A stretch of 64,000 nt of DNA from a virus. This document shows, in pieces, positions 1-64,000 of this stretch; positions within the stretch are counted from its first letter, which is position 1; each line of letters starts with the position of its first letter. Where the stretch lies: the IMG/VR virus record IMGVR_UViG_3300020205_002210, positions 57,250 through 121,249 of that record; one strand, written 5' to 3'. The position numbers and the translations under genes were made by a program. Under the pieces are notes generated by a model. The model was not told the DNA's origin. It did not search any database and saw nothing but the letters and a program-made list of their open reading frames with translations.

Positions 1-60
1 CCTTACATGCAGAAATTGGTGACAAATATGGTGCACCACTAGAAATGTTTATTAATTAAT

Positions 61-942
61 ATGGCAACCAATGTATACTTTAACAACTACAATTCGTATT
101 CTGAACAACGAGTAGTTGAAGATTTGATCGTAGAATCCATTAAGATAATGGGTTTTGACGCATACTATCTTCCGATTGAGAATGAGGAAGATAGGGACAT
201 TCTTTATGGTGAAGACCCAATTAAGAAATTTAGTTCTGCGTTCCCTATCGAATTCTATCTTTCCAATTCATTAGAGTATACAGGCGAAAGAGAATTCTTC
301 TCAAAATTTGGGCTTGAGATTAAAAACAATGTCAACATCATATTGTCTAAGAGGTCATTCTCTCAAAGAGTACCACAAGATAAATTGTCTCGACCTAGAG
401 AAGGTGATTTAATTTATGTGCCGTTCTTAAATGGTACAGGTGAATTGTTCGAGATTAAATTTACAAATCAAACCAAAGATTTCTTTATGTTAGGCCGTAA
501 GATTCCATATTTCTATGAATTGGAACTAGAGAAGTTTAAATACTCACAAGAAGTTATTGATACTGGTGTTGAAGACATTGATGATGTAATGATACAATCA
601 AGTTACACAATAGAATTGAACACAGGCGCAGGCACAGGAACATTTGAAGCAAGAGAGATTGTATTTCAATCGACTGACGGAACTCAGCCTAACTCAAGTG
701 TTGTTGCTATTGTTCAAGAATGGAACACAGTAAATAATGTACTGAAAGTAACAAATGTTGCTGGTGAGTTTATGGACAATGTGGTGATTATTGGTGCAAC
801 AAGTAATGCAAGACACTATTTGTCATCATATGATCCACTCAAAGACAGTACCAGAAACGAAACTTATGATAACCTTTATTTGTTCAATGAAGCAAATAAC
901 ATTATAGATTTCACAGAAGATAATCCGTTTGGAAAAATATAA
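61..942 (+). CDS. gp14: Neck protein (T4 gp14-like)
   Basis: N-term MATNVYFN...EQRVVEDLIVESIKIMG.DAYYLP pattern of gp14; directly upstream of gp15. Confidence 0.9.
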   Translation: MATNVYFNNYNSYSEQRVVEDLIVESIKIMGFDAYYLPIENEEDRDILYGEDPIKKFSSAFPIEFYLSNSLEYTGEREFFSKFGLEIKNNVNIILSKRSFSQRVPQDKLSRPREGDLIYVPFLNGTGELFEIKFTNQTKDFFMLGRKIPYFYELELEKFKYSQEVIDTGVEDIDDVMIQSSYTIELNTGAGTGTFEAREIVFQSTDGTQPNSSVVAIVQEWNTVNNVLKVTNVAGEFMDNVVIIGATSNARHYLSSYDPLKDSTRNETYDNLYLFNEANNIIDFTEDNPFGKI

Positions 943-1958
943 TGTCATCATATAACCGCGTCATAAGAAAATTGGTTGTTGGATTTGGCAACCTATTTGA
1001 TAACATCACATTGTATAGATTCGACACAGACAATGAGGAAACTGAAAGATTTATTGTACCGATTGCATATGCATCCAAAGAACGATATGTTATGCGTTTG
1101 GAAGATGATGCAAACTTAGATAAGAAAGTACAGATAACTCTACCAAGAATGTCTTTTGAAATGGCAGGGTTATCTTATGATTCTTCTAGAAAACAAAATA
1201 CAAACATAAAGAATTTTACCGGAACAGTGCCTGCTGCAATTATATCACAATATAATCCTGTGCCATACAATTTTGATTTTAATTTGTACATATATGTCAG
1301 AAACATTGAAGATGGTACACAGATCATCGAACACATTTTACCATACTTTACACCAGACTACACAGTAAAATTAAATTTGATTCCAGAAATGGGCATAGTT
1401 AAAGAAGTTCCTGTTATTCTGAATAGCACATCACACGAAATACTTTATGAAGGTGCTAGAGAAAATGATACCAGAATGATTGTCTGGACATTAAACTTTA
1501 CAGTCAAAGGTTTCATATTTGGTAAAATGTCTGAGACTGGTGTTATTAACAGAGCATTTGTTTCTGTTTACAATCAGGTATCAAGAGATGAAACAATCGA
1601 GTTCTATATGAACTTGGACTCTGGTTATGGAACATACAAGGTTGGTGAAAAGGTATATCAAGGATACACCGCAGAAGATGCATCAGCCACTGGCATCGTT
1701 GTTCAATTTACAGAAAACATATTACGACTAAAAGACTTAACAGGAGACTTTGTGTCAGACAAACCCATATATGGTATAAATACCTCAGCAAACTATAAAT
1801 TCACTTCTTATAACTTGAACCCACTGAAGTTTGTTGAAGTTGACGCAGTTGGCAGAGTCACTACAGATATTGATAACTTGTCAGTTGATAAGGAAGAGGC
1901 TAAGGCTGACAACACATTGAATACTGTTTTGACAATTAACAAAGCCGCAAACCAATAA
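942..1958 (+). CDS. gp15: Tail sheath stabiliser/terminator (T4 gp15-like) with C-terminal extra domain
   Basis: IRKLVVGFGNLFDNI, VPIAYASKE, LPRMSFE, QIIEHILPYFTP motifs. Confidence 0.9.
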   Translation: MSSYNRVIRKLVVGFGNLFDNITLYRFDTDNEETERFIVPIAYASKERYVMRLEDDANLDKKVQITLPRMSFEMAGLSYDSSRKQNTNIKNFTGTVPAAIISQYNPVPYNFDFNLYIYVRNIEDGTQIIEHILPYFTPDYTVKLNLIPEMGIVKEVPVILNSTSHEILYEGARENDTRMIVWTLNFTVKGFIFGKMSETGVINRAFVSVYNQVSRDETIEFYMNLDSGYGTYKVGEKVYQGYTAEDASATGIVVQFTENILRLKDLTGDFVSDKPIYGINTSANYKFTSYNLNPLKFVEVDAVGRVTTDIDNLSVDKEEAKADNTLNTVLTINKAANQ

Positions 1959-1973
1959 ACAAGAGAGAACTAA

Positions 1974-3785
1974 ATGGCTAAACAAATTATTAATATTGGT
2001 ATTAGAGCAAATGATGGTAAAGGTGATTCATTAAGAACCGCCTTTATAAAAACAAACTCTAACATTGGTGAGTTGTTTGCAAATGTCGCTAGTAACGCAA
2101 ACACATCAAACATTTATTTTGACACCAATTTAACATTAGCACAAGGTGCTTTTGACAGAGCGAACTCAGTATTCTTGGGTGATATTAATTTCCAAGATAA
2201 TTTGATGTACAGTAATTCAATTGTTGAAATTGGTAACGATCAACACCAACATAAAGCTTGGGGTTTATTGTACGGTCAAATAACAGAACAAGCCAATAAC
2301 ACATATGGCAATGGTGTTGCATACGATTCAGCAAATAATATATTAGTTGCAACAACAACACAAAATGAAGTTAATGGATTACCACAATCGACAGTTATTA
2401 AATACGATCCATTTGGCAACATATACTGGAGAAAATCAGTACCTACAATGAATGTTAATAATGTATTGTTGGCCAGTTACGGTGAAGCGGTAACAGTTGA
2501 TGCAAACAATAATGTGTATCTGCTAACAAACATACCAGAAAACTTCTCAACCTTAGTTACAAAATTCAATTATACTGGACAAAATGTTTACAGCACATTG
2601 GTTTCAGATGCAGAAGGTTCGACAGATATTACCGTTGATGATGAAGAGTTTCCATATTTTGTAGGTCAACACAATCTGTTAACAGGTTTAGATATTACTG
2701 GTGAATTATATTTCACAAGTTTTAGCGCACAGTCAATGAATGCTCATGTGGTAGTAGCACTGCCAAACAATCGTGGTGTGTTGGTTGGTTCTGATGGTGG
2801 CAAAATACATAAATTCGATACTGAAGGTGTTTATATTTTTTCAAACAACGTAAACACCGATGGTAGAAAAATTATTGGTTTAGCGTATGACAATTCAAAC
2901 AATTTTTATGCAGCATCAAACACAGTAATTTATAAATTTAGAGCCAACAATCAATTAATTTGGGAAAGACAAATTACTGGTGTGAGTTCACCAAACATAA
3001 ATTTTATTAAATACGACAACAACTTCCTATATGTCAATGGCGTAACAACCGATCCAAACAACCAGCGCGCATTTATAAATTACAAAATTGATGCAAACGG
3101 TTCTTTAATTTGGGCAAATGCACTTGAGGTACCTAGTGCCAATCAAACCATCAGACTTGGACATAGACAGTTGGATGTTCGCGGAGACTTTTTAGTTGGA
3201 ATTGGATATGCAAGACCCAACAACAGCACTAAAGATATAAGTGTAACATATCAACTACCAACTAGTGGTGCTTTAGCTGGAACATATTTTGGTGCATCCG
3301 GAAGTCGATGGAACGGTTTCACATATGTTACTGTACCAGAAGCAAACACAACAATAAGTACCACAGTTGGTACTGGCAATACAACAGTAACGATTGCAGA
3401 AAATACTGATTATGCATATACGATGAATCTTGTTAGATATGGCAATCCAAGTCCAGAAAATGAAGAAGACCTTTATAATTTTAGTCAGAAATGGGACTTC
3501 AATGGATTAGGAACAATAGTATTTCCATCTTCGGGTCAGACTACTGGTATGGACTTGAATGGTAAAACAATTGCAAATGTTGGAGTCATTAATTTTGCTG
3601 ATGGTACCAGTTCAAATACTTTTGGTAACATTGCAGCAAGTCCTCCAGCAACAGCTAGAGGTGTGACAGGAGATAGAAGGGGTAACATAAGAGCGAACAG
3701 CACATACTTATATTACTGTTCAAATAATTATGATGGTACAGCTAATGTTTGGAAGAGAATTGCTTGGAGCAATGACACTTGGTAA
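1974..3785 (+). CDS. Putative tail/baseplate-associated fibre protein with beta-propeller-like middle region
   Basis: N-term ANDGKGDSLRTAFIKTN motif typical of T4-like gp9/gp10-type attachment segments; repeated (Y/F)D..GN..W beta-strand units; Asn/Thr/Gly-rich. Confidence 0.55.
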   Translation: MAKQIINIGIRANDGKGDSLRTAFIKTNSNIGELFANVASNANTSNIYFDTNLTLAQGAFDRANSVFLGDINFQDNLMYSNSIVEIGNDQHQHKAWGLLYGQITEQANNTYGNGVAYDSANNILVATTTQNEVNGLPQSTVIKYDPFGNIYWRKSVPTMNVNNVLLASYGEAVTVDANNNVYLLTNIPENFSTLVTKFNYTGQNVYSTLVSDAEGSTDITVDDEEFPYFVGQHNLLTGLDITGELYFTSFSAQSMNAHVVVALPNNRGVLVGSDGGKIHKFDTEGVYIFSNNVNTDGRKIIGLAYDNSNNFYAASNTVIYKFRANNQLIWERQITGVSSPNINFIKYDNNFLYVNGVTTDPNNQRAFINYKIDANGSLIWANALEVPSANQTIRLGHRQLDVRGDFLVGIGYARPNNSTKDISVTYQLPTSGALAGTYFGASGSRWNGFTYVTVPEANTTISTTVGTGNTTVTIAENTDYAYTMNLVRYGNPSPENEEDLYNFSQKWDFNGLGTIVFPSSGQTTGMDLNGKTIANVGVINFADGTSSNTFGNIAASPPATARGVTGDRRGNIRANSTYLYYCSNNYDGTANVWKRIAWSNDTW

Positions 3786-3787
3786 AA

Positions 3788-4213
3788 ATGGAAAATAAAA
3801 TGAATAATTTTGATAAAAATATGGAAAACATTTTTGATGTGGTGTCTGTAAAAGAGACTGAAAAATCTTTGGATGTTAAATTAAAAACCACGGATGAACC
3901 TGATCTGAAGGCTGATCTTGCAGATGCTTATAGGCAATCTAAAGACAATTTGCAAGATATGATAGACCAAGGCAAAGAAGCCATGGAAGATATATTACAG
4001 ATTGCAAGGGCAGGACAACACCCAAGAGCTTTTGAGGTGTATGGTACATTGTTAAAAAATACAGTTGAAGCCAATGATCGCTTATTGAAAATGCAAAAAG
4101 AAATGCGAGACATGGATGGCAAAAGAGGTGACGGCAATACCAAAATAGATAAAGCTATTTTTGTTGGTTCTACCGCAGAGTTGAATAAACTCTTAAAAGG
4201 TAAACAAGAATGA
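3788..4213 (+). CDS. gp16: Terminase small subunit (start uncertain, 3779-3800)
   Basis: HPRAFEV and IFVGSTAELNKLL motifs; adjacent to gp17. Confidence 0.9.
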   Translation: MENKMNNFDKNMENIFDVVSVKETEKSLDVKLKTTDEPDLKADLADAYRQSKDNLQDMIDQGKEAMEDILQIARAGQHPRAFEVYGTLLKNTVEANDRLLKMQKEMRDMDGKRGDGNTKIDKAIFVGSTAELNKLLKGKQE

Positions 4214-5901
4214 ATCCCGATTTAAAATTCGGTGAGGCGTATAGAGATAATCCGTTACTTAAAAAAGCAGGCGTTCAGGTAGAATACACACAAGAACAAA
4301 TTGATGAATACATTAAGTGTTCTAAAGACCCCATATATTTTGCAAAAAAATATGTAAAGATTGTCAACGTTGATGAAGGTCTTATTAATTTTAGTATGTG
4401 GCCGTTTCAAGAGGAGATGTTGCATTTATTTGCAAACAACAGGTTTGTTATAACCAAATGTCCTCGCCAAGTTGGTAAGACAACCACCACGATTGCTTAT
4501 ATGTTGTGGGCAACCATATTCACTGATACACAGAACTGTGCAGTCCTGGCCAATAAAGGTTCTTTAGCCAGAGACATTCTTTCTAAGTACCAGTTAGCAT
4601 ATGAGAACCTACCAATGTGGTTGCAACAAGGTGTGGTTACTTGGAATAAAGGTAATGTTGAACTAGAAAATGGATCAAAGATCATTGCTGCATCAACATC
4701 AAGTTCTGCTATCCGAGGAGGTTCTTTCAACATCGTATTCTTGGATGAATTTGCATTCGTTCCAAACAATATCGCAGAAGAATTCTTTAACTCTGTATAT
4801 CCTGTAATATCATCCGGAAAAAAGACAAAAATTATAATTGTTTCTACACCAAATGGTATGAATCTATTCTACAAATTGTGGATGGATTCAATCAACAAGA
4901 AAAACAATTATATAAATTTCGAAATTCATTGGTCAATGGTACCTGGTCGTGATGAAAGGTGGAAAGAAGAAACTATTCGAAACACATCTGAACGACAATT
5001 CAAACAAGAGTTTGAGACAGAGTTCTTAGGATCCAGTAACACACTAATTTCTGGTTACAAATTGCAACAGTTGGTATTTAATGATCCAATTGCAAATCAC
5101 GATCTATTAAAAATATATGAACATCCAATAAAAGAAGGTATAGATGAATCAAAAACAGATCACCTATATTGCATGTGTGTGGATGTTTCTGAAGGTAAGA
5201 ACTTAGACAGTTCAGCTTTCTCTGTAATTGATATATCACAAACACCATATAAACAAGTTGCAACATATAAGAGTTCATCGATTACGCCGATGCTTTTCCC
5301 AACTGTCATATATAATACAGCAAGATATTATAATGATGCATATGTTTTGGTTGAGATTAACAACAACCCACAAGTAGCAGACTCGTTGCATGTGGATTTT
5401 GAATATGAAAACTTGTGGAAAATATTTACAGGCAACAAGAAACCACAACAATTGTCAGCAGGCTTTGCCCGTGGCATTCAAATGGGTTTAAAAATGTCAC
5501 CTCAAGTTAAAGCGATTGGGTGTTCAAACCTAAAAACTTTGATTGAAGGTGACAAATTAGTAATTAATGATTTTGATACATACTCCGAACTGACAACTTT
5601 TGTACACCAAAAGAACTCGTTTAGTGCGGAAGATGGTGCAAACGATGACATGGTTATGTCTCTGGTGATTTTTTCGTGGCTTTCGACACAACAATACTTT
5701 AAAGAGATTGTTAACCACGACATTAGAAAACAGATTCAGTTAGAAAATATGAATCAAATAGATGATGATGTTCTACCCGCTCCTATTATTGAAGATGGTT
5801 TAGAACATGATTTCCAAATTATAGATGGTGATTTGTGGGAAGTAGCGGACGGCAATGAAATTTATTCAAAATTCATACGAAATAGGCTGGAAAGGTTATA
5901 A
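4210..5901 (+). CDS. gp17: Terminase large subunit
   Basis: PRQVGKTT Walker A, FLDEFAF Walker B, VDVSEG and DDMVM RNase H nuclease motifs. Confidence 0.97.
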   Translation: MNPDLKFGEAYRDNPLLKKAGVQVEYTQEQIDEYIKCSKDPIYFAKKYVKIVNVDEGLINFSMWPFQEEMLHLFANNRFVITKCPRQVGKTTTTIAYMLWATIFTDTQNCAVLANKGSLARDILSKYQLAYENLPMWLQQGVVTWNKGNVELENGSKIIAASTSSSAIRGGSFNIVFLDEFAFVPNNIAEEFFNSVYPVISSGKKTKIIIVSTPNGMNLFYKLWMDSINKKNNYINFEIHWSMVPGRDERWKEETIRNTSERQFKQEFETEFLGSSNTLISGYKLQQLVFNDPIANHDLLKIYEHPIKEGIDESKTDHLYCMCVDVSEGKNLDSSAFSVIDISQTPYKQVATYKSSSITPMLFPTVIYNTARYYNDAYVLVEINNNPQVADSLHVDFEYENLWKIFTGNKKPQQLSAGFARGIQMGLKMSPQVKAIGCSNLKTLIEGDKLVINDFDTYSELTTFVHQKNSFSAEDGANDDMVMSLVIFSWLSTQQYFKEIVNHDIRKQIQLENMNQIDDDVLPAPIIEDGLEHDFQIIDGDLWEVADGNEIYSKFIRNRLERL

Positions 5902-5967
5902 ATCCGGCCTTTCATAAATACACTTATGGTATTTTGCCAAGAGAACAAATAATTCAAGGAGAATAAA

Positions 5968-7659
5968 ATGGCATTTCAAATCTCTCCAGGCGTAAATGTA
6001 TCTGAAGTTGATGCAACGACTGTTGTACCTTCAGTGCAACAAACTGCTGGTGCATTTGCTGGAACATTTCAATGGGGTCCAGCGGATAAAGTAAGACAAA
6101 TAGATAGTGAATTAACTCTCGTTAGTACATTCGGTAAACCAGATGCAGCTTCTGCAACAGATTTTTTTACTGCTGCAAACTTTCTATCATATGGTAATAA
6201 TCTGAACATCGTTAGATCGGTCGGAAATCTTGCAAACAATGCAACCGATGGCAGCGGTGGTACGATTCAAATTAAGAATGAAGATGTTTACGAAACTACA
6301 TATCTACTCACCAACAATAGCAATAGCTATGGTCCATTTGTGGGAAGATATCCAGGACTCTTGGGTAATTCTTTAACTGTTCATGTTTGTGCAAATACAA
6401 GCACATTTAGTTCATGGAGTTACAGAAGTTATTTTACATCAGCACCAGGTACATCAGAATTTGCCAGTTCAGTAGGCGGCAGCAATGACGAAATGCACAT
6501 TGTTGTGGTTGATGCAGATGGTCTATTTACTGGATCAGCAGGTGCGATACTTGAAACTTACGGTTTTGTTTCGGCTGCTTCTGATGCAACAATTAATGGC
6601 GTAACAAACTACTACAAACAAGTCATACTTAACAACTCCAAGTATGTGTACGCAATGAGTCCAATTGATTATGGTACAACAAATGCAACTTGGGACCGGG
6701 CTGCGGCCGGCAGAAGTTTTGCAAGACCAGCCACAAACATTGCAACCAATTTGTCTACAGGTACTAGTGTTGCACCAACAGATGGCAATATTCAAGTTTC
6801 ATATGACTTCTTCACAAACAAAGAATCTATTGATATCTCACTTGTATTAACTAGTGGGCACAGTGTTACAGTTCAACAATATGTAATTGATAATATTGCA
6901 GTTGGTCGTGCCGATTGCGTTGCTTTCATTTCTCCAAGATATTCTGATGTTGTCAACCAGTCTGGTTCAGAAACAACAAATATTGCTGGTTGGTTAGCTG
7001 CATTGGCAAGAAGTTCATCTTATGTTATGGCAGACTCTGGTTGGAAATACCAATTCGACAAGTACCACAATACATATCGTTGGATTCCATTGAATGGTGA
7101 CATTGCTGGCTTATGTGTATACACAGACAGCGTTAGAGATCCATGGTTCTCTCCAGCAGGTTTCAACCGTGGTGCAATTAAGAATGCCGTTAAGTTGGCT
7201 TGGAATCCAAGTAAATCTTTCCGTGATACAATGTATGCTGCAGGTGTTAATCCAGTAGTGTCCTTCCCAGGTCAGGGTACTGTATTGTTTGGCGACAAGA
7301 CTCTGTTAGCTAAACCATCAGCATTCGACCGTATCAATGTTCGCAGATTGTTCATTACATTAGAAAAATCAATTGCACAAGCTGCAAAGTTTTCAATGTT
7401 TGAATTAAATGACGAATTCACAAGAGCACAATTCATTGCCTTAGTAGCACCATTCTTACGCGATGTTCAAGGTCGCCGTGGTATTACAGACTTTAGAGTT
7501 GTTTGCGATTCCACAAATAACACACAACAAGTTGTTGATAGCAACCAGTTTGTCGGCGATATCTACATTAAGCCTGCGCGGTCAGTTAACTACATTCAGT
7601 TGAACTTTGTTGCTGTGGGTACTGGAGTTGACTTCGTGACCATCGTTGGTGCAGCTTAA
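5968..7659 (+). CDS. gp18: Tail sheath protein
   Basis: SPGVNVSE, FQWGP, PWFSPAG, FDRINVRRLF motifs. Confidence 0.97.
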   Translation: MAFQISPGVNVSEVDATTVVPSVQQTAGAFAGTFQWGPADKVRQIDSELTLVSTFGKPDAASATDFFTAANFLSYGNNLNIVRSVGNLANNATDGSGGTIQIKNEDVYETTYLLTNNSNSYGPFVGRYPGLLGNSLTVHVCANTSTFSSWSYRSYFTSAPGTSEFASSVGGSNDEMHIVVVDADGLFTGSAGAILETYGFVSAASDATINGVTNYYKQVILNNSKYVYAMSPIDYGTTNATWDRAAAGRSFARPATNIATNLSTGTSVAPTDGNIQVSYDFFTNKESIDISLVLTSGHSVTVQQYVIDNIAVGRADCVAFISPRYSDVVNQSGSETTNIAGWLAALARSSSYVMADSGWKYQFDKYHNTYRWIPLNGDIAGLCVYTDSVRDPWFSPAGFNRGAIKNAVKLAWNPSKSFRDTMYAAGVNPVVSFPGQGTVLFGDKTLLAKPSAFDRINVRRLFITLEKSIAQAAKFSMFELNDEFTRAQFIALVAPFLRDVQGRRGITDFRVVCDSTNNTQQVVDSNQFVGDIYIKPARSVNYIQLNFVAVGTGVDFVTIVGAA

Positions 7660-7686
7660 TAAATAAAACGATAACAGGAGAAAATA

Positions 7687-8229
7687 ATGGCATTTAATGT
7701 AGCAGAATTTAGAGCAAATATGATTGGTGACGGTGCTCGTCCTAATCTATTCTCTGTCTCTTTAATATTCCCATCACTCGTTCAAAACGCTACAGCTGCT
7801 GGCCAGAAGATAACATTCATGGCTAAGACAGCTCAACTACCAGGTTCCACAATCGGCACTGTACCAATTTACTACTTCGGTCGTGAAATGAAATTTGCTG
7901 GCAACAGAACCTTTGCAGATTGGACATTAACAATTATTAATGATGAAGATTTTACCATCAGAAATTCTTTAGAGAATTGGATGAATTCAATCAACAGTCA
8001 TTCCGGTAATGTTAGAGCACCAGGTGCAAGTAATGCAAACGGTTATGCCGTTGATGCTAATGTAATTCAATACGGAAAAACTGGCAATGAACTGAAGAAG
8101 TATAAATTTGTTGGTGTGTTTCCACTCGATTTGTCACCTATTGACCTCGATTGGGGTTCAAATGACACAATTGAAGAATATACTGCCTCATTTGCTTACC
8201 AGTTCTGGGAAACAAATACAACGACTTGA
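7687..8229 (+). CDS. gp19: Tail tube protein
   Basis: GARPNLF, GREMKFAGNRTFADWTLTIINDEDF. Confidence 0.96.
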   Translation: MAFNVAEFRANMIGDGARPNLFSVSLIFPSLVQNATAAGQKITFMAKTAQLPGSTIGTVPIYYFGREMKFAGNRTFADWTLTIINDEDFTIRNSLENWMNSINSHSGNVRAPGASNANGYAVDANVIQYGKTGNELKKYKFVGVFPLDLSPIDLDWGSNDTIEEYTASFAYQFWETNTTT

Positions 8230-8236
8230 TATGTAC

Positions 8237-8266
8237 GGAGGGCCTAGTGCCCTCCATGTTTTTTTT
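8237..8266 (+). terminator. Rho-independent terminator after gp19
   Basis: GGAGGGC-CTAGT-GCCCTCC followed by T-rich tract. Confidence 0.75.
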
Positions 8267-8288
8267 GATTTTATAATTACACACAAAT

Positions 8289-10028
8289 ATGGCAAACACA
8301 AATAAATTTTCGCTTTTCGGTTTCACAATCTCTCGTCAAAAAGACTTAGAGGATGCGGCCGCGCAACAATCTTTTGCACCTCCGACTTCGGATGATGGTG
8401 CATTAACTATTACATCTGCCGCACATTATGGTACATATGTTGATTTAGACGGTACTGCCAAGAATGAAGTAGAACTCATTTCGCGTTATCGTGAAATGGC
8501 TATGCAACCAGAAATCGAATCGGCGATAGATGACATAGTTAATGAAGCTATTGTACAAGACGATGATGGCAAAATTACTCAGATCATTTTGGATGATTTA
8601 AAACAGAATGAAAAGATCAAGAAAGCTATTAAAGAAGAATTTAATATCATTCTTAGATTATTAAATTATCAAAATTTAGCACAAGATATTTTTCGCCGTT
8701 ACTATGTTGACGGCAGAATGTATTTTCATATTATTATTGACCGTGAACAACCACAAGATGGTATTAAAGAACTGCGTTATATAGATCCACGCAGATTGAG
8801 AAAAGTACGGGAAATTAAAAAACAAAAAGACGAACGAACCGGCGCAGAGATTATGCAGCCAGTTAATGAGTACTACATCTATAATGACAAGGTTGTGTCT
8901 GGAAGTGCATCCAACTTTGGTCCAGTTGGTGTTCGCATTACCACAGACTCCATCATCTCCGTAACCTCAGGCCTCATGGATTCGCGTAGAGCAGTGGTGT
9001 TATCTTATCTACACAAAGCAATCAAGCCACTCAATCAGTTACGCATGATTGAAGATGCAACAGTTATCTATCGTATATCAAGAGCACCAGAACGCAGAAT
9101 CTTTTACATTGACGTAGGCAATCTACCAAAATTAAAAGCGGAACAATACCTACGCGACATTATGATTAAATACAAGAACAAACTTGTATATGACGCAAAC
9201 ACAGGTGAAGTGCGAGATGACCGCAAGTTTATGTCCATGATGGAAGACTTTTGGTTACCAAGGCGTGAAGGTGGCAAAGGTACAGAGATTACAACATTGC
9301 CTGGTGGACAAAATCTAGGAGAACTGGAAGATGTTAAATACTTTCAGAAGAAATTGTATGGTGCATTATGTGTACCAATCTCCAGACTAGAACCGAACCA
9401 AGGGTTCTCTCTTGGTCGTACATCAGAAATTACCAGAGATGAATTAAAGTTCTCTAAGTTTGTTGACAGACTAAGAAGTAAATTCTCAGAAGTTTTTAAT
9501 CAAGCTCTCCGTGTGCAGTGTGTGTTAAAAGGCATTTGCACCGATGAAGAGTGGGAAACATTTAAAGAAGATATTCACTACGATTATATTAAAGACAACA
9601 ACTTCTCTGAGATGAAAGAAGCTGAACTAATGTCACAAAGATTGACATTGTTGTCTTCAGTTGATCCATACACTGGTAGATATTTCTCACAGAGATGGAT
9701 TCAACAGAATGTATTGAGATTGTCCGATGATGAGATACTCGAAATGGACGAACAAATCAATAAAGAAAAAGAAGAAGGCCTTGGATTACCAGTTTCTGTT
9801 ACAAATGATGTTGCACAACAACAAATGTTAGGACAGGTACAAACAGACCAAATGGTACAACAGAGTAAATTAATGCCACAAGATGGTGGTGCACCTGCAC
9901 CAAGTTCTTCTGGTGGTTCTTCAAGTAGTTCATCTAAACCAAAACCAAAAAGTACTGGTGATTCAAAGTCAACAAAAGGTGATTTGAGTTTGGAAAGTAC
10001 TTTCACTAAGCTAAAACGCATTTTATAA
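8289..10028 (+). CDS. gp20: Portal vertex protein
   Basis: YRISRAPERRIFYIDVGNLPK, EDFWLPRREGGKGTEITTLPGG. Confidence 0.97.
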   Translation: MANTNKFSLFGFTISRQKDLEDAAAQQSFAPPTSDDGALTITSAAHYGTYVDLDGTAKNEVELISRYREMAMQPEIESAIDDIVNEAIVQDDDGKITQIILDDLKQNEKIKKAIKEEFNIILRLLNYQNLAQDIFRRYYVDGRMYFHIIIDREQPQDGIKELRYIDPRRLRKVREIKKQKDERTGAEIMQPVNEYYIYNDKVVSGSASNFGPVGVRITTDSIISVTSGLMDSRRAVVLSYLHKAIKPLNQLRMIEDATVIYRISRAPERRIFYIDVGNLPKLKAEQYLRDIMIKYKNKLVYDANTGEVRDDRKFMSMMEDFWLPRREGGKGTEITTLPGGQNLGELEDVKYFQKKLYGALCVPISRLEPNQGFSLGRTSEITRDELKFSKFVDRLRSKFSEVFNQALRVQCVLKGICTDEEWETFKEDIHYDYIKDNNFSEMKEAELMSQRLTLLSSVDPYTGRYFSQRWIQQNVLRLSDDEILEMDEQINKEKEEGLGLPVSVTNDVAQQQMLGQVQTDQMVQQSKLMPQDGGAPAPSSSGGSSSSSSKPKPKSTGDSKSTKGDLSLESTFTKLKRIL

Positions 10029-10041
10029 TTAGGAGATAAAA

Positions 10042-10218
10042 ATGGAAACAACAAGATCAATTGTCGATTACGCAGAAACTGATGACGCATCCGGACTACG
10101 CGATGCATTGTATGCTGCAATTTCGGATAGAGTTATGTCTCACATTGAGAACCACAAAGTTGAAGTTGCAAAAAGCTTAATGAATGTTCCTCAAGAAGCT
10201 TCCACAGAAGCCGAATAA
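10042..10218 (+). CDS. Small acidic prohead core protein (gp67-like), 58 aa, absent from the ORF track
   Basis: AGGAG RBS; METTRSIVDYAETDDASGLRDALYAAISDRVMSHIENHKVEVAKSLM...; gp67 position after portal. Confidence 0.6.
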   Translation: METTRSIVDYAETDDASGLRDALYAAISDRVMSHIENHKVEVAKSLMNVPQEASTEAE

Positions 10219-10224
10219 TTTTGG

Positions 10225-10232
10225 TATAAATA
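10225..10232 (+). promoter_or_regulatory. T4-type late promoter
   Basis: Exact TATAAATA upstream of the 10260 ORF. Confidence 0.75.
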
Positions 10233-10259
10233 TTATCCAAACAATAACAGGGATTAAAA

Positions 10260-10781
10260 ATGGCAAACGCATTTACATATCAAGTCATTAAAGACACAAC
10301 AGAACATACCGTTATTAAATTAACAGGTAAATTCGATGGTACTGGTCAAGAAGACAATAACAGAAGAATTACAGCAAACACATTGAGTGGTGCAATGGAC
10401 ACATCGAAAGCTAATTTGCTTTCATCGGCCGCAAACACCGGTTCTCTATCGTTTTATGGTTTATCTGTGAATCGTTTATGGTACTCAGGTCCTAATAATG
10501 CAGATGTTAATTTATTTTGGCACGCTGATACTACCGCATCAATATTCTTACTGAATAGTAACTGTGAATTTGATGGTCAAAGTAATTGGGTAACAATACC
10601 AAACAACACAAAAGGAACAGCAGGTTCCAAAGGTGATATAGGTATTCAAACTAGAGGCATGGTTGCGAACAATTCATATACATTAATATTAGAACTGCGA
10701 AAAGATAATGAACATTATCAACGCGGTCATTTGACAGATCCTGCTGCATTTAATTATGGTTCTTACTCCCTTCGACCATGA
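10260..10781 (+). CDS. Hypothetical (probable virion/head-associated) protein
   Basis: 173 aa ORF between core protein and gp21, behind a late promoter. Confidence 0.6.
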   Translation: MANAFTYQVIKDTTEHTVIKLTGKFDGTGQEDNNRRITANTLSGAMDTSKANLLSSAANTGSLSFYGLSVNRLWYSGPNNADVNLFWHADTTASIFLLNSNCEFDGQSNWVTIPNNTKGTAGSKGDIGIQTRGMVANNSYTLILELRKDNEHYQRGHLTDPAAFNYGSYSLRP

Positions 10782-10789
10782 GGATCAAA

Positions 10790-11434
10790 ATGAAACTTAT
10801 TAAAGAGATCACCGAGTCAGTAAACTATCTCGTAGAAGAGACTGACGGAAAAAAAGTATTGTTCATCGAAGGACCATTTTTGGTCGCCGAAAGAACAAAC
10901 AAAAACGGCCGCATGTACAAAGAAGAAACTATGTCCAAAGAGGTTGGCCGTTATACTGAAGAATATATAAATAAAAATCGTGCCTTTGGTGAACTGGGAC
11001 ATCCAGATACCCCATCTATTAATCTTGACCGTGTATCACATTTAATTGTTGGTCTGCGGAAAGAAGATAATACTTGGATAGGCAAAGCAAAAATTCTTGA
11101 AACACCAATGGGCAACATTGCAAAAAGCCTTATCGAGGGTGGAGCACAATTAGGCGTGTCTTCTCGCGGTATGGGTTCTTTGAAGACTGTCAATGGTATC
11201 AACATAGTTCAAGATGACTTTCATTTAGCCACAGCGGCTGATATAGTAGCAGACCCTTCTGCGCCGGGTGCTTTTGTACAAGGTATTATGGAAGGTAAAG
11301 AGTGGATGATGGTTGAAGGAATATGGACTGAAGTTCATTATGAGGAAGCTCGTAGAGAAATCAAACAAGCTACCCCAAAACAGATCGAACAAGTCAGTTT
11401 AAAAATATTCGAAAATTTCATCAAAAAACTTTAA
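10790..11434 (+). CDS. gp21: Prohead protease
   Basis: MKLIKEITE start, AFGELGHP, GVSSRGMGSL, DIVADPSAP. Confidence 0.96.
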   Translation: MKLIKEITESVNYLVEETDGKKVLFIEGPFLVAERTNKNGRMYKEETMSKEVGRYTEEYINKNRAFGELGHPDTPSINLDRVSHLIVGLRKEDNTWIGKAKILETPMGNIAKSLIEGGAQLGVSSRGMGSLKTVNGINIVQDDFHLATAADIVADPSAPGAFVQGIMEGKEWMMVEGIWTEVHYEEARREIKQATPKQIEQVSLKIFENFIKKL

Positions 11435-11435
11435 T

Positions 11436-11443
11436 TATAAATA
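11436..11443 (+). promoter_or_regulatory. T4-type late promoter for gp22-gp23
   Basis: Exact TATAAATA 30 nt upstream of gp22. Confidence 0.8.
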
Positions 11444-11472
11444 TCCAATATAAAATCAAGGAGATTCTCAAA

Positions 11473-12732
11473 ATGGGAAAATACAATCTATCAGACGCTG
11501 CTAAAGCAATTTTGACAGAAGGCGCAAAGGAAAGCTTTGACGCTAATCTATCTTCTAAGCGTAGTGGCCAGGACGGCGCAACAAAATTACCAACATCTGT
11601 TGCTTATGGCATGAAAGATGTGGGTGAAGTTGCAGACGTTGTTGACAAACAAGATGATGTAAAGCCAGACTACACAAAAGGCACACCAACTGCAACACCT
11701 CCAGGTCCTACACCGCCAATCGGTTCAGAGCCAGGTTCTAAGTTGAGTGGTCCTGCTGATTCGGAAGGTTCTGAACACAAAGCCGTTCAAGCTGCTGCAA
11801 CTGACTATTCGGCCATTCGTGACCGTATCAAAGCCAGATTAGCAACTCAGACTATGCAAAGTAATCCTGGTGCAACTGCACCTTATGTTCCAGAAGAAGT
11901 TACTGAATCTGATCCAGTTATTTCAGAAGAAGAACATGAAGACAAAAAAGAAGACAAAGCACTCATCATGAAGATGATGAAGAAACAGAAAATGAAGGAA
12001 GAAATGGATTCCGATGTGAATGCATTGCTTTCTGGTGAAAACCTTTCTGAAGAATTCAAACAAAAAGCTACCACAATTTTCGAAGCTGCTGTTATTGCAC
12101 GATCACAATCCGTAGTGGAAGAAGTCGAACAAGCAATGTACGAGGAATTCGAAGTTGCTGTAGAAGAAATCAAAGAAGATTTGGCTGTTAAACTTGATGA
12201 CTACATCAGTTACATGGCTGAAGAGTGGTTCAAAGAGAACCAACTAGCAATTGAAAAAGGTCTGCGTTCAGAAATCGTTGAAGATTTCATTCGCGGATTA
12301 AAAGGATTGTTCGAAGAACACTACATTGACATTCCAGAAGAAAAAGTTGATGTTGTTGAACAATTGACAAACAGAGTTGAAGAACTGGAAGACTCATTAA
12401 ACGAACAGATCAAAACTGCCGTTGCAATGAAAAAGACTATCAGTGAACACAAAAAGAATGAGGCTATACATGCAGTATGTGAGGGCCTGACGCAGACGCA
12501 AGTAGAAAAATTTAAATCACTCGCAGAGGGTGTTGACTTTACTACTGAAGAAGAATTCGGAAGCAAAATGGACACATTGGTTGAATCATATTTTCAATCG
12601 ACCGTTAAATCCGCAGACAAATCTGTATTGAACGAAGAAGTGCTTGTGGAAGACGAAGCCAAGCCAGCGCGAAATGTTGATCCAACAATAGCGCAATATG
12701 CACAAACTATCTCAAAAACATTGGCTAAATAA
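11473..12732 (+). CDS. gp22: Prohead core scaffolding protein
   Basis: LSEEFKQKATTIFEAAV, W..EN.LAIE.G.RSEI.E.F..GLK.LF.EHYIDIPEEK motifs. Confidence 0.93.
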   Translation: MGKYNLSDAAKAILTEGAKESFDANLSSKRSGQDGATKLPTSVAYGMKDVGEVADVVDKQDDVKPDYTKGTPTATPPGPTPPIGSEPGSKLSGPADSEGSEHKAVQAAATDYSAIRDRIKARLATQTMQSNPGATAPYVPEEVTESDPVISEEEHEDKKEDKALIMKMMKKQKMKEEMDSDVNALLSGENLSEEFKQKATTIFEAAVIARSQSVVEEVEQAMYEEFEVAVEEIKEDLAVKLDDYISYMAEEWFKENQLAIEKGLRSEIVEDFIRGLKGLFEEHYIDIPEEKVDVVEQLTNRVEELEDSLNEQIKTAVAMKKTISEHKKNEAIHAVCEGLTQTQVEKFKSLAEGVDFTTEEEFGSKMDTLVESYFQSTVKSADKSVLNEEVLVEDEAKPARNVDPTIAQYAQTISKTLAK

Positions 12733-12773
12733 ATAAAGTTTACCAATAATAGAAACTCACAAGGAGAATACTA

Positions 12774-14108
12774 ATGTTTCTAACAGAAGAACTACAAAAA
12801 AAATGGCAACCAGTTCTGGAGCACCCAGAATTAGAAGCGATTAGAGATCCATACAAAAAGGCTGTTACAGCTTTAGTGTTGGAAAACCAACAACAAGCTA
12901 TGTCACAAGACGCACAGGCACTGAATGAGACTACTTATTCAGCAACACCTGGTAATGCAACTGGTGCTAGCATTCAGAACTACGATCCAATCTTAATCAG
13001 TTTGGTTCGCCGTGCTTTACCTAACCTAATTGCATATGATGTTGCTGGCGTTCAGCCAATGACAGGACCTACTGGTCTGATCTTTGCAATGCGCGCTAAG
13101 TACAATACACAAGGTGGTACAGAAGCTTTCTTCAACGAAGCAAATACACTGTTCACTGGTGCTGGTTCGTCTGCTAACCCATACGGTTTCCGCGGCAATA
13201 ACGCAACCGACATTGTTACAAACACTGGTGCAGACTTGGTTGCTAACAGTTTCACAACTGGTATCGGCATGCCAACAAGCCGTGCTGAAGGTCTTGGTGC
13301 TGATGACTCTACAGGTATGTTCAATCAAATGGCTTTCTCTATCGAGAAAGTTACTGTGACTGCTCAATCCCGTGCGTTGAAAGCTGAATACTCTCTAGAA
13401 CTTGCACAAGACTTGAAAGCTGTTCACGGTCTTGATGCTGAAACAGAATTGTCAAACATTCTGTCTACAGAGATTCTTGCTGAAATCAACCGTGAAGTTA
13501 TCCGTACAATCTATACTTGTGCCGTTGCCGGTGCTCAGTATGGTACGACAACTGCTGGTTCATTCGACTTAGACACTGACTCTAACGGTCGTTGGTCTGT
13601 TGAACGTTTCAAAGGTCTGATTTTCCAAATCGAACGCGATGCAAACGTTATTGCTAAGCAAACTCGTCGTGGTAAAGGCAACGTGATGATCGTATCATCC
13701 GATGTTGCTTCCGCTATGGCAATGGCTGGTGTTCTTTCTTATACACCTGCACTGTCTGCTGACTTGCAAGTTGATGACACTGGTAACACCTTTGCTGGTT
13801 TGTTACACGGTCGTATCAAAGTGTACATTGACCCATATTTTGGTGGATATACTTCCAACCAAGAATTGGTTACAATTGGTTACAAAGGTACTTCACCTTA
13901 TGATGCTGGTATTTTCTACTGCCCATATGTTCCATTACAAATGGTTCGTGCAGTTGACCAATACACATTCCAACCTAAAATTGGTTTCAAGACTCGTTAC
14001 GGCATGGTTGCAAACCCATTCGCAACAGGTGCTTCAGCAAGTAACGGTGCATTGAATGCTCGTAGCAATGTGTACTATCGTATTTTCCAAGTCAAAAACT
14101 TGATGTAA
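12774..14108 (+). CDS. gp23: Major capsid protein
   Basis: LVRRALPNLIAYDVAGVQPMTGPTGLIFAMR, FYCPYVPLQM, FQPKIGFKTRYG. Confidence 0.98.
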   Translation: MFLTEELQKKWQPVLEHPELEAIRDPYKKAVTALVLENQQQAMSQDAQALNETTYSATPGNATGASIQNYDPILISLVRRALPNLIAYDVAGVQPMTGPTGLIFAMRAKYNTQGGTEAFFNEANTLFTGAGSSANPYGFRGNNATDIVTNTGADLVANSFTTGIGMPTSRAEGLGADDSTGMFNQMAFSIEKVTVTAQSRALKAEYSLELAQDLKAVHGLDAETELSNILSTEILAEINREVIRTIYTCAVAGAQYGTTTAGSFDLDTDSNGRWSVERFKGLIFQIERDANVIAKQTRRGKGNVMIVSSDVASAMAMAGVLSYTPALSADLQVDDTGNTFAGLLHGRIKVYIDPYFGGYTSNQELVTIGYKGTSPYDAGIFYCPYVPLQMVRAVDQYTFQPKIGFKTRYGMVANPFATGASASNGALNARSNVYYRIFQVKNLM

Positions 14109-14148
14109 TCTACGAAAACAGAGTCACCGTAAAGAGTGACAAGTTTAG

Positions 14149-14174
14149 AAGGACCTTTCGGGGTCCTTTTTTTT
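14149..14174 (+). terminator. Rho-independent terminator after gp23
   Basis: AGGACC/GGTCCT stem followed by T-run; preceded by GTCAC/GTGAC hairpin at 14123-14140. Confidence 0.85.
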
Positions 14175-14203
14175 GGCTCCTAAATAATACATAAGGAGAA
14201 ATC

Positions 14204-14716
14204 ATGACTGTAATTACTAGAAGTCCAGAGAATACCAACTTACTTCAACCCACAAAATTTTTACTGACATTCAGCAGAATTGCTACAACACAGTATTTTT
14301 GTCAAACAGTAAATTTGCCTGGCGTTTCTTTGGGAGAAGTTGTTAGAGTGACTCCATTCTTAGACATGTATTCTCCTGGTACAAAATTAACCTATGAACC
14401 ATTAGAGATGGAATTCATGGTTGATGAAGAACTGTTATCATGGAAGAATCTATATGATTGGTTTACTTCTATGGCCGACCCGGACGGTTTTGAGAAGAGA
14501 GATGTTAGTAGAGAACTGCAAAGCATCAAATACTTCTCTGACGCCACCCTGACAGTGCTGAGTGCATTGAATAATCCAATATTGAGAATTCAATATACTA
14601 ATGTTTTTCCATTGAGTATCAGTGATATAGGGTTTGACACCACAAGGTCCGCAGACACCATAATAACCGCTAAAGCAACATTTAGGTATCAATCATACAA
14701 ATACTTGACAGCTTGA
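14204..14716 (+). CDS. gp3: Tail completion/sheath stabiliser protein
   Basis: NLLQPTKF, YFCQTVNLPGVSLG, SDATLTVL, F.Y C-term. Confidence 0.88.
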   Translation: MTVITRSPENTNLLQPTKFLLTFSRIATTQYFCQTVNLPGVSLGEVVRVTPFLDMYSPGTKLTYEPLEMEFMVDEELLSWKNLYDWFTSMADPDGFEKRDVSRELQSIKYFSDATLTVLSALNNPILRIQYTNVFPLSISDIGFDTTRSADTIITAKATFRYQSYKYLTA

Positions 14717-14733
14717 CAGTATTATGATATAAT
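14705..14733 (+). promoter_or_regulatory. Sigma70-type early promoter for uvsY-uvsW
   Basis: TTGACA-17nt-TATAAT. Confidence 0.8.
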
Positions 14734-14798
14734 GTTTTGAATGAATAGGAATGATGTAAGTCATTGATCTTAAACAATATTTTGTTATTTTTGAATAT

Positions 14799-15233
14799 AT
14801 GGAAACACTTGAACAAGTACTAAAAATGTGGGAATCGGATACGGTCATAGACCAAACCGAACCTAGTAAAGAATTATTAAAGATACCTGTATACCACAGT
14901 AAGTATCTTAGTATTCTAACCAAACACCGAATTGCGTCCAAAAGAGCACACTTTGATTATCTGCGTATGCGTAAGATCAAATGGGAATACTTTACTGGTA
15001 AATTATCGCAAGAAGAACTTGGTGAATATGGATGGGAACCATTTCAGTTTGCACTGAAATCCGATATCAACACATATCTGGAATCCGACAAAGACCTTAT
15101 TAAGTTATTGGAAAAGAAGATTTACCATGAAGAGGTAGTATCAATTCTGGAATCTATTATGTCTGAATTGAAATCTAGAACATTTCAGTTGCGTGACTTC
15201 ATTAGTTGGGAGAAATTCGTTGGCGGACAATGA
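14799..15233 (+). CDS. uvsY: Recombination mediator UvsY
   Basis: IPVYHSKYL, KWEYFTGKLSQEEL..YGWEPF, KF..G C-term; next to uvsW. Confidence 0.9.
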   Translation: METLEQVLKMWESDTVIDQTEPSKELLKIPVYHSKYLSILTKHRIASKRAHFDYLRMRKIKWEYFTGKLSQEELGEYGWEPFQFALKSDINTYLESDKDLIKLLEKKIYHEEVVSILESIMSELKSRTFQLRDFISWEKFVGGQ

Positions 15234-16716
15234 CCAATTAATAGTCACAAAAAAGGATGAAGTCTTTGCAAAGATAACATGTGAGAAACATGTTGCAAGG
15301 GAATTATCGGAGTACTTTACCTTTTTTGTACCAGGACACCAATTTGTTCCTGCATTTAGAAACAGAATCTGGGACGGTAAGATTAGATTATTCAATCTGA
15401 CAACCAGTCAACTGTATCTTGGCCTACTTCCGCATCTCAAAGAATTTTGTGATGAACGAGAATACAAATTTGTATATGATGGGCACGAAGATGAATACTC
15501 TGTTTATCATGCTAAAAAGTACTTTGAAACTTTAAACCTACATTCTCAAGGTAAAGCAATTGATGTGCGAGAACACCAACAAACAGCTTTCATTGAATCT
15601 ATGCAAAAGCGTAGAGCTTTGTTACTCTCACCAACCGCCTCAGGTAAATCACTAATCATCTATTTGTTGTTTAGACAACTCTTAGACTATCAAAATTTAA
15701 AAGGTTTGATTATTGTTCCAACAACATCTTTGGTAGAACAATTGTACTCAGACTTTGCAGACTACTCATCACATAACAATTTTGTGGTTGAAGACACTGT
15801 ACACCGTGTTTATCAAGGTAAAGATAAAGCCACGGACAAAAAACTAACTATCAGTACATGGCAGTCATTGTATAAAATGCCTCCAGAATTCTTTCATCAA
15901 TACGATTATGTGATTGGTGATGAAGCCCATTTGTTTAAGGCACAATCTTTAACATCTATCTTAACATCTTGCATCAATGCAAAATATAGAATTGGTTTAA
16001 CTGGTACATTAGATGGCACAGCAACACACAAACTTGTTTTGGAAGGATTGTTTGGGCAAGTTAAGAAAGTTATTTCAACCAAAGAATTAATTGACAATAA
16101 ACAACTCTCCGACTTCAACATTAAATGTCTGGTGTTAAAACATCCAGTTGAGTTATGTACACAATTAAAAGACTGTACTTACCAAGAAGAGATTCAGTTT
16201 TTAATTAGTAACACTGATAGAAATAGATTCATTCGTAATCTTGTTATTTCATTGAACACAAACACTTTGGTTCTCTATCAGATGGTAGAGAAACACGGCC
16301 AAATATTGTTTGACATTATCAAAGAAAAATCAACAGATAGAAAAGTATTCTTTGTGCATGGTGGTGTTGATACTGATGAACGCGAATCTATTCGTAAGAT
16401 AATGGAAACAGAAAGCAATGCTATTGTGGTTGCAAGCTTTGGTACCTTCAGTACTGGTATTAACATTAGAAACTTACACAACATCGTCTTTGCAAGTCCT
16501 AGTAAATCTAGAGTTAGAAACTTACAAAGTATTGGCCGAGGTTTGCGACAGAGTGAAGGCAAAGAAATGGCTACACTCTTTGATATTGCAGACGATCTTA
16601 GAATAAAAAAACACACAAACTTCACACTACAACATTTCGTGGAAAGAATTAAGATATATAATGAAGAGAAGTTTACTTTTAAAATCTACAATATAGGACT
16701 CAAAAATGGCAGCTAA
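15220..16716 (+). CDS. uvsW: SF2 helicase UvsW (probable TTG start at 15220)
   Basis: SPTASGKS, GDEAH, GLTGT, FSTGINI, QSIGRGLR; GGGAGA RBS before TTG 15220. Confidence 0.95.
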   Translation: MADNDQLIVTKKDEVFAKITCEKHVARELSEYFTFFVPGHQFVPAFRNRIWDGKIRLFNLTTSQLYLGLLPHLKEFCDEREYKFVYDGHEDEYSVYHAKKYFETLNLHSQGKAIDVREHQQTAFIESMQKRRALLLSPTASGKSLIIYLLFRQLLDYQNLKGLIIVPTTSLVEQLYSDFADYSSHNNFVVEDTVHRVYQGKDKATDKKLTISTWQSLYKMPPEFFHQYDYVIGDEAHLFKAQSLTSILTSCINAKYRIGLTGTLDGTATHKLVLEGLFGQVKKVISTKELIDNKQLSDFNIKCLVLKHPVELCTQLKDCTYQEEIQFLISNTDRNRFIRNLVISLNTNTLVLYQMVEKHGQILFDIIKEKSTDRKVFFVHGGVDTDERESIRKIMETESNAIVVASFGTFSTGINIRNLHNIVFASPSKSRVRNLQSIGRGLRQSEGKEMATLFDIADDLRIKKHTNFTLQHFVERIKIYNEEKFTFKIYNIGLKNGS

Positions 16717-17056
16717 AATAGTAAGATTTAATGATGGATTAGATGTGATCTGTGAATTCACAACAGTTTCCAAAAACCTTTCGGTACTTGAAAACCCTAT
16801 GGTATTTGAGATCCGTGGAGTAAACTTGCAATTGCAACCGTGGTTACCGGTTGCCGTCATACAACAAGATTTTGTCGAGGTAAGTAACGACAGCGTGCTT
16901 TGCACGATGGATCCAACTGAGGATTTTGAAGAGTACTATAAGAGTACAGTTCTAAAATTACAGGAAGAAATGAAGAAGGGAGAAGAAGTACTTCTTACGG
17001 AGGAAGTCTTAACAGCTTTTGAAGAGAAAGCTTTTAATAAATCCTTAATGCATTAA
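16706..17056 (+). CDS. Conserved T4-like hypothetical protein (Sm-like fold suspected)
   Basis: KIVRFNDGLDVICE...PWLP pattern; usual position upstream of gp55. Confidence 0.6.
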   Translation: MAAKIVRFNDGLDVICEFTTVSKNLSVLENPMVFEIRGVNLQLQPWLPVAVIQQDFVEVSNDSVLCTMDPTEDFEEYYKSTVLKLQEEMKKGEEVLLTEEVLTAFEEKAFNKSLMH

Positions 17057-17088
17057 TATTTAATAAACATCATAGGGGGACACCGAGG

Positions 17089-17117
17089 ACTATAACACTA
17101 GTCAAGCCCCTTGTCAA
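17089..17117 (-). promoter_or_regulatory. Antisense sigma70-like promoter
   Basis: Minus strand reads TTGACA-17nt-TATAGT. Confidence 0.5.
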
Positions 17118-17139
17118 CAACTTTTTATGGTACACTTGA

Positions 17140-17685
17140 ATGACTAAACAAAAACATTACATTAATAACCTAGATTTCCTAAAAGCTCTAGAAGATTATA
17201 AGGCCGCCTGCGTTGAGGCCGCCAAACAAAACCAACCTAAACCGATTATACCAAATTATATCGGTGAATGTTTTATGAAAATTGCCGAAGGATTGTCTCA
17301 CAAACCAAACTTCATCAATTACACTTACCGAGATGAAATGGTATCCGATGGTATTGAAAACTGTTTGATGTATTTCGAAAACTTTGATCCGGCAAAATCA
17401 AAGAATCCATTCGCATACTTTACACAAGTCATCTATTTCGCATTCTTACGAAGAATCCAAAAAGAAAAGAAACAACTGTATGTCAAGTATAAAGCAACAG
17501 AGTTGTATGGCATATTGGATGAGTTTGAGATGTTGGAGTCTGAAGATGGTTCAACCAAACAGTTCGATCTATATGACAACATTGCCGAATTTATTGAAAC
17601 CTATGAGATAACAAAGAAGGCAAAGAAAGCCGAAAAAGATGCGGCAAAGAAACCAAAAGGGCTTGAAAAATTTATTGAGGAGTGA
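17140..17685 (+). CDS. gp55: Late transcription sigma factor
   Basis: HYINN..F, IGECFMKIAEGLSHKPNFINYTYRDEM, NPFAYFTQ. Confidence 0.96.
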   Translation: MTKQKHYINNLDFLKALEDYKAACVEAAKQNQPKPIIPNYIGECFMKIAEGLSHKPNFINYTYRDEMVSDGIENCLMYFENFDPAKSKNPFAYFTQVIYFAFLRRIQKEKKQLYVKYKATELYGILDEFEMLESEDGSTKQFDLYDNIAEFIETYEITKKAKKAEKDAAKKPKGLEKFIEE

Positions 17686-17689
17686 TATA

Positions 17690-18127
17690 ATGAGAAAAAT
17701 TGGATTTAATTGTAGTACACTCGATTTGTTCCATGCTGGTCATGTTACGATGTTGAAAATTGAAAAACAACACTGTGACCATCTAATCGTGGCACTACAA
17801 TCCGACCCAACAATTGATAGGCCAGAGACCAAAAATAAACCAGTACAATCTTTGTACGAAAGGTTTGTTCAGATTTCAGCTTGTCGTTATGTTGACGAGG
17901 TTTTGGTATATGAAACCGAAGAAGATTTGGAAAACATTTTTAAAACGCAAACTATACACATCAGATTTTTAGGTGATGAGTACAAGTCTAAACCATTTAC
18001 CGGCAAACAATATTGCCTAGACAATGGCATTGAGTTGTTCTTCCATGATAGACAACATCCGTATAGTAGTTCTCGATTGAGACAACGTGTATATGAAGCT
18101 GAGAAAAAGAGATTAGATATTAAATGA
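17690..18127 (+). CDS. Glycerol-3-phosphate cytidylyltransferase-like (TagD family)
   Basis: STLDLFHAGH (HxGH), ER...SACRYVDEV, YSSSRLR. Confidence 0.85.
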   Translation: MRKIGFNCSTLDLFHAGHVTMLKIEKQHCDHLIVALQSDPTIDRPETKNKPVQSLYERFVQISACRYVDEVLVYETEEDLENIFKTQTIHIRFLGDEYKSKPFTGKQYCLDNGIELFFHDRQHPYSSSRLRQRVYEAEKKRLDIK

Positions 18128-19203
18128 AAATTGCAATTATTACCGATCAACATTTTGGTGCAAGAAATGATTCGATTCATTTTTTGGATTTCTATGAAAA
18201 GTTTTATAAAGAAACATTCTTTCCAACCTTGTTGAAAGAAGGTATTAAAACTGTATTGATTCTGGGTGACACCTTTGATCGCAGAAAATATGTAAATTTC
18301 TTTTCATTGAAACGTGCCAAACAAATGTTCTTTGATCCTTTGTATGAGATGGGTATTGAAGTTTATATGTTGGCAGGAAACCACGATACATATTTTAAGA
18401 ATACCAATGATGTTAATTCAGCCGACTTGTTGCTCGGAGAATATGACAATATCAATGTGATTGATTCACCACAAACAATTCATTTAGACTATGCAAACAC
18501 AACATCAGATGTTTGTATGATGCCATGGATATGCACTGAGAACTATGAGAACTCTATGCAAGAGTTGAAGAACACCTCAGCAACCATTTGTATGGGTCAT
18601 TTTGAGATTGCCGGATTTGCAATGCACCGTGGCATGCCTTCTGAAGGTGGACTTGATCGTAAAATTTTTGATAAATTTGAACTTACATTCAGCGGACACT
18701 ATCACCATAAATCTTCTTCTGGTGATATACATTACTTGGGTAACCCGTATGAACTTACTTGGCAAGATCACAATGATGACAGAGGTTTTCATCTGTTTGA
18801 TTTGGATACAAAAACACTTGAGTTTATTAAAAATCCAAATAATATGTTCCATAAAATTGTTTATGATGATGTGTCAGAATCCATTTCAGACATTGACAAG
18901 AAAGACTTGGCAATATACAACAACTCATATGTCAAAGTGGTAGTGGTTAATAAAACAAACCCATATCTGTTTGACAAATTTATGAATAACTTGTATAATG
19001 TCAATCCAATAGATATTACTATTGTTGAAGACTTTTCGGAATTACTTGATGATGTGGAAGATACAGTCGATCAAGCCGAAGACACAATAACAATATTGAA
19101 CAAATATGTTGATGGTATTACCGAACAGAGTATCGATAACAACGAATTGAAAAAATTATTGAAAGAACTCTACGTAGAGGCACTGAACACAGAACAAGCA
19201 TGA
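18124..19203 (+). CDS. gp47: Recombination endonuclease subunit (Mre11/SbcD-like)
   Basis: TDQHFG, LGDTFD, AGNHD, GHF, SGHYH metallophosphoesterase motifs. Confidence 0.96.
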   Translation: MKIAIITDQHFGARNDSIHFLDFYEKFYKETFFPTLLKEGIKTVLILGDTFDRRKYVNFFSLKRAKQMFFDPLYEMGIEVYMLAGNHDTYFKNTNDVNSADLLLGEYDNINVIDSPQTIHLDYANTTSDVCMMPWICTENYENSMQELKNTSATICMGHFEIAGFAMHRGMPSEGGLDRKIFDKFELTFSGHYHHKSSSGDIHYLGNPYELTWQDHNDDRGFHLFDLDTKTLEFIKNPNNMFHKIVYDDVSESISDIDKKDLAIYNNSYVKVVVVNKTNPYLFDKFMNNLYNVNPIDITIVEDFSELLDDVEDTVDQAEDTITILNKYVDGITEQSIDNNELKKLLKELYVEALNTEQA

Positions 19204-20921
19204 TATTATTTCAGAAAATAAAATGGAAAAACTTTCTTTCCACGGGAGCTGCGTTTACCGAAATTGATTTTACCAAGTCTACCAACACATTGATTGTTGG
19301 GCACAATGGTGCAGGAAAGTCCACCATTTTGGATGCATTGTGTTTTGGTCTATTTGGTAAACCCTTTCGTAAAATAAACAAACCACAACTATTGAATTCT
19401 GTAAATGCCAGAGATGCAATTGTACAAATTGAATTCAATATCGGTCAGAAGAAGTACAAGGTCATACGTGGTATCAAACCTAACTTGTTTGAGATTTATG
19501 TCAATGATGTTCTATTAAATCAAGACGCAGCATCACGGGACTACCAAGAGGTTTTAGAGAATCAAATACTTAAACTCAACTACAAGTCATTCACACAGGT
19601 TGTGATACTTGGTTCAGCCTCATTTGTTCCTTTCATGCAACTGTCGGCATCTGATCGTAGAGCAATCATTGAAGACTTATTGGACATTCAAATATTCTCC
19701 TCTATGAATGTTGTTCTAAAAGATAAAATGTCCGTTATAAAAGATGGTTTGACAAAAATCAAGTACGACATAAAGTTGACAGAAGAGAAAATTAATATAC
19801 AAAAAGAGACAATTGAAGATAATCGAAAACACAACAGTGACGAGATTCAGAAACGGCAAACGGAGATCGGCAAATCTAAAGAACAGGTAGATAACTTAAA
19901 CAAACAAATCAAGTTAATATTGAAACATGTTGCAGTACTGACTTCAAAAGTCGGTGATAATAAGACTAAGTTGGAAAAGAAATCTAAAGGTTTGTTTCAG
20001 ATACAAGGTAAGATTGAAACCAATATTAAAAAGAACCAAAAAGACATTGAGTTCTATGAGAACAACCACGATTGTCCCACATGTAAACAGGCCATCACAA
20101 CTGAATGGAAACAATCTCAATTAACCGAGAAACTTAATAAAATAGAGACACAGAAAAAAGGTTTTGTGGAAATCGAATCTGAACTGAAAAGTGTTAATGA
20201 TGAGATGAAAGTTATTTCTGGTATACTCACACACATAAGTGAACACAACACCGAGGTTGCGAAACACAATTCAACCGTTTCTGCAATCAATGGTTATGTC
20301 GCCAAGTTGATTACCGAAATTGAAGAGTTGTCCGTTAAGGTTGATGTGTCTGAAGATGGCAATGAAAAATTAACGAACCTGAAAACAGAGTTGGCCAAAC
20401 ACACAGAAGAATATGAGAGTTTGATTCAATCAAAACACTACAATGAATTTGCAGCAACTTTGTTGAAAGATGGTGGCATCAAAACCAAAATCATCAAACA
20501 ATATTTGCCAGTGATGAACAAGTTAATTAACAAGTATCTCTCTGCAATGGACTTTTTTGTTAACTTCAACATCAATGAAAATTTTGAAGAAACAATTAAG
20601 AGTAGACATAGAGATGAATTTTCTTATGCCAATTTCTCAGAGGGTGAGAAGATGCGTATTGACTTGGCTCTACTGTTTACATGGCGACAAATTGCCAAGA
20701 TGAAAAACTCAACGAATACAAATTTGTTAATACTTGATGAAGTATTTGATTCCAGCCTCGATATGGTCGGCACTGAAGAATTCCTAAAGTTGATACAAGA
20801 AATGGGTACAGACACAAATGTGTTTGTTATCTCACACAAGGGTGACCAACTGTTTGACAAGTTCAGGTCAGTTATCCGTTTTCAAAAGAAAAACAATTTT
20901 TCAAGGATCGTAAAACAATGA
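19200..20921 (+). CDS. gp46: Recombination ATPase subunit (Rad50/SbcC-like)
   Basis: GHNGAGKST, CPTC zinc hook, FSEGEKMR, ILDEVFD. Confidence 0.96.
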   Translation: MILFQKIKWKNFLSTGAAFTEIDFTKSTNTLIVGHNGAGKSTILDALCFGLFGKPFRKINKPQLLNSVNARDAIVQIEFNIGQKKYKVIRGIKPNLFEIYVNDVLLNQDAASRDYQEVLENQILKLNYKSFTQVVILGSASFVPFMQLSASDRRAIIEDLLDIQIFSSMNVVLKDKMSVIKDGLTKIKYDIKLTEEKINIQKETIEDNRKHNSDEIQKRQTEIGKSKEQVDNLNKQIKLILKHVAVLTSKVGDNKTKLEKKSKGLFQIQGKIETNIKKNQKDIEFYENNHDCPTCKQAITTEWKQSQLTEKLNKIETQKKGFVEIESELKSVNDEMKVISGILTHISEHNTEVAKHNSTVSAINGYVAKLITEIEELSVKVDVSEDGNEKLTNLKTELAKHTEEYESLIQSKHYNEFAATLLKDGGIKTKIIKQYLPVMNKLINKYLSAMDFFVNFNINENFEETIKSRHRDEFSYANFSEGEKMRIDLALLFTWRQIAKMKNSTNTNLLILDEVFDSSLDMVGTEEFLKLIQEMGTDTNVFVISHKGDQLFDKFRSVIRFQKKNNFSRIVKQ

Positions 20922-21529
20922 ACACTACCGATGATATAATTTTATATGATACCGCTGCGGTATCAAAAGTTGAACCTTCTGAACCATCAATAAAAACTTA
21001 TGAGTTGGTGCCAGTACAATCATCTTCATTGTATAAGGTTATGCCAGAATTTGATTTCGCATCACCGCCAATTAATCCAATTGAATTGGCATCCTCTCTA
21101 GTAGAAACTTGCCGTAAATATAATGGACTCGGTTTGTCTTCCAATCAATGTGGGCTTTTGCACCGTGTATTTGTGATGGGTACTGGTGATGAATATGTGG
21201 CATATTTTAATCCTAAATTAATTTCCACAGAAGATGAAGTACACATGGAAGAAGGTTGTCTGTCGGTACCATATCTAATGTTAAACATCACTCGACCAAA
21301 AAAGATAACGGTAGAATACCAAGACTACAATGGCACAAATCGCAAGGCAACTTTTGAAGGTATGACTGCAAGATGTTTCTTACATGAGCTTGACCACATG
21401 AACGGAATAATGTATACTGATAAAGTGAAACCTCTTGCATTACAGTTTGGCATTAAAAAGATGCAAAAGATGTACCAAAAGATTTCTAAACAAATGCGAA
21501 TGATTAAACAGATGAAAACTAAAAAATAA
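20918..21529 (+). CDS. def: Peptide deformylase
   Basis: GLGLSSNQ, EEGCLS, HELDH motifs. Confidence 0.93.
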   Translation: MNTTDDIILYDTAAVSKVEPSEPSIKTYELVPVQSSSLYKVMPEFDFASPPINPIELASSLVETCRKYNGLGLSSNQCGLLHRVFVMGTGDEYVAYFNPKLISTEDEVHMEEGCLSVPYLMLNITRPKKITVEYQDYNGTNRKATFEGMTARCFLHELDHMNGIMYTDKVKPLALQFGIKKMQKMYQKISKQMRMIKQMKTKK

Positions 21530-22794
21530 TGGCCACACCTATAGATTATGTTGATGCTCAGTGGGACAAATGGCAAACACTTAATGATCCTACACGATTC
21601 GATCATATAGACACCGAGCAACTGAAAGAAACTTTGGTGAAAGACCTCACATATGCATCCAAGATGGATGTGCGTGAGTATACCTTGTATCAGAAGTGGT
21701 TAGAAGTACATGAGAAATATCCCACCAGGACAATCACCACTTTGTTTGGTGATGATGTTCAATTGGTAGATGTTACACAAAAGAACCTTGTTGATAAGGT
21801 TAAAAAGAATTTCTGGATGCCAGAAGGTCCAGATGATTATGAAAAGTTAAAACCTAAATTGGTTCTCTCAAACGGACCTTTGGCCGAGACTTGGAATACA
21901 GTAAGAACATTTTCATCCACAATGAAGAATAATTCAAATATTGGTCGTAATCTATTCTACACCGTGGTCGATGAGAATAGTGATAAGTATCTTGGAGTTA
22001 TCTGTATATCATCCGACTTCTTGGATTTAACTCCAAGAGATACTGCAATTGGATGGCCAAGAGATGTTAAGACACAACAAGGTATGATTAATCATACTGC
22101 AATTGGATCCACAATCGTTCCATTACAACCATTAGGTTTTAATTACATGGGCGGTAAATTGTTGGCACTACTATGTCTTGCTGATACTGTTCAGAAAGAT
22201 TGGAAAAGACAATACGATGATGTTCTCGTTGGAGTTACTACCACATCTCTTTATGGTAACACCAAAGCAAACGGTCTTTCTCAGTATGATGGACTTGAAC
22301 ATTGGAACAAGATGGGATTTTCTAGTGGTTCGGTTGCATTCGAACCTTCCAGAAAAACCAGAGCATTGATTTATGATTGGGTTAAAGAGAACTATCCACG
22401 AAAATATTTCGAATGGTGGGAAGCCAAGAATCCAAAAGGTCTGCCGCTTAAACGCGACCACAAAAACCGTACATTAAATTTTGCATATGGTAAGTTAAGT
22501 ATTCCAAAAGAACTTATCCGCACCGAACATCAGAGGGGCATATACTTCTCTCCTCTGTATAACAACACCAATGAGTATCTAAGGAAAGAAATTGGTGATG
22601 TTGATCTGGTAAAATCATTTGATACCAGTGAAGAAACTTTGGCAAACATTTGGAAACAAAAATATGCCAAAGGTCGTATATCAATGTTGAAGAAAAAGAA
22701 CACTGTCTCCTATGAGAACTTGTTTTATGATGACTTGATTTACCTTTCTTGGGAAGAAACCAAGAACAAATATCTACCACAAGTTGGCAGATAA
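21529..22794 (+). CDS. DUF4338 / Druantia DruA-like protein (copy 1)
   Basis: GRNL...YLGVICISSD..L.PRD..IGW, P.GFNYMGGKLLA, W..QY...LVGVTTTSLYG pattern. Confidence 0.7.
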   Translation: MATPIDYVDAQWDKWQTLNDPTRFDHIDTEQLKETLVKDLTYASKMDVREYTLYQKWLEVHEKYPTRTITTLFGDDVQLVDVTQKNLVDKVKKNFWMPEGPDDYEKLKPKLVLSNGPLAETWNTVRTFSSTMKNNSNIGRNLFYTVVDENSDKYLGVICISSDFLDLTPRDTAIGWPRDVKTQQGMINHTAIGSTIVPLQPLGFNYMGGKLLALLCLADTVQKDWKRQYDDVLVGVTTTSLYGNTKANGLSQYDGLEHWNKMGFSSGSVAFEPSRKTRALIYDWVKENYPRKYFEWWEAKNPKGLPLKRDHKNRTLNFAYGKLSIPKELIRTEHQRGIYFSPLYNNTNEYLRKEIGDVDLVKSFDTSEETLANIWKQKYAKGRISMLKKKNTVSYENLFYDDLIYLSWEETKNKYLPQVGR

Positions 22795-22815
22795 AAACAT
22801 ATACCACAAAATGTG

Positions 22816-22844
22816 TTGACAAATGCACTACATAATGTTATGAT
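22816..22844 (+). promoter_or_regulatory. Sigma70-type promoter
   Basis: TTGACA-17nt-TATGAT. Confidence 0.75.
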
Positions 22845-22897
22845 GTGACTACTTGCTGATTGCAAGGTTTTTTTAAATTTATTATTAGGAGTTCAAT

Positions 22898-23170
22898 ATG
22901 AACAACAAACTATCCGCTAAGGCGAAAATTCTCAACTTTCTGACCAAAACTACTGGTTATAACACACTGTCCGTTGCACAAGCTCGTGCTCGTTTTGGTA
23001 TCCAAAATGTTGCGGCTCGTATTGACGAACTTCGTAAAGAAGGAAATGTCATTTACACAAACACCAAGACTCGCGCTGATGGCAGCAAAGTCTCTGTGTA
23101 TCGCGTAGGTACACCAACCAAAGCTATGGTTCGTGCAGCTATCAAATCTGGTTACAGCTTCACAGCTTAA
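22898..23170 (+). CDS. Small winged helix-turn-helix DNA-binding protein
   Basis: AQARARFGIQNVAARIDELRKEGNVI HTH followed by beta wing; own promoter and terminator. Confidence 0.75.
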   Translation: MNNKLSAKAKILNFLTKTTGYNTLSVAQARARFGIQNVAARIDELRKEGNVIYTNTKTRADGSKVSVYRVGTPTKAMVRAAIKSGYSFTA

Positions 23171-23184
23171 TTTTAGGTTATGCG

Positions 23185-23218
23185 GGGAGACCACATTAGT
23201 GGTTCTCCCTTTTTTTTA
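23185..23218 (+). terminator. Rho-independent terminator
   Basis: GGGAGACCAC-ATTA-GTGGTTCTCCC plus T8. Confidence 0.85.
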
Positions 23219-23232
23219 TTTTTGGAGAGATA

Positions 23233-24051
23233 ATGGAAATTTCAATTAAAAAAGAAGAGCTTCAAAAGAAAAGTATTTTTGTTGCAACACCAATGTATGG
23301 TGGTATGAATCATGGGCTTTATGCAAAAGCTTGTTTAGATTTACAAGCGCTGTGTATGCAGTATGGTGTGAAAGTGAAATTCTCATTTCTTTTCAATGAA
23401 TCCTTAATTACTCGCGCTCGTAATTATTTGGTCGATGAGTTTTTGAATCGTTCCGATTGTACACACCTGTTGTTCATCGATTCGGATATTCACTTCAACC
23501 CGCAAGACATTATTGCACTTCTAGCCTTAGACAAAGATGTTGTAGGCGGACCTTATCCTAAAAAGGCCATCAAATGGAAATCTGTGAAGAAAGCCATTGA
23601 AAAGAATCCTGACATTGATATAGAGTCATTGGAAAAAGTTACTGGTGACTATGTGTTTAATCCAGTAAAAGGCACCGACAAGTTTAGTGTTTCTGATCCA
23701 CTAGAAGTTTTGGAAATTGGAACCGGTTTGATGATGGTTAATCGTACTGTGTTTGCAAAATTTGCAGACGCTTATCCGCAACTGCGTTACAAACCAGACC
23801 ATGTTGGCCAAGCACACTTTGATGGTTCGCGTTACATTCATGCATACTTTGATACTATTATTGATAGTGTAGACAGTGCAACTGGTGGTGGTTCAGACCG
23901 GTATCTTTCAGAAGATTACATGTTCTGCCAACTCTGGCGTAAACTTGGTGGTTCAATTTGGTTGTGTCCTTGGATGCGAGCTGACCATATTGGCACATAT
24001 CACTTCAAAGGCGATATGCCGGCTGTTGCGAATTTTGTCGGAGAAATGTAA
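23233..24051 (+). CDS. GT-A fold glycosyltransferase-like protein
   Basis: IFVATPMYG, ESLITRARN, LLFIDSDI (DxD), LSEDYMFC, W.CPW...DHIG. Confidence 0.7.
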   Translation: MEISIKKEELQKKSIFVATPMYGGMNHGLYAKACLDLQALCMQYGVKVKFSFLFNESLITRARNYLVDEFLNRSDCTHLLFIDSDIHFNPQDIIALLALDKDVVGGPYPKKAIKWKSVKKAIEKNPDIDIESLEKVTGDYVFNPVKGTDKFSVSDPLEVLEIGTGLMMVNRTVFAKFADAYPQLRYKPDHVGQAHFDGSRYIHAYFDTIIDSVDSATGGGSDRYLSEDYMFCQLWRKLGGSIWLCPWMRADHIGTYHFKGDMPAVANFVGEM

Positions 24052-24710
24052 TGATTGTTGGATTACTTGGATTTATAGGTTCAGGTAAAGGCACTGCTGG
24101 TGACATTCTTAAAGACCTTGGTTTCACTCCTGTGAGTTTTGCCAAAGGTGTTAAGGATGTCGCTGCTGAAATGTTTGGATGGCCAAGACACCTACTTGAG
24201 GGTGACACTGAGGCGTCCCGTATCTGGCGTGAACAACCGGATGTTTTTTGGTCCAAAGAGTTTGGTAAAGACTTTTCTCCAAGACTAGCATTGCAGTTGA
24301 TGGGCACAGAAGTTGGTCGTGATATTTTTCACCAAAACTTTTGGGTCATAAAAATGAAAAAATATTTTCTTAGTAATCCAAATCAAAACTTTGTGATTAC
24401 CGATGTTAGGTTCCAGAATGAAATTGATTTTGTACATAGCCATCGGGGCATACTAATTGAAATTCAAAGAGGTATTAAACCACATTGGTATAGCATTGCA
24501 GCTTCTGCAAACCGAGGAGACTATAAAGCAATTCGACACATGGAAGAAGCAGGAATACATCCTTCTGAGTGGAGTTGGATTGGCGGACAAATTGACCATG
24601 TGATTACAAATGATGGTTCGTTGGACGAATTGAAAAATAACATAATGAAATGCTTGACACGATCTTACGGATCAAGTACAATAAGTGAAATGACAGAAGG
24701 AGTATCGTAA
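24051..24710 (+). CDS. gp1: Deoxynucleoside monophosphate kinase
   Basis: GFIGSGKGT P-loop, PRLALQLMGTEVGR, VITDVRFQNE. Confidence 0.9.
   Translation: MIVGLLGFIGSGKGTAGDILKDLGFTPVSFAKGVKDVAAEMFGWPRHLLEGDTEASRIWREQPDVFWSKEFGKDFSPRLALQLMGTEVGRDIFHQNFWVIKMKKYFLSNPNQNFVITDVRFQNEIDFVHSHRGILIEIQRGIKPHWYSIAASANRGDYKAIRHMEEAGIHPSEWSWIGGQIDHVITNDGSLDELKNNIMKCLTRSYGSSTISEMTEGVS
24654..24682 (+). promoter_or_regulatory. Sigma70-type promoter for gp45-gp44-gp62-regA
   Basis: TTGACA-17nt-TACAAT. Confidence 0.7.
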
Positions 24711-25387
24711 TGAAACTATCGAATGAGACCTTGACGGTCCTTAAAAACTTTGCCAATATCAATCCCGGTATTGAATTTAAATCAGGCAATAAACTGACAA
24801 CCATTTCGGCAACGAAAACTGTTTTGGCCAAAGCGGGAATCAAAGATGACTTCCCACAAGATTTTTGTATCTATGACTTGAATCAGTTCCTATCCGTACA
24901 GTCTCTGTATAAAGATGGTGAAATTGAGTTTGATAATGAACATGTTATCTTTAAGTTGGGTCGAAAGAAACTTAATTATCGTAAGACAGCAAAAAGTATG
25001 ATTGTAACACCACCTGATAAAGAGTTGAATCTTCCGTCAGTTGATGTTGAATTCACACTCAAAGAAGAAGAGTTGTCTTCTGTACTGAAGACTGCCAGTA
25101 TTCTACAATCACCACACATCTCAATTCTTTCAGATGGTGAAAAGATTTATATCAATACCTGTGACGCAAAAGATAACTCTGCTCACATTGATTCTACACA
25201 AATTGCTGATGGCAATGGTAAGAAATTCAAGGCTTTGTTTTTGACTGAAAACTTTAAAATGATTTCAGGTACATATCAAGTGCAAATTTCATCTAAGGGA
25301 CTATCTTACTTTAAGAACACTAAAGAAGACATGCAATATTGGATTGCTATCGAAGCTAAAGAATCTGACCTATCTTTTGGAGAATAA
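24710..25387 (+). CDS. gp45: Sliding clamp
   Basis: MKLSNETLTVLKNFANIN, FCIYDLNQFL, YWIAIE. Confidence 0.96.
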   Translation: MKLSNETLTVLKNFANINPGIEFKSGNKLTTISATKTVLAKAGIKDDFPQDFCIYDLNQFLSVQSLYKDGEIEFDNEHVIFKLGRKKLNYRKTAKSMIVTPPDKELNLPSVDVEFTLKEEELSSVLKTASILQSPHISILSDGEKIYINTCDAKDNSAHIDSTQIADGNGKKFKALFLTENFKMISGTYQVQISSKGLSYFKNTKEDMQYWIAIEAKESDLSFGE

Positions 25388-25388
25388 T

Positions 25389-25667
25389 ATGACAACAGTG
25401 AGTACACTATTTGGTTCTTTTGATAATGACACTTTGAAGAAACTCAAGGGTTATGTTGATGAGGCCGTTTTACACATGCGCCGGAATCAAGCCAATAATG
25501 AAGCAATCAAAGATATCATTGATGCTGCTAATGATGAGTTGAAGGTTCCAAAGAAGATTCTGAAACGCATGGCTAAGGTGCAATTCAAACAGAACTTCCA
25601 AACAGAAGTTGCTGAATACAAAGAGTTCGAAACTTTGTTTGAGAGTATGAACGGCATCAAGCCCTGA
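25389..25667 (+). CDS. dsDNA-binding protein (T4 DsbA-like)
   Basis: Helical ~92 aa; IKDIIDAANDELKVPKKILKRMAK...E.FETLFE parallels T4 DsbA. Confidence 0.65.
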   Translation: MTTVSTLFGSFDNDTLKKLKGYVDEAVLHMRRNQANNEAIKDIIDAANDELKVPKKILKRMAKVQFKQNFQTEVAEYKEFETLFESMNGIKP

Positions 25668-25740
25668 CATACCTTATGTGCATTATAAGAGTGTTTAAGT
25701 CACTTAATGCACAATTTATTATATATTATGGAGAATTTGA

Positions 25741-26676
25741 ATGTCAGAACACATCTTGTGGGTGGAGAAGTATCGTCCTAAAACCATTGAAGATTGTATT
25801 CTTCCCGATGGTATCAAGGCAACATTTCAGGAATATGTAAACCGCAAAGAGATTCCTAATCTGTTGTTGTCCGGTTCTGCCGGTGTTGGTAAGACAACAA
25901 TTGCAAAAGCCCTCTGTGAAGAGGTTGGTTGTGATTATATTATGATTAACGGTTCAGATGAATCGGGTATCGATGTTCTACGGAACAAAATCAAAAACTA
26001 TGCGTCCTCTATGTCCTTATCTGGCGGCCGCAAAGTTGTTATCATTGACGAAGCAGATTATCTAAATCCAAATTCAACTCAACCTGCGATGCGTGGTGCC
26101 ATTGAGGAGTTTGCTTCCAACTGTTCATTCATCTTCACTTGCAATTTTAAGAACAGGATCATTGATCCCATTCATTCTCGTTGCACTGTTGTAGACTTTA
26201 AGATCAATGGTAGTAGAGCCAAGATGGCTGCACAATTCTTTAAGCGAGTTGAATGGATTCTGAAACAAGAAGGTGTGGATTATGACAAAGAGGTTGTGGC
26301 CGCTGTTATAACGAAACACTTTCCAGACAATCGCCGTATCTTAAATGAATTGCAACGGTATTCTGTGAGTGGAACAATTGACAAAGGCATCTTGGCTTCA
26401 GTTTCTGAAATTCAGATGACAGAATTGGTTAAGTCACTTAAAGGTAAAGATTTCGCATCTTGCCGTAAATGGGTTACCAATAACTTAGACAATGACACCA
26501 CACGCATCTTTCGAAATGTTTATGATGCATTATATGAGCAACTGAAACCTAATTCCGTTCCACAACTGGTTCTGATTTTGGCAAAGTATCAATATCAAGC
26601 TGCTTTTGTGGCCGACCATGAAATCAACCTCATTGCATGTTTGACTGAAATTATGGTCGAATGTGAATTCAAATGA
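25741..26676 (+). CDS. gp44: Clamp loader large subunit
   Basis: LWVEKYRP, GSAGVGKTT, IIDEAD, SRC. Confidence 0.96.
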   Translation: MSEHILWVEKYRPKTIEDCILPDGIKATFQEYVNRKEIPNLLLSGSAGVGKTTIAKALCEEVGCDYIMINGSDESGIDVLRNKIKNYASSMSLSGGRKVVIIDEADYLNPNSTQPAMRGAIEEFASNCSFIFTCNFKNRIIDPIHSRCTVVDFKINGSRAKMAAQFFKRVEWILKQEGVDYDKEVVAAVITKHFPDNRRILNELQRYSVSGTIDKGILASVSEIQMTELVKSLKGKDFASCRKWVTNNLDNDTTRIFRNVYDALYEQLKPNSVPQLVLILAKYQYQAAFVADHEINLIACLTEIMVECEFK

Positions 26677-27062
26677 GTCCGTTTGACTATGCCGACTACA
26701 TCCTCAGAAAAAAAGTACCTGAAGGTGAGTTGGATTTCAAAGATTATGCACCCTTCCTAATCAACAGGTCATTGTCCCACCACTTAGACTGTGTTCTCTA
26801 TGTAAATGAGTTGAACATGTGGCCAAGTATTGACAAAGACATGCAATACCACTATCTTCTAAATAGTATCAGGCCTATGAAACGAAAGTTCGTTCCATGG
26901 CAAAAGGCCGATTCTGATAAGAATATTGAGTGTGTGAAAATCTATTATGGGTATTCTAACGCCAAAGCTAAAGAAGCTCTCCGTATTCTTACTGATGAAC
27001 AAATCGCTGTTATAAAAACAAAAATAGATACAGGCGGAGTGAAGAATAATGATAGAAATTAA
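26673..27062 (+). CDS. gp62: Clamp loader small subunit
   Basis: SPFDY, YAPFLINRSLS, YYGYSNAKAKEAL. Confidence 0.92.
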   Translation: MSPFDYADYILRKKVPEGELDFKDYAPFLINRSLSHHLDCVLYVNELNMWPSIDKDMQYHYLLNSIRPMKRKFVPWQKADSDKNIECVKIYYGYSNAKAKEALRILTDEQIAVIKTKIDTGGVKNNDRN

Positions 27063-27459
27063 AGACTTGGTTGAGGTGACATTGGCAGAAAAGGATGATT
27101 TTCTTAAAGTTAGAGAAACATTAACCCGTATCGGCGTTGCATCAAAGAAAGATAAAACACTGTACCAATCTTGTCACATACTCCATAAGCGTGGACAATA
27201 TTACATTGTACACTTCAAAGAGTTGTTTGCATTAGATGGTAAACCTACCGATATTAGTGAAAACGATTTGTCTCGTAGGAATGCCATTGTTAATCTATTG
27301 GAAGATTGGGGTCTATTAACCATTGTTGATAAGAAACAAACGGAGACACCAGAACCCATATTCTTATCACAGGTTAAAATCATTTCACACAAAGAGAAGT
27401 CGGAGTGGCAATTAACACCAAAATATAATATTGGTAAAAAACCACAAACTCCACAGTAA
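27049..27459 (+). CDS. regA: Translational repressor RegA
   Basis: DDFLKVRETLTRIG, LYQSCHILHKRGQYYIVHFKELF. Confidence 0.97.
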   Translation: MIEIKDLVEVTLAEKDDFLKVRETLTRIGVASKKDKTLYQSCHILHKRGQYYIVHFKELFALDGKPTDISENDLSRRNAIVNLLEDWGLLTIVDKKQTETPEPIFLSQVKIISHKEKSEWQLTPKYNIGKKPQTPQ

Positions 27460-27463
27460 ACTG

Positions 27464-27471
27464 TATAAATA
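27464..27471 (+). promoter_or_regulatory. T4-type late promoter
   Basis: Exact TATAAATA immediately before a structured leader. Confidence 0.7.
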
Positions 27472-27476
27472 AAAGT

Positions 27477-27694
27477 GTTCTTAGTCCCTCGGGATGGGAA
27501 CTACCATGCCTCTGAAGGGTAGTAAAATAACCAGAGGCACCAATTTGCCCACCTTAGGGCCGTTTAGATGTTTCGGTAAAAAGCGTCCGTGTAATTACAC
27601 CCTCAACACGAAAGTTTGAGCCAGTATAAGGTAAGCTGGAAATACCGTCATGCCTTCGGGGTGACAAATTTTAACTCGCTTAATAGGAGAAATT
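27477..27694 (+). ncRNA. Structured 5' leader RNA: H-type pseudoknot, several hairpins, ROSE-like SD-sequestering hairpin
   Basis: ACTACC/GGTAGT crossed with TGCCTCTG/CAGAGGCA; GAAA- and TTCG-capped hairpins; CTCGCT-TAAT-AGGAG. Confidence 0.65.
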
Positions 27695-27919
27695 ATGTTA
27701 AATAATATTAACACCGCCATCGACACGTTCCAAAGTGTCAAAAGTAAATTCGTTGAAACCTGCGTTGATAACGAAGAACTTAAAAAACCACTCAATGCGT
27801 TCATCACAGCACAGACCACTTTTGCAAAGACTGTAGCTAAATCTCACAATGACTTCTTCACTTCATTGGCTATGGCAGCATATGCCTTTGATGCGAAAAA
27901 AGCCTTTGCTAAGAAATAA
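27695..27919 (+). CDS. Small alpha-helical hypothetical protein
   Basis: AGGAG RBS, 74 aa, Ala/Phe-rich amphipathic. Confidence 0.7.
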   Translation: MLNNINTAIDTFQSVKSKFVETCVDNEELKKPLNAFITAQTTFAKTVAKSHNDFFTSLAMAAYAFDAKKAFAKK

Positions 27920-27930
27920 GGAGAACACAT

Positions 27931-28377
27931 ATGACTACTTTTCCCTCTATAATGGATTTCCATAAATTCGATCCGTTCGCAGTAGGTTTTACTGATGTAT
28001 TCAAAGACTTACAAGAAATGTCCAAGACTGTCCAAAAAGCAGTTTCTTATCCACCATATAATATCAGACAGATTAAAGAAAACAAATTTGTCATTGAGAT
28101 GGCTGTGGCTGGTTTTGCAAAATCCGACATTGAAGTTACACTAGAAGGTAACAAACTGATTGTGAAAGGTCTCTCACAAGACACAGAAGCACCAGAATCC
28201 TTCATCTACAAGGGTATTGCTAACCGAAATTTCACCCGTGAATTCAAACTCAATGATAAAATTGAAATTGAAAATGCTGAAATGGCCAATGGAATGTTAA
28301 GAATCTGGTTGGAAAACATTGTCAAAGCTCAAGACGCAATCAAAAAAATTGCAGTTAAGGAGAAAGCAGACAAATGA
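27931..28377 (+). CDS. hsp20: Small heat-shock protein (Hsp20/IbpA-like)
   Basis: YPPYNI, IEMAVAGF, YKGIANRNFTREF, NGMLRI. Confidence 0.95.
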   Translation: MTTFPSIMDFHKFDPFAVGFTDVFKDLQEMSKTVQKAVSYPPYNIRQIKENKFVIEMAVAGFAKSDIEVTLEGNKLIVKGLSQDTEAPESFIYKGIANRNFTREFKLNDKIEIENAEMANGMLRIWLENIVKAQDAIKKIAVKEKADK

Positions 28378-28478
28378 AACCACTCTTAAAATTTCTATTG
28401 AATATTGTTGAAGGTATTCAGGAAGCTCGAGCTCTAAAGGCTGAATTGTTTGTCAAGAACCACTTCAGAGGTTCTTAA
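28374..28478 (+). CDS. Small hypothetical peptide (34 aa)
   Basis: ATGA overlap with hsp20 stop; MKPLLKFLLNIVEGIQEARALKAELFVKNHFRGS. Confidence 0.5.
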   Translation: MKPLLKFLLNIVEGIQEARALKAELFVKNHFRGS

Positions 28479-28479
28479 A

Positions 28480-28557
28480 ATGTTAAATTGGTGGCCCGCC
28501 TCAGATGAGGAATGGGACCGGTTAAACTATCCGGACAAATATTTACCAACTAAGTGA
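28480..28557 (+). CDS. Possible micro-protein (25 aa)
   Basis: MLNWWPASDEEWDRLNYPDKYLPTK fills the gap before the terminator. Confidence 0.35.
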   Translation: MLNWWPASDEEWDRLNYPDKYLPTK

Positions 28558-28559
28558 TA

Positions 28560-28596
28560 AAAGGGGCTTGACAGGCCCCTTTTTTTCATGTATAAT
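28560..28596 (+). terminator. Terminator hairpin with overlapping consensus sigma70 promoter
   Basis: AAAGGGGC-TTGACAG-GCCCCTTT(T); TTGACA 28568-28573, 17 nt, TATAAT 28591-28596. Confidence 0.8.
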
Positions 28597-28605
28597 TTAT
28601 TCATT

Positions 28606-28806
28606 ATGTCAAAAAAACAATTTAAACCATTTAACCAACTCAAAAAAGTTCGGTCTAAATTTAATCCAACGGATATTTTCTACACAGATTCTTCTTGGGA
28701 AACCAAAGAAGTTGATGGTGTGGTGTTCATCTACGTCATTAAAAATATTGGCATTAGGGAAACACCAAAGCTGATGCGAAAAGAATCTTTAGAAGTTGTT
28801 CGTTGA
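28606..28806 (+). CDS. Hypothetical basic protein
   Basis: 66 aa ORF just after the consensus promoter. Confidence 0.55.
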   Translation: MSKKQFKPFNQLKKVRSKFNPTDIFYTDSSWETKEVDGVVFIYVIKNIGIRETPKLMRKESLEVVR

Positions 28807-28811
28807 TTAAT

Positions 28812-28889
28812 GGGCCTCTAGCTCATGTTGGTTAGAGCAGTGGACTCATAATCCATTGGTGCCGTGTTCGACTCACGGGGGGCCCACCA
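28812..28889 (+). tRNA. tRNA-Ile2 (CAT, lysidine type) most likely
   Basis: Cloverleaf GGGCCTC/GGGGCCC-A-CCA, loop CTCATAA, resembles E. coli ileX. Confidence 0.8.
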
Positions 28890-28908
28890 TCTTTATAATA
28901 GGAATATA

Positions 28909-29349
28909 ATGAAAACTAAATTCTTGGAGGCATACATGAAGGTTGCCGAAAGTTTTTCTGGACTTTCATCAGCCAAAAGACTACAAGTCGGCGCAATTGT
29001 TGTCAAAGAAGACCGTATCATCTCTATTGGTTACAATGGAATGCCTTCAGGTTGGGACAATGAATGTGAAGAATTGGTCCATCGGATTGCCGAAGAACCA
29101 ATATTGAAAACTAAACCAGAAGTTCTCCATGCGGAAACAAATGCTATTGCAAAACTGGCAAAAAGTTCGGAGTCTGGTAATAATGCTAGCATTTTTATAA
29201 CACATGCTCCATGTCTCGACTGTGCAAAATTAATTTACCAGTCTGGCATCAATTCGGTATATTACCGAAATGCATATAGAAATGAAGATGGTGTTAAATT
29301 CTTGCATAAAGCCGGCATAAGAGTAGCAAAGATTGAAACCGCTAAATAG
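28909..29349 (+). CDS. cd: dCMP deaminase
   Basis: VGAIVVK, GYNG, HAETNA, PCLDC zinc motifs. Confidence 0.92.
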   Translation: MKTKFLEAYMKVAESFSGLSSAKRLQVGAIVVKEDRIISIGYNGMPSGWDNECEELVHRIAEEPILKTKPEVLHAETNAIAKLAKSSESGNNASIFITHAPCLDCAKLIYQSGINSVYYRNAYRNEDGVKFLHKAGIRVAKIETAK

Positions 29350-29385
29350 ATAAGGTGTAACAATACTAACTTTGGGGGAGGTACT

Positions 29386-29901
29386 ATGCAGGTTAACATA
29401 ATTAATTGTCCTGATGTAGATTTTAAACCTTTCGTACAGAGGGCCACTCAGTTTTTTGCCAAAGAACTTATTACAAATTCACGCATAAGAAACAATTGCC
29501 ATGTTGAAATACGCTTTGATAACAAGTTAACTGAGTATGGTTATGCAAGTATTGTTGATTATAATTCAAGAAAAAAGCCAAGAAACTTCTTAATAGAAAT
29601 TCACTCTAAGTTAGGTTCCAGAAGAATACTCAGTACATTATCACATGAGATGGTACACATCAAACAGTATATTGAAGGCGAAACAAACGACCAATTAACC
29701 ACATGGCGTGGTAAAAAGATTAATCCGGACGAAGTGGACTATTGGATTCAACCTTGGGAAATTGATGCATACGGAAGAGAAACTGGTTTGTTGACAAAGT
29801 TTGCAATCTCAGAAAATCTTTGGGAAATATTTACGGATTTTGTTAATCCAGCAGGTCCAATCCGTACACATCCTATAGCGTGGAAAAATAATTTAAAATA
29901 A
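29386..29901 (+). CDS. Putative zinc metallopeptidase
   Basis: LSHEMVHIKQY (HExxH) plus PWEIDAY. Confidence 0.7.
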   Translation: MQVNIINCPDVDFKPFVQRATQFFAKELITNSRIRNNCHVEIRFDNKLTEYGYASIVDYNSRKKPRNFLIEIHSKLGSRRILSTLSHEMVHIKQYIEGETNDQLTTWRGKKINPDEVDYWIQPWEIDAYGRETGLLTKFAISENLWEIFTDFVNPAGPIRTHPIAWKNNLK

Positions 29902-29915
29902 ATTTGAAAAACCGC

Positions 29916-29944
29916 TTGCCAAGGCTAAAAGTTTACTATATAAT
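29916..29944 (+). promoter_or_regulatory. Sigma70-type promoter upstream of leader/attenuator
   Basis: TTGCCA-17nt-TATAAT. Confidence 0.75.
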
Positions 29945-29977
29945 ACAAACATCGTTAAGAAATTTAGAAAGAACAAA

Positions 29978-30150
29978 GTGTCCCTCATATCCTTTAAACC
30001 CTCATCGTTGCAGACGGAGTATCACACAAGTATTAATTGTGGTGATGCGTTATGGCGCGCCGGGTTTTGTGTACAAGGATTGGACGAATAAAAGTTCAAG
30101 TAAAAGATTCTTAACACAAGACCCTGTTCTAACAAACAGGGTTTTTTTTT
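29978..30150 (+). promoter_or_regulatory. Putative leader peptide (37 aa, 29978-30091) with terminator/antiterminator attenuator
   Basis: GGGTTTTGTGT (30062-72) can pair with ACACAAGACCC (30114-24), excluding terminator ACCCTGTT/AACAGGGT+T-run. Confidence 0.6.
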
Positions 30151-30192
30151 GCCTTTAAATTTTAATGTGTTGCAAGTAAACAACACACTGTA

Positions 30193-30221
30193 TTGACAAA
30201 CCATCGAGTTCGTTGTATAAT
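30193..30221 (+). promoter_or_regulatory. Consensus sigma70 promoter of the tRNA array
   Basis: TTGACA-17nt-TATAAT. Confidence 0.85.
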
Positions 30222-30256
30222 ACAGACTGTTCATTAAAAATTTGTTGTAGTTTTTC

Positions 30257-30330
30257 TCGGGGATTGTGTAGTGGTAGCACAGCAGACTTTGACTCTGTTA
30301 GTGAAGGTTCGATTCCTTCTTCCCGTACCA
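30257..30330 (+). tRNA. tRNA-Gln(TTG)
   Basis: Cloverleaf, loop CTTTGAC, CCA end. Confidence 0.9.
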
Positions 30331-30393
30331 TATAAAAACACACTGCCGAGCGGTCAAATTGCGTAAGCAGATGAGTAGTGTGTTTCTATATGG
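30328..30393 (+). ncRNA. Inter-tRNA long-stem element A
   Basis: CCATATA-A-AAACACACT pairs with AGTGTGTTT-C-TATATGG. Confidence 0.5.
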
Positions 30394-30483
30394 AAGATGA
30401 TGCAGCGGGGTTGGTCCTGCGACTGGCCTTGAAAACCAGGTTCTCTTAATCGGGATGGGGTTCGACTCCTCCGTCTTCCACCA
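30392..30483 (+). tRNA. tRNA-Ser(TGA)
   Basis: GGAAGAT/GTCTTCC, loop CTTGAAA, long variable arm, enlarged D-loop, A73. Confidence 0.85.
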
Positions 30484-30486
30484 AGT

Positions 30487-30558
30487 TTCTCGGTCAGTAC
30501 AGTGGGATGTGCAGGTAGACAATACACGGACAAGGTTCGAATCCAAACTGAGAATTCA
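30487..30558 (+). pseudogene. Degenerate tRNA-like element
   Basis: TTCTCGGT/ACTGAGAA closing stem, D-like arm, GGTTCGAATCC T-loop; no valid anticodon arm or CCA. Confidence 0.4.
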
Positions 30559-30576
30559 ATATTGTTGGGAGTTAAC

Positions 30577-30753
30577 ATGCAAGAAAATTTAATTTATCGT
30601 TTAAGAAAGCGTGCTGAAATTCGCAGACAGATTCCTACAAGAAAATCGGTGCAAGAAAATACACCGGATAGAATTGCAGATTTACTAGAAGAAGCTGCGA
30701 ATAGGATTGAAGAATTGGAGAGTGGGCAGGATGGTAATGCAGCTGATTGCTAA
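30577..30753 (+). CDS. Small hypothetical protein whose 3' end overlaps tRNA-Ser(GCT)
   Basis: GGGAG RBS; MQENLIYRLRKRAEIRRQIPTRKSVQENTPDRIADLLEEAANRIEELE. Confidence 0.65.
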   Translation: MQENLIYRLRKRAEIRRQIPTRKSVQENTPDRIADLLEEAANRIEELESGQDGNAADC

Positions 30754-30806
30754 TCAGTAGGCCGTAGAAATGCGGCCACAGGGTTCGACTCCCTGACTCT
30801 CCACCA
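30717..30806 (+). tRNA. tRNA-Ser(GCT)
   Basis: GGAGAGT/ACTCTCC, loop TTGCTAA, long variable arm, A73. Confidence 0.9.
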
Positions 30807-30812
30807 AAATAT

Positions 30813-30904
30813 ACCAGCGAGACTTGGGAGTCAGAGAGGTCTTATAAGCCTTTTAGCGCCAGATTAGCGTTCTTGAGAGAGTTCGATCCTCTCCGTTGGT
30901 ACCA
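30813..30904 (+). tRNA. Atypical tRNA, anticodon TAT (nominal Ile) with long variable arm and mini D-arm
   Basis: ACCAGCG/CGTTGGT-A-CCA; GAGGT-CTTATAA-GCCTT; AGCGC/GCGTT V-arm; GAGAG-TTCGATC-CTCTC. Confidence 0.7.
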
Positions 30905-30921
30905 AATTTTAGAAGTTATAT

Positions 30922-30997
30922 GTGCGTGTGACCCGAACGGTTAGGGAGCGGATTGCAAATCCGTATTATGCAGGTTCGATCCCTGTCACGCACTCCA
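30922..30997 (+). tRNA. tRNA-Cys(GCA)
   Basis: Cloverleaf, loop TTGCAAA, U73-CCA. Confidence 0.92.
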
Positions 30998-31004
30998 GAG
31001 ACAA

Positions 31005-31080
31005 GCACCATTCGTCTAACGGTTAGGACGCTGCCCTTTCAAGGCGGAAACGAGGAGTTCGATTCTCCCATGGTGTACCA
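31005..31080 (+). tRNA. tRNA-Glu(TTC)
   Basis: Cloverleaf, loop CTTTCAA, CCA. Confidence 0.92.
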
Positions 31081-31100
31081 AATTATTTTAAGGAGATAGT

Positions 31101-31139
31101 ATGAAGAAAAGTATCAAGACTCGAAAACGACAGGGGTGA
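31101..31139 (+). CDS. Possible micro-ORF (12 aa, MKKSIKTRKRQG) overlapping tRNA-Lys 5' end
   Basis: Strong AAGGAG RBS at correct spacing. Confidence 0.3.
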   Translation: MKKSIKTRKRQG

Positions 31140-31205
31140 AACTTTAAGGTGAAGTAACTGGCTTTTAACCAGTAAAACTCGGATCGTTCCCGAGCACCCC
31201 TACCA
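31132..31205 (+). tRNA. tRNA-Lys(TTT), ATCGTTC T-loop
   Basis: AGGGGTG/CACCCCT-A-CCA, loop CTTTTAA. Confidence 0.88.
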
Positions 31206-31280
31206 TAGATAAACACATTGGGATTAAATTCTGGTCACCCCAGCGCATAAGAGGTTGCGTACAGTGTGTTTTTCTATGGT
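31202..31280 (+). ncRNA. Inter-tRNA long-stem element B
   Basis: ACCATAGA-T-AAACACATTG pairs with CAGTGTGTTT-T-TCTATGGT; two inner hairpins. Confidence 0.5.
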
Positions 31281-31330
31281 GAAACTATTCAGGTTCAATG
31301 GTCACACGCCCTTGCTTGAAATAGAAGTTG

Positions 31331-31441
31331 CCATATTAAAGTATATTTCAGGTTGGGTTAGATTCGCGGTCTAACTATTTGGGATAAAAAGTCGGCGTAA
31401 TTGCAGGATAATAATCTAAGATACGGAATATACTTTAATAT
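31331..31441 (+). ncRNA. Inter-tRNA long-stem element C
   Basis: Perfect 15 bp ATATTAAAGTATATT/AATATACTTTAATAT after a GCCA; inner GTTAGA/TCTAAC hairpin. Confidence 0.45.
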
Positions 31442-31447
31442 GTAAAC

Positions 31448-31533
31448 GGAGATGTGGCAGAGTGGTTGATTGCACCAGACTGTAAATCTGGCCCCTAAAA
31501 AGCGCGGTGGTTCAAATCCATCCGTCTCCACCA
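31448..31533 (+). tRNA. tRNA-Tyr(GTA)
   Basis: Cloverleaf, loop CTGTAAA, variable arm, CCA. Confidence 0.92.
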
Positions 31534-31616
31534 AAACAAGAGTACAGGCTCTTTATAAATCCTGTCTTTGTGTGGAACCGAGCAATGCTCCTGCTTGTAT
31601 AAGTATCGGTTCAATT

Positions 31617-31690
31617 GGGGGATTAGTATAATGGGATTACGGCAGCTTTGCAAGCTGTTTACGGGAGTTCGATCCTCCCATCCTCCACCA
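31617..31690 (+). tRNA. tRNA-Ala(TGC)
   Basis: G3:U70 pair, loop TTTGCAA, CCA. Confidence 0.93.
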
Positions 31691-31698
31691 TAGTTTTA

Positions 31699-31773
31699 GG
31701 TTTCAAAGTGTTCATGGACGCACGTAGGCTTGTCACGCCTAAAGAAGGGGATCGTTACCCCTTGAGACCGCCA
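31699..31773 (+). tRNA. tRNA-Asp(GTC), ATCGTTA T-loop
   Basis: GGTTTCA/TGAGACC-G-CCA, loop TTGTCAC. Confidence 0.88.
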
Positions 31774-31778
31774 AGTTT

Positions 31779-31869
31779 GGATGTAATAGTTGGTACGAGT
31801 GGGCATAAATTGCTTGTCCATGACATGTTTCGAGCATGAAGGTTGGTTCGATTCCAACAGCATCCACCA
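31779..31869 (+). ncRNA. tRNA-like RNA with aberrant D and anticodon arms
   Basis: GGATGT/GCATCC-A-CCA, GTTGG-TTCGATT-CCAAC, CATG/CATG variable arm, 9-nt loop TAAATTGCT. Confidence 0.55.
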
Positions 31870-31877
31870 AGTTTTAT

Positions 31878-31956
31878 TCCGCAGAACCCGAGCAAGGTGC
31901 ATGGGCGTGACTGTTAATCACTGGTTAGTAGAGTTCGATTCTCTAATGCGGAGCCA
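31878..31956 (+). tRNA. tRNA-Asn(GTT)
   Basis: Loop CTGTTAA, G73-CCA. Confidence 0.88.
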
Positions 31957-31963
31957 AGTTTTT

Positions 31964-32037
31964 CTCTGATTGGTGAAATGGTATCATCCGTGCTTTGGGA
32001 GCATGTGGCGCAAGTTCGATTCTTGCATCGGAGACCA
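31964..32037 (+). tRNA. tRNA-Pro(TGG)
   Basis: CTCTGAT/ATCGGAG-A-CCA, loop TTTGGGA. Confidence 0.9.
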
Positions 32038-32049
32038 AAAAATGTAAAT

Positions 32050-32134
32050 GCTCTGATGGTGGAATAGGTAGACACAAGAGACTTAAAATCTCTCGCCTTC
32101 GGGTGTGCCGGTTCGATTCCGGCTCGGAGCACCA
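32050..32134 (+). tRNA. tRNA-Leu(TAA)
   Basis: Loop CTTAAAA, variable arm, A73-CCA. Confidence 0.93.
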
Positions 32135-32139
32135 AGTTA

Positions 32140-32214
32140 AGTTCTATGACGTAGACGGATGCGTACCGGCTTCATAAGCCGAGGAGATTGGATCGTTACC
32201 AATTAGAACTACCA
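32140..32214 (+). tRNA. tRNA-Met(CAT) elongator-like, ATCGTTA T-loop
   Basis: AGTTCTA/TAGAACT-A-CCA, loop TTCATAA. Confidence 0.8.
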
Positions 32215-32220
32215 GATTAT

Positions 32221-32295
32221 GGGTCTTTAGTAAAATGAATATTACACTGGGCTACGAACCCGGAAGTGGGAGTTTGATTCTCTCAAGACCCTCCA
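32221..32295 (+). tRNA. tRNA-Arg(ACG)
   Basis: GGGTCTT/AAGACCC-T-CCA, loop CTACGAA. Confidence 0.88.
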
Positions 32296-32497
32296 AGACG
32301 TTCCGCTTTGTTAGCGGATACTGTGACCCGCAGGATGAGAAGTGAGGTGACTCTCACGGGTGGTAGTCTTTAAACCGAAAGGCCGCTAGCAATGCGATAA
32401 CGGTCCCTGTCGGGAAGCGGGTGGAAGGTGTGTGAGATTTGCGGAGAAATCCAAGAGATGATGCACTATAATTACCGCCGAGGGATGCAGAGCATAT
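32296..32497 (+). ncRNA. Unclassified ~200 nt GC-rich multi-helix, pseudoknotted RNA
   Basis: At least seven helices; ACCCGC/GCGGGT crosses GGTGGTAGT/ATTACCGCC; no convincing ORF. Confidence 0.7.
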
Positions 32498-32571
32498 ACC
32501 CATATAGCTCAAAGGTAGAGCACTGGCTTGATAAGCCATAGACGAAGGATCGTTACCTTCTGTGGGTACCA
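32498..32571 (+). tRNA. tRNA-Ile(GAT), ATCGTTA T-loop
   Basis: ACCCATA/TGTGGGT-A-CCA, loop TTGATAA. Confidence 0.88.
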
Positions 32572-32579
32572 GATTTTAT

Positions 32580-32656
32580 TACGGTGTAGTTCCAATTGGC
32601 AGAACGATGGTCTCCAAAATCATATGTTGTGGGTTCGAATCCCTCCGCCGTAGCCA
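32580..32656 (+). tRNA. tRNA-Trp(CCA)
   Basis: Loop CTCCAAA, G73-CCA. Confidence 0.92.
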
Positions 32657-32677
32657 GTTTTTAAAAAGGTGAATAAT

Positions 32678-33169
32678 ATGAAAAAGTTCGATGTAAATGA
32701 AGTTAAGTCCTTCCTTGCAAAACAAGGACCAAACACCAAAGTCTACCTTGGTGCCGATTCTGAACGCATCAGAATAAACGGAGTTTGGTATGCAGACTAT
32801 GCTCTTGCAGTCGTTGTTCATATTAATGGCCAAAATGGTTGTAAAATTTTTGGATATGTTCAACGTGAATTGGACTATGACCATAAAAAAAGTAAACCTG
32901 CAATGCGATTGATGACAGAAGTATATAAAGTTTCAGAGTTGTTCCAAGAAATGCAGGATGTTCTGGAAGATTTTCATGTTGAAGTTCATTTAGACTTGAA
33001 CAAGGATGATGTACACGGAAGTTCTTGTGTGGTACAACAAGCAATTGGTTATATCAAAGGTACATGTAACATGACACCAATGGTTAAACCAGATGCGCCT
33101 GCAGCAAGTTTCTGTGCTGATAGATTGAAAAGAATCTTAGCTGAACAAGAAACTTCAATTGTTCAGTAA
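32678..33169 (+). CDS. RNase H-like protein (DUF458/YkuK type)
   Basis: VYLGADS, RLMTEVYK, VEVHLDLN acidic motifs. Confidence 0.75.
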   Translation: MKKFDVNEVKSFLAKQGPNTKVYLGADSERIRINGVWYADYALAVVVHINGQNGCKIFGYVQRELDYDHKKSKPAMRLMTEVYKVSELFQEMQDVLEDFHVEVHLDLNKDDVHGSSCVVQQAIGYIKGTCNMTPMVKPDAPAASFCADRLKRILAEQETSIVQ

Positions 33170-33172
33170 TAT

Positions 33173-33248
33173 GTTGTCGTTAGTGTAATGGTTAGCACCA
33201 GAGATTGTGAATCTCTTAGCATGGGTTCGAATCCCATACGTCAACCCA
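33173..33248 (+). tRNA. tRNA-His(GTG)
   Basis: G-1:C73, loop TTGTGAA. Confidence 0.92.
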
Positions 33249-33255
33249 AAATAAT

Positions 33256-33329
33256 GCCTCGGTAGTTTAATGGTAGAACGGCATCCTTACACGGTGCATA
33301 CGGGAGTTCGATTCTCCAACGAGGTACCA
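33256..33329 (+). tRNA. tRNA-Val(TAC)
   Basis: Loop CTTACAC, CCA. Confidence 0.9.
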
Positions 33330-33334
33330 AATAT

Positions 33335-33410
33335 GCAACCTTAGCTGATGTGGTCATAGCGGCGGTCTGAAGAGCCGTTGAAGTAGGTTCGATTCCTACA
33401 GGTTGCACCA
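33335..33410 (+). tRNA. tRNA-Phe(GAA)
   Basis: Loop CTGAAGA, CCA. Confidence 0.9.
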
Positions 33411-33414
33411 GATT

Positions 33415-33492
33415 GCCCCCGTGGACAAATTGGCAAAGTCATCTCTCTCAAAAGGAGAAATTCTCTCGGTTCGACTCCGAGCGGGGGTACCA
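33415..33492 (+). tRNA. tRNA-Leu(CAA), short variable region
   Basis: Loop CTCAAAA, A73-CCA. Confidence 0.88.
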
Positions 33493-33551
33493 TGTAGAAT
33501 CCTTGTGCTTGCCTTGTAATGTAATTTGTGTTATATTATAGTTTAAATAAT

Positions 33552-33628
33552 GCCCCGGTGACGGAATTGGTATACGTGTTGGTCTTAGAAACCAAATTTT
33601 AGGAGTTCGAGTCTCCTCTGGGGCACCA
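33552..33628 (+). tRNA. tRNA-Leu(TAG), short variable region
   Basis: Loop CTTAGAA, A73-CCA. Confidence 0.88.
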
Positions 33629-33633
33629 GTTAT

Positions 33634-33708
33634 CCGGCCTTAGTATAATGGATAATACAGCGGTCTTCTACACCGTGAATATGGGTTCGATTCCTGTAGG
33701 CCGGACCA
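33634..33708 (+). tRNA. tRNA-Arg(TCT)
   Basis: Loop CTTCTAC, CCA. Confidence 0.9.
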
Positions 33709-33743
33709 AGTTGTAATGTGATAGTTATTTAAAGAAAGTAAAT

Positions 33744-33911
33744 ATGAAACCGACAAAAACATTTAATCTCAGCAAACGCACCAAAACAATGATGACATTG
33801 ATGCCGTTCAAAGATCAAGAAACTCGTAATGCTTTTAAACGTATGATGATTGATGCTCAGCTTTGCAGTGAGATTGTTCCAAAGAATTCAAAAGAAAAGA
33901 ATTCTGATTAA
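33744..33911 (+). CDS. Small basic hypothetical protein (55 aa)
   Basis: MKPTKTFNLSKRTKTMMTLMPFKDQETRNAFKRMMIDAQL... fills the spacer between two tRNAs. Confidence 0.55.
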   Translation: MKPTKTFNLSKRTKTMMTLMPFKDQETRNAFKRMMIDAQLCSEIVPKNSKEKNSD

Positions 33912-33912
33912 T

Positions 33913-33987
33913 GCGGGTATGGTGCTAGTGGTAACACATGACCTTGCCAAGGTTAAGTTGAGAGTTCGATTCTCTCTACCCGCTCCA
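33913..33987 (+). tRNA. tRNA-Gly(GCC)
   Basis: Loop TTGCCAA, U73-CCA. Confidence 0.92.
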
Positions 33988-34037
33988 GTTAACACGGCCT
34001 TTGCCTCTAAATTTTTTTACGCAAAGGTTCTTTTTTT

Positions 34038-34112
34038 GCCCCTTTATCCTTAATGGTAGAGGTCCGGTTTTGTAGTCCGGGTGCGTGAGTTCGATTCTTG
34101 CAAGGGGCACCA
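34038..34112 (+). tRNA. tRNA-Thr(TGT)
   Basis: Loop TTTGTAG, CCA. Confidence 0.9.
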
Positions 34113-34135
34113 ATTGGTATATTTTAAGAAAAGTA

Positions 34136-34164
34136 TTGACTACAACAAATTTTTAATGTATACT
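34136..34164 (+). promoter_or_regulatory. Sigma70-type promoter
   Basis: TTGACT-17nt-TATACT. Confidence 0.7.
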
Positions 34165-34184
34165 TGATGCATATATAGTATTAT

Positions 34185-34258
34185 GCGGGATTCGTAAAAT
34201 GGTATTACCTTAGATTTCCAATCTAAAGTCAACAGTTCGATTCTGTTATCCCGCTCCA
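34185..34258 (+). tRNA. tRNA-Gly(TCC)
   Basis: Loop TTTCCAA, U73-CCA. Confidence 0.92.
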
Positions 34259-34276
34259 AATAATAAAGAACAAAAT

Positions 34277-34828
34277 ATGCACAACTCAGCAATTAGAATT
34301 GGCGAATTATTTTTTGATACTTATTCAGAAAATTTTACAAAAGACGAAAATGTAAAACCAATTACACTTGAAGTCGGTTGTGGACCAAATGAAGTTCTAA
34401 AAAACAAAGCCATCAAAATGGGTTTTGATTATCACGGTGTAGATCAAGTACATACAGATAATCCGGATGACATATATAGATTACCATTTGAAGATGCTTC
34501 TGTTGATGTTGTGGTATCTTCAAGTTGTTTTGAACATGATTGTTTTTTTTGGTTAACTTTTTTGGAGATTATGAGAGTGCTTAAACCAAAAGGTTTATTC
34601 TATCTTAATGCACCAAGTAAAGGTGGTTTTCATCAACATCCAATTGATTGTTTTAGATTTTATCCCGATGCAGGATTTGCACTAGAAAAATGGGGTAAAA
34701 AGAATCGTATGGATGTAAAGATGTTACAATCCAATACAGATACAACTGAATCATGGAATGATTATGTTGCAATATTTTTACGCGATAGTAAATTTGAAAG
34801 TGAATTTACAAAGAGGATGAGTATTTAA
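34277..34828 (+). CDS. Class I SAM-dependent methyltransferase
   Basis: LEVGCG, LPFEDASVDVVVSSSCFEH, RVLKPKG. Confidence 0.88.
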   Translation: MHNSAIRIGELFFDTYSENFTKDENVKPITLEVGCGPNEVLKNKAIKMGFDYHGVDQVHTDNPDDIYRLPFEDASVDVVVSSSCFEHDCFFWLTFLEIMRVLKPKGLFYLNAPSKGGFHQHPIDCFRFYPDAGFALEKWGKKNRMDVKMLQSNTDTTESWNDYVAIFLRDSKFESEFTKRMSI

Positions 34829-34834
34829 GTTTTT

Positions 34835-34899
34835 GCGGTCGTTTATAACAATTGTGGGGTCCACCTACAATCTTGGTGAGAATCCGAGTGACCGCTCCA
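34835..34899 (+). ncRNA. D-armless tRNA-Gly(TCC)-like mini RNA (65 nt)
   Basis: GCGGTCG/TGACCGC-T-CCA; TTGTGG..TCC..CTACAA arm; CTTGG-TGAGAAT-CCGAG T-arm. Confidence 0.65.
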
Positions 34900-34913
34900 T
34901 TTTTGAGGACATT

Positions 34914-35159
34914 ATGATTATTAAGCCACTACACGATAAGGTTTTGATTGAACGATTAGATTCAATTAAAGAGACTGCTTCTGGAATTATCCTCAAACAT
35001 TCTGAAGAACCGGATCGAGCCAAAGTGATAGAGATTGGACCTGAAGTTACTGAGGTTCAAGTTGGTGATGTTGTACAACCCGATTGGGGTAAAGCCACCA
35101 AAGTACAAGATTACTTCATAATTAAAATTGAAGACATTGCATACATTTACGAAAAATAA
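34914..35159 (+). CDS. groES: GroES co-chaperonin
   Basis: IKPLHDKVLI, TASGIIL, V..IGP.V..V.VGD.V. Confidence 0.9.
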   Translation: MIIKPLHDKVLIERLDSIKETASGIILKHSEEPDRAKVIEIGPEVTEVQVGDVVQPDWGKATKVQDYFIIKIEDIAYIYEK

Positions 35160-35161
35160 AT

Positions 35162-35341
35162 ATGTCTGATGGTGGTAAAGGTTCAACTCCGAGACCGTTT
35201 AGTGTTTCGCAGAAAACATACGCGGATAACTACAACGCAATTTTTAGGAAGAAAACTCCACAAGAATTAGATGACGCAAAGGCCGAAGATGAAGCCTTTG
35301 AAAGTCTCAAATCAGATTCTATATCTGATGGTAAGAAATAG
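35162..35341 (+). CDS. Small hypothetical protein (59 aa)
   Basis: MSDGGKGSTPRPFSVSQKTYADNYNAIFRKK...; fills the gap between groES and tRNA. Confidence 0.55.
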   Translation: MSDGGKGSTPRPFSVSQKTYADNYNAIFRKKTPQELDDAKAEDEAFESLKSDSISDGKK

Positions 35342-35412
35342 CGGATTGGTGAAATGGTATCACAGTGGGCTCATAATCCTCAGTTCCGGTTCGACTCCGA
35401 GGTCCGCAACCA
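35340..35412 (+). tRNA. tRNA-fMet(CAT)-like
   Basis: Unpaired 1:72, G-rich anticodon stem GTGGG-CTCATAA-TCCTC, A73-CCA. Confidence 0.75.
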
Positions 35413-35413
35413 A

Positions 35414-36055
35414 TTAAAGTTGTAACAGCATTTCAGCTTCAGGTATTCTGGTGCGAGTATTCTTACTCCCCAGAATCACCACAATTTTCTGTTTGTACAT
35501 CATTACGATGCAACCACCAGACATATTAATAAAACCCGTTTTACTTATAGTCAAATCATATTTGCCAACCAATGAGTTGGTGTTACCACTTAATGTCTGG
35601 CTAGATTTTACTATTTCTGGATATTGACTCGCAGCTTTTACTATTTCAATAAGTTCTTTTGCGGTACTGACATTGAACATGGACAGACCAGTTGGATCTA
35701 AAAATCTAGTATTTTTTAGCCCCATTAATTTAACTTTCCAGTTCATATCGTTTATACATCGACTCCTGCCACCAGGATAAGATTTGCATAGTAGGTCTGC
35801 TGAGGTGTTGTCTGATGATACAAGAGTTCGTTGGATCAGGTCCTGGTGACTTTTTGTTATTACATTTTTCTTTGCATCCAAAAAAGTCATCACGGTTATC
35901 AGTTTTGTGATGGAAGCTATAGATCGAATGGTAGACATATTCTCACCATCAATTATTTTACCTTCATCATACACTAACCAAGATTTTGCTGTAATGGTTG
36001 TAGCATAACAAGAAAATGCCAGCATCAAGCTGACGAAAGCCAATATTTTACGCAT
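35414..36055 (-). CDS. Secreted peptidase S11 (PBP7/DacA-like D-Ala-D-Ala peptidase)
   Basis: Signal peptide; SITK (SxxK), SDN (SxN), KTG motifs. Confidence 0.85.
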   Translation of the reverse strand: MRKILAFVSLMLAFSCYATTITAKSWLVYDEGKIIDGENMSTIRSIASITKLITVMTFLDAKKNVITKSHQDLIQRTLVSSDNTSADLLCKSYPGGRSRCINDMNWKVKLMGLKNTRFLDPTGLSMFNVSTAKELIEIVKAASQYPEIVKSSQTLSGNTNSLVGKYDLTISKTGFINMSGGCIVMMYKQKIVVILGSKNTRTRIPEAEMLLQL

Positions 36056-36080
36056 GTTTCTGATCCTGTAACCTAACACT

Positions 36081-36569
36081 TTACTTAGGTGCGTATTTAA
36101 TCAGAGTATTAATTATAAGTGTTACTGTGGGTACCATTGTTGCTATAGACGATATAAAAATCAATAGATTGTCTATTAAGCCTTGGTGTTTTTTTGCTTT
36201 GGCCTGAAGTTCTTTAGATTCTTGAGCGGCTCGTTCCTTGTACATGCGAACCCGTTCTTTCATCATTTCATCCCAAACATCTTTATTGCCAGACCAGATT
36301 AACATTTCTTTTAGGTCTTTTTCAGCTTCACGCAAAGCTTTACTTTGCATAGCAATCTGTAAAGATTTGGACCTAATTTGTCCATTTGTCATTCCTTTAA
36401 TTTCACCTAAACAATGAGCTGTGTGTATCTTGTCACTGTTCTCAAAGAATGATGCAAATTGTACATATAAACCTTTAATGTCCTTACCCATAGCGACAGC
36501 TTGTTTGATGCCACCTATGGCTCGTTGAGCTGTTAAGAAGGCTAGCTCTATGGATGCAGGATCGATCAT
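36081..36569 (-). CDS. Hypothetical protein with C-terminal TM helix
   Basis: Helical N-term, coiled coil, hydrophobic C-term LLIFISSIATMVPTVTLII. Confidence 0.7.
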   Translation of the reverse strand: MIDPASIELAFLTAQRAIGGIKQAVAMGKDIKGLYVQFASFFENSDKIHTAHCLGEIKGMTNGQIRSKSLQIAMQSKALREAEKDLKEMLIWSGNKDVWDEMMKERVRMYKERAAQESKELQAKAKKHQGLIDNLLIFISSIATMVPTVTLIINTLIKYAPK

Positions 36570-36718
36570 TTTTTAGTTTCTTTTTTCCACTCCAAACAAA
36601 CAACTTTTCGATCATATACATCACCGGTCCAAGACCACCTAACACACTTCATTTCTTCTGAGTAAGAATATGTTGTCAGCGCAATTAATATTAATGTTGC
36701 CGACAACACATACTTCAT
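36566..36718 (-). CDS. Small secreted protein (50 aa, 2 Cys)
   Basis: MKYVLSATLILIALTTYS signal then MKCVRWSWTGDVYDRKVVCLEW; ATGA overlaps on both sides. Confidence 0.6.
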   Translation of the reverse strand: MKYVLSATLILIALTTYSYSEEMKCVRWSWTGDVYDRKVVCLEWKKETKK

Positions 36719-37332
36719 TTTGAAAGAGGATTATCGAGAGCTTTTTGTAATTTTGTGTCCATGTCTTTATTGGTTTTATCCAATTTGATTTCTAAATCGC
36801 GTTTTACTTTATCCATATCCGAACGAACACGCTCAATATCATCTCTAGTTTTATCCATGCTTGCGCGAACATCTATACTAGTTTTGTCCAGGCTCGCACG
36901 AACATCTGTACGGATAGATTTCATTTCAGTTTCTGTTTCCCGTTGAGATGATTTTACTGAACGTTCTATTTGTTCCGCAACACCTTCAATTCTACGCACA
37001 TCACTTTTTAAATCGTTTTTGATATCTCTAGTATAATCTGTTGACTTCTGTGAATTTTCTTCAACAACGGCCAACCTCTTATCAAACACGGATAAGTCCG
37101 GTGCAACATATTCAGCAATACGTTTTTTCATGCCTTGGTAGTCTTTGTAGACTTCAAAAGCACCGTAGAGTCCGCCTAGTGTTGATGAAACTAATGTGAA
37201 TGCAACCATCAATTTAGCCGGAGTAAATTCATATCCACCAATACTGATGACTGTATCTTTACTAGCATATTTTTTTGCAGTTGCTTCTAGTTCGTCTATT
37301 TTTGCATTTACGTTTTTAATTTCTTCTGCCAT
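36715..37332 (-). CDS. Single-TM coiled-coil protein with 11-residue repeats
   Basis: TM LMVAFTLVSSTLGGLYGAF; repeats such as IRTDVRASLDK/TSIDVRASMDK. Confidence 0.75.
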   Translation of the reverse strand: MAEEIKNVNAKIDELEATAKKYASKDTVISIGGYEFTPAKLMVAFTLVSSTLGGLYGAFEVYKDYQGMKKRIAEYVAPDLSVFDKRLAVVEENSQKSTDYTRDIKNDLKSDVRRIEGVAEQIERSVKSSQRETETEMKSIRTDVRASLDKTSIDVRASMDKTRDDIERVRSDMDKVKRDLEIKLDKTNKDMDTKLQKALDNPLSK

Positions 37333-37333
37333 T

Positions 37334-39193
37334 TTATTTTCCTAAGTTGTATTGAGAATTAATCATTTCCTGATGTTTATTATCCGAACCACCAAACATT
37401 CTTGAAGTAACACGATTATCAACATTGACTTGATTGCCATAAACAGAATATGGTTTATATCCTATTGCGTCTTGTATAAATGTTTTTCCATAAGAGTCGA
37501 AACCGGGAGTAAATCCCATTGCTTGTATAACAAGATTCTGTACTTGCACTTGAGCTTCCATTGATGTGGCCTGACCCATCTCATTAGCTTGATTCATACC
37601 TTTTTCAACGGCAGCAGCTCTGGCTTGAGCTTGGCGTTTTTCAGCCAATGCTTGTCGATTTGTCACGGGTGCATCTTTTTTTGGACCATCACCTGACGAT
37701 TGTTGTGAATTACCTGTCGAAGCAACACTATCAGGTTTATCAGATTTGGCTTCGGCTTCCGGTTTACTATCAGCCTTTGGTTCTTCTTTTTTTGTTTCTT
37801 GTTGAGCCACGGCCATAGGTGCTGCCGGCGCAGGTGCCGGACTCAATTGAACCACCGCAGCCGGAGAATTGTTAGATGCGCTTGGTGGTGCAGCTGCAAT
37901 TGCTTTATCAACATTTGTATCACCTGTAGCGGAAACGGCAGTCGAAACACTACCGTCACTGCCAATAGTTGTGGTAGCAACATTTGTCGGTTGTATTGTG
38001 TTTGTTGGAGTTGGTCCGGAAGACACTGGTGCATTAATTATATTTTTCAAAGCATAGGCCGCAGCGTAACCAGTACACGTATTACTATAGAGTGGATCAA
38101 GAGAACATTGTTGATTCAAATAGGCTGCATCATAACCAGGACAATCTGTTGCATATAATGCACTGATACTGCATTGTTGAGCTTTATATGCTGCATTGTA
38201 TCCTGAACATGTGGTAGAATATAGTGGATTGAGTGAACACTGTTGATTCAAATATGCTGTTGCGTAACCAATACAATTCACATCATATAATGGATTAAGA
38301 GAACATTGTTGCGTAAAATAAGCTGTAGCATAACCGGTACAAGTATTCGAGTAAAGTGGATTAATTGAACATTGTTGTTGTGTGTATGCGGCTTCATATC
38401 CAGAACACGATGTTGAATACAACGGATTAGATGAACACTGTTGTATTAAATATGCAGCAGCATAACCAGGACAAGTTTGTGAATACAATGGATTCGATGT
38501 GCATGGATCAATAACAATATCCGGTGTTTGTCCCGTAGTCATCTGTGTTAATCCAGGAATAGTGTAGTTTTGATTCAGGCCACCCTGTTGTATTACTGCA
38601 AACTCACCTTTTGATGCATCACCTATAATGCCAATTGCCGGTGTGTTCATTGTTATCAATGCACCGGTCCAACGCATATCAATACCACCAGTACTATCAA
38701 TCTTCAATTCAAAACTAGTTTTATTTTGTGGTACACCAAGGCGTTCAACATTATACCATCCATATGTCATACTGTTGCCATCACCCAATGAATAATGTGA
38801 TCCAGGACCACCATACATGTCCGTTTGCATCATTAAGATACTGTGGTTATATGCTGATGGTGTGTTTCTATCGATAGTAATACCAGTACAACAGAATGTG
38901 TTATTTCCTGGATTCCTTGGCCCAAATTGCACAGTACCATTACTATACATTGTTGAATTAGTAAATGTTCTGTCAAAAAATGGGAAAGTGAATCCTAACG
39001 GCACATTTGCATATCCATCATCATACAATTGATATGCCGTTGATGCCGGATTATTATTGATAAATTGTAACGGCTGAGGATTAGCCATCACATTTAAGGA
39101 TAGAGGACTTCCTGGAATTGGAATAGTCACAACCTGTGCATATGTTACCGAATAACTCAGTAAACATCCTAACAAAAAACTAAAGAGTTTCAT
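37334..39193 (-). CDS. Secreted protein: NIDO-like N-domain, seven 22-aa Cys repeats, Pro/Ala linker, helical C-term
   Basis: Signal peptide; VPLGFTFPFFD.TFTN..MYSNG; (QQ)CS.NPLY...C.GY..AY x7. Confidence 0.75.
   Translation of the reverse strand: MKLFSFLLGCLLSYSVTYAQVVTIPIPGSPLSLNVMANPQPLQFINNNPASTAYQLYDDGYANVPLGFTFPFFDRTFTNSTMYSNGTVQFGPRNPGNNTFCCTGITIDRNTPSAYNHSILMMQTDMYGGPGSHYSLGDGNSMTYGWYNVERLGVPQNKTSFELKIDSTGGIDMRWTGALITMNTPAIGIIGDASKGEFAVIQQGGLNQNYTIPGLTQMTTGQTPDIVIDPCTSNPLYSQTCPGYAAAYLIQQCSSNPLYSTSCSGYEAAYTQQQCSINPLYSNTCTGYATAYFTQQCSLNPLYDVNCIGYATAYLNQQCSLNPLYSTTCSGYNAAYKAQQCSISALYATDCPGYDAAYLNQQCSLDPLYSNTCTGYAAAYALKNIINAPVSSGPTPTNTIQPTNVATTTIGSDGSVSTAVSATGDTNVDKAIAAAPPSASNNSPAAVVQLSPAPAPAAPMAVAQQETKKEEPKADSKPEAEAKSDKPDSVASTGNSQQSSGDGPKKDAPVTNRQALAEKRQAQARAAAVEKGMNQANEMGQATSMEAQVQVQNLVIQAMGFTPGFDSYGKTFIQDAIGYKPYSVYGNQVNVDNRVTSRMFGGSDNKHQEMINSQYNLGK
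38054..38503 (-). repeat. Seven tandem 66-nt coding repeats
   Basis: C..NPLY...C.GY..AY....; 150 aa span. Confidence 0.9.
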
Positions 39194-39666
39194 TACTCTA
39201 AACTTTTAACTTTTTGTGGTATACGTCCTGGTTGTAGGTCCCAAATTTCTTTGGCGGCCGCTCCAATTTTTCCATCAACGGGACATGGAGTTCCCGCATT
39301 CATCATAGCGGTAAACACACGCTCGTCTTGGCACATAGTAGATACTGCGGCAACTTTCATGCCCATATCATATAAAGCACGGCTTAATTTTAACCGTTCA
39401 CAATTTTTATCCGTCATAGTACCTCCAAAGGAGAGACCTAATATTTGTGTTTGAGCAGCACCGGAATATCCAACCGCACATATATCACTGTTTATTACTG
39501 TGATTGCTGGTGCAACGGCTGTAGGTGGTGGAGAATTTACCGTGGTTTTACTGGTAGATGTAGAATCGGTAGTAGATTTACTTGTCGAGTCAGTTACGAT
39601 TGGTTCCGCAATCGTTGATGATGTAAACATAACAAAAAGAACCACTGTGGTTAACTTTTTGAACAT
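39193..39666 (-). CDS. Secreted Cys-containing hypothetical protein
   Basis: Signal peptide, Ser/Thr linker, DICAVG...NCERLKLSR...MCQD...GTPCP. Confidence 0.75.
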   Translation of the reverse strand: MFKKLTTVVLFVMFTSSTIAEPIVTDSTSKSTTDSTSTSKTTVNSPPPTAVAPAITVINSDICAVGYSGAAQTQILGLSFGGTMTDKNCERLKLSRALYDMGMKVAAVSTMCQDERVFTAMMNAGTPCPVDGKIGAAAKEIWDLQPGRIPQKVKSLE

Positions 39667-39704
39667 TCTTTTCCCTTATTGTTGTGGTAGATATATTTTT
39701 CTGG

Positions 39705-39733
39705 TTGACTTTTCACTGAGAATGATATATAAT
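39705..39733 (+). promoter_or_regulatory. Sigma70-type promoter for the DNA polymerase operon
   Basis: TTGACT-17nt-TATAAT. Confidence 0.75.
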
Positions 39734-39797
39734 TACAACTCTATTTCTATTTATGCGGTTAGAGCCCGCCGAACTCATCAAAAAAAGGTATCACAAC

Positions 39798-40112
39798 ATG
39801 AATATTTGTGTATTTAAATTAGTCACCGGAGAAGAGGTTCTAGGTGAAGTTACAGAAAACCAGTCACAATCAGTTGTTGTGGTAAAAAATCCAGTCGGCA
39901 TTGCTGTAGTGCGTGGTAAAGATGGTACGCCAAATGTTGGTTTTGCACCATTTCCCATCCATGCTGAACAAAAAACCGATGCAGAATTTAAATTTCTACG
40001 AACACACATTGTATATGAATACGTTCCAGCCGAAGACTTTATCACAAACTACAAACAAATTTTTGGATCAGGTATTATCCTACCTAAACAACCAAGTATC
40101 ATTACAGGTTAA
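39798..40112 (+). CDS. Conserved T4-like Sm-like hypothetical protein
   Basis: VFKLVTGEEVLGEV...KNPV...GFAPF. Confidence 0.7.
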   Translation: MNICVFKLVTGEEVLGEVTENQSQSVVVVKNPVGIAVVRGKDGTPNVGFAPFPIHAEQKTDAEFKFLRTHIVYEYVPAEDFITNYKQIFGSGIILPKQPSIITG

Positions 40113-42706
40113 TGTCTAATTTTTACACAAATGTTCAATCCCTCGGTGGTAGAATTCTCTACCGAGGTGTCAAAGATGGCAAAAAAATCAAACTTAGAGT
40201 TGATTATAGTCCATCACTGTATCTTCCTGTTCGTAAAGAAAAACAGATTGCGAAAGAAAATAGTAGACAATACAAATCCCTAGACGGTATCAACCTCTTC
40301 AAAAAGAAGTTTGATAGCATAAACGAAGCTCGAGAATATGTCAAACAATATAGTGATGTTCCGGGTACGGACAAAATCTATGGCCAAACTCGATACGAAT
40401 ACGCATTCATTGCCGATCAACATACCGAAATGGTTGACTGGGATATCGATAAGATTTCCGTTGCTTACATCGACATTGAGGTTGGATCTGAAAATGGTTT
40501 CCCTGATCCTTATCTAGCCAATGAACCTATCACAGCCATATGTATACAATATTCCGATGGTAAAACTTGGGTATTTGCTTGTGGTGATTATGACAAAGAA
40601 ATTGACAAAGAGAATGATGTATCTGATGTTAATTATGTTAAGTGTAAAGATGAATGGACTCTTTGTAAGAAATTCATTACACTATGGGCTGAAAAGTGTC
40701 CAGATGTTATCACTGGCTGGAACACCAAGTTCTTTGATATACCATACATTGTAAACAGGTTTCGTAAACTCCTTGGTGAAGATGAAACTAAAAAATTATC
40801 TCCTTGGAATTATATTTCTGAACGCAAAACAAATATTAATGGCCGTCAACTGATCGCTTATAGTTTTGTTGGTGTAGAATCTCTCGACTATATTGAATTG
40901 TACAAGTGGTATGCACCTGGTGGTAAGTCACAAGAGTCCTATCGTTTGGACAATATTGCTCAGGTTGAACTTGGTGAAGGTAAGATTTCTTATGATGAGT
41001 ATGACAACCTTCATGCACTGTATCGTTTGAATCACCAGAAGTTTATTGAATACAATATCAAAGACGTTCGCCTTGTGCAAAAGATGGAAGATAAGTTGAA
41101 GTTGGTTGAACTGGCTCTAACTCTTGCATATGATACTAAGTGTAATTACGAAGATGTGTTTGCACAAACTCGTATGTGGGATTCGATGACATATTCCTAT
41201 CTGTTGAACAAAGACATTATTGTGCCTCCACGCGAGACACAGGATAAAGACTCTGCGTTTGAAGGTGCGTATGTTAAAGAGGTGCAAGTAGGTTTACACA
41301 ATTGGGTTGCATCATTTGACTTGAATAGTTTGTATCCACATTTGATGATGCAATATAACATTTCACCAGAAACAATTATTGATCCGGTGAATTACACTCA
41401 AGAGATGCGTGACATTCTTTCTCAAGGTGTTTCTGTCGATAAACTCTTGAAAAGACAAATTGACATTTCAAGTTTGGAAAATGCCACAATCACTCCCAAC
41501 GGACAATTCTTTCGAACTGACAAACAAGGTTTCTTACCAGAAATGATGGAAGAAATGTATCAGGATCGTAAAAAATTCAAAAACCTGATGTTGAAATCCC
41601 AACAGGAGTATGAAGATGAAAAAGATGATTCTAAAAAATATGAAATTGAAAAACTTATTGCCAGATACAACAACCTACAGCTGGCTAAAAAGGTATCACT
41701 TAATAGTGCTTACGGTGCTTTGGGTTCTCAGTATTTCCGGTTTTATGATTTGCGTATGGCCTTGGGTGTCACCACTGCTGGGCAATTAAGTATTCGTTGG
41801 ATTGAGGCCAAGATTAACCAGTATATGAATAAGATTGTGCAGACAGAAGATGTTGATTATGTTATTGCATCCGACACAGACTCAATCTATCTGAGACTCG
41901 GTGAGTTGGTTAACAAGGTTTACGGTGTCGATGGTGTTGTTAAGATGCCTGGACAAAAAGTTATCAGTTTCATGGATAGAGTATGTGAAGATAAACTGCA
42001 ACCATTTATTGACAAGTCATACGAAGAACTTGCCATATATGTACATGCATATCAACAGAAGATGCAGATGAAGCGTGAAGGTCTATCAGATAAGGGTGTC
42101 TGGACTGCCAAGAAACGATATATCTTGAATGTGTATAACAATGAAGGTGTACAATACTCAGAACCGCACATGAAGGTGATGGGTCTGGAAATGATTAAAT
42201 CTTCCACACCATCGGCTATCCGTGAGAAGATGCGTTTGGCTATTAAGTTGATGATGAATGGTACTGAAGATGATGTACAGAAGTTTATTGCAGATTTCAG
42301 GCAAGAGTTTAAGAAGTTGCCGCCGGAAGAAATCTCTTTTCCTCGGGGATTAAATGGTTTACGCACATATTCTGATCCGGTAATGTTGTATAAAAAAGGT
42401 ACACCAATCCATGTGCGAGGTGCCATTTTGTACAATCACAATCTGACACTACTAGGTTTGACTAAGAAGTACCAACTTATACAAGAGGGTGAGAAGTTAA
42501 AGTTCACCTATCTAAAAGTACCAAACCATTTCAAAGAAGATGTGATTTCTTTCCCATCTCGGATACCAAAAGAGTTTGGGCTTGACAACTACATTGATTA
42601 TGATTTACAATTCGATAAGGCATTTCTGGAACCAATCAGTGTTATTTTGAGAAGTATGAATTGGTCGGCAGAAAAAACAAGTTCACTGGATGATTTCTTT
42701 GGTTGA
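40112..42706 (+). CDS. gp43: Family B DNA polymerase
   Basis: DIEV exonuclease, FDLNSLYP, KVSLNSAYG, SDTDS. Confidence 0.98.
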   Translation: MSNFYTNVQSLGGRILYRGVKDGKKIKLRVDYSPSLYLPVRKEKQIAKENSRQYKSLDGINLFKKKFDSINEAREYVKQYSDVPGTDKIYGQTRYEYAFIADQHTEMVDWDIDKISVAYIDIEVGSENGFPDPYLANEPITAICIQYSDGKTWVFACGDYDKEIDKENDVSDVNYVKCKDEWTLCKKFITLWAEKCPDVITGWNTKFFDIPYIVNRFRKLLGEDETKKLSPWNYISERKTNINGRQLIAYSFVGVESLDYIELYKWYAPGGKSQESYRLDNIAQVELGEGKISYDEYDNLHALYRLNHQKFIEYNIKDVRLVQKMEDKLKLVELALTLAYDTKCNYEDVFAQTRMWDSMTYSYLLNKDIIVPPRETQDKDSAFEGAYVKEVQVGLHNWVASFDLNSLYPHLMMQYNISPETIIDPVNYTQEMRDILSQGVSVDKLLKRQIDISSLENATITPNGQFFRTDKQGFLPEMMEEMYQDRKKFKNLMLKSQQEYEDEKDDSKKYEIEKLIARYNNLQLAKKVSLNSAYGALGSQYFRFYDLRMALGVTTAGQLSIRWIEAKINQYMNKIVQTEDVDYVIASDTDSIYLRLGELVNKVYGVDGVVKMPGQKVISFMDRVCEDKLQPFIDKSYEELAIYVHAYQQKMQMKREGLSDKGVWTAKKRYILNVYNNEGVQYSEPHMKVMGLEMIKSSTPSAIREKMRLAIKLMMNGTEDDVQKFIADFRQEFKKLPPEEISFPRGLNGLRTYSDPVMLYKKGTPIHVRGAILYNHNLTLLGLTKKYQLIQEGEKLKFTYLKVPNHFKEDVISFPSRIPKEFGLDNYIDYDLQFDKAFLEPISVILRSMNWSAEKTSSLDDFFG

Positions 42707-42730
42707 CAAAAAAAAGAACCTAAGTATAAT
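42703..42730 (+). promoter_or_regulatory. Sigma70-type promoter for uvsX
   Basis: TTGACA-16nt-TATAAT. Confidence 0.65.
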
Positions 42731-42768
42731 TGTAGTGATTAATATATGTTCGTGAAAAGGTAAAACAA

Positions 42769-43839
42769 ATGAGTATTCTTGACAAAATCAAAAAAAACAG
42801 CAGCATCAAAGATTCTGCTATCTTATCCAAATCAAAGTTCTTTAATGCAAAAGACATGATTTCAACTGCTGTGCCGATCATCAATGTGGCACTCTCTGGT
42901 AAATTGGATGGTGGATTAACTCCAGGCCTTACAATGTGGGCTGGTCCATCCAAACACTTTAAAACTGCATTCTCATTGTTGATGGCAAAATCTTATCTGG
43001 ACAAATATCCAGATGCAGCATTGTTATTCTATGATTCTGAGTTTGGTACACCACAGAGTTACTTTGATTCTTTTGGTATTGACACCAATAGAGTTCTACA
43101 CACACCATTGACTGACATTGAACAATTAAAGTTTGATGTGATGGCGCAATTAACACAATTGGAACGCGGTGAACATTTGATTATCGTAATCGATTCGATT
43201 GGTAATTTGGCATCAAAGAAAGAAGTTGATGATGCTTTGGATGGAAAGTCTGTTGCTGATATGTCACGCGCAAAACAAGTCAAATCACTGTTCCGTATGA
43301 TTACTCCACACCTGTCACTCAAAGACATTCCAATGGTTGTCGTTAATCACACATACAAAGAAATTGGTTTGTATCCGAAAGATATTGTTGGTGGTGGCAC
43401 CGGTTCTTACTATTCAGCTGATAACATTTTCATCATTGGTCGCCAGCAAGAAAAGGAAGGCACCGAAGTTATTGGTTACAATTTTATTATCAATGTAGAG
43501 AAATCCCGATATGTTAAAGAAAAATCTAAAATACCTGTTTCTGTATCTTACGATGGTGGCATTAGTACTTGGTCTGGTCTACTCGACCTTGCGATTGAAT
43601 CCAAGCATGTGGTTAAACCAAGCAATGGTTGGTACTCTCAAGTAAATGTGGAAACTGGTGAAGTCGAAGACAAGAAGTACAGAGAAAAAGATACCGATAC
43701 AAAAGAATTCTGGATGCCGATTTTGAAACAAAAATCTTTCCGTGATTTCATTGAAGACAAGTACACCGTTTCTTCTGGTAGTATCATGGAATCGGACATC
43801 GATCAGACTTTTGATGTTGCAACGATGACTGGAGAGTAA
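42769..43839 (+). CDS. uvsX: RecA-like recombinase UvsX
   Basis: AGPSKHFKT, FYDSEFG, IDSIGNLASKKE. Confidence 0.97.
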   Translation: MSILDKIKKNSSIKDSAILSKSKFFNAKDMISTAVPIINVALSGKLDGGLTPGLTMWAGPSKHFKTAFSLLMAKSYLDKYPDAALLFYDSEFGTPQSYFDSFGIDTNRVLHTPLTDIEQLKFDVMAQLTQLERGEHLIIVIDSIGNLASKKEVDDALDGKSVADMSRAKQVKSLFRMITPHLSLKDIPMVVVNHTYKEIGLYPKDIVGGGTGSYYSADNIFIIGRQQEKEGTEVIGYNFIINVEKSRYVKEKSKIPVSVSYDGGISTWSGLLDLAIESKHVVKPSNGWYSQVNVETGEVEDKKYREKDTDTKEFWMPILKQKSFRDFIEDKYTVSSGSIMESDIDQTFDVATMTGE

Positions 43840-43840
43840 T

Positions 43841-44161
43841 ATGGATGAGGGTGTTGATTATTGTTTCATCTATCCTAAAGATGATAAGACTACGGTAAAC
43901 ATTAAACTTCTACAAGGACCATACAAAGATACCATATTCAAATATGGCAAAGTAAAATTCAAAGAAGAAAGTGACCAGGTCTATTTACTTTTTGCTTATG
44001 ATGTGTTAGAATCTAATGTTGGTAAGCCATCAAAACTTGAAAAAGATGATGACTTTAAGAATTACATCGGCGACCTATTGGTGGAGTTAATGTCTTCCAA
44101 TATTGAACAGGAAATTATTGATGAAGCTGGAACAAACAATTTTAAAGAATCTGATTTATGA
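43841..44161 (+). CDS. Hypothetical protein at the T4 gp40 position
   Basis: Synteny uvsX-X-gp41 only. Confidence 0.55.
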   Translation: MDEGVDYCFIYPKDDKTTVNIKLLQGPYKDTIFKYGKVKFKEESDQVYLLFAYDVLESNVGKPSKLEKDDDFKNYIGDLLVELMSSNIEQEIIDEAGTNNFKESDL

Positions 44162-45512
44162 TGAAGAGTACCTGCGAAAGGTACTTCCATTTTTAAAGCC
44201 AGATTATTTTACGGATAAAGTTGATAGAACGATTTATAATGAGATCGCTGCTTTCACAGACAAATACAATTCATCACCAACAATTGAAGCACTAAAACTA
44301 GCCGTCAAAGAAAAACGAACACTCTCAGAAGATGAAGTTGAAGGTTGTGATGCATCTCTCAAAGATATCGAACAGTCTAAAAACGAATTATCTAAAATTG
44401 AATGGCTCGTAGATAAAACAGAACAGTTCTGTCAGGAAAAAGCAATATATAATGCTGTGTTAGGTTCAATTTCAATCCTTGACGGCAAAGATAAAGTCAA
44501 TGATAAGGGTTCTATCCCAAAAATCCTATCTGATGCATTGGCAATCAGTTTTGACAATTCAGTAGGTCACGATTATTTGGAGAACACGGATGAACGATAT
44601 GAATTCTACCACAGAAAAGAAGAACGAATCCCTTTTGATTTGGATTTCTTTAACAAGATTACAAAAGGTGGTCTACCTACTAAAACGCTTAATATCGCTC
44701 TTGCCGGAACTGGCGTTGGAAAAAGTCTATTCATGTGTCATGTGGCTGCAGGTGCAATGGTGCAAGGCCGTAATGTACTGTACATCACTATGGAAATGGC
44801 TGAAGAACGGATTGCGGAAAGGATAGATGCAAATCTATTGAATGTTACTGTTGACGATCTTGTCAATTTATCTAAAGATATGTATGACAAAAAACTCACG
44901 AAACTGCGTGAGAAGACCGTTGGTAAACTTATTATCAAAGAATACCCAACGGCCTCAGCTAGTGCTACACATTTTAGGACATTATTGAATGAACTCAATC
45001 TTAAAAAATCTTTTGTTCCTGATATCATTTTTATTGATTACCTTAACATTTGTTGTAGTTCTAGGGTTAAGGCTGGAGCAAATGTCAACAGCTACACCTA
45101 TGTCAAATCAATTGCCGAAGAATTGCGAGGTCTTGCTGTTGAATTCGGAGTACCAATTGTTTCTGCTACACAAACAACTCGGGGAGGTTTCTCAAGTTCA
45201 GACCCCGGACTCGAAGACACTAGTGAGTCTTTTGGTTTGCCAGCAACAGCAGACTTGATGTTTGCTCTCATTTCATCAGAAGAGTTGGAAGAAATGGGAC
45301 AGATCATGGTGAAACAATTGAAGAATCGATATAATGATCCAACATATTACAAACGATTCACCCTCGGCATTGACAGGTCGAAAATGAGATTGTATGATGT
45401 GGAACAATCAGCACAAAATGATATTACCGATTCAGGCAAAGACAAACCACTAAACACATTTGGTGACCGTGAAAAGTCACAGAAGAAAAGTTTTTCAGGA
45501 TTTAAAGTATGA
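44121..45512 (+). CDS. gp41: Replicative DNA helicase
   Basis: AGTGVGKS, YITMEMAEE, FIDYLN, SATQTTR, QLKNRY. Confidence 0.97.
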   Translation: MKLEQTILKNLIYDEEYLRKVLPFLKPDYFTDKVDRTIYNEIAAFTDKYNSSPTIEALKLAVKEKRTLSEDEVEGCDASLKDIEQSKNELSKIEWLVDKTEQFCQEKAIYNAVLGSISILDGKDKVNDKGSIPKILSDALAISFDNSVGHDYLENTDERYEFYHRKEERIPFDLDFFNKITKGGLPTKTLNIALAGTGVGKSLFMCHVAAGAMVQGRNVLYITMEMAEERIAERIDANLLNVTVDDLVNLSKDMYDKKLTKLREKTVGKLIIKEYPTASASATHFRTLLNELNLKKSFVPDIIFIDYLNICCSSRVKAGANVNSYTYVKSIAEELRGLAVEFGVPIVSATQTTRGGFSSSDPGLEDTSESFGLPATADLMFALISSEELEEMGQIMVKQLKNRYNDPTYYKRFTLGIDRSKMRLYDVEQSAQNDITDSGKDKPLNTFGDREKSQKKSFSGFKV

Positions 45513-46615
45513 ACTTAACAAAGGTTGAAGCACTACATTGTGCATCTGTTTTTGAAAATTATTTTGGGAGTTTTAATCGTGTCGATGAATACATGCGTGA
45601 CCAGAAACTGGCATCTCTTGATGACCTATCTTCAAATCCTCTCTTCCCTTTAGAAGATGATTTATTTTCAGACTTCACCATGCATCCAAAAGATATGGAT
45701 TTTGAAGTATTGGAAATACCACAAGAGAAGTGGGAAAATTTATTGAATATTACCAGTTCTCATATTAACATTTCTCCAGTTGGGCGTCAAATAAGATTGG
45801 CTGTGTTGGAGAAGAATACAGGAAAGATTGTAGGATTCATTCGCCTTGGTTCACCAGTAATCAACATGAAGCCACGCAACGAAATGCTTAGACAAGTATT
45901 CACACAACAACCTGAATGGTCCAAGAGGTTCAATGAATCATCTATGATGGGTTTCGTTATTGTTCCATCACAACCTTTTGGTTATAATTATCTTGGTGGT
46001 AAATTACTTGCTGCAATTTGTACCTCGCATGAGGTGCGTGAAATTGTCAACAAAAAATACAATATGAATTTGTGTTTGTTTGAAACGACAAGTTTATATG
46101 GAAGTTCCAAAACGGTGTCACAGTATGATGGCATGAAACCTTACATTCGTTATAAAGGTTTAACCGATAGTGATTTCATACCGATGATGCACGGAAAAGC
46201 CTACGATGACTTACGCAGTTATGTAGAAAAACTGGTTGGTGATATTGTTGATGAAGATGTTTCAAGTAAGAAATTGAAAACTACAATGAAAATTGTTTCG
46301 CTTACCAAAGCAGCACTTAAAGGCAGTCCTGAAGGGGATACATTCATAGCAACGATTCAGAAGGCAAAAGGGTTGACAGAGCAAAAAAGATATTATTACA
46401 GTGACTATGGTTTCAAGAACATGGTAGAGTATGTTAAGTGTATGTCCGATATACTAATTCCTGGTGAAAACTATGAAAAACACAAAATGGTAAACTTGAT
46501 TGAATGGTGGAGAAACAAGGCGACAAATCGTTTTGAAACATTAAATGGTGATAATAGATTGAGAACTGAGTTGGAGGTTTGGACTTCTGGAAAGCCTATT
46601 GATATAATCAGATAA
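45509..46615 (+). CDS. DUF4338 / Druantia DruA-like protein (copy 2)
   Basis: GRQIRLAV...IVGFIRLGSP..NMKPRN, PFGYNYLGGKLLA, FETTSLYG. Confidence 0.7.
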   Translation: MNLTKVEALHCASVFENYFGSFNRVDEYMRDQKLASLDDLSSNPLFPLEDDLFSDFTMHPKDMDFEVLEIPQEKWENLLNITSSHINISPVGRQIRLAVLEKNTGKIVGFIRLGSPVINMKPRNEMLRQVFTQQPEWSKRFNESSMMGFVIVPSQPFGYNYLGGKLLAAICTSHEVREIVNKKYNMNLCLFETTSLYGSSKTVSQYDGMKPYIRYKGLTDSDFIPMMHGKAYDDLRSYVEKLVGDIVDEDVSSKKLKTTMKIVSLTKAALKGSPEGDTFIATIQKAKGLTEQKRYYYSDYGFKNMVEYVKCMSDILIPGENYEKHKMVNLIEWWRNKATNRFETLNGDNRLRTELEVWTSGKPIDIIR

Positions 46616-46637
46616 ATACTTTTATTTGGAGATAATT

Positions 46638-47453
46638 ATGGCAGCTTCAGAAGGTGTTGATTTAGAGTTTTGTATTGTAGAAAAAATTCGAATAAAAAAT
46701 AATGAACAAACTAAATTTGAAAGAACATATTCACCTAAAATACTAACTCAAGCGGATCAATGTGTAGAACATATTTTAAAACATGCTGGACAAAACAAAA
46801 TTAAAATATGGCACTCGGATGATTCAAGTGGGCCATTTGGATCCATCTATGCAAAACCAGAACCAAAAACTGATATTGTTATTAGAGTCGGTTCAAAAAT
46901 TCATACCGTTTCTGTTAAAATGGCTGGCCCGGTACAACTTGCATCTGGCCAAGGTGTATCAACTGCTGAATTGTTTTCTTCTGCCGCAAAACACCTACCA
47001 TCACAAAAAGAGAGTAAAGTTTTGGTATCAATTATAGATGAATTGAAAAAGATGCCTACACGATTGTTATCATCAAGTAATCAATCAAGGATTGAAAAAG
47101 AAGCATCTACTAAAGTTATTAATGAATTTTTACAAAATGGTAAAATAATTAAAGATAAAAATTATGAATACTGGCTGGAAAATAATAAAGAATCTTTGAT
47201 GGCTTCTCTATTAAAATATGTGGAAGAAGATGAAGATTTTACTACTGCTTTGTTGTATGAAGCTATGACAGGTGAATTATCACTAAAACAGTTTCGTGGC
47301 GCACCTGCTGACAGTATTATTAGTCCAAAAGGATTTTTTGAAATAGATGGTGCGTATGTTGAAAGTATAAAAAGAAAAGTCAAGTTCGACATAAGAGGAA
47401 AATCTAGAGGTGGAATAACTGGTGTCGCTTTTAGAATAGATTTGAGTCAATAA
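46638..47453 (+). CDS. PD-(D/E)XK nuclease-like protein
   Basis: PKTDIVI...VSVK motif spacing typical of restriction-like nucleases. Confidence 0.6.
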   Translation: MAASEGVDLEFCIVEKIRIKNNEQTKFERTYSPKILTQADQCVEHILKHAGQNKIKIWHSDDSSGPFGSIYAKPEPKTDIVIRVGSKIHTVSVKMAGPVQLASGQGVSTAELFSSAAKHLPSQKESKVLVSIIDELKKMPTRLLSSSNQSRIEKEASTKVINEFLQNGKIIKDKNYEYWLENNKESLMASLLKYVEEDEDFTTALLYEAMTGELSLKQFRGAPADSIISPKGFFEIDGAYVESIKRKVKFDIRGKSRGGITGVAFRIDLSQ

Positions 47454-47454
47454 A

Positions 47455-47757
47455 ATGGCATTAACAGATTTCGATAAAATTTTAAAAGAGTATAAAGATT
47501 CTGAACACGATTTCGGATTCTCAGCTGTCTCTGAACAAGAATACAACTCTGTAATCAAAGAGAGTGTACAGACGGTTGAAAATTATAAAATCAATCTAAC
47601 TGAAACCGAAAATAAATTAGCAGAACTTGAAAAGATGATTATACCTTTCCTGAAGAAACTACATAGTACAGGTGACAAAGAATATATATATTGGCCAAAC
47701 CGAAAACCAGCAATTGAGAAACAAATAGAAGCGATATTGAAACTAACAAGAGGTTAA
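47455..47757 (+). CDS. Hypothetical protein
   Basis: 100 aa; DFGFSAV, MIIPFLKKL..T.DKEYIYWPNR. Confidence 0.7.
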   Translation: MALTDFDKILKEYKDSEHDFGFSAVSEQEYNSVIKESVQTVENYKINLTETENKLAELEKMIIPFLKKLHSTGDKEYIYWPNRKPAIEKQIEAILKLTRG

Positions 47758-47759
47758 TT

Positions 47760-48470
47760 ATGAAAGCTACGGTGATTATACCGACCACAGGTTCGCCTGA
47801 GGTACGGAATGCTATTGAGTCTGTATTGAATCAGACAATTGAAACACAGTGTTATGTTGTTGGTGATGGTGACCAACACAAAAGTAAAGTCAAAGTACTT
47901 ACCGATAATTATGCAGGAAATTCTTTCCTCAAGACCTGTTTCCTACCCATCAATGTCGGTGCAAATGGTTTTTATGGGCACCGAATATATGCATCGTTCA
48001 CACACCTAATCGACACCGATTATGTATTGTACCTGGACCAAGACTGTTGGTTCGAACCCAATCATGTAGAGTCCTGCATCAAAATGATTGAAGATAATAA
48101 CCTGGACTGGTCCTACTCACTCCGGAAGATTGCAAACAAAGCTGGTGATTATGTCTGCAATGATGACTGTGAATCATTAGGCAAATGGCAATCTTATCAT
48201 GGCATTAATCACATTGATACAAATAACTATTGCATTAAAACTGAAACTGCGATAAAATTAGCATCTGCATGGCATGGCGGTTGGGGACAAGATAGAAAGT
48301 TCCTTGGAGTTATTGCACAACATTTTCCTAGATTTCACTGCACTGGCAAATATACCGTAAATTATCGTGTCGATGGTAATCCGGGTTCTGTCAATGCAGA
48401 ATTCTTTTTAAATGGAAATAAAGTGATGAATGAAAAATATAATGGAGAGTTCCCATGGACAAAAACTTAA
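47760..48470 (+). CDS. Family 2 glycosyltransferase
   Basis: TVIIPT, SVLNQT, YLDQD (DxD), IDTNN. Confidence 0.88.
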   Translation: MKATVIIPTTGSPEVRNAIESVLNQTIETQCYVVGDGDQHKSKVKVLTDNYAGNSFLKTCFLPINVGANGFYGHRIYASFTHLIDTDYVLYLDQDCWFEPNHVESCIKMIEDNNLDWSYSLRKIANKAGDYVCNDDCESLGKWQSYHGINHIDTNNYCIKTETAIKLASAWHGGWGQDRKFLGVIAQHFPRFHCTGKYTVNYRVDGNPGSVNAEFFLNGNKVMNEKYNGEFPWTKT

Positions 48471-49312
48471 TTATCGGTGCATTTACTGGTTACAATTTTA
48501 ATCAACTAAAACCTTGGGTTCTTTCCATAGAAGAGTGTGGATTCAAAGGTGATAAAGTTATGATCGTTGGAGATGCATCGGCCGAAACCAGAGAACAATT
48601 AGTTAAACATGGTTTTCAATTGCATGGTATGCCAAAAATCAATGCACCAATTCATGTGGCAAGATTCTGGTCAATCTATAATTATCTACATCATAATTCA
48701 GAAAAATATAACATTGTTGTAACCACCGATGTGAAAGATGTGTATTTTCAAAAAGACCCATGCCAGTGGATATTTGATTCTATGGGTGATAAAAATCTCG
48801 TAGCTGGTTCTGAATCCATGCGTTACAAAGATGAACCGTGGGGCAACGACAATCTAATGAGTACATATGGTGAAATGGTACACAGTAGATTCAAAGATAA
48901 CTTAATCTATAATGTTGGAACTTTTGGTGGCTCATCCGATTATGTGCGTGATATGTGTTTCAATATTTTTACGAATGCTATCAATCGACCGATTCCAATT
49001 GTAGACCAGGCGGTGTATAATGTGTTGATTAATACACAACCATACAAAGATGCCGTTTTATTTACAAACCAAGAAGATGGTTGGGCGGTTCAATTAGGTA
49101 CAACTGGTGACCCGTCTAAAATGGATCAATTCAGGCCATTCTTGGTTGAGCCTGAACCTATCTTCAACTATGAACAAGAATTAATTACAACAACTGCCGG
49201 CACACCACATTGTATTGTTCACCAATACGACAGAGTTCCAAAATGGAAAGACTTGGTGATGAAGAAATTTCACCAAGATGATCCAGATTCTTTTTTCACA
49301 TATAGGACTTAA
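48455..49312 (+). CDS. GT-A-like glycosyltransferase
   Basis: VTTDVKDVYFQ.DP, NVGTFGG, DQAVYN, VHQYDR. Confidence 0.7.
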   Translation: MDKNLIIGAFTGYNFNQLKPWVLSIEECGFKGDKVMIVGDASAETREQLVKHGFQLHGMPKINAPIHVARFWSIYNYLHHNSEKYNIVVTTDVKDVYFQKDPCQWIFDSMGDKNLVAGSESMRYKDEPWGNDNLMSTYGEMVHSRFKDNLIYNVGTFGGSSDYVRDMCFNIFTNAINRPIPIVDQAVYNVLINTQPYKDAVLFTNQEDGWAVQLGTTGDPSKMDQFRPFLVEPEPIFNYEQELITTTAGTPHCIVHQYDRVPKWKDLVMKKFHQDDPDSFFTYRT

Positions 49313-49314
49313 TT

Positions 49315-49884
49315 ATGAGTGATACTATTACATTCGACACAAATTCTCGTTCATTCAACACAAGCCAATCAAACTTCAAATGTTCTGGTTATGGGCTGGG
49401 AACTTTGGTTGCGGCAATGTCCAATCCAAAAGTTTTAGAAATTGGTTGTGACATTGGTGACACCACACAATTCTTATTGGATAGTAATCCGGACTGTGTA
49501 TTGACTGGTGTGGATCCATATTCAAACTATGTTGACTGGAATGGAAACAACCTAAATGAACGCGAAGCAATCTATCAAAGATTTACAGATCGTTTGTCGG
49601 GTTACAGTAATCGTTTCAGTCTGTTGAGAGATTATTCGGATAATGTTGTAGATCAATTACAAGACGATTCATTTGATGTTATCTTTATTGACGGTCTACA
49701 TACATACGAACAACTCACCAAAGATTGTGCAAACTTGTATTCTAAATTAAAGACAGGTGGCGTCTTTGCTGGGCATGATTATACTGCAATTGCCGGTGTT
49801 CACAAAGCGGCAAACGAATTTGCGGCCAAGTGCGGCAAAGAGATTCTTTTCACAGAATGTGATGTTTGGTACTGGTTAAAATGA
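49315..49884 (+). CDS. SAM-dependent methyltransferase (glycan-type)
   Basis: LEIGC, GVDPY, FDVIFIDGLH.YE, L..GG.F.GHDY. Confidence 0.88.
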   Translation: MSDTITFDTNSRSFNTSQSNFKCSGYGLGTLVAAMSNPKVLEIGCDIGDTTQFLLDSNPDCVLTGVDPYSNYVDWNGNNLNEREAIYQRFTDRLSGYSNRFSLLRDYSDNVVDQLQDDSFDVIFIDGLHTYEQLTKDCANLYSKLKTGGVFAGHDYTAIAGVHKAANEFAAKCGKEILFTECDVWYWLK

Positions 49885-50564
49885 AAAATTGTATAGTACT
49901 ATCAGGTCAATATAGGACCTTTGACAAAACTTGGGAAAACATTAGAGAATTTATTGATATCAATAATCTTGATGTTTATTGTCACATGTGGTCTACCGAT
50001 GTTAAAGAGGTGGACAATATTGTTGAACGCTTGCAACCAGTTAAATATTTGGTTGAAGATTGGACAAAATATGTCGGCATATTCAATGAAATCGAACGCA
50101 ATGTTTCACTGAAAAATCCTAAACCAATTTCAATCGATAAAATTGGTGCAAACGCATCCATGAACTATAGTCGAAAAAAGGCCTTCGAATTAATTGAACA
50201 ACAATACGATAATGTTGTTTACTGCCGTTATGACATTCAGTTTAAACCTACATTTGGCTTCGCGGGTGTGGATCGTGTTGTTACTCCTTTAGAGGAATCG
50301 TATAACATCATTTCAGATATCTTTGCAATTATTCCATTCAAAGATGCAAAACACTATTTCTTATTTGATGAGTATGAACGATTACACTCAACACCATTTG
50401 AATCTGAATTCATTGAAGTTTTGAGAAAGCGTGGTTATCCAGAAAATGATATTAAAATACATGTTGAACAACGATACTGTCCACATATGATTCTACTCAG
50501 AAATTTGTCAATGAATGGTGTTGACTTTACAATCGAAAAATTACCAGTTTATCTACAACGATGA
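49881..50564 (+). CDS. Putative glycosyltransferase (paralog A)
   Basis: IVLSGQYRTF, DVYCHMW, YDNVVYCRYD. Confidence 0.6.
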   Translation: MKNCIVLSGQYRTFDKTWENIREFIDINNLDVYCHMWSTDVKEVDNIVERLQPVKYLVEDWTKYVGIFNEIERNVSLKNPKPISIDKIGANASMNYSRKKAFELIEQQYDNVVYCRYDIQFKPTFGFAGVDRVVTPLEESYNIISDIFAIIPFKDAKHYFLFDEYERLHSTPFESEFIEVLRKRGYPENDIKIHVEQRYCPHMILLRNLSMNGVDFTIEKLPVYLQR

Positions 50565-51238
50565 AAATAGCATTATGTTTTTCTGGCCAAGCCAGATCAT
50601 TTGAAAAAGGTTTTGAATATTACAAAAAGAACCTACTAGACCACTATGATGTGGATGTATACATTCACGCTTGGACATTCACTGAAGAAAAGAAACTTCT
50701 AGACTTATATAAGCCTGTAGGTTACGCTTTTGAAAAACCACCTGTAGGTGATTTTGATAGTATCTATACGAATACTCCAAATGCAGAAAAGTATCCGCCG
50801 AGGTTTACTTACCAGATGTTTTATTCGATGCACAATTGTGCCTCATTGGTTTTTAAAGAGTATGATTGGATAATTCGTTCTCGAACCGATTATGCACTTA
50901 ATACACCGATTCCTTTTGAACAGTTAGACAATACCAAGTTGTATGTTCCAAATTGTCGTATGGTACCAGAAAGAGACTTTGGTAATGACCAGTTCGCGTT
51001 TGGATCACAATCAACGATGATTAAATACATGTCTACATATAAGAACATAGACAAATACTACAATACAGGAAATCAATTTATCGGTGAAGATTTGATGCGA
51101 GCAAACCTACATGAACACAACCTTCATGGTGAAAATTTGGTATATGTCAATATGAATAATCCATTTCCACCCGGAGAACATAACGGAACTTGGCACTCTC
51201 TAATTCGTGATGATTATGCACAATGGGTAAAATCTTAA
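50561..51238 (+). CDS. Putative glycosyltransferase (paralog B)
   Basis: KIALCFSGQARSF, DVYIHAW, YDWIIRSRTD, NDQFAFG. Confidence 0.65.
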   Translation: MKIALCFSGQARSFEKGFEYYKKNLLDHYDVDVYIHAWTFTEEKKLLDLYKPVGYAFEKPPVGDFDSIYTNTPNAEKYPPRFTYQMFYSMHNCASLVFKEYDWIIRSRTDYALNTPIPFEQLDNTKLYVPNCRMVPERDFGNDQFAFGSQSTMIKYMSTYKNIDKYYNTGNQFIGEDLMRANLHEHNLHGENLVYVNMNNPFPPGEHNGTWHSLIRDDYAQWVKS

Positions 51239-51966
51239 AAGAGTTAACTGGCCATTCTGGTAGCACAATTTATTTGATGGAGTCCGATGACGGACACTAT
51301 ATCAGAAAAGAAAACAATATAACTCGTAATATCGAAAGACTTGGTGACCTTTATGAAAAAGGTTATCCTGTTCCACAATTATTGAGAATTGAAAATGATG
51401 CAATAGAGATGGAGTATGTACATGGGTTAGATATGAAAAACTATCTAATACATAACAACACACACTCCTTAATACAATTTATTGTTGACACCTGCGATTG
51501 TTTTGGTGAAAGTCATACTTTAAAAGATTACTCACAGGTATATTTACAAAAATTGAATTGGTTATCTGATGCACACGGTCTACCATTCACCAAAGAAGAA
51601 CTAATCGACACATTACCACAAATATTACCGTGTTCGACATACCACGGCGACTTGACGCTTGAGAATATCATATACACCGATCCCGGTTTTCATATGATAG
51701 ATGCAGTCACCATTGAATATGATTCATATATATTCGATATATCAAAGATGCGTCAGGACTTGGAGTGTAAATGGTTTCTACGACATTCTGATGTTCGCCT
51801 AGATACCAAGTTACAAAGCATTCAGGATGCATTGCGAGATTTGTATCCACAAGCATTTAACGATTCGTTACTGATACTCATGTTACTTAGAGTTTATCTA
51901 CACACCAAAAAAGGTGATAATAATTATAACTTCATTATGAAAGAGATTCATCGATTATGGAAATAA
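51223..51966 (+). CDS. Aminoglycoside/choline kinase-like sugar or small-molecule kinase
   Basis: GHSG, MEYV, HGDLTLENI, MID motifs. Confidence 0.75.
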   Translation: MGKILKELTGHSGSTIYLMESDDGHYIRKENNITRNIERLGDLYEKGYPVPQLLRIENDAIEMEYVHGLDMKNYLIHNNTHSLIQFIVDTCDCFGESHTLKDYSQVYLQKLNWLSDAHGLPFTKEELIDTLPQILPCSTYHGDLTLENIIYTDPGFHMIDAVTIEYDSYIFDISKMRQDLECKWFLRHSDVRLDTKLQSIQDALRDLYPQAFNDSLLILMLLRVYLHTKKGDNNYNFIMKEIHRLWK

Positions 51967-52982
51967 TTGTACCTGCAGCTGGACTATCTACTAGATTTCC
52001 AGATATGAAACCAAAATACCTCTTATATGATTATAAAGGTGATTTGATGCTGGCAAACGCACTCAAACCATTTTTGCATAAACACAAGATACATATTGGA
52101 ATCTTGAAAGAACACAACGACAAATATAATGCTTCAGAGTTCATCAAACATGAGTTTGGAGATTCTGTAAACATAATTATACTGGATCAACCGACACGGG
52201 GTCCAGCAGACACGGTTTATCAGATTATAGATAAAGTTGGTCTATTCAATTCTGAAATTTTAATCAAAGACTGTGATAGTTTTTTCGACCATGAAATAAC
52301 TGAAGGTAATTATGTCTGTGTATCCAAAATATCTCAACATGAAGTTTTAAAGAAACTATCGTCCAAGAGTTTCACCATTTCGAACAACAACGGCATCATT
52401 ACTGATATCATTGAAAAGGAAGTGGTATCAGATACCTTCTGTGTTGGCGGTTATAAATTTTCAAGTGCATTGTTGTATAAACAGATGTTTAATGAACTAT
52501 CTTCACAAAGAGAAATTTTTGTTTCGGATGTTATTGGCCGTTGTATTAACAACCTGAACATTTTCACTGAAAAGATTGTTTCTAATTATATCGATGTGGG
52601 TACCGCACAAGACTGGTTTGATTACAATGATAAACCTGTAATATTTTGTGATATTGATGGCACAATCATTCAGGCTCAATCTAGGGTTGGTGATAAATCA
52701 TACGATAAAACTCCAGTGCCTTTGCAGAAAAATATAAACAGATTACTTGAATTGCAGTCTAAAGGTGCTCAATTTGTTTTTACAACATCCAGAGAAAATC
52801 AATATAAAGGTATGACGCGAGATATGTTATACTCTTTAGGATTTGCTTCCTTTGATTTGATTACAGGCCTGCAAAATTCTAGACGCATATTGATTAATGA
52901 TTTCAATAATTCAAACCCTTATCCGAGAGCTGAATCTATCAATCTATTTCGAGATTCGGATGACTTGGATCGTTACCTATGA
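51957..52982 (+). CDS. Nucleotidyltransferase fused to HAD phosphatase
   Basis: IIVPAAGLSTRF...KPK, IKDCD, DVGT; C-term IFCDIDGTI, FTTSR. Confidence 0.8.
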   Translation: MEIIVPAAGLSTRFPDMKPKYLLYDYKGDLMLANALKPFLHKHKIHIGILKEHNDKYNASEFIKHEFGDSVNIIILDQPTRGPADTVYQIIDKVGLFNSEILIKDCDSFFDHEITEGNYVCVSKISQHEVLKKLSSKSFTISNNNGIITDIIEKEVVSDTFCVGGYKFSSALLYKQMFNELSSQREIFVSDVIGRCINNLNIFTEKIVSNYIDVGTAQDWFDYNDKPVIFCDIDGTIIQAQSRVGDKSYDKTPVPLQKNINRLLELQSKGAQFVFTTSRENQYKGMTRDMLYSLGFASFDLITGLQNSRRILINDFNNSNPYPRAESINLFRDSDDLDRYL

Positions 52983-53680
52983 TACCCGATAAAAACTTAT
53001 TCATTGTTACCTCCTCGTTGAAACCTGCGATTGGTGCATTCAATGATGATGATAGGTTTGCACAAACTATATCTACACTGGAATCTGTTAGAGAAGCCGT
53101 GCCGGATGCGATTATTGTATTTGCTGATGTTTCGATAAGGCCAGTAACACAAACAGAAAGAGAAGTAATAACTAGTTTATCTAATTACTATTTCGATTTA
53201 AGTCAGGAACCAAACACTCAGTATTGTGCAACCAATGGACTCAAAAGTCATGGAGAAAATTGTTTATTATCCGCAACATTGTCTACTATGAGAAACAATA
53301 CACAGTTTTCACCGGTATTAAAGACAGTCAAACGAATATTCAAGTTTTCAGCTAGGTCCGAATTAGAAAAGGACTTTGATATTAAAGAGTATGATAACTT
53401 GTTTGGCAAATTTGTATTTAAGACAAGAATACCAACTTGGACGCAAAATAAACAAACTGGTGCCGATCATCTTTTAATTACCAGGTTATGGTCCATGTGT
53501 CCCTCATTAATTGACGTTTATTTATCCGTCATAGCGGAAAACCTAAAATCTCTGTCAAATGGAGTGGTTGATACCGAACATGCCCACTATTGCAATATAC
53601 CTCAAAAATATCTAGTGGAATTTGATAAACTCCATTGTTGGGGCTGGCTGGCCGGCAATGGCCAAATTGAACACTATTAA
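52979..53680 (+). CDS. Hypothetical, GT-like protein
   Basis: FIVTSS...R..QT..T..SV, IFKFSAR; sits in the glycan operon. Confidence 0.55.
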   Translation: MIPDKNLFIVTSSLKPAIGAFNDDDRFAQTISTLESVREAVPDAIIVFADVSIRPVTQTEREVITSLSNYYFDLSQEPNTQYCATNGLKSHGENCLLSATLSTMRNNTQFSPVLKTVKRIFKFSARSELEKDFDIKEYDNLFGKFVFKTRIPTWTQNKQTGADHLLITRLWSMCPSLIDVYLSVIAENLKSLSNGVVDTEHAHYCNIPQKYLVEFDKLHCWGWLAGNGQIEHY

Positions 53681-53704
53681 GTTTACTATATATCAATCCC
53701 AACA

Positions 53705-53745
53705 TTGCCATTTTTTCATAGATGTGGTATAATGTATTATAAATA
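53705..53745 (+). promoter_or_regulatory. Tandem sigma70 and late promoters
   Basis: TTGCCA-17nt-TATAAT then TATAAATA at 53738-53745. Confidence 0.7.
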
Positions 53746-53789
53746 GTTCCACGGACAACCAAAGTGTGTTGTGTTTCAATAGGCGGACA

Positions 53790-54992
53790 ATGATATCATT
53801 TAAAAGTTTTTTAAAAGAGGACACGGATCCTGAAGAAGGTGCTAGTCGCCAGATTAAGCACCTGACTCATGTGGAAGACCGCCCTTTGCAAACTGGTGAA
53901 AAGGGTGCAAAGCATGCCATCAAATCTTTGTCAGCAGCCGCTGAACACATCAAATTTGGTAAAAAATCTTCTAAGTTAACTACAAAATATGACGGTTCGC
54001 CAGCGCTTGTTTATGGACACCATCCAAAGACGGGTAAGTTTTTTGTTGCATCTAAATCTGCTTTTAATAAGACACCTAAGATTAACTACACACCAAAAGA
54101 CGTAGATATGAACCACGGTCATGCACCTGGTCTCGCCGCAAAATTAAAAGATGCATTAACACATTTACCTAAAATTTCGCCTAAAAAAGGTGTGTACCAA
54201 GGCGATATGATGTTTGGTACACATAAAGATGACAAGAAAAGTGAAAAGGGCGGTGGAACATCGTTTCATCCTAATCCTTCTGGTCTAACCTATACTGCAC
54301 ACGGTTCACATGAATCTGAAGTTAAGAAGGCCAAGATTGGTGTGGTGACGCATCTTTCATATCACGGTAAAGATGCTGCAAGTTTAAATGCATCACATGA
54401 AGTTGACCATGAAAATTTCAACAAGCATTCCGATGTATTCTCTGTTGATCCGAGAATGGACAACTCAAAAGTGCATTTTAGTCCAGAAGAACAAAAGAAA
54501 TTTACTAAACATATTATGGCAGCTCAAGCAGTACACGATACACACGGAAATGACATGTATGCGGGAACTAGTGACCACCATGGTGTTGGTGGTTCGTTGG
54601 AAACTTATATGAACCACACTGTACGTACAGGTGAAGAATCTAACCACAAAAACTTTAAGTCTTGGTTAGAAACAACCAAAAATAAAGCAATTGACAAACT
54701 CAAAGTCGAAAAGAACAAGAAGTCCAAACAATCAGATTTAAAAGATGAATTGGGTAAAGTTGAACGTAATAAAAAACATTACAACAATATTTTCAAAATG
54801 CATGGTGAGTTGCAGAAGGCTAAAGATACACTTATTGGTGTTATGAATCAACATCAAGAGTTTCAACACACACATGGTGGTGAATCTGCGAATCCTGAAG
54901 GATATGTTTTTCACCACGATAATGAATCCGATAAATTTGTTAATCGTGCGGAATTCTCTCGTAGAAATTTTGCTGGAATAAGAAACATATAA
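53790..54992 (+). CDS. ATP-dependent ligase-like nucleotidyltransferase (DUF6267-type), CTS-like N-term
   Basis: TTKYDG (KxDG), YQGDMM, PEGYV, KFV.R motifs; MISFKSFLKE. Confidence 0.6.
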   Translation: MISFKSFLKEDTDPEEGASRQIKHLTHVEDRPLQTGEKGAKHAIKSLSAAAEHIKFGKKSSKLTTKYDGSPALVYGHHPKTGKFFVASKSAFNKTPKINYTPKDVDMNHGHAPGLAAKLKDALTHLPKISPKKGVYQGDMMFGTHKDDKKSEKGGGTSFHPNPSGLTYTAHGSHESEVKKAKIGVVTHLSYHGKDAASLNASHEVDHENFNKHSDVFSVDPRMDNSKVHFSPEEQKKFTKHIMAAQAVHDTHGNDMYAGTSDHHGVGGSLETYMNHTVRTGEESNHKNFKSWLETTKNKAIDKLKVEKNKKSKQSDLKDELGKVERNKKHYNNIFKMHGELQKAKDTLIGVMNQHQEFQHTHGGESANPEGYVFHHDNESDKFVNRAEFSRRNFAGIRNI

Positions 54993-55007
54993 AAAGAATT
55001 AAACAAA

Positions 55008-55511
55008 ATGAAAACTTATAAACATTTCATCACTGAACAGGACGAAATAAATTCTTATTTAAATTCGTTGGATACTATGGTCGAGTCGTATGATTCGGAA
55101 ACATGCGAAGATGAGTACGATGAAGATTTTTTCAGATTAATTGAAAATGTAATTGAACCTGTAGAAGGTAAAGTTTCTTCAGACACCAAAGGTAAAATGC
55201 ATGAGTTGTTGGTTGGTTACCATTTAAAAGGTGGTAAACATATGTCAAAACACGTGGACAAAGAAGGTGACAGTCCACAACAAGCGCACGACAAACTCAA
55301 AAATACAATTCATCCAAATGACTATAAAAAAATGAATGCTAGAGCCAAAAGTGCAGCTAACGATATAAGAAAACAAGTTGAAACGAACGGACATAAAATA
55401 CATGATGTACATTGGACTTCAAAACCAGGAGACATTCACCGTTCAACTGGAATCCATGCGACTCAAAAAGAAGATGCTTCCGACATTGTTATAACAACAC
55501 ATAAGAAGTGA
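55008..55511 (+). CDS. N-terminal part of a split PD-(D/E)XK-like nuclease, CTS-like N-term
   Basis: MKTYKHFITE; KMHELLV; SDIVI. Confidence 0.55.
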   Translation: MKTYKHFITEQDEINSYLNSLDTMVESYDSETCEDEYDEDFFRLIENVIEPVEGKVSSDTKGKMHELLVGYHLKGGKHMSKHVDKEGDSPQQAHDKLKNTIHPNDYKKMNARAKSAANDIRKQVETNGHKIHDVHWTSKPGDIHRSTGIHATQKEDASDIVITTHKK

Positions 55512-55518
55512 GGCATAT

Positions 55519-56124
55519 ATGCAAGTTATACACCACGGTATCAGTCTTAAAGTCACCGATTCATCATCCAAACATGTTCCAACATCAAACCCAGGAATTG
55601 AACATGCTGGACCAAATGCAAAAAAACACCTAGAAAATCATAGGAAATCAATTCTCAAAAAATATCCAGAATTGAAAAAAGCATCGAATTCCTCAGAGAG
55701 AAAGGGTATGTTAAAAGCAAACCCTTCAATGCAAGCTCACGTAAAACAAAAAAATCATGAAACTTTGAATAAAATTGCTAAAGATTTACATCACCATTTA
55801 TCAACAACATCAAAATCGGAACTGGTGCATCACATAAAACATGTATTGCATTCAAAAAGTACACCAATGGAAAAAGAAGGTCATAAACACATTAGACACG
55901 TTTCTTATACCACTAAAAATGGCCATGAACACAGTTCTATGAATCCGGGCACACACCACGAACACATTTATAATGATCCACATAATATTTCTGTTCACCA
56001 CAGTGGTTCTTCGGTACACTTTAAATACAAGGGAAAAACATTTGGTCGACATGCAATCAAATTTAGTTCTCAAAGTGATCCAATGAGTTCAGTGAAAGGT
56101 TCGGGCCAAACTTCCGGCAATTAA
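55519..56124 (+). CDS. C-terminal part of the split nuclease, very His-rich
   Basis: GISLKV completes D...(S)xK; ~28 His in 201 aa. Confidence 0.55.
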   Translation: MQVIHHGISLKVTDSSSKHVPTSNPGIEHAGPNAKKHLENHRKSILKKYPELKKASNSSERKGMLKANPSMQAHVKQKNHETLNKIAKDLHHHLSTTSKSELVHHIKHVLHSKSTPMEKEGHKHIRHVSYTTKNGHEHSSMNPGTHHEHIYNDPHNISVHHSGSSVHFKYKGKTFGRHAIKFSSQSDPMSSVKGSGQTSGN

Positions 56125-56125
56125 T

Positions 56126-57928
56126 ATGAAAAAGTTTTTAGAAAAAGTACAAGACGATGCAAAAACACACACGCCTGTGGTACTGGCGTTCGGCCGAATG
56201 AATCCTCCAACCACTGGTCACGAAATACTGGTTAACAGAGTGAAACAACTGGCCAAAGATTATAAAGCACCACATCATATTATTGTGTCACATTCTTTGG
56301 ATGCCAAGAAAAACCCATTAGAACTTGCAACTAAAATTAAACACGCAAAGAGATTCTTTCCTGGTGCAAACATAACCGGTTCAAGTAAAGAGAAACCAAC
56401 ATTTTTACAACATGCATCTGCATTACACCAAGCAGGCCACGACCACTTAATAATGGTTGCAGGTTCAGACCGTATTCCAGAATATGAAAATAAATTACAT
56501 CAGTATAATGGTGTGGGTACTGGTAAACTATTCAATTTTAAAAAGATTGATGTTAAGTCTGCTGGCCAGCGTGACCCTGATGCTGAAGGTGCAGAAGGTA
56601 TGTCAGCATCTAAAATGCGTGAACATGCAAAGAGTGGTGATTTCAATTCATTCAGACAAGGTGTTCCTTCACATGTTCCAGAAAAACACGCAAAAGAATT
56701 GTTCCGTGATGTTCGAAAAGGTATGGGGTTAAATGAAGATACCAATCGTGGGTTATTCAAAGCCATCTTCCTGACTGGTGGACCAGGTTCAGGTAAAGAT
56801 GTTGTTATACGAGAAGCAATTGCTGAACAAAAATTTGTAGAGTTGAACTCCGTACAGGCGTTCGACTATTTGATGGATAAACAAAAGTTAGCTGAGAAGA
56901 CTAATGACTACCGTAGAGAGTCCATACGCAATCGTGGACCATTAATTATCAATGGACCGGCCGATGACCATTCCAGAATAATTAGAATTAAAGAAGAGTT
57001 GGAAGAGTTGGGTTATGAAACTTCCATGGTATTCGTTGATACTACAGACACAGCCAGTAAAGAGCGTAATGAACGATTAGCAAAAATGATTGCTGAATCG
57101 GTCAGGTATGATAAGTGGAAACTTTCACAGACATGTAAAGAGTCCTACCGTCAAATATTTGAAAACTTTATAGATTTCGATAATAGCGGTTCATATGAGA
57201 GTTTGGAGGAAGTTATTAGTGACACCTACGAACAAATAAATACATTCGTTGAGAACAGAAATTATAATAGGATTGCGTTCTCTTGGTTGGAAAACAGTGG
57301 TAAAGTTAATATCACTGAGTCTGTTAAATCATTATTTAAGGAAAATGAAAATGTTAAGAAAACTTCTAGATTTTTTGAAAATTACAAAACCAGAGGCACC
57401 AGCCGAAGTGGTACAACCATCAAGCCAGCCGGAGGTCCAAAAGCCGACAATCTCGGAGACATTGCCGCAGACAATCGAGCCGCCGATCCAAACGCAGACA
57501 ACATCAAGTGGGACGCCTCAAAACGAAGAGGTGGTTACAACTTCAGAACCTACACCGAAGAAGTCCCAAGCATCAAAGTCTTCCCAGAGCCAAAAGAAAG
57601 CAACTTCTCCAAAGACAAAGAAAAAATAAAGAAGAAGGGTATGATCGATTCTCCGACAGTTAATCAGAGGATGAGAAACATCACAACAATCGGTCAGGAA
57701 TTTGATACAAGGACGCAGGGAACGGTTTATGCAATGTCTGGTCTCGGTGATGTAACTTATAGAGAACAGTTTGACTTTAAAGGTTTCAGAGAATCGTATA
57801 TGGATCCATCTGATTCCGAAATGGGTTTTGCTGGTACAGCAGGAAATGCAACAAACAAAGAGCCTATGGAAAATCCAAAAGATAAACTGGGTTACGATTA
57901 TATCAATAAGAAAAAGAAGAAAAAATGA
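56126..57928 (+). CDS. HxGH cytidylyltransferase-like domain fused to zeta-toxin-like P-loop kinase
   Basis: FGRMNPPTTGH, VAGSDR, MSASKMR; TGGPGSGKD, MVFVDT...ERN..R. Confidence 0.8.
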   Translation: MKKFLEKVQDDAKTHTPVVLAFGRMNPPTTGHEILVNRVKQLAKDYKAPHHIIVSHSLDAKKNPLELATKIKHAKRFFPGANITGSSKEKPTFLQHASALHQAGHDHLIMVAGSDRIPEYENKLHQYNGVGTGKLFNFKKIDVKSAGQRDPDAEGAEGMSASKMREHAKSGDFNSFRQGVPSHVPEKHAKELFRDVRKGMGLNEDTNRGLFKAIFLTGGPGSGKDVVIREAIAEQKFVELNSVQAFDYLMDKQKLAEKTNDYRRESIRNRGPLIINGPADDHSRIIRIKEELEELGYETSMVFVDTTDTASKERNERLAKMIAESVRYDKWKLSQTCKESYRQIFENFIDFDNSGSYESLEEVISDTYEQINTFVENRNYNRIAFSWLENSGKVNITESVKSLFKENENVKKTSRFFENYKTRGTSRSGTTIKPAGGPKADNLGDIAADNRAADPNADNIKWDASKRRGGYNFRTYTEEVPSIKVFPEPKESNFSKDKEKIKKKGMIDSPTVNQRMRNITTIGQEFDTRTQGTVYAMSGLGDVTYREQFDFKGFRESYMDPSDSEMGFAGTAGNATNKEPMENPKDKLGYDYINKKKKKK

Positions 57929-58146
57929 AAACCTTTTCAAATTTCGTTAAAGAATCTACACAGGCGACTGTTGACCAAGATTCAGCTGAATTAGAAAGAC
58001 AAAAACAACATTTGCTTGACAAAGCCAAAGAATATTCGGATCAAGCTGATCGTGAAAACCAATTTGGCCATGGCGGTGCTGCGAGAGCCAAAGCTGATAC
58101 CTTTACTGCAGCTGCAAAAAATATATCTAACAATAACGGAGAATAA
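57925..58146 (+). CDS. Small putative internal head protein
   Basis: MKTFSNFVKE CTS-like start. Confidence 0.6.
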   Translation: MKTFSNFVKESTQATVDQDSAELERQKQHLLDKAKEYSDQADRENQFGHGGAARAKADTFTAAAKNISNNNGE

Positions 58147-58148
58147 AA

Positions 58149-59054
58149 ATGATTAACTTAAAAAAAGATGATGCAGTTGCTGACGCTATTAGAGAAATTC
58201 TACAACAAGAAGCTCTCAAAGGCGACCAACACGAAATTGATGCAAACAAAAATAATAAAATTGATCCACACGACTTCAAATTACTACGTGCTAAAAAAGA
58301 AGTAAAGAAGGAAGAAGTTGAAGTAGTATATGAAGCAAATATTGAACCAACAAGCGCAAAGTCGAGATCACATATAAGTAATCTGTCAAACCCAATTACA
58401 AATACTGTGACTCATCCTAGTTCAGGCAAAGAAATTGGTATCATCACTAAGCAGCCAAGCGGAGAATATTACGCTCATCATTCAGCCGCAAAATTGTCAC
58501 ACGCAGAAAGTGGTACATTTGATAGTAAGGACAAGGCTCATCAGTTTATTCGTAACGCTCATGCCAAAGCTATTAAAAATAACACGTTGAGTGATAGATG
58601 GAATAAACAAAAAAAGTTACCACAATTTGCTAAAGAAGAAGTTGAACAGCTTGATGAATTGTCAAAGTCTACTCTTGGTTCTTATACTAAGAAAGCTTCC
58701 CGTGATGCTACGATTACTCGTAAAATTGGAGCTGACTTTGAAAATGATGCCAAACGATCAAGAAGTCCTGGTATGAAAGCTGCTGCTAATTCGCTTTCTG
58801 ACAAGTATAAGTCCAAATCTTGGAAGCGTAAAGCTGGTATTGATAAAGCGGTTGATCGTTTGACTAAAGAAGATGTTGAGGGTGTAAAACTGAAGACACT
58901 CAGCCAATTCAAAGAAGGTTGGAGTGAAATGCTGGCAGATGTTAAAAAGCGCGCAGAGCCACAACCATCAGGTGGTTCCGGCATCAAGCAAGGTTCACGC
59001 TATGGTGGAAGTAAACAGAAACCAGAAAAACCAGAAGACGAAAAAAAAAAGTAA
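58149..59054 (+). CDS. Putative internal head protein; probable -1 frameshift extension to 59200
   Basis: Lys/Glu-rich, LDELSKSTLGSYTKKA motif; ends on A-AAA-AAG-TAA. Confidence 0.65.
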   Translation: MINLKKDDAVADAIREILQQEALKGDQHEIDANKNNKIDPHDFKLLRAKKEVKKEEVEVVYEANIEPTSAKSRSHISNLSNPITNTVTHPSSGKEIGIITKQPSGEYYAHHSAAKLSHAESGTFDSKDKAHQFIRNAHAKAIKNNTLSDRWNKQKKLPQFAKEEVEQLDELSKSTLGSYTKKASRDATITRKIGADFENDAKRSRSPGMKAAANSLSDKYKSKSWKRKAGIDKAVDRLTKEDVEGVKLKTLSQFKEGWSEMLADVKKRAEPQPSGGSGIKQGSRYGGSKQKPEKPEDEKKK

Positions 59055-59200
59055 CTGAAAGCCAGGGTCCGACCAGTCAAACGGAAGTTCCCTTTGTTAC
59101 AAACAATTGTCCGCCAATGATTGATGCAAAGAAATTGGCCAAAAAATCTTTAACTAGAATCAGAAGCGAGATGATGGGTAAAGCTGGTACATCCGAATAA
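59045..59200 (+). other. Candidate programmed -1 ribosomal frameshift site and extension frame
   Basis: A AAA AAG heptamer, downstream stem-loop, -1 frame open for 49 codons up to the next gene's RBS. Confidence 0.55.
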
Positions 59201-59208
59201 GGTCAAAA

Positions 59209-59988
59209 ATGAGCAACTCGAAATTATTAAAATCTATAATTAAGAAGACATTGCCGAACGATGTAACTCCATCATTTGGCACTGATCCTAAAGATCCGTG
59301 GTCCGCAAAAGCAAATATTGCAGAAGAGTTAGATATGTCTGAAAGTGAATCGAGTATTCTTTCTAGATATTTAAAATCTAGAGGACTTAACCCTGAATTC
59401 GCTTCAAAAGACCAGAAAATTGCACATTCTAAAACTGGCCAATTCATTAAATGGAAACGCGACCACATGTTGGAATCCGATACAAATTATGGTCCAGAAT
59501 ACCAAGACAAAGTAAAGAGTGTTGGTATTAAAGCTAAACAAGGACCAATGAAAACGGTTTGGGTTCCAGCCAAGTATGGCACAGGTGGCCAGTACAAGGT
59601 TGTGCCTGTCGGTAACATAAAGGAATATATGGAACCAATGGCTGCAACACAATCACCTGGTGATGGTGCAAATAGTCCAGATGATGTTGAACCGATGCCT
59701 AAAGGTAAAAAACTGATTACAATGTCAAAGTCAGCCAGTATAGTCAAAGGATTATATAAGAGTCCGACTATAAAAGAAGATGCATACGATCCAGAAAAAG
59801 AAGAAAAACCTGCAGCCACAATGGGTAAAAAACCAAAGATGCAAAAAGACCCGGAAGACACCACTTCTGGCAAACCTTTGGCTGCTGCGATTATGTCAGG
59901 TGGAAAAACACTAACTGGTACTCCCAGAGATGTGATTGAAATTGATCCGTTGGTGATACCTCGCCGACCAGATTCCGAAAAACGATAA
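59209..59988 (+). CDS. Hypothetical (probable internal head) protein
   Basis: Lys/Pro/Glu-rich with (I/L/M)xE sites; in late cluster. Confidence 0.6.
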   Translation: MSNSKLLKSIIKKTLPNDVTPSFGTDPKDPWSAKANIAEELDMSESESSILSRYLKSRGLNPEFASKDQKIAHSKTGQFIKWKRDHMLESDTNYGPEYQDKVKSVGIKAKQGPMKTVWVPAKYGTGGQYKVVPVGNIKEYMEPMAATQSPGDGANSPDDVEPMPKGKKLITMSKSASIVKGLYKSPTIKEDAYDPEKEEKPAATMGKKPKMQKDPEDTTSGKPLAAAIMSGGKTLTGTPRDVIEIDPLVIPRRPDSEKR

Positions 59989-60023
59989 ATACAAAGATAA
60001 CCCTCGGTTAAAAGGAGAAAAAA

Positions 60024-60890
60024 ATGTCATCTTGGGGAAATAACGATAACGCAGCTAACGCACCATATTGGGCTGTTGAGACAGTAGTTTCAACGAATGC
60101 GCCGACTGCATCCGCACCAACAGCTGCAAATGTTGCATTGCTGTATGGTAATACACAATTCCAGGCATATACACAAGGTATGACTGTTGGATTGTTCATG
60201 GTAGATGCTACAGAAACCACTGCTGGTGGTGATAATGTGGTAGATATCTCATTGTCAAATCAAGGTTCTGGATATGTTGCAGCACCAGGTGTAACTTTCA
60301 GTGGCGGTGGCGGCACAAGTGCTGCAGCTACTGCTTCTATTGCCGCCGGTAAAATTTCTAACATCACAATTACTAACGTAGGTTCTGGTTACACATCAAA
60401 TCCAACAATTACAATTGGCCAACCCAATTTAGTTATTCCAATAGATCAAGTTATTGTTGCAAACAACGTAATAATGTATACTGGCCATGGACAAGCAAAT
60501 AGTGCTGCTCTAGTTTATAACTGGAATGGTTCTGCAAACATTGGTGGTCTACTAAATGGTACAACATACTTTGTTGCTCCAGTTGATGCTAACAGATTCT
60601 CATTAGCAACAACTGCTGCTAATGCGGCTAACAATGTTATTATTGACCTTACAACACAAGGTGCTGCAACACAATACTTTGATATTGTTGATGGTGTTCG
60701 TGCAACTGCAATTGCTAGCCGTGGTTTGAGTCAAGGTGCTTCTGGTGCTGAACATGCAACACACATTGGCTGGAATTTGAAATCGGTTGGTTCAGGCGGC
60801 CGCGCAGGACGAGTTCAGTACGAAACTCTTGTTGCTTTGTCAAACCCAATTGGTGATGGTTCAGACGATTTATCTTTACCTGACGCTTAA
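60024..60890 (+). CDS. Virion structural protein
   Basis: G.GY...P.VT.SGGGG repeats typical of T4-like structural proteins; C-term H.GW......GGRAGRVQYETLVAL. Confidence 0.7.
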   Translation: MSSWGNNDNAANAPYWAVETVVSTNAPTASAPTAANVALLYGNTQFQAYTQGMTVGLFMVDATETTAGGDNVVDISLSNQGSGYVAAPGVTFSGGGGTSAAATASIAAGKISNITITNVGSGYTSNPTITIGQPNLVIPIDQVIVANNVIMYTGHGQANSAALVYNWNGSANIGGLLNGTTYFVAPVDANRFSLATTAANAANNVIIDLTTQGAATQYFDIVDGVRATAIASRGLSQGASGAEHATHIGWNLKSVGSGGRAGRVQYETLVALSNPIGDGSDDLSLPDA

Positions 60891-60895
60891 TTAAT

Positions 60896-60915
60896 AGGGG
60901 GTTAACTACCCCCCA
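60896..60915 (+). terminator. GC-rich hairpin after the structural gene
   Basis: GGGGG-TTAACTA-CCCCC. Confidence 0.5.
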
Positions 60916-60922
60916 TTTCAAT

Positions 60923-61309
60923 ATGTTTGATAATTTGAATGAAGATAATTTTGTGATGTATGCAATGAAATGTTATACGTCACCACATTGCATTGTCTCG
61001 GAATTTGAGGGAGATATCAAAAGAACGAAATACCTGAAAAGGTTGTTTCGTAGATATAAGATAACCAAGTCACTTAAAGAGAGATTGATTCTCAATCATA
61101 TCATCTTATTAAATAATGTTTTTGGTCCTGAAGCGACTGCAAGAATATTGTTTTATAAGACGGACGAAAGAGACTATGATATACTCAAAACATTTTTGGG
61201 TTATCTGGATATTATGCCCGATTTTGTTTATGGTATAAATGGAAAAACAATAGTATCATCAGAAATACCAATGGACACAAACGTTGTAGAGATATTAAGA
61301 AACATATGA
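60923..61309 (+). CDS. Conserved T4-like hypothetical protein
   Basis: NF..YA.K.Y..P.C...EF..D.KR.KYLKRLF.RY.....LKERLILNHII.L.NVFG. Confidence 0.8.
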   Translation: MFDNLNEDNFVMYAMKCYTSPHCIVSEFEGDIKRTKYLKRLFRRYKITKSLKERLILNHIILLNNVFGPEATARILFYKTDERDYDILKTFLGYLDIMPDFVYGINGKTIVSSEIPMDTNVVEILRNI

Positions 61310-61560
61310 AAACATTTCAAGAGTTTATTAACGAAGACTTGAGACAATGGTTTAAACAGAAGTGGGTTCGCATGGACACCAAAGGAAATATCAAGGGTGA
61401 TTGTGCAAGAGAACCTGGTGAAGGTAAACCAAAATGTCTTCCACAAGCTAAAGCTCATTCGATTGGCAAAGAAGCTCGTGCTTCAGCTGCTCGCAGAAAG
61501 CGTAGAGAAGATCCTAATCCAGAACGCCGAGGTTCACCAATTAATGTTAGAACAAAATGA
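61306..61560 (+). CDS. Small basic putative internal head protein
   Basis: MKTFQEFINE, near-exact T4 CTS. Confidence 0.7.
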   Translation: MKTFQEFINEDLRQWFKQKWVRMDTKGNIKGDCAREPGEGKPKCLPQAKAHSIGKEARASAARRKRREDPNPERRGSPINVRTK

Positions 61561-62252
61561 AAAGACTAAAAGAATTCTTAGAACAAGTTGAAAACTTAGA
61601 AGAAAAAAATGTTCCAACAAGTCCTGAAAAATGGGCTAGGGCTAAGTCTGCTGCTAAATCAAAATTTGCAGTTTATCCTTCTGCTTACGCTAATGGCTGG
61701 GCTTCTAAAAAATATAAAGCTATGGGTGGTGGATGGAAATCCGTTAGTGAGAATCATATTGCTATCGCCATGGGTAAAGAAATGGATGATGAAGGCAGTA
61801 TGATTATGAATCAACTTGACCAAATGCAGAGGTCTATTAATATGATGCGTGATGTGGTTAAGGATCCAAGTATGCAGGTTCCTGCTTGGGTTCAATCTAA
61901 AGTAACATTGGCCGCTGACTACATTGACACAGCTGCAGGTTACATGTCTAGTAAAAATGAAGAAGTTGACCTAGAAGAAACCGCCGCATGGCAACGCAAA
62001 GAAGGTAAAAATCCTTCAGGTGGTTTGAACCAAAAAGGTGTTGATTCTTATCGTAGAGAGAATCCAGGTTCTAAACTAAAGACAGCTGTGACAACAGAAC
62101 CATCAAAGTTAAAAGCTGGTTCAGCTGCAGCGAATCGCCGTAAATCATTTTGTGCTAGAATGTCTGGTATGAAGAAAAGATTAACCTCAGCAAAAACTGC
62201 TAAAGATCCAGATTCACGCATCAACAAATCTCTACGTAAGTGGAACTGTTAA
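61557..62252 (+). CDS. Putative internal head protein with basic C-terminal domain (DUF6321-like)
   Basis: MKRLKEFLE; AAWQRKEGKNPSGGLN...RRKSFCARM...KWNC. Confidence 0.7.
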   Translation: MKRLKEFLEQVENLEEKNVPTSPEKWARAKSAAKSKFAVYPSAYANGWASKKYKAMGGGWKSVSENHIAIAMGKEMDDEGSMIMNQLDQMQRSINMMRDVVKDPSMQVPAWVQSKVTLAADYIDTAAGYMSSKNEEVDLEETAAWQRKEGKNPSGGLNQKGVDSYRRENPGSKLKTAVTTEPSKLKAGSAAANRRKSFCARMSGMKKRLTSAKTAKDPDSRINKSLRKWNC

Positions 62253-62497
62253 TGAAATCATTTCAAGACTATATCACAGAAAAAGGCAGATGTTGGCCTG
62301 GTCATAAACCAGTTCCAGGTAAAAAAGCTTTTACACCGGGTTCTTGTATGAAAGAAGACGGTATAGCTGCTGCACCAACAAATGCTGTTGGTTCCGGGGA
62401 AATTGCTGGAACTGGTGGCACAGCAGGCGAACCAGGTGTTTCTAAGAAACGAAATCCACTAATGTCGTTCTTCAAACGCAAACAACCAAAAATATAA
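62252..62497 (+). CDS. Small putative internal head protein
   Basis: MKSFQDYITE CTS-like start. Confidence 0.65.
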   Translation: MKSFQDYITEKGRCWPGHKPVPGKKAFTPGSCMKEDGIAAAPTNAVGSGEIAGTGGTAGEPGVSKKRNPLMSFFKRKQPKI

Positions 62498-62498
62498 A

Positions 62499-62945
62499 AT
62501 GTGGATTTTATCTTGGTTGCCCAATTGGATTTTTTATGTAATATTCTTTGCAGGTTTATTAGGTTTACTTGCAACTTATGTGATGAAATTTATACCGTTT
62601 GTATACATGTATCGCACACCTATACAAGCGGTTTCTGTATTGGCAATTGCAATCGGAACATATATGTCCGGTGCAATATCCAATGAGGAAGCATGGCAGG
62701 CTCGAGTCAAGGAGATGGAAGCTAAAGTTGCTGCAGCTCAAGTTGAATCTTTGAAGGAAAATGTGAAGATTGTTGAGAAGGTTGTAAAGAAGACAGAGTA
62801 TATAAAAACTCGCGGCCAAGATATTGTGAAGTATGTAGATAAAGAAATTGTTAAGTACGATACAAAGTTTTTGCCTGGCGGCGTTTGTGAAATACCTAAA
62901 GAATTCATAAAAGCACATAATAATGCTGCTGAGGCACCAAAATGA
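62499..62945 (+). CDS. Putative i-spanin (Rz-like)
   Basis: N-terminal TM segments then coiled coil; followed by a lipoprotein and endolysin. Confidence 0.6.
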   Translation: MWILSWLPNWIFYVIFFAGLLGLLATYVMKFIPFVYMYRTPIQAVSVLAIAIGTYMSGAISNEEAWQARVKEMEAKVAAAQVESLKENVKIVEKVVKKTEYIKTRGQDIVKYVDKEIVKYDTKFLPGGVCEIPKEFIKAHNNAAEAPK

Positions 62946-63202
62946 AATACGTAATACTTATTGCATTATTACTTTCTGGTTGCTCGACAACTGTTCCTGT
63001 GACTGCAAAATTCCCGGAAGTTCCAAACAACATAATGGTTAAGTGTGTGCAACTACAGAGTTTATCTGATGATGCCAAATTGAGTGATGTTTCTAAAACA
63101 ATTGCGATTAATTATTCTACTTATTATGAATGTGCTGTGAAAACTGATGCATGGATTGAATGGTATAAAATACAAAAGAACATTTTTGAAAGTGTAAAAT
63201 AA
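62942..63202 (+). CDS. Putative o-spanin lipoprotein (Rz1-like)
   Basis: Lipobox LSGC at residues 11-14. Confidence 0.7.
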   Translation: MKYVILIALLLSGCSTTVPVTAKFPEVPNNIMVKCVQLQSLSDDAKLSDVSKTIAINYSTYYECAVKTDAWIEWYKIQKNIFESVK

Positions 63203-63825
63203 TGGAATTAACTAAACAACAATTGAAGCAACTGCTTCCGAAAAATCCATACATCGACCAATGGCACGATGCATTGTCAAAGTTGTTACCGGATTATTCA
63301 ATCAATACACCACAACGAATTGCAGCTTTTATTGCTCAGTGTGCTCACGAATCCGGTGAGTTCATGGTATTAAAAGAAAACTTAAATTACAAAGCAGCTT
63401 CTCTACGCAAATTGTTTAGTAAATATTTTGCAAACGATGATATTGCAAATGAGTATGCATCTAAACCAAATAAACAGGAAGCAATTGCAAACCGTATATA
63501 CGCCTCGCGCATGGGCAATGGAGATGAATCTTCAGGTGATGGTTTCAAGTTTTGTGGACGTGGACTAATACAATTAACTGGCCGAGACAACTATACATTC
63601 TTTGCGGGTTCATTAAGCATCACAGTAGAAGAAGCATCAGAATATCTACAGACATTTGAAGGTGCTGCACAGTCAGCATGCTGGTTTTGGGAAACAAATA
63701 ACCTAAATCAGTGGGCCGACAAAGGTGATATACTCACATTAACAAAACGAATCAACGGTGGTACTATAGGCCTCGAAGATCGCATTAAGCACTATGAACA
63801 TGCACTACATGTTTTAGGAGTTTAA
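63202..63825 (+). CDS. GH19 endolysin (chitinase/lysozyme-like)
   Basis: AQCAHES, ENLNY, GRGLIQLTGRDNY, TKRINGG. Confidence 0.92.
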   Translation: MELTKQQLKQLLPKNPYIDQWHDALSKLLPDYSINTPQRIAAFIAQCAHESGEFMVLKENLNYKAASLRKLFSKYFANDDIANEYASKPNKQEAIANRIYASRMGNGDESSGDGFKFCGRGLIQLTGRDNYTFFAGSLSITVEEASEYLQTFEGAAQSACWFWETNNLNQWADKGDILTLTKRINGGTIGLEDRIKHYEHALHVLGV

Positions 63826-63826
63826 T

Positions 63827-64000
63827 ATGAAAAAAATTCTATTAGTACTTGCATTGTTACCTTGTTTGGTGTTTGCACAAAAAACACCACAAGGTGTTAC
63901 ATATGACGCACAAATTATCAGAGTAACGGATGGCGATACAGTTGTTATCGCCGCACCCTTTCTACCTGCACCCCTTAAGCCCGAACTTGCGGTACGAGTC
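63827..64000 (+). CDS. Secreted thermonuclease (SNase-like), truncated at window edge
   Basis: AGGAG RBS; signal peptide MKKILLVLALLPCLVFA; IRVTDGDTV motif. Confidence 0.75.
   Translation, partial: MKKILLVLALLPCLVFAQKTPQGVTYDAQIIRVTDGDTVVIAAPFLPAPLKPELAVRV

Follow-up and report, generated by a model that had tools for sequence, protein, structure and literature searches.

Short ROSE-like RNA thermometers built of two hairpins are known from Pseudomonas ibpA (Krajewski et al. 2013, PMC3669281), and the 'avalong' thermometer of Anabaena has an upstream loop that is complementary to the Shine-Dalgarno (SD) sequence and may form tertiary or alternative pairings (PMC4152365). In phage T4, the gene 32 leader is pseudoknotted and lies on the most stable T4 mRNA (PMC3014915). 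RNA thermometers of phage genes have hardly been described so far, and a search of the open literature for a thermometer of a phage or cyanophage hsp20 gene found none. The leader described here, from an uncultured T4-like myovirus, is a ROSE-like leader extended by two uncatalogued, co-varying pseudoknot modules, the core being of an already known kind. Like 'avalong', it is a long structured 5′ UTR that ends in a ROSE-like SD hairpin, but 'avalong' has a long first hairpin and no pseudoknots, shows no sequence similarity to the present leader and belongs to a bacterial chromosomal gene (PMC4152365).

The regA-hsp20 interval and its ROSE-like core

The window, by which we mean the whole stretch of 64,000 nt that was analysed, is part of a 121-kb IMG/VR record, and the public runs with matching DNA are lake and river samples. 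All features of the window given below lie on the + strand. The upstream gene order is gp44, gp62, regA (27049–27459, PF01818), and a 235-nt gap separates the regA stop codon from the next ORF, which encodes 74 aa (27695–27919, start codon at 27695), belongs to no Pfam or PHROG family and is followed by hsp20 (27931–28377, PF00011, phrog_432). The position between regA and an hsp20 operon that a sequence-only reading had assigned to the leader is borne out by these protein families, and the sequence elements which that reading named were all found where it had placed them. The nearest cultured relatives by RegA (~70%) are cyanomyoviruses, which have the regA-hsp20 order in common with this phage. 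The 74-aa ORF is also present in some relatives (L042, L046) and absent from most, in which hsp20 directly follows the leader; because in the window this ORF sits between the thermometer and hsp20, the SD hairpin would gate the 74-aa ORF first.

Related loci were collected via RegA (80 loci, 83–92% identity) and, to the number of several hundred more, with short DNA patterns. Among relatives the length of the regA-hsp20 gap changes in steps (84, 130, 176, 245 and 303 nt), and the leader is therefore built of modules: what had been taken for a single element of ~200 nt resolves into two separable modules, Units I and II, and the ROSE-like core. A T4-type late promoter box, TATAAATA (27464–27471), stands 5 nt past the regA stop codon and is kept at the equivalent position in most related leaders, in agreement with the earlier proposal of a late promoter; the 8-mer occurs nine times on the + strand of the genome and never on the − strand, and is no commoner than expected by chance. 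Marine-type contigs and cultured cyanophages carry another conserved sequence after regA, UUCGUGCGG..CUCUAC.AAAGUCGGAACACCCUA, followed by an intrinsic terminator, both of them upstream of the hsp20 promoter (L434:470–560 and L436:480–570; also L083, L088, L099, L123, L168, L175 and L189); this sequence is possibly a further RNA motif.

The leader as a whole has a predicted minimum free energy of −62.1 kcal/mol (z −0.98; 36 of 200 shuffled sequences did equally well), and support from energy was found on neither strand (z −0.98 on +, −1.19 on −). The proposal that the region holds more structure than chance would give is thus upheld by covariation, but not by folding energy. Covariation among homologs, which had been suggested as the check, was seen in both stems of the Unit I pseudoknot and in five further helices; many G-U pairs are retained on the + strand, and RNAalifold independently recovers hairpins P3, Pc and P5 of Unit II and hairpin I of the core. 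As judged from comparison of sequences, the region 27464–27694 encodes a conserved, strand-specific structured RNA. No Rfam family matches 27464–27646 at gathering scores, in keeping with the presumed novelty, and permissive searches of the same interval, with E limits of 10 for the window and 1 for ten related loci, returned nothing relevant. The Rfam manA motif was rejected, having no match in the window or in ten relatives. Units I and II gave no match by blastn against cultured phages, with which the core alone is shared, and neither unit was found described in the literature. A 41-aa ORF at 27494–27619 was rejected as coding on account of frame-breaking indels and the lack of any ORF common to relatives; a G-quadruplex formed from the GGG runs was dropped, since its loops would be 18 and 37 nt long.

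The core (27647–27689) comprises two hairpins that resemble the short ROSE-like thermometers. Hairpin I (27647–27665), GUCAU[G]CC-UUCG-GGGUGAC with a bulged G, shows two-sided changes in four of its seven pairs. It had been counted, as GTCA..TTCG..TGAC, with the new element; it aligns to ROSE_3 and is instead hairpin I of an ordinary ROSE-like thermometer. Hairpin II (27675–27697), which lies past the 27674 end of the feature as first delimited, pairs CUC[G]CU (27675–80) with the SD sequence AGGAG (27685–89) and is paired in 95.6% of alignment cells across 27 sequences, with C and U variants both present. Likeness to the Pseudomonas ibpA ROSE_3 element is confined to 27647–27689 and includes a G+C-rich hairpin I with an AUGCC...GGGU top and bulged G, a short hairpin II in which the U(U/C)GCU motif of PMC3669281 is imperfectly paired with the SD, and a place before a small heat-shock gene, here hsp20 with the 74-aa ORF in between. 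Unlike ROSE_3, the window core has the 74-aa ORF as its first gene, belongs to a phage, stands behind a late promoter and scores below the Rfam threshold: against ROSE_3 (RF02523) the window reaches 14.5 bits (E 0.36) and the relative L035 28.6 bits (E 2.7e-4), both under the gathering score of 43 bits, and ROSE_3 was not found in a whole-genome Rfam search. Described ROSE elements, moreover, have no pseudoknotted RNA in front of them, whereas the window core is preceded by ~170 nt of it.

The predicted energy of the SD hairpin is −5.5 kcal/mol at 10 °C and −2.5 kcal/mol at 37 °C, and RNAfold retained the hairpin of the window at all temperatures tried. Equivalent cores precede hsp20 in the cultured cyanophages DSL-LC03, S-SRM01 and S-T4 and, among bacteria, in genomes such as that of Nonlabens xiamenensis and in betaproteobacterial assemblies. 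The core is an ordinary bacterial-type element, and we infer that it would work as a translational thermometer. Bacterial hsp20/ibpA genes in Bacteroidota and Betaproteobacteria (L440 from N. xiamenensis; L438, L439 and L441) have two-hairpin leaders almost identical to those of the phages, with the GCC-UUCG-GGG top and ACUCGCUU...AGGAG; there are hints here that hsp20, along with its thermometer, may have passed between T4-like phages and their hosts. The start region (27686–27706, GGAGAAAUUAUGUUAAAUAA) resembles A+U-rich T4 RegA operators (AAAUUAUG, genes 44 and rIIB; PMC3014915).

The core also bears on the suggestion that the structured stretch might be released as a stable small RNA acting in trans. 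The stretch is compact and near a promoter, and a hairpin with a short U run follows it (27647–27673). This hairpin, however, is hairpin I of the thermometer; AAA stands between it and the U run, in the marine relatives no U run is present in the spacer that follows hairpin I, and a consensus scan of 27460–27700 called no intrinsic terminator or attenuator on the + strand. Contigs from four RNA libraries, which can neither prove transcription nor show RNA ends or expression levels, begin at 27545–27571, leave regA mostly uncovered and bridge the leader and the ORFs. Because no terminator follows the structure and the contigs run on into the ORFs, a free small RNA is very unlikely. No RNA end was drawn from the contig starts, because depth was low, fragments were adaptor-ended and strain variation in Unit I would break assemblies.

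Unit I: a conserved hairpin and an H-type pseudoknot

Unit I (27485–27539) consists of a conserved hairpin, M1, and an H-type pseudoknot, M2. In M1 (27485–27499), UCCC (27485–88) pairs with GGGA (27496–99) around the conserved loop UCGGGAU, and GGGAUGGGA is invariant, being found in all 27 of the aligned relatives. Because the stem hardly varies, M1 shows no covariation, and its support comes from conservation. The sequence-only reading had drawn the first hairpin as GTTCTTA/TGGGAAC, and this longer hairpin is indeed present in the window, but relatives keep only the inner UCCC/GGGA pairs and the loop; its outer pairs overlap the first stem of M2 by 2 nt. The late start site is expected 6–8 nt from the beginning of M1, and hairpin I occupies this 5′-terminal place in the relatives that have the core only. 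A sigma-32-like promoter in the DNA of M1 (TCCCAT) was dropped, as it has no −35 partner.

M2 (27500–27539) is formed by stem S1, ACTACC (27500–05) with GGTAGT (27518–23), and stem S2, TGCCTCTG (27507–14) with CAGAGGCA (27532–39); loop L1 is A27506, AAG (27515–17) forms the junction and the A-rich L3 spans 27524–31. The H-type pseudoknot that had been recognised from the letters of this one sequence is real, with covariation in both stems among related phages. In 16 aligned relatives of one length class, M2 is paired in 96.3% of cells, compared with 29–47% when the partners are slid, and two-sided changes affect three pairs in each stem; a shorter length class adds seven further two-sided pair changes. 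In a search by topology, 38 of 65 distinct sequences had a perfect pseudoknot following the hairpin, a result that shuffles rarely came near, and a perfect pseudoknot followed M1 in 32 of 58 distinct leaders as against 2 of 73 chance matches to the hairpin pattern elsewhere, one of those two control matches being a true leader. This one topology is realised by more than 12 different sequences of S1 and S2. What is retained is the topology itself, a first loop of 0–1 nt and an A-rich third loop, with no invariant base in stem or loop, and this lack of invariant nucleotides argues against a ligand pocket in Unit I.

Like the T2/T4 gene 32 leader, Unit I is a 5′-proximal H-type pseudoknot with two stackable stems in a T4-type mRNA leader. 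NMR work on T2 is said to have found a 1-nt first loop and a third loop of 7–8 nt in the gene 32 pseudoknot, similar to those of Unit I. The two differ in the gene they precede, in the 2–5 nt that lie between the stems of Unit I and in the conserved hairpin before it. Nor is the pseudoknot followed, as in an operator of the gene 32 type, by an unstructured A+U-rich stretch over the ribosome-binding site, but by ~150 nt of structure. An A/U-rich, single-stranded linker, CCAAUUU (27540–27546), leads from Unit I to Unit II; other leaders have linkers related to it (CUAAUUUAAG). We discarded the idea that S2 and the CCA after it might be tRNA-like, CCAA being the 5′ strand of hairpin I in shorter relatives.

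Unit II: fold and conservation

Unit II (27547–27639) is a domain of ~95 nt that contains one proven and one probable further pseudoknot. In two alignments of 27 distinct sequences each, its pairs are formed in 94–96% of cells, compared with 25–48% with slid partners, and none of 500 shuffles reached the observed values. Hairpin P3 (27547–27560; GCCC 27547–50, GGGC 27557–60) has the invariant loop ACCUUA and two-sided changes in two of its four pairs, and ACCUURGG is conserved in all types of Unit II. The small hairpin P3b (27561–62/27574–75), weak in the window, presents in its loop GAUGU (27567–71), which is able to pair with the invariant GCGUC (27583–87) to form PK-a. This pseudoknot is probable on the comparative evidence: 93–94% of its cells are paired, and its changes are one-sided and pair-keeping (U-G/C-G), two-sided change being impossible because the 3′ strand is invariant. 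Some relatives have a variable hairpin inserted in loop 3 of PK-a.

The 3′ part of the domain (27599–27639) folds into a three-stem pseudoknot, in which ACC (27599–601) and GGU (27630–32) form PK-b, together with hairpin Pc (27602–06/27616–20, loop NACGNNNGU) and hairpin P5 (27621–25/27635–39), whose loop ends in NGUAA. Two-sided changes are seen in all five pairs of Pc, and in three of the five pairs of P5 in the first alignment and all five in the second. PK-b is paired in 100% of the sequences, as U-A in 19 and C-G in 8, and when types A, B and C are combined and the register is fixed, the pairing fits 34 of 44 sequences, compared with 0–4 with slid partners, with six types of triplet; by covariation, PK-b is a proven pseudoknot. 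The sequence-only reading was right about the further hairpins GCCC/GGGC, CTCAA/TTGAG, CCAG/CTGG and GTCA/TGAC, all of which co-vary, but less so about GTGT/ACAC, the palindrome GUGUAAUUACAC (27589–27600). This weak hairpin overlaps PK-b and is 84% paired, and it is weakly supported because its middle pairs are broken in 6–11 of 27 sequences. Kissing of the loops ACCUUA (27551–56) and UAAGGU (27627–32) was rejected, as its central pair cannot form in 14 of the 27 sequences; the rival pairing of the P5 loop with ACC/ACU (27599–601) co-varies perfectly. The hairpin-in-H-type topology of Pc, P5 and PK-b is also that of three-stemmed pseudoknots in some riboswitches and frameshift signals (PMC11262651); Unit II differs from these in having neither a recoding site nor a known ligand, and in matching no family.

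Several relatives (L023, L302, L399, L412, L378 and L400) have extra hairpins within Unit II, a 57-nt insert separates Units I and II in L048 and L056, and the leader of L233 is ~250 nt long. Such additional hairpin modules sit at fixed junctions of the leader, in the pattern of the variable peripheral stems of structured RNAs.

About 30 positions of Unit II are invariant, and they cluster in loops and junctions. Such clustering is what a riboswitch-like sensor might show, in which GCGUC would pair either in PK-a or with the anti-SD sequence CGCUU, and a ligand or temperature would free the SD. The RNAalifold consensus prefers a long-range helix of this kind, 27581–85 (AAGCG) with 27677–81, which is 98% paired in 27 sequences, is an alternative to PK-a and would leave the SD free; it cannot gain support from covariation, because both motifs are invariant. 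In the comparison with 'avalong', the SD-like and anti-SD-like loops of Unit II showed no covariation with the SD region. RNAfold, however, keeps the SD hairpin of the window at every temperature tried, Unit II at other loci adjoins start regions that have no SD hairpin, no Rfam riboswitch matches and the flanking genes suggest no metabolite, so that a sensor seems improbable to us.

Modularity, portability and proposed role

Units I and II are both dispensable, for close relatives may lack either or both. Among the 80 closest, the core stands by itself in 33; Unit I is present in 13, Units I and II together, as in the window, in another 13, Unit I with a Unit II of type B in 7 and Unit II alone in 5. 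Because 33 of the 80 manage without modules, any benefit of the modules is conditional. Motif scans and a covariance model found no further copies in the 121-kb record, and a dispersed repeat or mobile cassette within the genome was rejected, there being one copy of each module and portability being evident only from phage to phage.

Unit II can move from one locus to another. In ten further phage contigs a type-A Unit II lies apart from any hsp20; there it begins 3–12 nt past the stop codons of unrelated genes (SNase, DUF7936), ends 10–20 nt ahead of unrelated start codons and is followed by CACUAAAUAC, 4–6 nt before the start codon; the genes that come after it encode M23/LysM peptidase, AAA ATPase and HExxH proteins. 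Its presence at unrelated loci means that it is specific to neither regA nor hsp20. The 3′ half of Unit II is identical at 60 of 60 positions between an hsp20 leader (L003) and an unrelated locus (L400), while the 5′ half differs, which points to exchange of pieces at the invariant GGCGUCCG. In L329, L343, L378, L400 and L407, CACUAAAUAC stands before the AUG with no Shine-Dalgarno sequence, and could be either a late-promoter variant that gives leaderless messages or an SD-free start region. Several proteins encoded downstream of CACUAAAUAC begin M(R/K)..E(F/L), in resemblance to the capsid-targeting leaders of T4 internal proteins.

This placement, after one stop codon and ahead of the start codon that follows, and the spread among phage loci would suit a processing element, either a self-cleaving ribozyme or a nuclease target, that cuts between cistrons and leaves a protected end. 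Small ribozymes in phages have similar habits of placement and spread, and a size of ~95 nt, two pseudoknots and ~30 invariant nucleotides would fit. On the other hand, no Rfam ribozyme family matches, no cleavage site can be named, and the ends of RNA contigs near 27545–27571, coming from low-depth assemblies, prove nothing, so that we give a processing element only a slight chance. Somewhat less improbable, yet still quite unlikely, is the broader proposition that Unit II is a new class of inter-cistron functional RNA, that is, a self-cleaving or processing element or a sensor that gives the thermometer a second input, and not a passive fold.

Unit II might also be an operator for a phage or host RNA-binding protein that tunes translation or decay of the downstream message. 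Its loop and junction sequences are invariant while its stems vary freely, ACCUURGG is retained in three structural settings (types A, B and C), and the domain lies directly upstream of start regions at several loci. Operators of both shapes are known from T4, a pseudoknot in gene 32 and a hairpin in gene 43, and T4 RegA sites given in the same review are similar to the start region AAAUUAUGUUAAA (PMC3014915). Yet Unit II differs from the known RegA sites, which lack structure and are rich in A+U (PMC3014915), and no candidate protein co-occurs with Unit II, the flanking genes being unrelated. An operator is therefore rather unlikely, and the same holds for the candidates for its ligand, namely RegA, a gp32-like protein, Hsp20, the 74-aa protein or a ribosomal protein.

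We propose instead, with a probability of about one half, that the region is the leader of a late operon in which cis-acting modules shield or insulate the message ahead of the thermometer. The RNA from 27464–27694 would be the 5′ untranslated leader of an operon comprising the 74-aa ORF and hsp20, and would also form the tail of transcripts that read through from regA. The core would gate translation by temperature, and Units I and II would act in cis as compact, nuclease-resistant folds that block 5′-end-dependent decay and exonucleases and prevent the ribosome-binding region next to them from forming wrong pairs with flanking RNA. In Unit II, the conserved loops (ACCUUAGG, GCGUCCG, ACG and GUAA) also suggest a defined tertiary fold or recognition by a phage or host factor. 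Shielding and insulation are supported by the precedent of the T4 gene 32 leader, which is both pseudoknotted and stabilising. Against this reading stands the ordinary thermodynamic stability of the whole leader, and against a simple roadblock the ~30 invariant nucleotides of Unit II, which exceed what a roadblock needs; because of this excess, a protein operator, a sensor and a processing RNA remain candidates.

In these phages an ordinary thermometer is accompanied by two additional pseudoknotted domains, whose structure is clearly under selection and which have been swapped between phages and between loci. If these domains stabilise or insulate the message, they would constitute a compact and portable phage tool for setting late-gene expression, which may be usable in synthetic biology. 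If Unit II is a sensor or a processing RNA, it would represent a new RNA class in abundant lake viruses. The alignments hold dozens of natural compensatory variants, which make the structure directly testable.

Follow-up and report, generated by a model that had tools for sequence, protein, structure and literature searches.

A predicted structured RNA of about 200 nucleotides in the tRNA arrays of uncultivated freshwater phages

Whether the nucleotides between two tRNA genes of an uncultivated phage are a spacer, the remains of former tRNA genes or an RNA gene in their own right is the question raised by this locus. The DNA analyzed (the window) makes up the right-hand 64 kb of an IMG/VR viral contig that is 121 kb long. 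Its open reading frames include UvsW-like, gp46-like and family B polymerase proteins, and the polymerase shares about 50% identity with its counterparts in T4-like cyanophages, which indicates that the phage is a distant T4-type myovirus. All sequencing runs with DNA of this phage are lake or other freshwater metagenomes. ARAGORN located 26 tRNA genes between 28.8 and 35.4 kb of the window, all on the + strand. A preliminary description of the locus had proposed that an unclassified structured non-coding RNA fits exactly between tRNA-Arg and tRNA-Ile, and the ARAGORN predictions agree with the fit, since the element occupies the whole gap. Position n of the element is window position 32295 + n, and its bounds are as follows.

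32221..32295, + strand: tRNA-Arg(ACG) with encoded CCA at its end, the upstream bound of the element (ARAGORN; Rfam tRNA model, 56.8 bits)
32296..32497, + strand: the whole RNA gene, 202 nt (covariance model R1, 225.7 bits)
32498..32571, + strand: tRNA-Ile(GAU), the downstream bound of the element (ARAGORN; Rfam tRNA model, 63 bits)

A search with R1 found 32296-32497 to be the sole copy in the window. The description of the element as GC-rich also holds, its GC fraction being 0.52 compared with 0.32-0.40 in nearby coding DNA; that of the tRNAs themselves is 0.45-0.50. The predicted fold of the 202 nt has an energy of −66.8 kcal/mol on the + strand (z = −2.14; 5 of 200 shuffled sequences did as well), and the − strand gives z = −1.28. 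Single-sequence folding provides only a modest gain over shuffles, and it is the comparative evidence that is decisive.

We compared the element with known RNA families and with sequenced genomes. None of the 4227 models of Rfam 15 matched at 32296-32497, at the gathering score or at E<=10, and no model matched the element at E<=10 in 10-12 other loci of the family. The models without a match at E<=10 include those of RNase P, hammerhead, twister, HDV, hatchet, pistol, glmS and group I. A pairing of the RNase P P4 type, for which we took the signature to be a long-range P4 helix formed by CR-I and CR-V, was absent among the covarying helices when CR-I and CR-V were compared by eye. By our own comparison an HDV-like fold was rejected, the strand order being A5'-B5'-A3'-B3' with no equivalent of P4/J4-2. 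A group I intron was rejected as well, because a single nucleotide separates the two 3' strands at 32479-32481 and leaves no P8, and RF00028 gave no match. Neither ARAGORN nor RF00005 detected a tRNA within 32296-32497, and the covarying helices do not form a cloverleaf.

A blastn search of GenBank phages with three variants of the family gave no match, and a strict two-gap pattern had 0 matches in 185,000 prokaryote genomes. The 19-mer GTCGGGRAGCGGGTGGARG has at least 120 matches in prokaryote genomes, all of them chance occurrences in unrelated GC-rich coding DNA; at these sites nhmmer aligned only the 19-mer, and Rfam found nothing. About 16 nt of the element (GGGAAG.CGGGUG..AA) resemble what we take to be the B12 element words of the cobalamin riboswitch J3/4-P4, GGGAA...GGUG..AA. 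However, no Cobalamin, AdoCbl or AdoCbl-variant model matched at E<=10 in 11 family members, and the element, unlike that riboswitch, has neither a B12 box nor a downstream gene to regulate, so we judged the resemblance to be due to chance. The segment AUUACCGC is complementary, by eye, to the 530 loop of 16S rRNA, and this candidate was dropped because an 8-mer match is expected by chance. No description of the element's RNA family was found in the literature searched. Judged by these comparisons, the predicted RNA family is previously uncatalogued.

Homologues were gathered from loci around a neighboring RNaseH-like open reading frame, where the element was present in 34 of 80, and by two motif scans of IMG/VR, which gave more than 100 further homologues among the matches listed. 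The resulting collection holds at least 105 distinct full-length homologues from more than 140 IMG/VR contigs. The covariance model scores of 100 homologues range from 144 to 237 bits and the lengths of 100 members from 175 to 281 nt. The carriers include both T4-like genomes (about 175 kb) and jumbo ones (260-365 kb), and each of the five complete genomes tested (three T4-like, two jumbo) has exactly one copy. A jumbo carrier of 331 kb (G009) and a T4-like carrier of 177 kb (G006) have 64 open reading frames in common, some of them 60-75% identical, and jumbo and T4-like carriers appear, by sequence, to draw on one gene pool.

At least 15 different pairs of tRNAs flank the element, and the neighbors vary between phages. 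Among 120 distinct contexts, a tRNA ends no more than 5 nt upstream in 79 and a tRNA starts no more than 15 nt downstream in 64; the median number of tRNAs within 3 kb is 13, and in 116 of the 120 all of these lie on the strand of the element. The upstream flank ends in CCA in 69 of 97 distinct contexts (71%). Some copies have no adjacent tRNA; copies that lack a preceding tRNA have other signals upstream, and at locus L133 a perfect sigma-70 promoter (TTGACA-17-TATAAT, 12 of 12 positions) on the strand of the element ends 18 nt upstream of it. Two relatives that are 100% complete lack the element, and there tRNA-Arg directly abuts tRNA-Ile, which indicates that the element is an accessory, dispensable cassette. 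We conclude that the element is an independent unit, a real non-coding RNA gene and not a spacer. As far as the sequences sampled allow, the predicted RNA family is confined to uncultivated freshwater phages, in which it is found nearly always among tRNA genes.

Other features of these arrays deserve description. The window's array is headed by an open reading frame of cytidine/dCMP-deaminase fold (TadA-like, 28864-29349), and it encodes tRNA-Arg(ACG), the usual TadA substrate. Two tRNA-like genes with a CCA end, at 31779-31873 and 31877-31957, were missed by ARAGORN and by the Rfam tRNA model; the anticodon loop of the latter gene is CUGUUAA (GUU, Asn), and tRNA-Asn is otherwise absent from the window. 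Three further gaps, at 30331-30716, 31206-31447 and 33709-33912, have 61, 6 and 8 nhmmer matches, respectively, in related phage arrays. In jumbo relatives a further conserved non-coding module, about 170-240 nt long, lies directly 3' of the element (L083:1431-1670, and likewise in L110, L087, L139, L089 and L121); it is closed by UUUUUAUAGUC...GACUAUAAAAA, contains a covarying inner hairpin and has no Rfam match. Phage tRNA arrays thus seem, from sequence comparison, to hold several non-tRNA modules.

To describe the structure we used covariation tests that drew on 85-100 homologues. In a model-based alignment of 100 sequences, 97.7% of the cells in the paired columns are standard pairs. Both partners change in 33 of 43 pairs, whereas sliding the partners by 1-3 columns leaves 6-15 such pairs. 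The observed covariation values were reached by 0 of 500 shuffles, and an independent MAFFT alignment gave the same picture. Many of the G-U pairs would be A-C on the opposite strand, which argues that the + strand is the RNA. Covariation lends strong support to a predicted structure with seven helices, a pseudoknot of 4 bp and a kissing contact between two hairpins; its parts are listed below in order along the element, with the tertiary contacts last.

32302..32318, + strand: hairpin H1, UCCGC (32302-06)/GCGGA (32314-18) with a 7-nt loop, element 7-11/19-23; 5 of 5 pairs change on both sides, 99.6% paired
32321..32333, + strand: hairpin H2, CUGU(G) (32321-25)/(C)GCAG (32329-33), element 26-29/35-38; 3 of 4 pairs change on both sides, 99.8% paired
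32342..32357, + strand: hairpin H3, GUGAG (32342-46)/CUCAC (32353-57), element 47-51/58-62; 3 pairs change on both sides
32366..32383, + strand: hairpin H4, GUCUU (32366-70)/AAGGC (32379-83) with an 8-nt loop, element 71-75/84-88; 4 of 5 pairs change on both sides
32384..32396, + strand: H5, a 3-bp stem CGC/GCG with a conserved 7-nt loop URGCARY, element 89-91/99-101; position 91:99 is CG in 73 and UA in 27
32402..32488, + strand: long-range helix B, G + GUCCCU (32402-08)/AGGGAU..C (32481-86, 32488), element 107:193 and 108-113/186-191; 7 of 7 pairs change on both sides, 99.9% paired
32409..32426, + strand: G-rich joiner GUCGGGAAGCGGGUGGAA, nearly invariant (invariant columns of alignment A1)
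32427..32467, + strand: hairpin H6 with a 6-bp base, element 132-137/167-172; 5 of 6 base pairs change on both sides
32468..32480, + strand: invariant strand AUAAUUACCGCCG, invariant in 105 sequences
32487..32494, + strand: conserved 3' tail GCAGAGCA, columns of A1 invariant or nearly so
32326..32361, + strand: pseudoknot PK1, H2 loop ACCC (32326-29)/GGGU (32358-61), element 31-34/63-66; 100% paired in 100 sequences
32310..32351, + strand: kissing contact, H1 loop GUU (32310-12)/H3 loop GAC (32349-51), element 15-17/54-56; 87% paired overall

PK1, the kissing contact and a lone tertiary pair between the H5 loop base 32393 and 32400 (98:105; UA in 91, CG in 9) all lie outside the model used for aligning. 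Double changes in PK1 convert C33:G64 to A:U in 4 sequences and A31:U66 to G:C in 2. The first pair of the kissing contact is GC in 61, AU in 22 and GU in 10 sequences, and the contact has been re-invented with different sequences in a divergent clade. The H3 loop is GUGA-like in most homologues and UUCG-like in one clade, and the H4 loop carries an invariant ACC (32374-76). A perfect correlation links position 62 (32357, at the base of H3) and position 78 (32373, in the H4 loop), with C/A in 76 and A/U in 24, which suggests that the H4 loop docks at the base of H3. The tip of H6 varies in length and sequence, from about 12 to 150 nt in relatives.

These results bear unevenly on the pairings that had been proposed from the single sequence. 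The stems TCCGC/GCGGA, GTGAG/CTCAC and CGC/GCG were all confirmed by covariation across 85-100 homologues. In the pairing GGTGTGT/ATGCACT the base covaries, while its proposed companion GATTT/AAATC falls in the variable tip and is specific to the window's sequence. A proposed hairpin CC-GAAA-GG did not survive, since its two C never vary and the bases supposed to pair with them do; the stem actually supported here is GUCUU/AAGGC (32366-70/32379-83). Nor did TCCC/GGGA, because changes in its 5' arm are compensated at 32481-86 and not at the invariant GGGA. The RNA is pseudoknotted, as had been claimed, but through PK1: the pairing ACCCGC/GCGGGT named as the pseudoknot has two pairs that are unpaired in 33 and 12 sequences, and none of its pairs changes on both sides. 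From the claimed long-range helix GGTGGTAGT/ATTACCGCC there remains a 6-bp core, GGUGGU/ACCGCC, which can pair in all sequences, whereas the rest cannot; this core is invariant, hence beyond a covariation test, and it clashes with the covarying PK1. Overall, the claim of an unclassified structured non-coding RNA in a phage tRNA array is well founded, the Rfam search being without a match and the covariation strong. The contrary outcomes that the description had named, a match to an Rfam family or a lack of covariation and expression, were not observed, and RNA libraries contain the element.

About 60 bases are invariant, and they lie in joiners and loops rather than in helices. The ACCGCC within 32468-32480 can pair with either of two copies of GGGUGG, at 32358-63 or at 32419-24; with the second, invariant copy (element 124-129) the pairing would be fully nested. 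No variant at G128, C181 or C183 turned up in scans of IMG/VR, and covariation therefore cannot decide between the two copies. Such absolute invariance beside freely covarying helices suggests that these bases are used in a sequence-specific manner, as a putative binding or active site.

No usable promoter or terminator was found inside the element or within 400 nt on either side of it (31900-32900), which implies that the element is read through together with the tRNAs. The sequence TATAAT at 32467-72 is nearly invariant, but an internal promoter there was rejected because it has no −35 partner, and the −35 region would fall in the variable H6. Release by tRNA processing is plausible in the window's phage, given that neither promoter nor terminator lies inside or beside the element and that 71% of its relatives start after CCA.

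Six metatranscriptome runs contain part of a 1.6-kb test stretch, and the contigs of four were compared; element contigs are present in lake metatranscriptomes of three studies. In run X15 a contig that matches the variable H6 of the window's phage with one mismatch has a depth of 55 and core contigs have depths of 126-337, whereas a 267-nt contig of the adjoining open reading frame, also with one mismatch, has a depth of 4.8. The depths were 105-493 for the element versus 2.2 for the adjoining frame in X17 and 26 versus 3 in X16, all of these being crude contig depths to which relatives contribute in the core and DNA in the RNA libraries may contribute. Run X19 has tRNA-like pieces only. These depths apparently fit an abundant, stable RNA. 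Some RNA contigs span the junction of the element with the upstream tRNA. The bin 32464-32517 is almost empty of RNA contigs, and the element sequence of contigs gives way to Illumina adapter beyond 32459 and 32465 and upstream of 32315, in the same orientation in three of three cases. The adapter ends could reflect an RNA whose 3' end lies some 35 nt upstream of tRNA-Ile, or else a bias of library or assembly, and their uniform orientation would fit a + strand RNA in stranded libraries.

In the search for a protein partner, we compared gene content by tblastn (E<1e-5) among three T4-like genomes with the element, two complete genomes without it and one jumbo genome with it (G009). No open reading frame is present in all three T4-like carriers and G009 and absent from the two non-carriers, at a threshold that a fast-evolving protein would escape. 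Among the T4-like genomes 31 open reading frames correlate with the element, and none of them is common to the jumbo genome. This result suggests that any partner of the RNA probably comes from the host or is a common phage protein. The protein most often near the element is the RNaseH-like one (PF04308), near it in 34 of 117 loci; it was rejected as a partner, since it is also found in genomes without the element. In the window this frame (32669-33169) is embedded in the tRNA array, and it is highly conserved, with 217 relatives in IMG/VR.

Taking the comparative evidence as a whole, we think that the element probably encodes a stand-alone, stable, trans-acting structured RNA that is excised from a tRNA precursor and binds a putative host component. 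The element would be transcribed within a polycistronic tRNA precursor, from which the host enzymes that mature the flanking tRNAs would excise it. RNase P acting at the 5' end of tRNA-Ile would make its 3' end, and an endonuclease followed by 3' trimming after the CCA of tRNA-Arg would free its 5' side. Covariation shows a 5' domain in which three hairpins are locked together by the H1-H3 loop-loop contact and by PK1, the pairing of the H2 loop with the strand after H3, and next to it two small hairpins with conserved loops; in the 3' domain helix B encloses the invariant G-rich joiner, the variable hairpin and the invariant AU-rich/ACCGCC strand. The roughly 60 invariant bases would form a putative binding or active site. 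As a guess, the RNA would bind a host component rather than a dedicated phage protein and might serve as a sponge or decoy, and the component might be a protein or small ligand of translation, tRNA metabolism or defense.

A bolder proposal, which we put forward tentatively, is that the family would be a new functional RNA class made in large amounts by freshwater phages. It would be either a candidate ribozyme with tRNA or other RNA as its substrate, or a candidate free-standing aptamer soaking up a small molecule of the host, for example an immune signaling nucleotide or a tRNA-modification precursor. The putative site would consist of the G-rich joiner and the AU-rich/ACCGCC strand.

Our preference is for a candidate binder over an enzyme, and we regard as rather unlikely a ribozyme that would either cleave itself at or near a boundary, and in this way help to free the neighboring tRNAs, or act on RNA in trans. 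A compact pseudoknotted fold with about 60 invariant joiner bases characterizes catalytic cores no less than aptamers, 71% of the copies start directly after a tRNA CCA, and small ribozymes are known in phage tRNA regions. On the other hand, no ribozyme, group I or RNase P model matched at E<=10, and by our own comparison the order of strands is compatible with neither an HDV nor a group I topology. Copies that have a promoter of their own and lack an adjoining tRNA also argue against such a ribozyme, as do the tRNA-tRNA junctions of the same arrays that are processed without the element.

Still less probable is a self-assembling particle made of RNA only, a small analogue of the ROOL and GOLLD nanocages, in which the pairing of the H1 and H3 loops would take place between molecules. 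The element occupies the niche of ROOL and GOLLD, which lie near phage tRNA islands and for which no protein partner is known (PMC12286853), the six-genome comparison found no correlated phage protein, and the covarying loop-loop contact could be intermolecular. However, covariation is blind to the difference between an intra- and an intermolecular contact of H1 and H3, and 200 nt is a third to a quarter of the ROOL/GOLLD size, with no similarity of sequence or model.

The location inside tRNA arrays and the nearly invariant TATAAT (32467-72) would be expected of a cis-acting spacer that aids the folding or processing of the neighboring tRNAs, or of an internal promoter, respectively, but we hold this to be very unlikely. 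The neighboring tRNAs vary by phage and are missing beside some copies, close relatives join the same two tRNAs directly, and 60 invariant bases with tertiary covariation far exceed the needs of a spacer; the element's own contigs are deep in RNA libraries, and a promoter at TATAAT fails for the reasons given above. A decayed pair of tRNA genes or a chance GC-rich stretch, suggested by a length of about 2.5 tRNAs inside a tRNA array and a fold z of only −2.14, has almost no probability left, being refuted by conservation (144-237 bits across two phage lineages) and by covarying helices that form no cloverleaf, and showing no tRNA signal.

Stable non-tRNA RNAs of phage tRNA clusters have been known since species 1 and 2 of T4. 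These RNAs, rnaC (species 1, 139 nt) and rnaD (species 2, 119 nt), lie on the tRNA strand of the T4 tRNA cluster, immediately downstream of tRNA-Arg, and the annotation lists them as small stable RNAs; they are freed, presumably, by the tRNA-processing machinery, and we know of no function for them. The present element is likewise a non-tRNA RNA gene on the tRNA strand of a T4-type tRNA cluster, placed after tRNA-Arg. The likeness ends there: a cmsearch with R1 over positions 68000-75000 of T4 (L201) gave no match at E<=1, no similarity is seen by eye, sizes and folds differ, and rnaC ends in a tRNA-like T arm, which the element lacks.

The candidate structured RNAs cataloged from IMG/VR by Fremin, Bhatt and Kyrpides (2023, PMC10690425) share with the element their source and type of evidence, namely covariation in uncultivated viral contigs; compared by description, they are motifs of 29-151 nt. 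Closer in niche are ROOL and GOLLD, phage and prophage RNAs that often lie near tRNA islands and have no known protein partner or function (PMC12286853). They share with the element a complex pseudoknotted fold, but they measure 580 to more than 800 nt. ROOL/GOLLD models (RF01998 / RF03087-type) did not match the element or its homologues, the 100 members measured all fall short of 500 nt, and by these comparisons the element is unrelated to either. ROOL and GOLLD have shown that phage tRNA islands hide remarkable RNA architectures. At about 200 nt, the present family is small enough for chemical probing, crystallography, cryo-EM and mutagenesis, and it has a well-defined covariation model, one copy per genome, two phage lineages and an apparent abundance in lake metatranscriptomes. 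The family further demonstrates that "gaps" within phage tRNA arrays are gene space, and several more gaps in the window are conserved as well. It is thus a tractable entry to what such RNAs do for phages and a credible candidate for a new class of ribozyme or aptamer.

Follow-up and report, generated by a model that had tools for sequence, protein, structure and literature searches.

A mini tRNA-Gly-like RNA without a D arm in uncultured T4-like phages and its linkage to DruA/DUF4338 genes

Staphylococcus aureus possesses extra tRNA-Gly isoacceptors, NP1-NP3, which are non-proteogenic and act as glycine donors for FmhB, FemA and FemB (PMC7826273). These RNAs are charged normally by glycyl-tRNA synthetase (GlyRS), interact poorly with EF-Tu and the ribosome, and are reserved for aminoacyl transferases of the GNAT fold, so that they form a pool apart from translation. 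Glycyl-tRNA also serves a phage enzyme of the same fold, Mom of phage Mu. Silva et al. (2026) reported that Mom moves glycine from Gly-tRNAGly to the N6 of adenine in double-stranded DNA, that it accepts all three E. coli isoacceptors and that it probably reads the acceptor end only; their paper mentions neither DruA nor phage-encoded carriers (PMC13219725). Mom uses the ordinary tRNAs of the host. Reduced tRNA shapes are found in other systems. The D-armless tRNA-Ser(AGN) of metazoan mitochondria has a short linker in place of the D arm, keeps the T arm and the 7-bp acceptor and has a longer anticodon stem; it retains a 7-nt anticodon loop and decodes on specialised ribosomes with an adapted EF-Tu. 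The t-elements of plant mitochondria and mascRNA have a small tRNA shape, in which the acceptor/T-arm stack is intact and the anticodon region is reduced, and keep no amino-acid identity set. On the protein side, the DruA of bacterial type I Druantia, a member of the family PF14236 (DUF4338), acts with DruB-E in defence. In the literature searched we found no paper on the biochemistry of bacterial DruA, and none linking DruA to GNAT chemistry or to tRNA.

The RNA described here is a mini tRNA-Gly-like gene of 65 nt with its CCA end encoded (34835-34899), and searches of Rfam 15 and the literature returned no family or paper that describes it. The DNA analysed (the window, 64,000 nucleotides; features lie on its plus strand unless stated otherwise) comes from an IMG/VR contig of 121 kb with a completeness of about 72%. 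Its source is an uncultured lake T4-like phage, by gene content that includes a portal protein, a gp23-like head protein, a gp43 polymerase and a gp41 helicase. ARAGORN places 26 tRNA genes within 28812-35412, among them two canonical tRNA-Gly genes that are also recognised by Rfam, one with a GCC anticodon (33913-33987) and one with UCC (34185-34258), as a first reading of the sequence without database searches (the sequence-only reading) had noted. A search with our covariance model (R1) found the mini-tRNA with 87.8 bits as the sole match in both the window and the 121-kb record, in which its copy number is therefore one; the two true tRNA-Gly genes were the next-best scorers. Two other ARAGORN calls in the array, a 92-nt tRNA-Ile(TAT) (30813-30904) and a tRNA-Asp(GTC) (31699-31773), fail to match an Rfam tRNA at the gathering score, and the long tRNA-Ile(TAT) call may be a false or an unusual tRNA. 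The tRNA-Met(CAT) at 35340-35412 scores low in Rfam, at 34 bits where the cut-off is 29; it follows a small ChaB-like ORF and is parted from the main array by a GroES-like gene. Directly past the tRNA region, on the opposite strand, lies a Peptidase_S11 (D-Ala-D-Ala carboxypeptidase) gene (35414-36079, minus strand), which the sequence-only reading had named as another possible partner and which is tied to the mini-tRNA by local synteny only.

The minimum free energy fold of the mini-tRNA has -23.9 kcal/mol (z = -2.9), and 0 of 200 shuffled sequences fold as well. The acceptor stem pairs 34835-34841 with 34889-34895 through six Watson-Crick pairs and a G7-U66 wobble; G1, C2, G3 and G4 are invariant in the family and pairs 5-7 covary. 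Its 3' part (34889-34899) continues into the discriminator U73 (34896), which is present in 46/46 parsed family members, and the CCA (34897-34899). In place of the D arm the fold gives a 9-nt linker (34842-34850), one nucleotide shorter than the loop of 10 nt first proposed, with a conserved motif (U/G)AACA at its 3' end. The T-like arm (34872-34888) has a 5-bp stem (34872-34876 with 34884-34888) and the 7-nt loop UGAGAAU (34877-34883), and keeps U54, R57, A58 and G53:C61, with a G at position 55 and position 56 free. Between linker and T-like arm stands the central hairpin (34851-34871), an 8-bp stem (34851-34858 with 34864-34871) closed by the pentaloop GUCCA (34859-34863), in which the CC at 34861-34862 is invariant in the family. 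The acceptor pairing, the U73-CCA end, the T arm and the TCC at 34860-34862 followed by A all stand in the sequence as the sequence-only reading had given them. Its view that the TCC is presented in the manner of mitochondrial D-armless tRNAs has to be revised, as the triplet lies within a pentaloop closed by an 8-bp stem whose closing pair covaries.

The mini-tRNA thus combines a canonical half, comprising the 7-bp acceptor, the 5-bp T stem with G53:C61, the U54...A58 spacing in a 7-nt loop and the discriminator-CCA end, with a central loop that lacks the canonical anticodon arrangement of 7 nt, U33 and unpaired positions 32 and 38; a G precedes the TCC in the window. ARAGORN did not call it in its bacterial or mitochondrial modes, and with -mt and -mtmam gave no plus-strand call for the window mini-tRNA or for 10 variants. 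Rfam 15 gave no match to it at the gathering score or even at E <= 10, and nine further family members score under the RF00005 gathering threshold. A recent duplication of a resident tRNA-Gly was considered as its origin and rejected, since pairwise alignment scores with the resident tRNA-Gly genes are no higher than those with other tRNAs.

Comparison across phage contigs confirmed that the mini-tRNA is a real, widely conserved structured RNA, with about 100 distinct relatives of the same shape in IMG/VR phage contigs. A search with the GroES-like protein encoded next to it retrieved 27 related IMG/VR loci, and 27/27 carry, just upstream of the GroES-like gene, a homologous element of 64-70 nt that starts 5-8 nt past a tRNA-Gly(UCC); these elements comprise 11 distinct sequences whose differences are mostly paired. 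A pattern search for the 3' end of a tRNA-Gly followed by a short GCGG...CCGC-U-CCA unit matched at least 120 viral contigs; G+C-rich chance matches were dropped from this set, and each remaining sequence, folded alone, gives the mini-tRNA shape. In a gap-free MAFFT alignment of 10 homologues (A2), 97.5% of cells are paired and 11/20 pairs show compensatory change; 0/500 shuffles reach the observed pairing and slid alignments give 35-47%. The larger alignment of 54 distinct sequences made with the covariance model (A3) has 95.6% of cells paired and a covariation score of 0.79, against 0.07-0.10 when slid, and an alignment of 13 sequences of a separate 67-nt type (A4) has 98.1% of cells paired. 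Overall, 95-98% of cells are paired in the three alignments compared with 35-50% in slid controls, so that the conservation with covariation which the sequence-only reading had made a touchstone of its proposal is present. A blastn search of the mini-tRNA against GenBank phages found no relative.

Invariant in the family are G1:C72, C2:G71, G3:C70, G4:C69, U73, the CCA, the equivalent of G53:C61, the T-loop bases U54, A58 and U60, and two adjacent Cs of the central loop. Variable are acceptor pairs 5-7, all other stem pairs and T-loop position 56. The T loop of the family reads U-G-N-R-A-A-U, with G in place of the universal U/Psi at position 55. The central loops measure 3-5 nt, with tetraloops CCCC or CCCA, or smaller loops, in some lineages; the base 5' of the loop CC is U, G, A or C across the family, ACC being a common loop type, and the closing pair covaries (in A3, GC 22, AU 10, UA 10, CG 3, GU 3). 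In one 66-nt relative (L101, minus strand) the T arm is canonical (GGTTCGAGTCC), a small D-like hairpin is present and the pentaloop is GUCCA, which gives this RNA the look of a transitional form between an ordinary tRNA-Gly and the minis. Many phages carry tandem mini-tRNA pairs (for example L125:2465-2602, L139:5916-6058 and L292:2816-2959), often of differing loop types, a UCC-type followed by a GCC-, ACC- or CCC-type. Such pairs suggest that two paralogous carriers are maintained next to each other, perhaps in parallel with the two DruA paralogues described below.

The bacterial GlyRS identity set comprises U73, G1-C72, C2-G71 (and G3-C70), C35 and C36 (PMC9976931), and the family-invariant positions coincide with it, if the two loop Cs are assigned to C35 and C36 by their position in the loop. 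What is gone from the mini-tRNA are the features of decoding, namely the 7-nt loop with U33, the D-loop/T-loop elbow and Psi55-C56. Because the GlyRS set is invariant and the decoding features are lost, the conservation pattern points to the synthetase, and not the ribosome, as the probable reader of this RNA. Together, the fold, the covariation and the invariant identity positions support the original proposal of a D-armless tRNA-Gly derivative that retains the GlyRS identity elements. Codon reading is very unlikely on this comparative evidence, given that the loop-closing pair covaries. The idea that the mini-tRNA is a working, if odd, decoding tRNA-Gly, which reads GGN codons in the style of mitochondrial D-armless tRNAs, seems to us scarcely credible. 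It would fit the constant presence of NCC in the loop, and D-armless tRNAs are functional in animal mitochondria according to the literature. However, the covarying closing pair reduces the loop to 3-5 nt instead of 7, the window copy has no U33, ACC versions are common, two canonical tRNA-Gly genes stand alongside, and even the mitochondrial mode of ARAGORN rejects the mini-tRNA. ACC is not used for decoding by bacteria, and the EF-Tu and ribosomes of bacteria are not known to be adapted to tRNAs without arms.

The mini-tRNA sits in an 85-nt gap between a SAM-methyltransferase-like ORF of 183 amino acids (34277-34828; Pfam Methyltransf_11), which separates it from tRNA-Gly(UCC), and the GroES/Cpn10-like gene (34914-35159; PF00166), whose start lies 15 nt past the CCA end. 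A sigma-70-like promoter match (34136-34164; 10/12 positions, a consensus match only) lies 20 nt upstream of tRNA-Gly(UCC) and may drive transcription of tRNA-Gly, the methyltransferase ORF, the mini-tRNA and the GroES-like gene. The methyltransferase ORF is missing from close relatives; one close relative (L014) and one RNA-library contig join position 34258 to 34834 with a spacing of only 5-6 nt. The ORF is an indel cassette that sits precisely where the CCA end of tRNA-Gly(UCC) would otherwise adjoin the mini-tRNA. Homologues of this ORF elsewhere stand in unrelated contexts and the regions downstream of them show no synteny with the mini-tRNA. Contigs from RNA libraries of two lake studies span the mini-tRNA, although such contigs cannot prove transcription, its level, the ends of the RNA or its charging.

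The position of the CCA end, 15 nt before the GroES-like start codon in an arrangement kept in 27 loci, could also mean that the mini-tRNA is a t-element, which would recruit RNase P and the 3' processing enzymes and do nothing else than free a GroES-like mRNA with a short leader. The acceptor/T-arm stack needed by RNase P is intact. Nevertheless, we regard this explanation as highly improbable, because the downstream context in the family is variable (another tRNA, other genes or a hairpin), in many lineages the RNA forms an independent unit with its promoter and a hairpin, so that no mRNA would need processing, and a cleavage signal requires neither U73 nor the identity of G1-G3 nor the loop CC; moreover, real tRNAs already adjoin. 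Unlike t-elements and mascRNA, the mini-tRNA is most conserved at the glycine identity positions and is often a stand-alone gene. Two further regulatory readings of the window copy were rejected. The terminator scan found no intrinsic terminator, and the downstream context varies, so that a terminator is not indicated. A pairing of the loop GUCC with a GGAC of the GroES Shine-Dalgarno region is lost in ACC-type relatives that share the leader, and is attributed to chance.

The window encodes two proteins that pass the cut-off of PF14236 (27 bits), the family of type I Druantia DruA. The first, DruA1 (21529-22794; 421 amino acids, 72.6 bits, with a GNAT-fold core at residues 102-354 in its model), is the proposed user of the mini-tRNA and its gene comes after the gp46/47-like nuclease genes. 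The second, the paralogue DruA2 (45509-46615; 368 amino acids, 40.9 bits), is encoded directly after a DnaB/gp41-like helicase gene. Whereas the bacterial DruA acts together with DruB-E, the phage DruA-like genes appear to stand alone in replication modules. In the window the mini-tRNA lies within the tRNA array, 12 kb from DruA1 and 10.6 kb from DruA2. Other lineages bring the two together: among loci collected by the RNA alone, ten have a DruA1-like gene that ends about 60 nt before one or two mini-tRNAs, with a TTGACA-17-TATAAT promoter between the gene and the RNAs and a hairpin after the RNAs. ARAGORN found no canonical tRNA in the seven of these DruA1-adjacent loci that were scanned (up to 14.6 kb). 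In a reverse test, the DruA1-like protein of one such locus (L122) was used as the query and retrieved 80 loci on different contigs, with 61-100% protein identity; 77 of these have sufficient downstream sequence to be assessed, and 62 of the 77 carry one or two mini-tRNAs no more than 400 nt past the DruA1 stop codon, mostly preceded by a TTGACA-17-TATAAT promoter. At least five further loci have a mini-tRNA within 1.5 kb. The mini-tRNAs of the reverse-test loci amount to 30 different sequences, and one type among them, 63 nt long, has little sequence in common with the window copy. An arrangement next to DruA2 (L089 type) was retrieved in two identical loci only and is thus uninformative.

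The co-occurrence in phage genomes that the sequence-only reading had proposed as a check is also found, PF14236 being present in 14/14 RNA-positive IMG/VR records, including 6/6 T4-like records at least 98% complete, as opposed to 2/6 records without the mini-tRNA. These records are related to one another, and the adjacency is therefore the stronger evidence. The tight placement of the mini-tRNA gene directly behind a DruA-type gene in related phages suggests a private glycine carrier for the DruA-type enzyme. The linkage as such leaves the direction free, as the RNA could be the substrate, the inhibitor or a regulator of the enzyme. Instead of donating glycine, the RNA might bind the DruA GNAT enzyme as a substrate mimic, and so check a potentially toxic tRNA-directed activity or itself be modified. 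The adjacency of gene and RNA with a separate promoter recalls protein-RNA pairs, and some GNAT enzymes (AtaT, TacT) do act on aminoacyl-tRNA (cited in PMC13219725). This role as regulator or antidote is nonetheless quite unlikely in our judgement, given that conservation of the complete GlyRS identity set, with the loop CC, argues for charging, and that the DruA genes belong to the replication modules of T4-like phages that are lytic and depend on translation.

The same linkage bears on the possibility that the mini-tRNA, charged or not, mimics the acceptor end of tRNA-Gly and is a decoy or sponge for toxins or defence enzymes that attack tRNA-Gly, and protects the translating pool. Phages carry tRNAs as counter-defence, the RNA is useless in decoding and it is located in the tRNA arrays of many phages. 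Candidate attackers would be GNAT toxins of the TacT/AtaT2 type, which acetylate Gly-tRNAGly, and CCA-end-modifying enzymes; the conserved U73 and G71 are features read by TacT (PMC9976931). We consider a decoy unlikely, as it leaves the repeated tight placement behind the DruA1-like gene with its own promoter unexplained, and as the loop CC is invariant although toxins of the acceptor end need no CC, while GlyRS reads it.

Cultured phages add to the comparison. DruA-like genes occur in 31/50,697 GenBank phage records only; their named hosts are all Pelagibacter or Synechococcus, and the ten records that were opened are all Kyanoviridae. A structural descriptor found no D-armless form in four whole genomes of cultured DruA-bearing phages. 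The pelagiphage HTVC008M has two DruA genes, and its sole tRNA gene is an aberrant tRNA-Gly(ACC); this 74-nt gene (L259:11940-12013, plus strand) is located between the two DruA-like genes. Pelagibacter phage Mosig, which also carries DruA, has a 74-nt aberrant tRNA-Gly(ACC)-like gene (L263:7779-7852, minus strand) that ARAGORN missed. In both RNAs the T loop is non-canonical (non-TPsiC) and zipping of the anticodon stem can leave a loop of 3 nt. They look like full-length relatives of the ACC-type minis. The DruA-bearing phages S-SSM7 and S-PRM1 have ordinary-looking tRNA-Gly only, which indicates that the mini form is not required by the DruA enzyme family.

The nature of the partner enzyme was approached through its structure. 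DruA1 was modelled with AlphaFold from 51 diverse sequences at a pLDDT of 95, and residues 102-354 of the model adopt a GNAT fold. The top solved match by VIA-align is Mom of phage Mu (8bv8; Z 10.0, rmsd 4.0 Å, 171 residues aligned), followed by SpeG and AAC(6') at Z 9.0-9.4 over about 147 residues, which by the program's own rule is a tie with Mom. Mom is thus nominally the best structural match of the DruA1 core. Foldseek gives a weak match between DruA1 and the Mom structure (E 0.023), and among predicted viral structures (BFVD) the first named match outside the family is a Mom protein (E 3e-3). The same database contains clear structural relatives of DruA1 in the giant viruses Faunusvirus, Yasminevirus and Dasosvirus (E 1e-9 to 6e-20), some of them embedded in much longer proteins. 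The N-terminal domain of DruA1, folded alone (pLDDT 69), had no informative match (best Z 4.2), and a DNA-binding domain is neither supported nor opposed by this result. The sequence-only reading had speculatively tied the mini-tRNA to the two DruA proteins, with Fem-type and Mom-family use of Gly-tRNA as precedents. The tie to the proteins gains comparative support from the RNA gene directly behind the DruA1-like gene in other lineages, whereas by sequence the DruA proteins are not Mom-family: hhalign of the DruA1 family against Mu Mom gives a probability of 1% and no sequence homology, and the Mom family PF25680 is absent from the 121-kb record. The DruA-like proteins are, furthermore, about twice as long as Mom and have extra N- and C-terminal domains. 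The use of Gly-tRNA by Mom, as stated in that reading, is correct (PMC13219725).

Upon the observed structure, conservation, covariation, invariant-base pattern and gene linkage, we propose that the mini-tRNA is a non-decoding glycyl carrier for DruA-like enzymes, a reading to which we assign a probability of roughly 55%. The RNA would be made together with the neighbouring tRNAs, or from its own promoter in other lineages, and be freed by RNase P and 3' trimming, for which the acceptor/T-arm stack and the encoded CCA are intact. The host GlyRS would then charge it, reading G1:C72, C2:G71, G3:C70, U73 and the two loop cytosines, which would stand for C35 and C36. Since it lacks the D arm, the elbow and Psi55-C56 and its loop of 3-5 nt is closed, the glycylated RNA would not function in the ribosomal A site, and the Gly-miniRNA pool would consequently be kept separate from translation. 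Phage GNAT-fold enzymes of the DruA/DUF4338 type would take the activated glycine from this pool for transfer. The weakest step is the target of the transfer, which would most likely be phage DNA, on the analogy with Mu Mom and because both DruA genes stand in replication/recombination modules.

The logic proposed for the phage RNA is that of NP1-NP3: an extra tRNA-Gly with normal charging and poor access to translation, reserved for GNAT-fold transferases. NP1-NP3 are, however, full cloverleaves with 7-nt anticodon loops, and are cellular and feed peptidoglycan synthesis; the mini-tRNA is phage-encoded, has no D arm and a closed 3-5 nt loop, is linked to DUF4338/DruA and falls outside the NP lineage. 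It differs from the mitochondrial D-armless tRNAs in its closed small loop and its origin in a bacterial virus. To our knowledge Mom has no dedicated RNA. Staphylococcal non-proteogenic tRNA-Gly donors (PMC7826273) and tRNA-dependent DNA glycylation by Mom are already known; new are the armless closed-loop architecture in a phage, its spread in lake and marine T4-like phages and its tie to DUF4338/DruA.

If the proposal is true, armless tRNAs would for the first time be known from a source other than animal mitochondria. The mini-tRNA would also be the first RNA of tRNA descent whose sole purpose is to carry an amino acid to an enzyme, and its natural variation would separate the features of tRNA-Gly that serve charging from those that serve decoding. 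Experiments are feasible, since the cultured phages HTVC008M and Mosig carry the related aberrant tRNA-Gly(ACC) together with DruA genes. The proposal would also provide a testable biochemical function for DUF4338/DruA, a family that forms part of the Druantia defence and is common among the T4-like phages that infect Pelagibacter, Synechococcus and lake bacteria. More broadly and distinctly more tentatively, DruA/DUF4338 proteins, including the DruA of Druantia, may be aminoacyl-tRNA-dependent transferases, which T4-like phages of lakes and oceans would have paired with a purpose-built, ribosome-blind mini tRNA-Gly. Carrier and transferase would make up a two-part system for the glycylation of phage DNA, or of some other target, that leaves the translation pool untouched. 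In that case the tRNA-dependent DNA modification known from Mom would extend to a large group of environmentally abundant phages.
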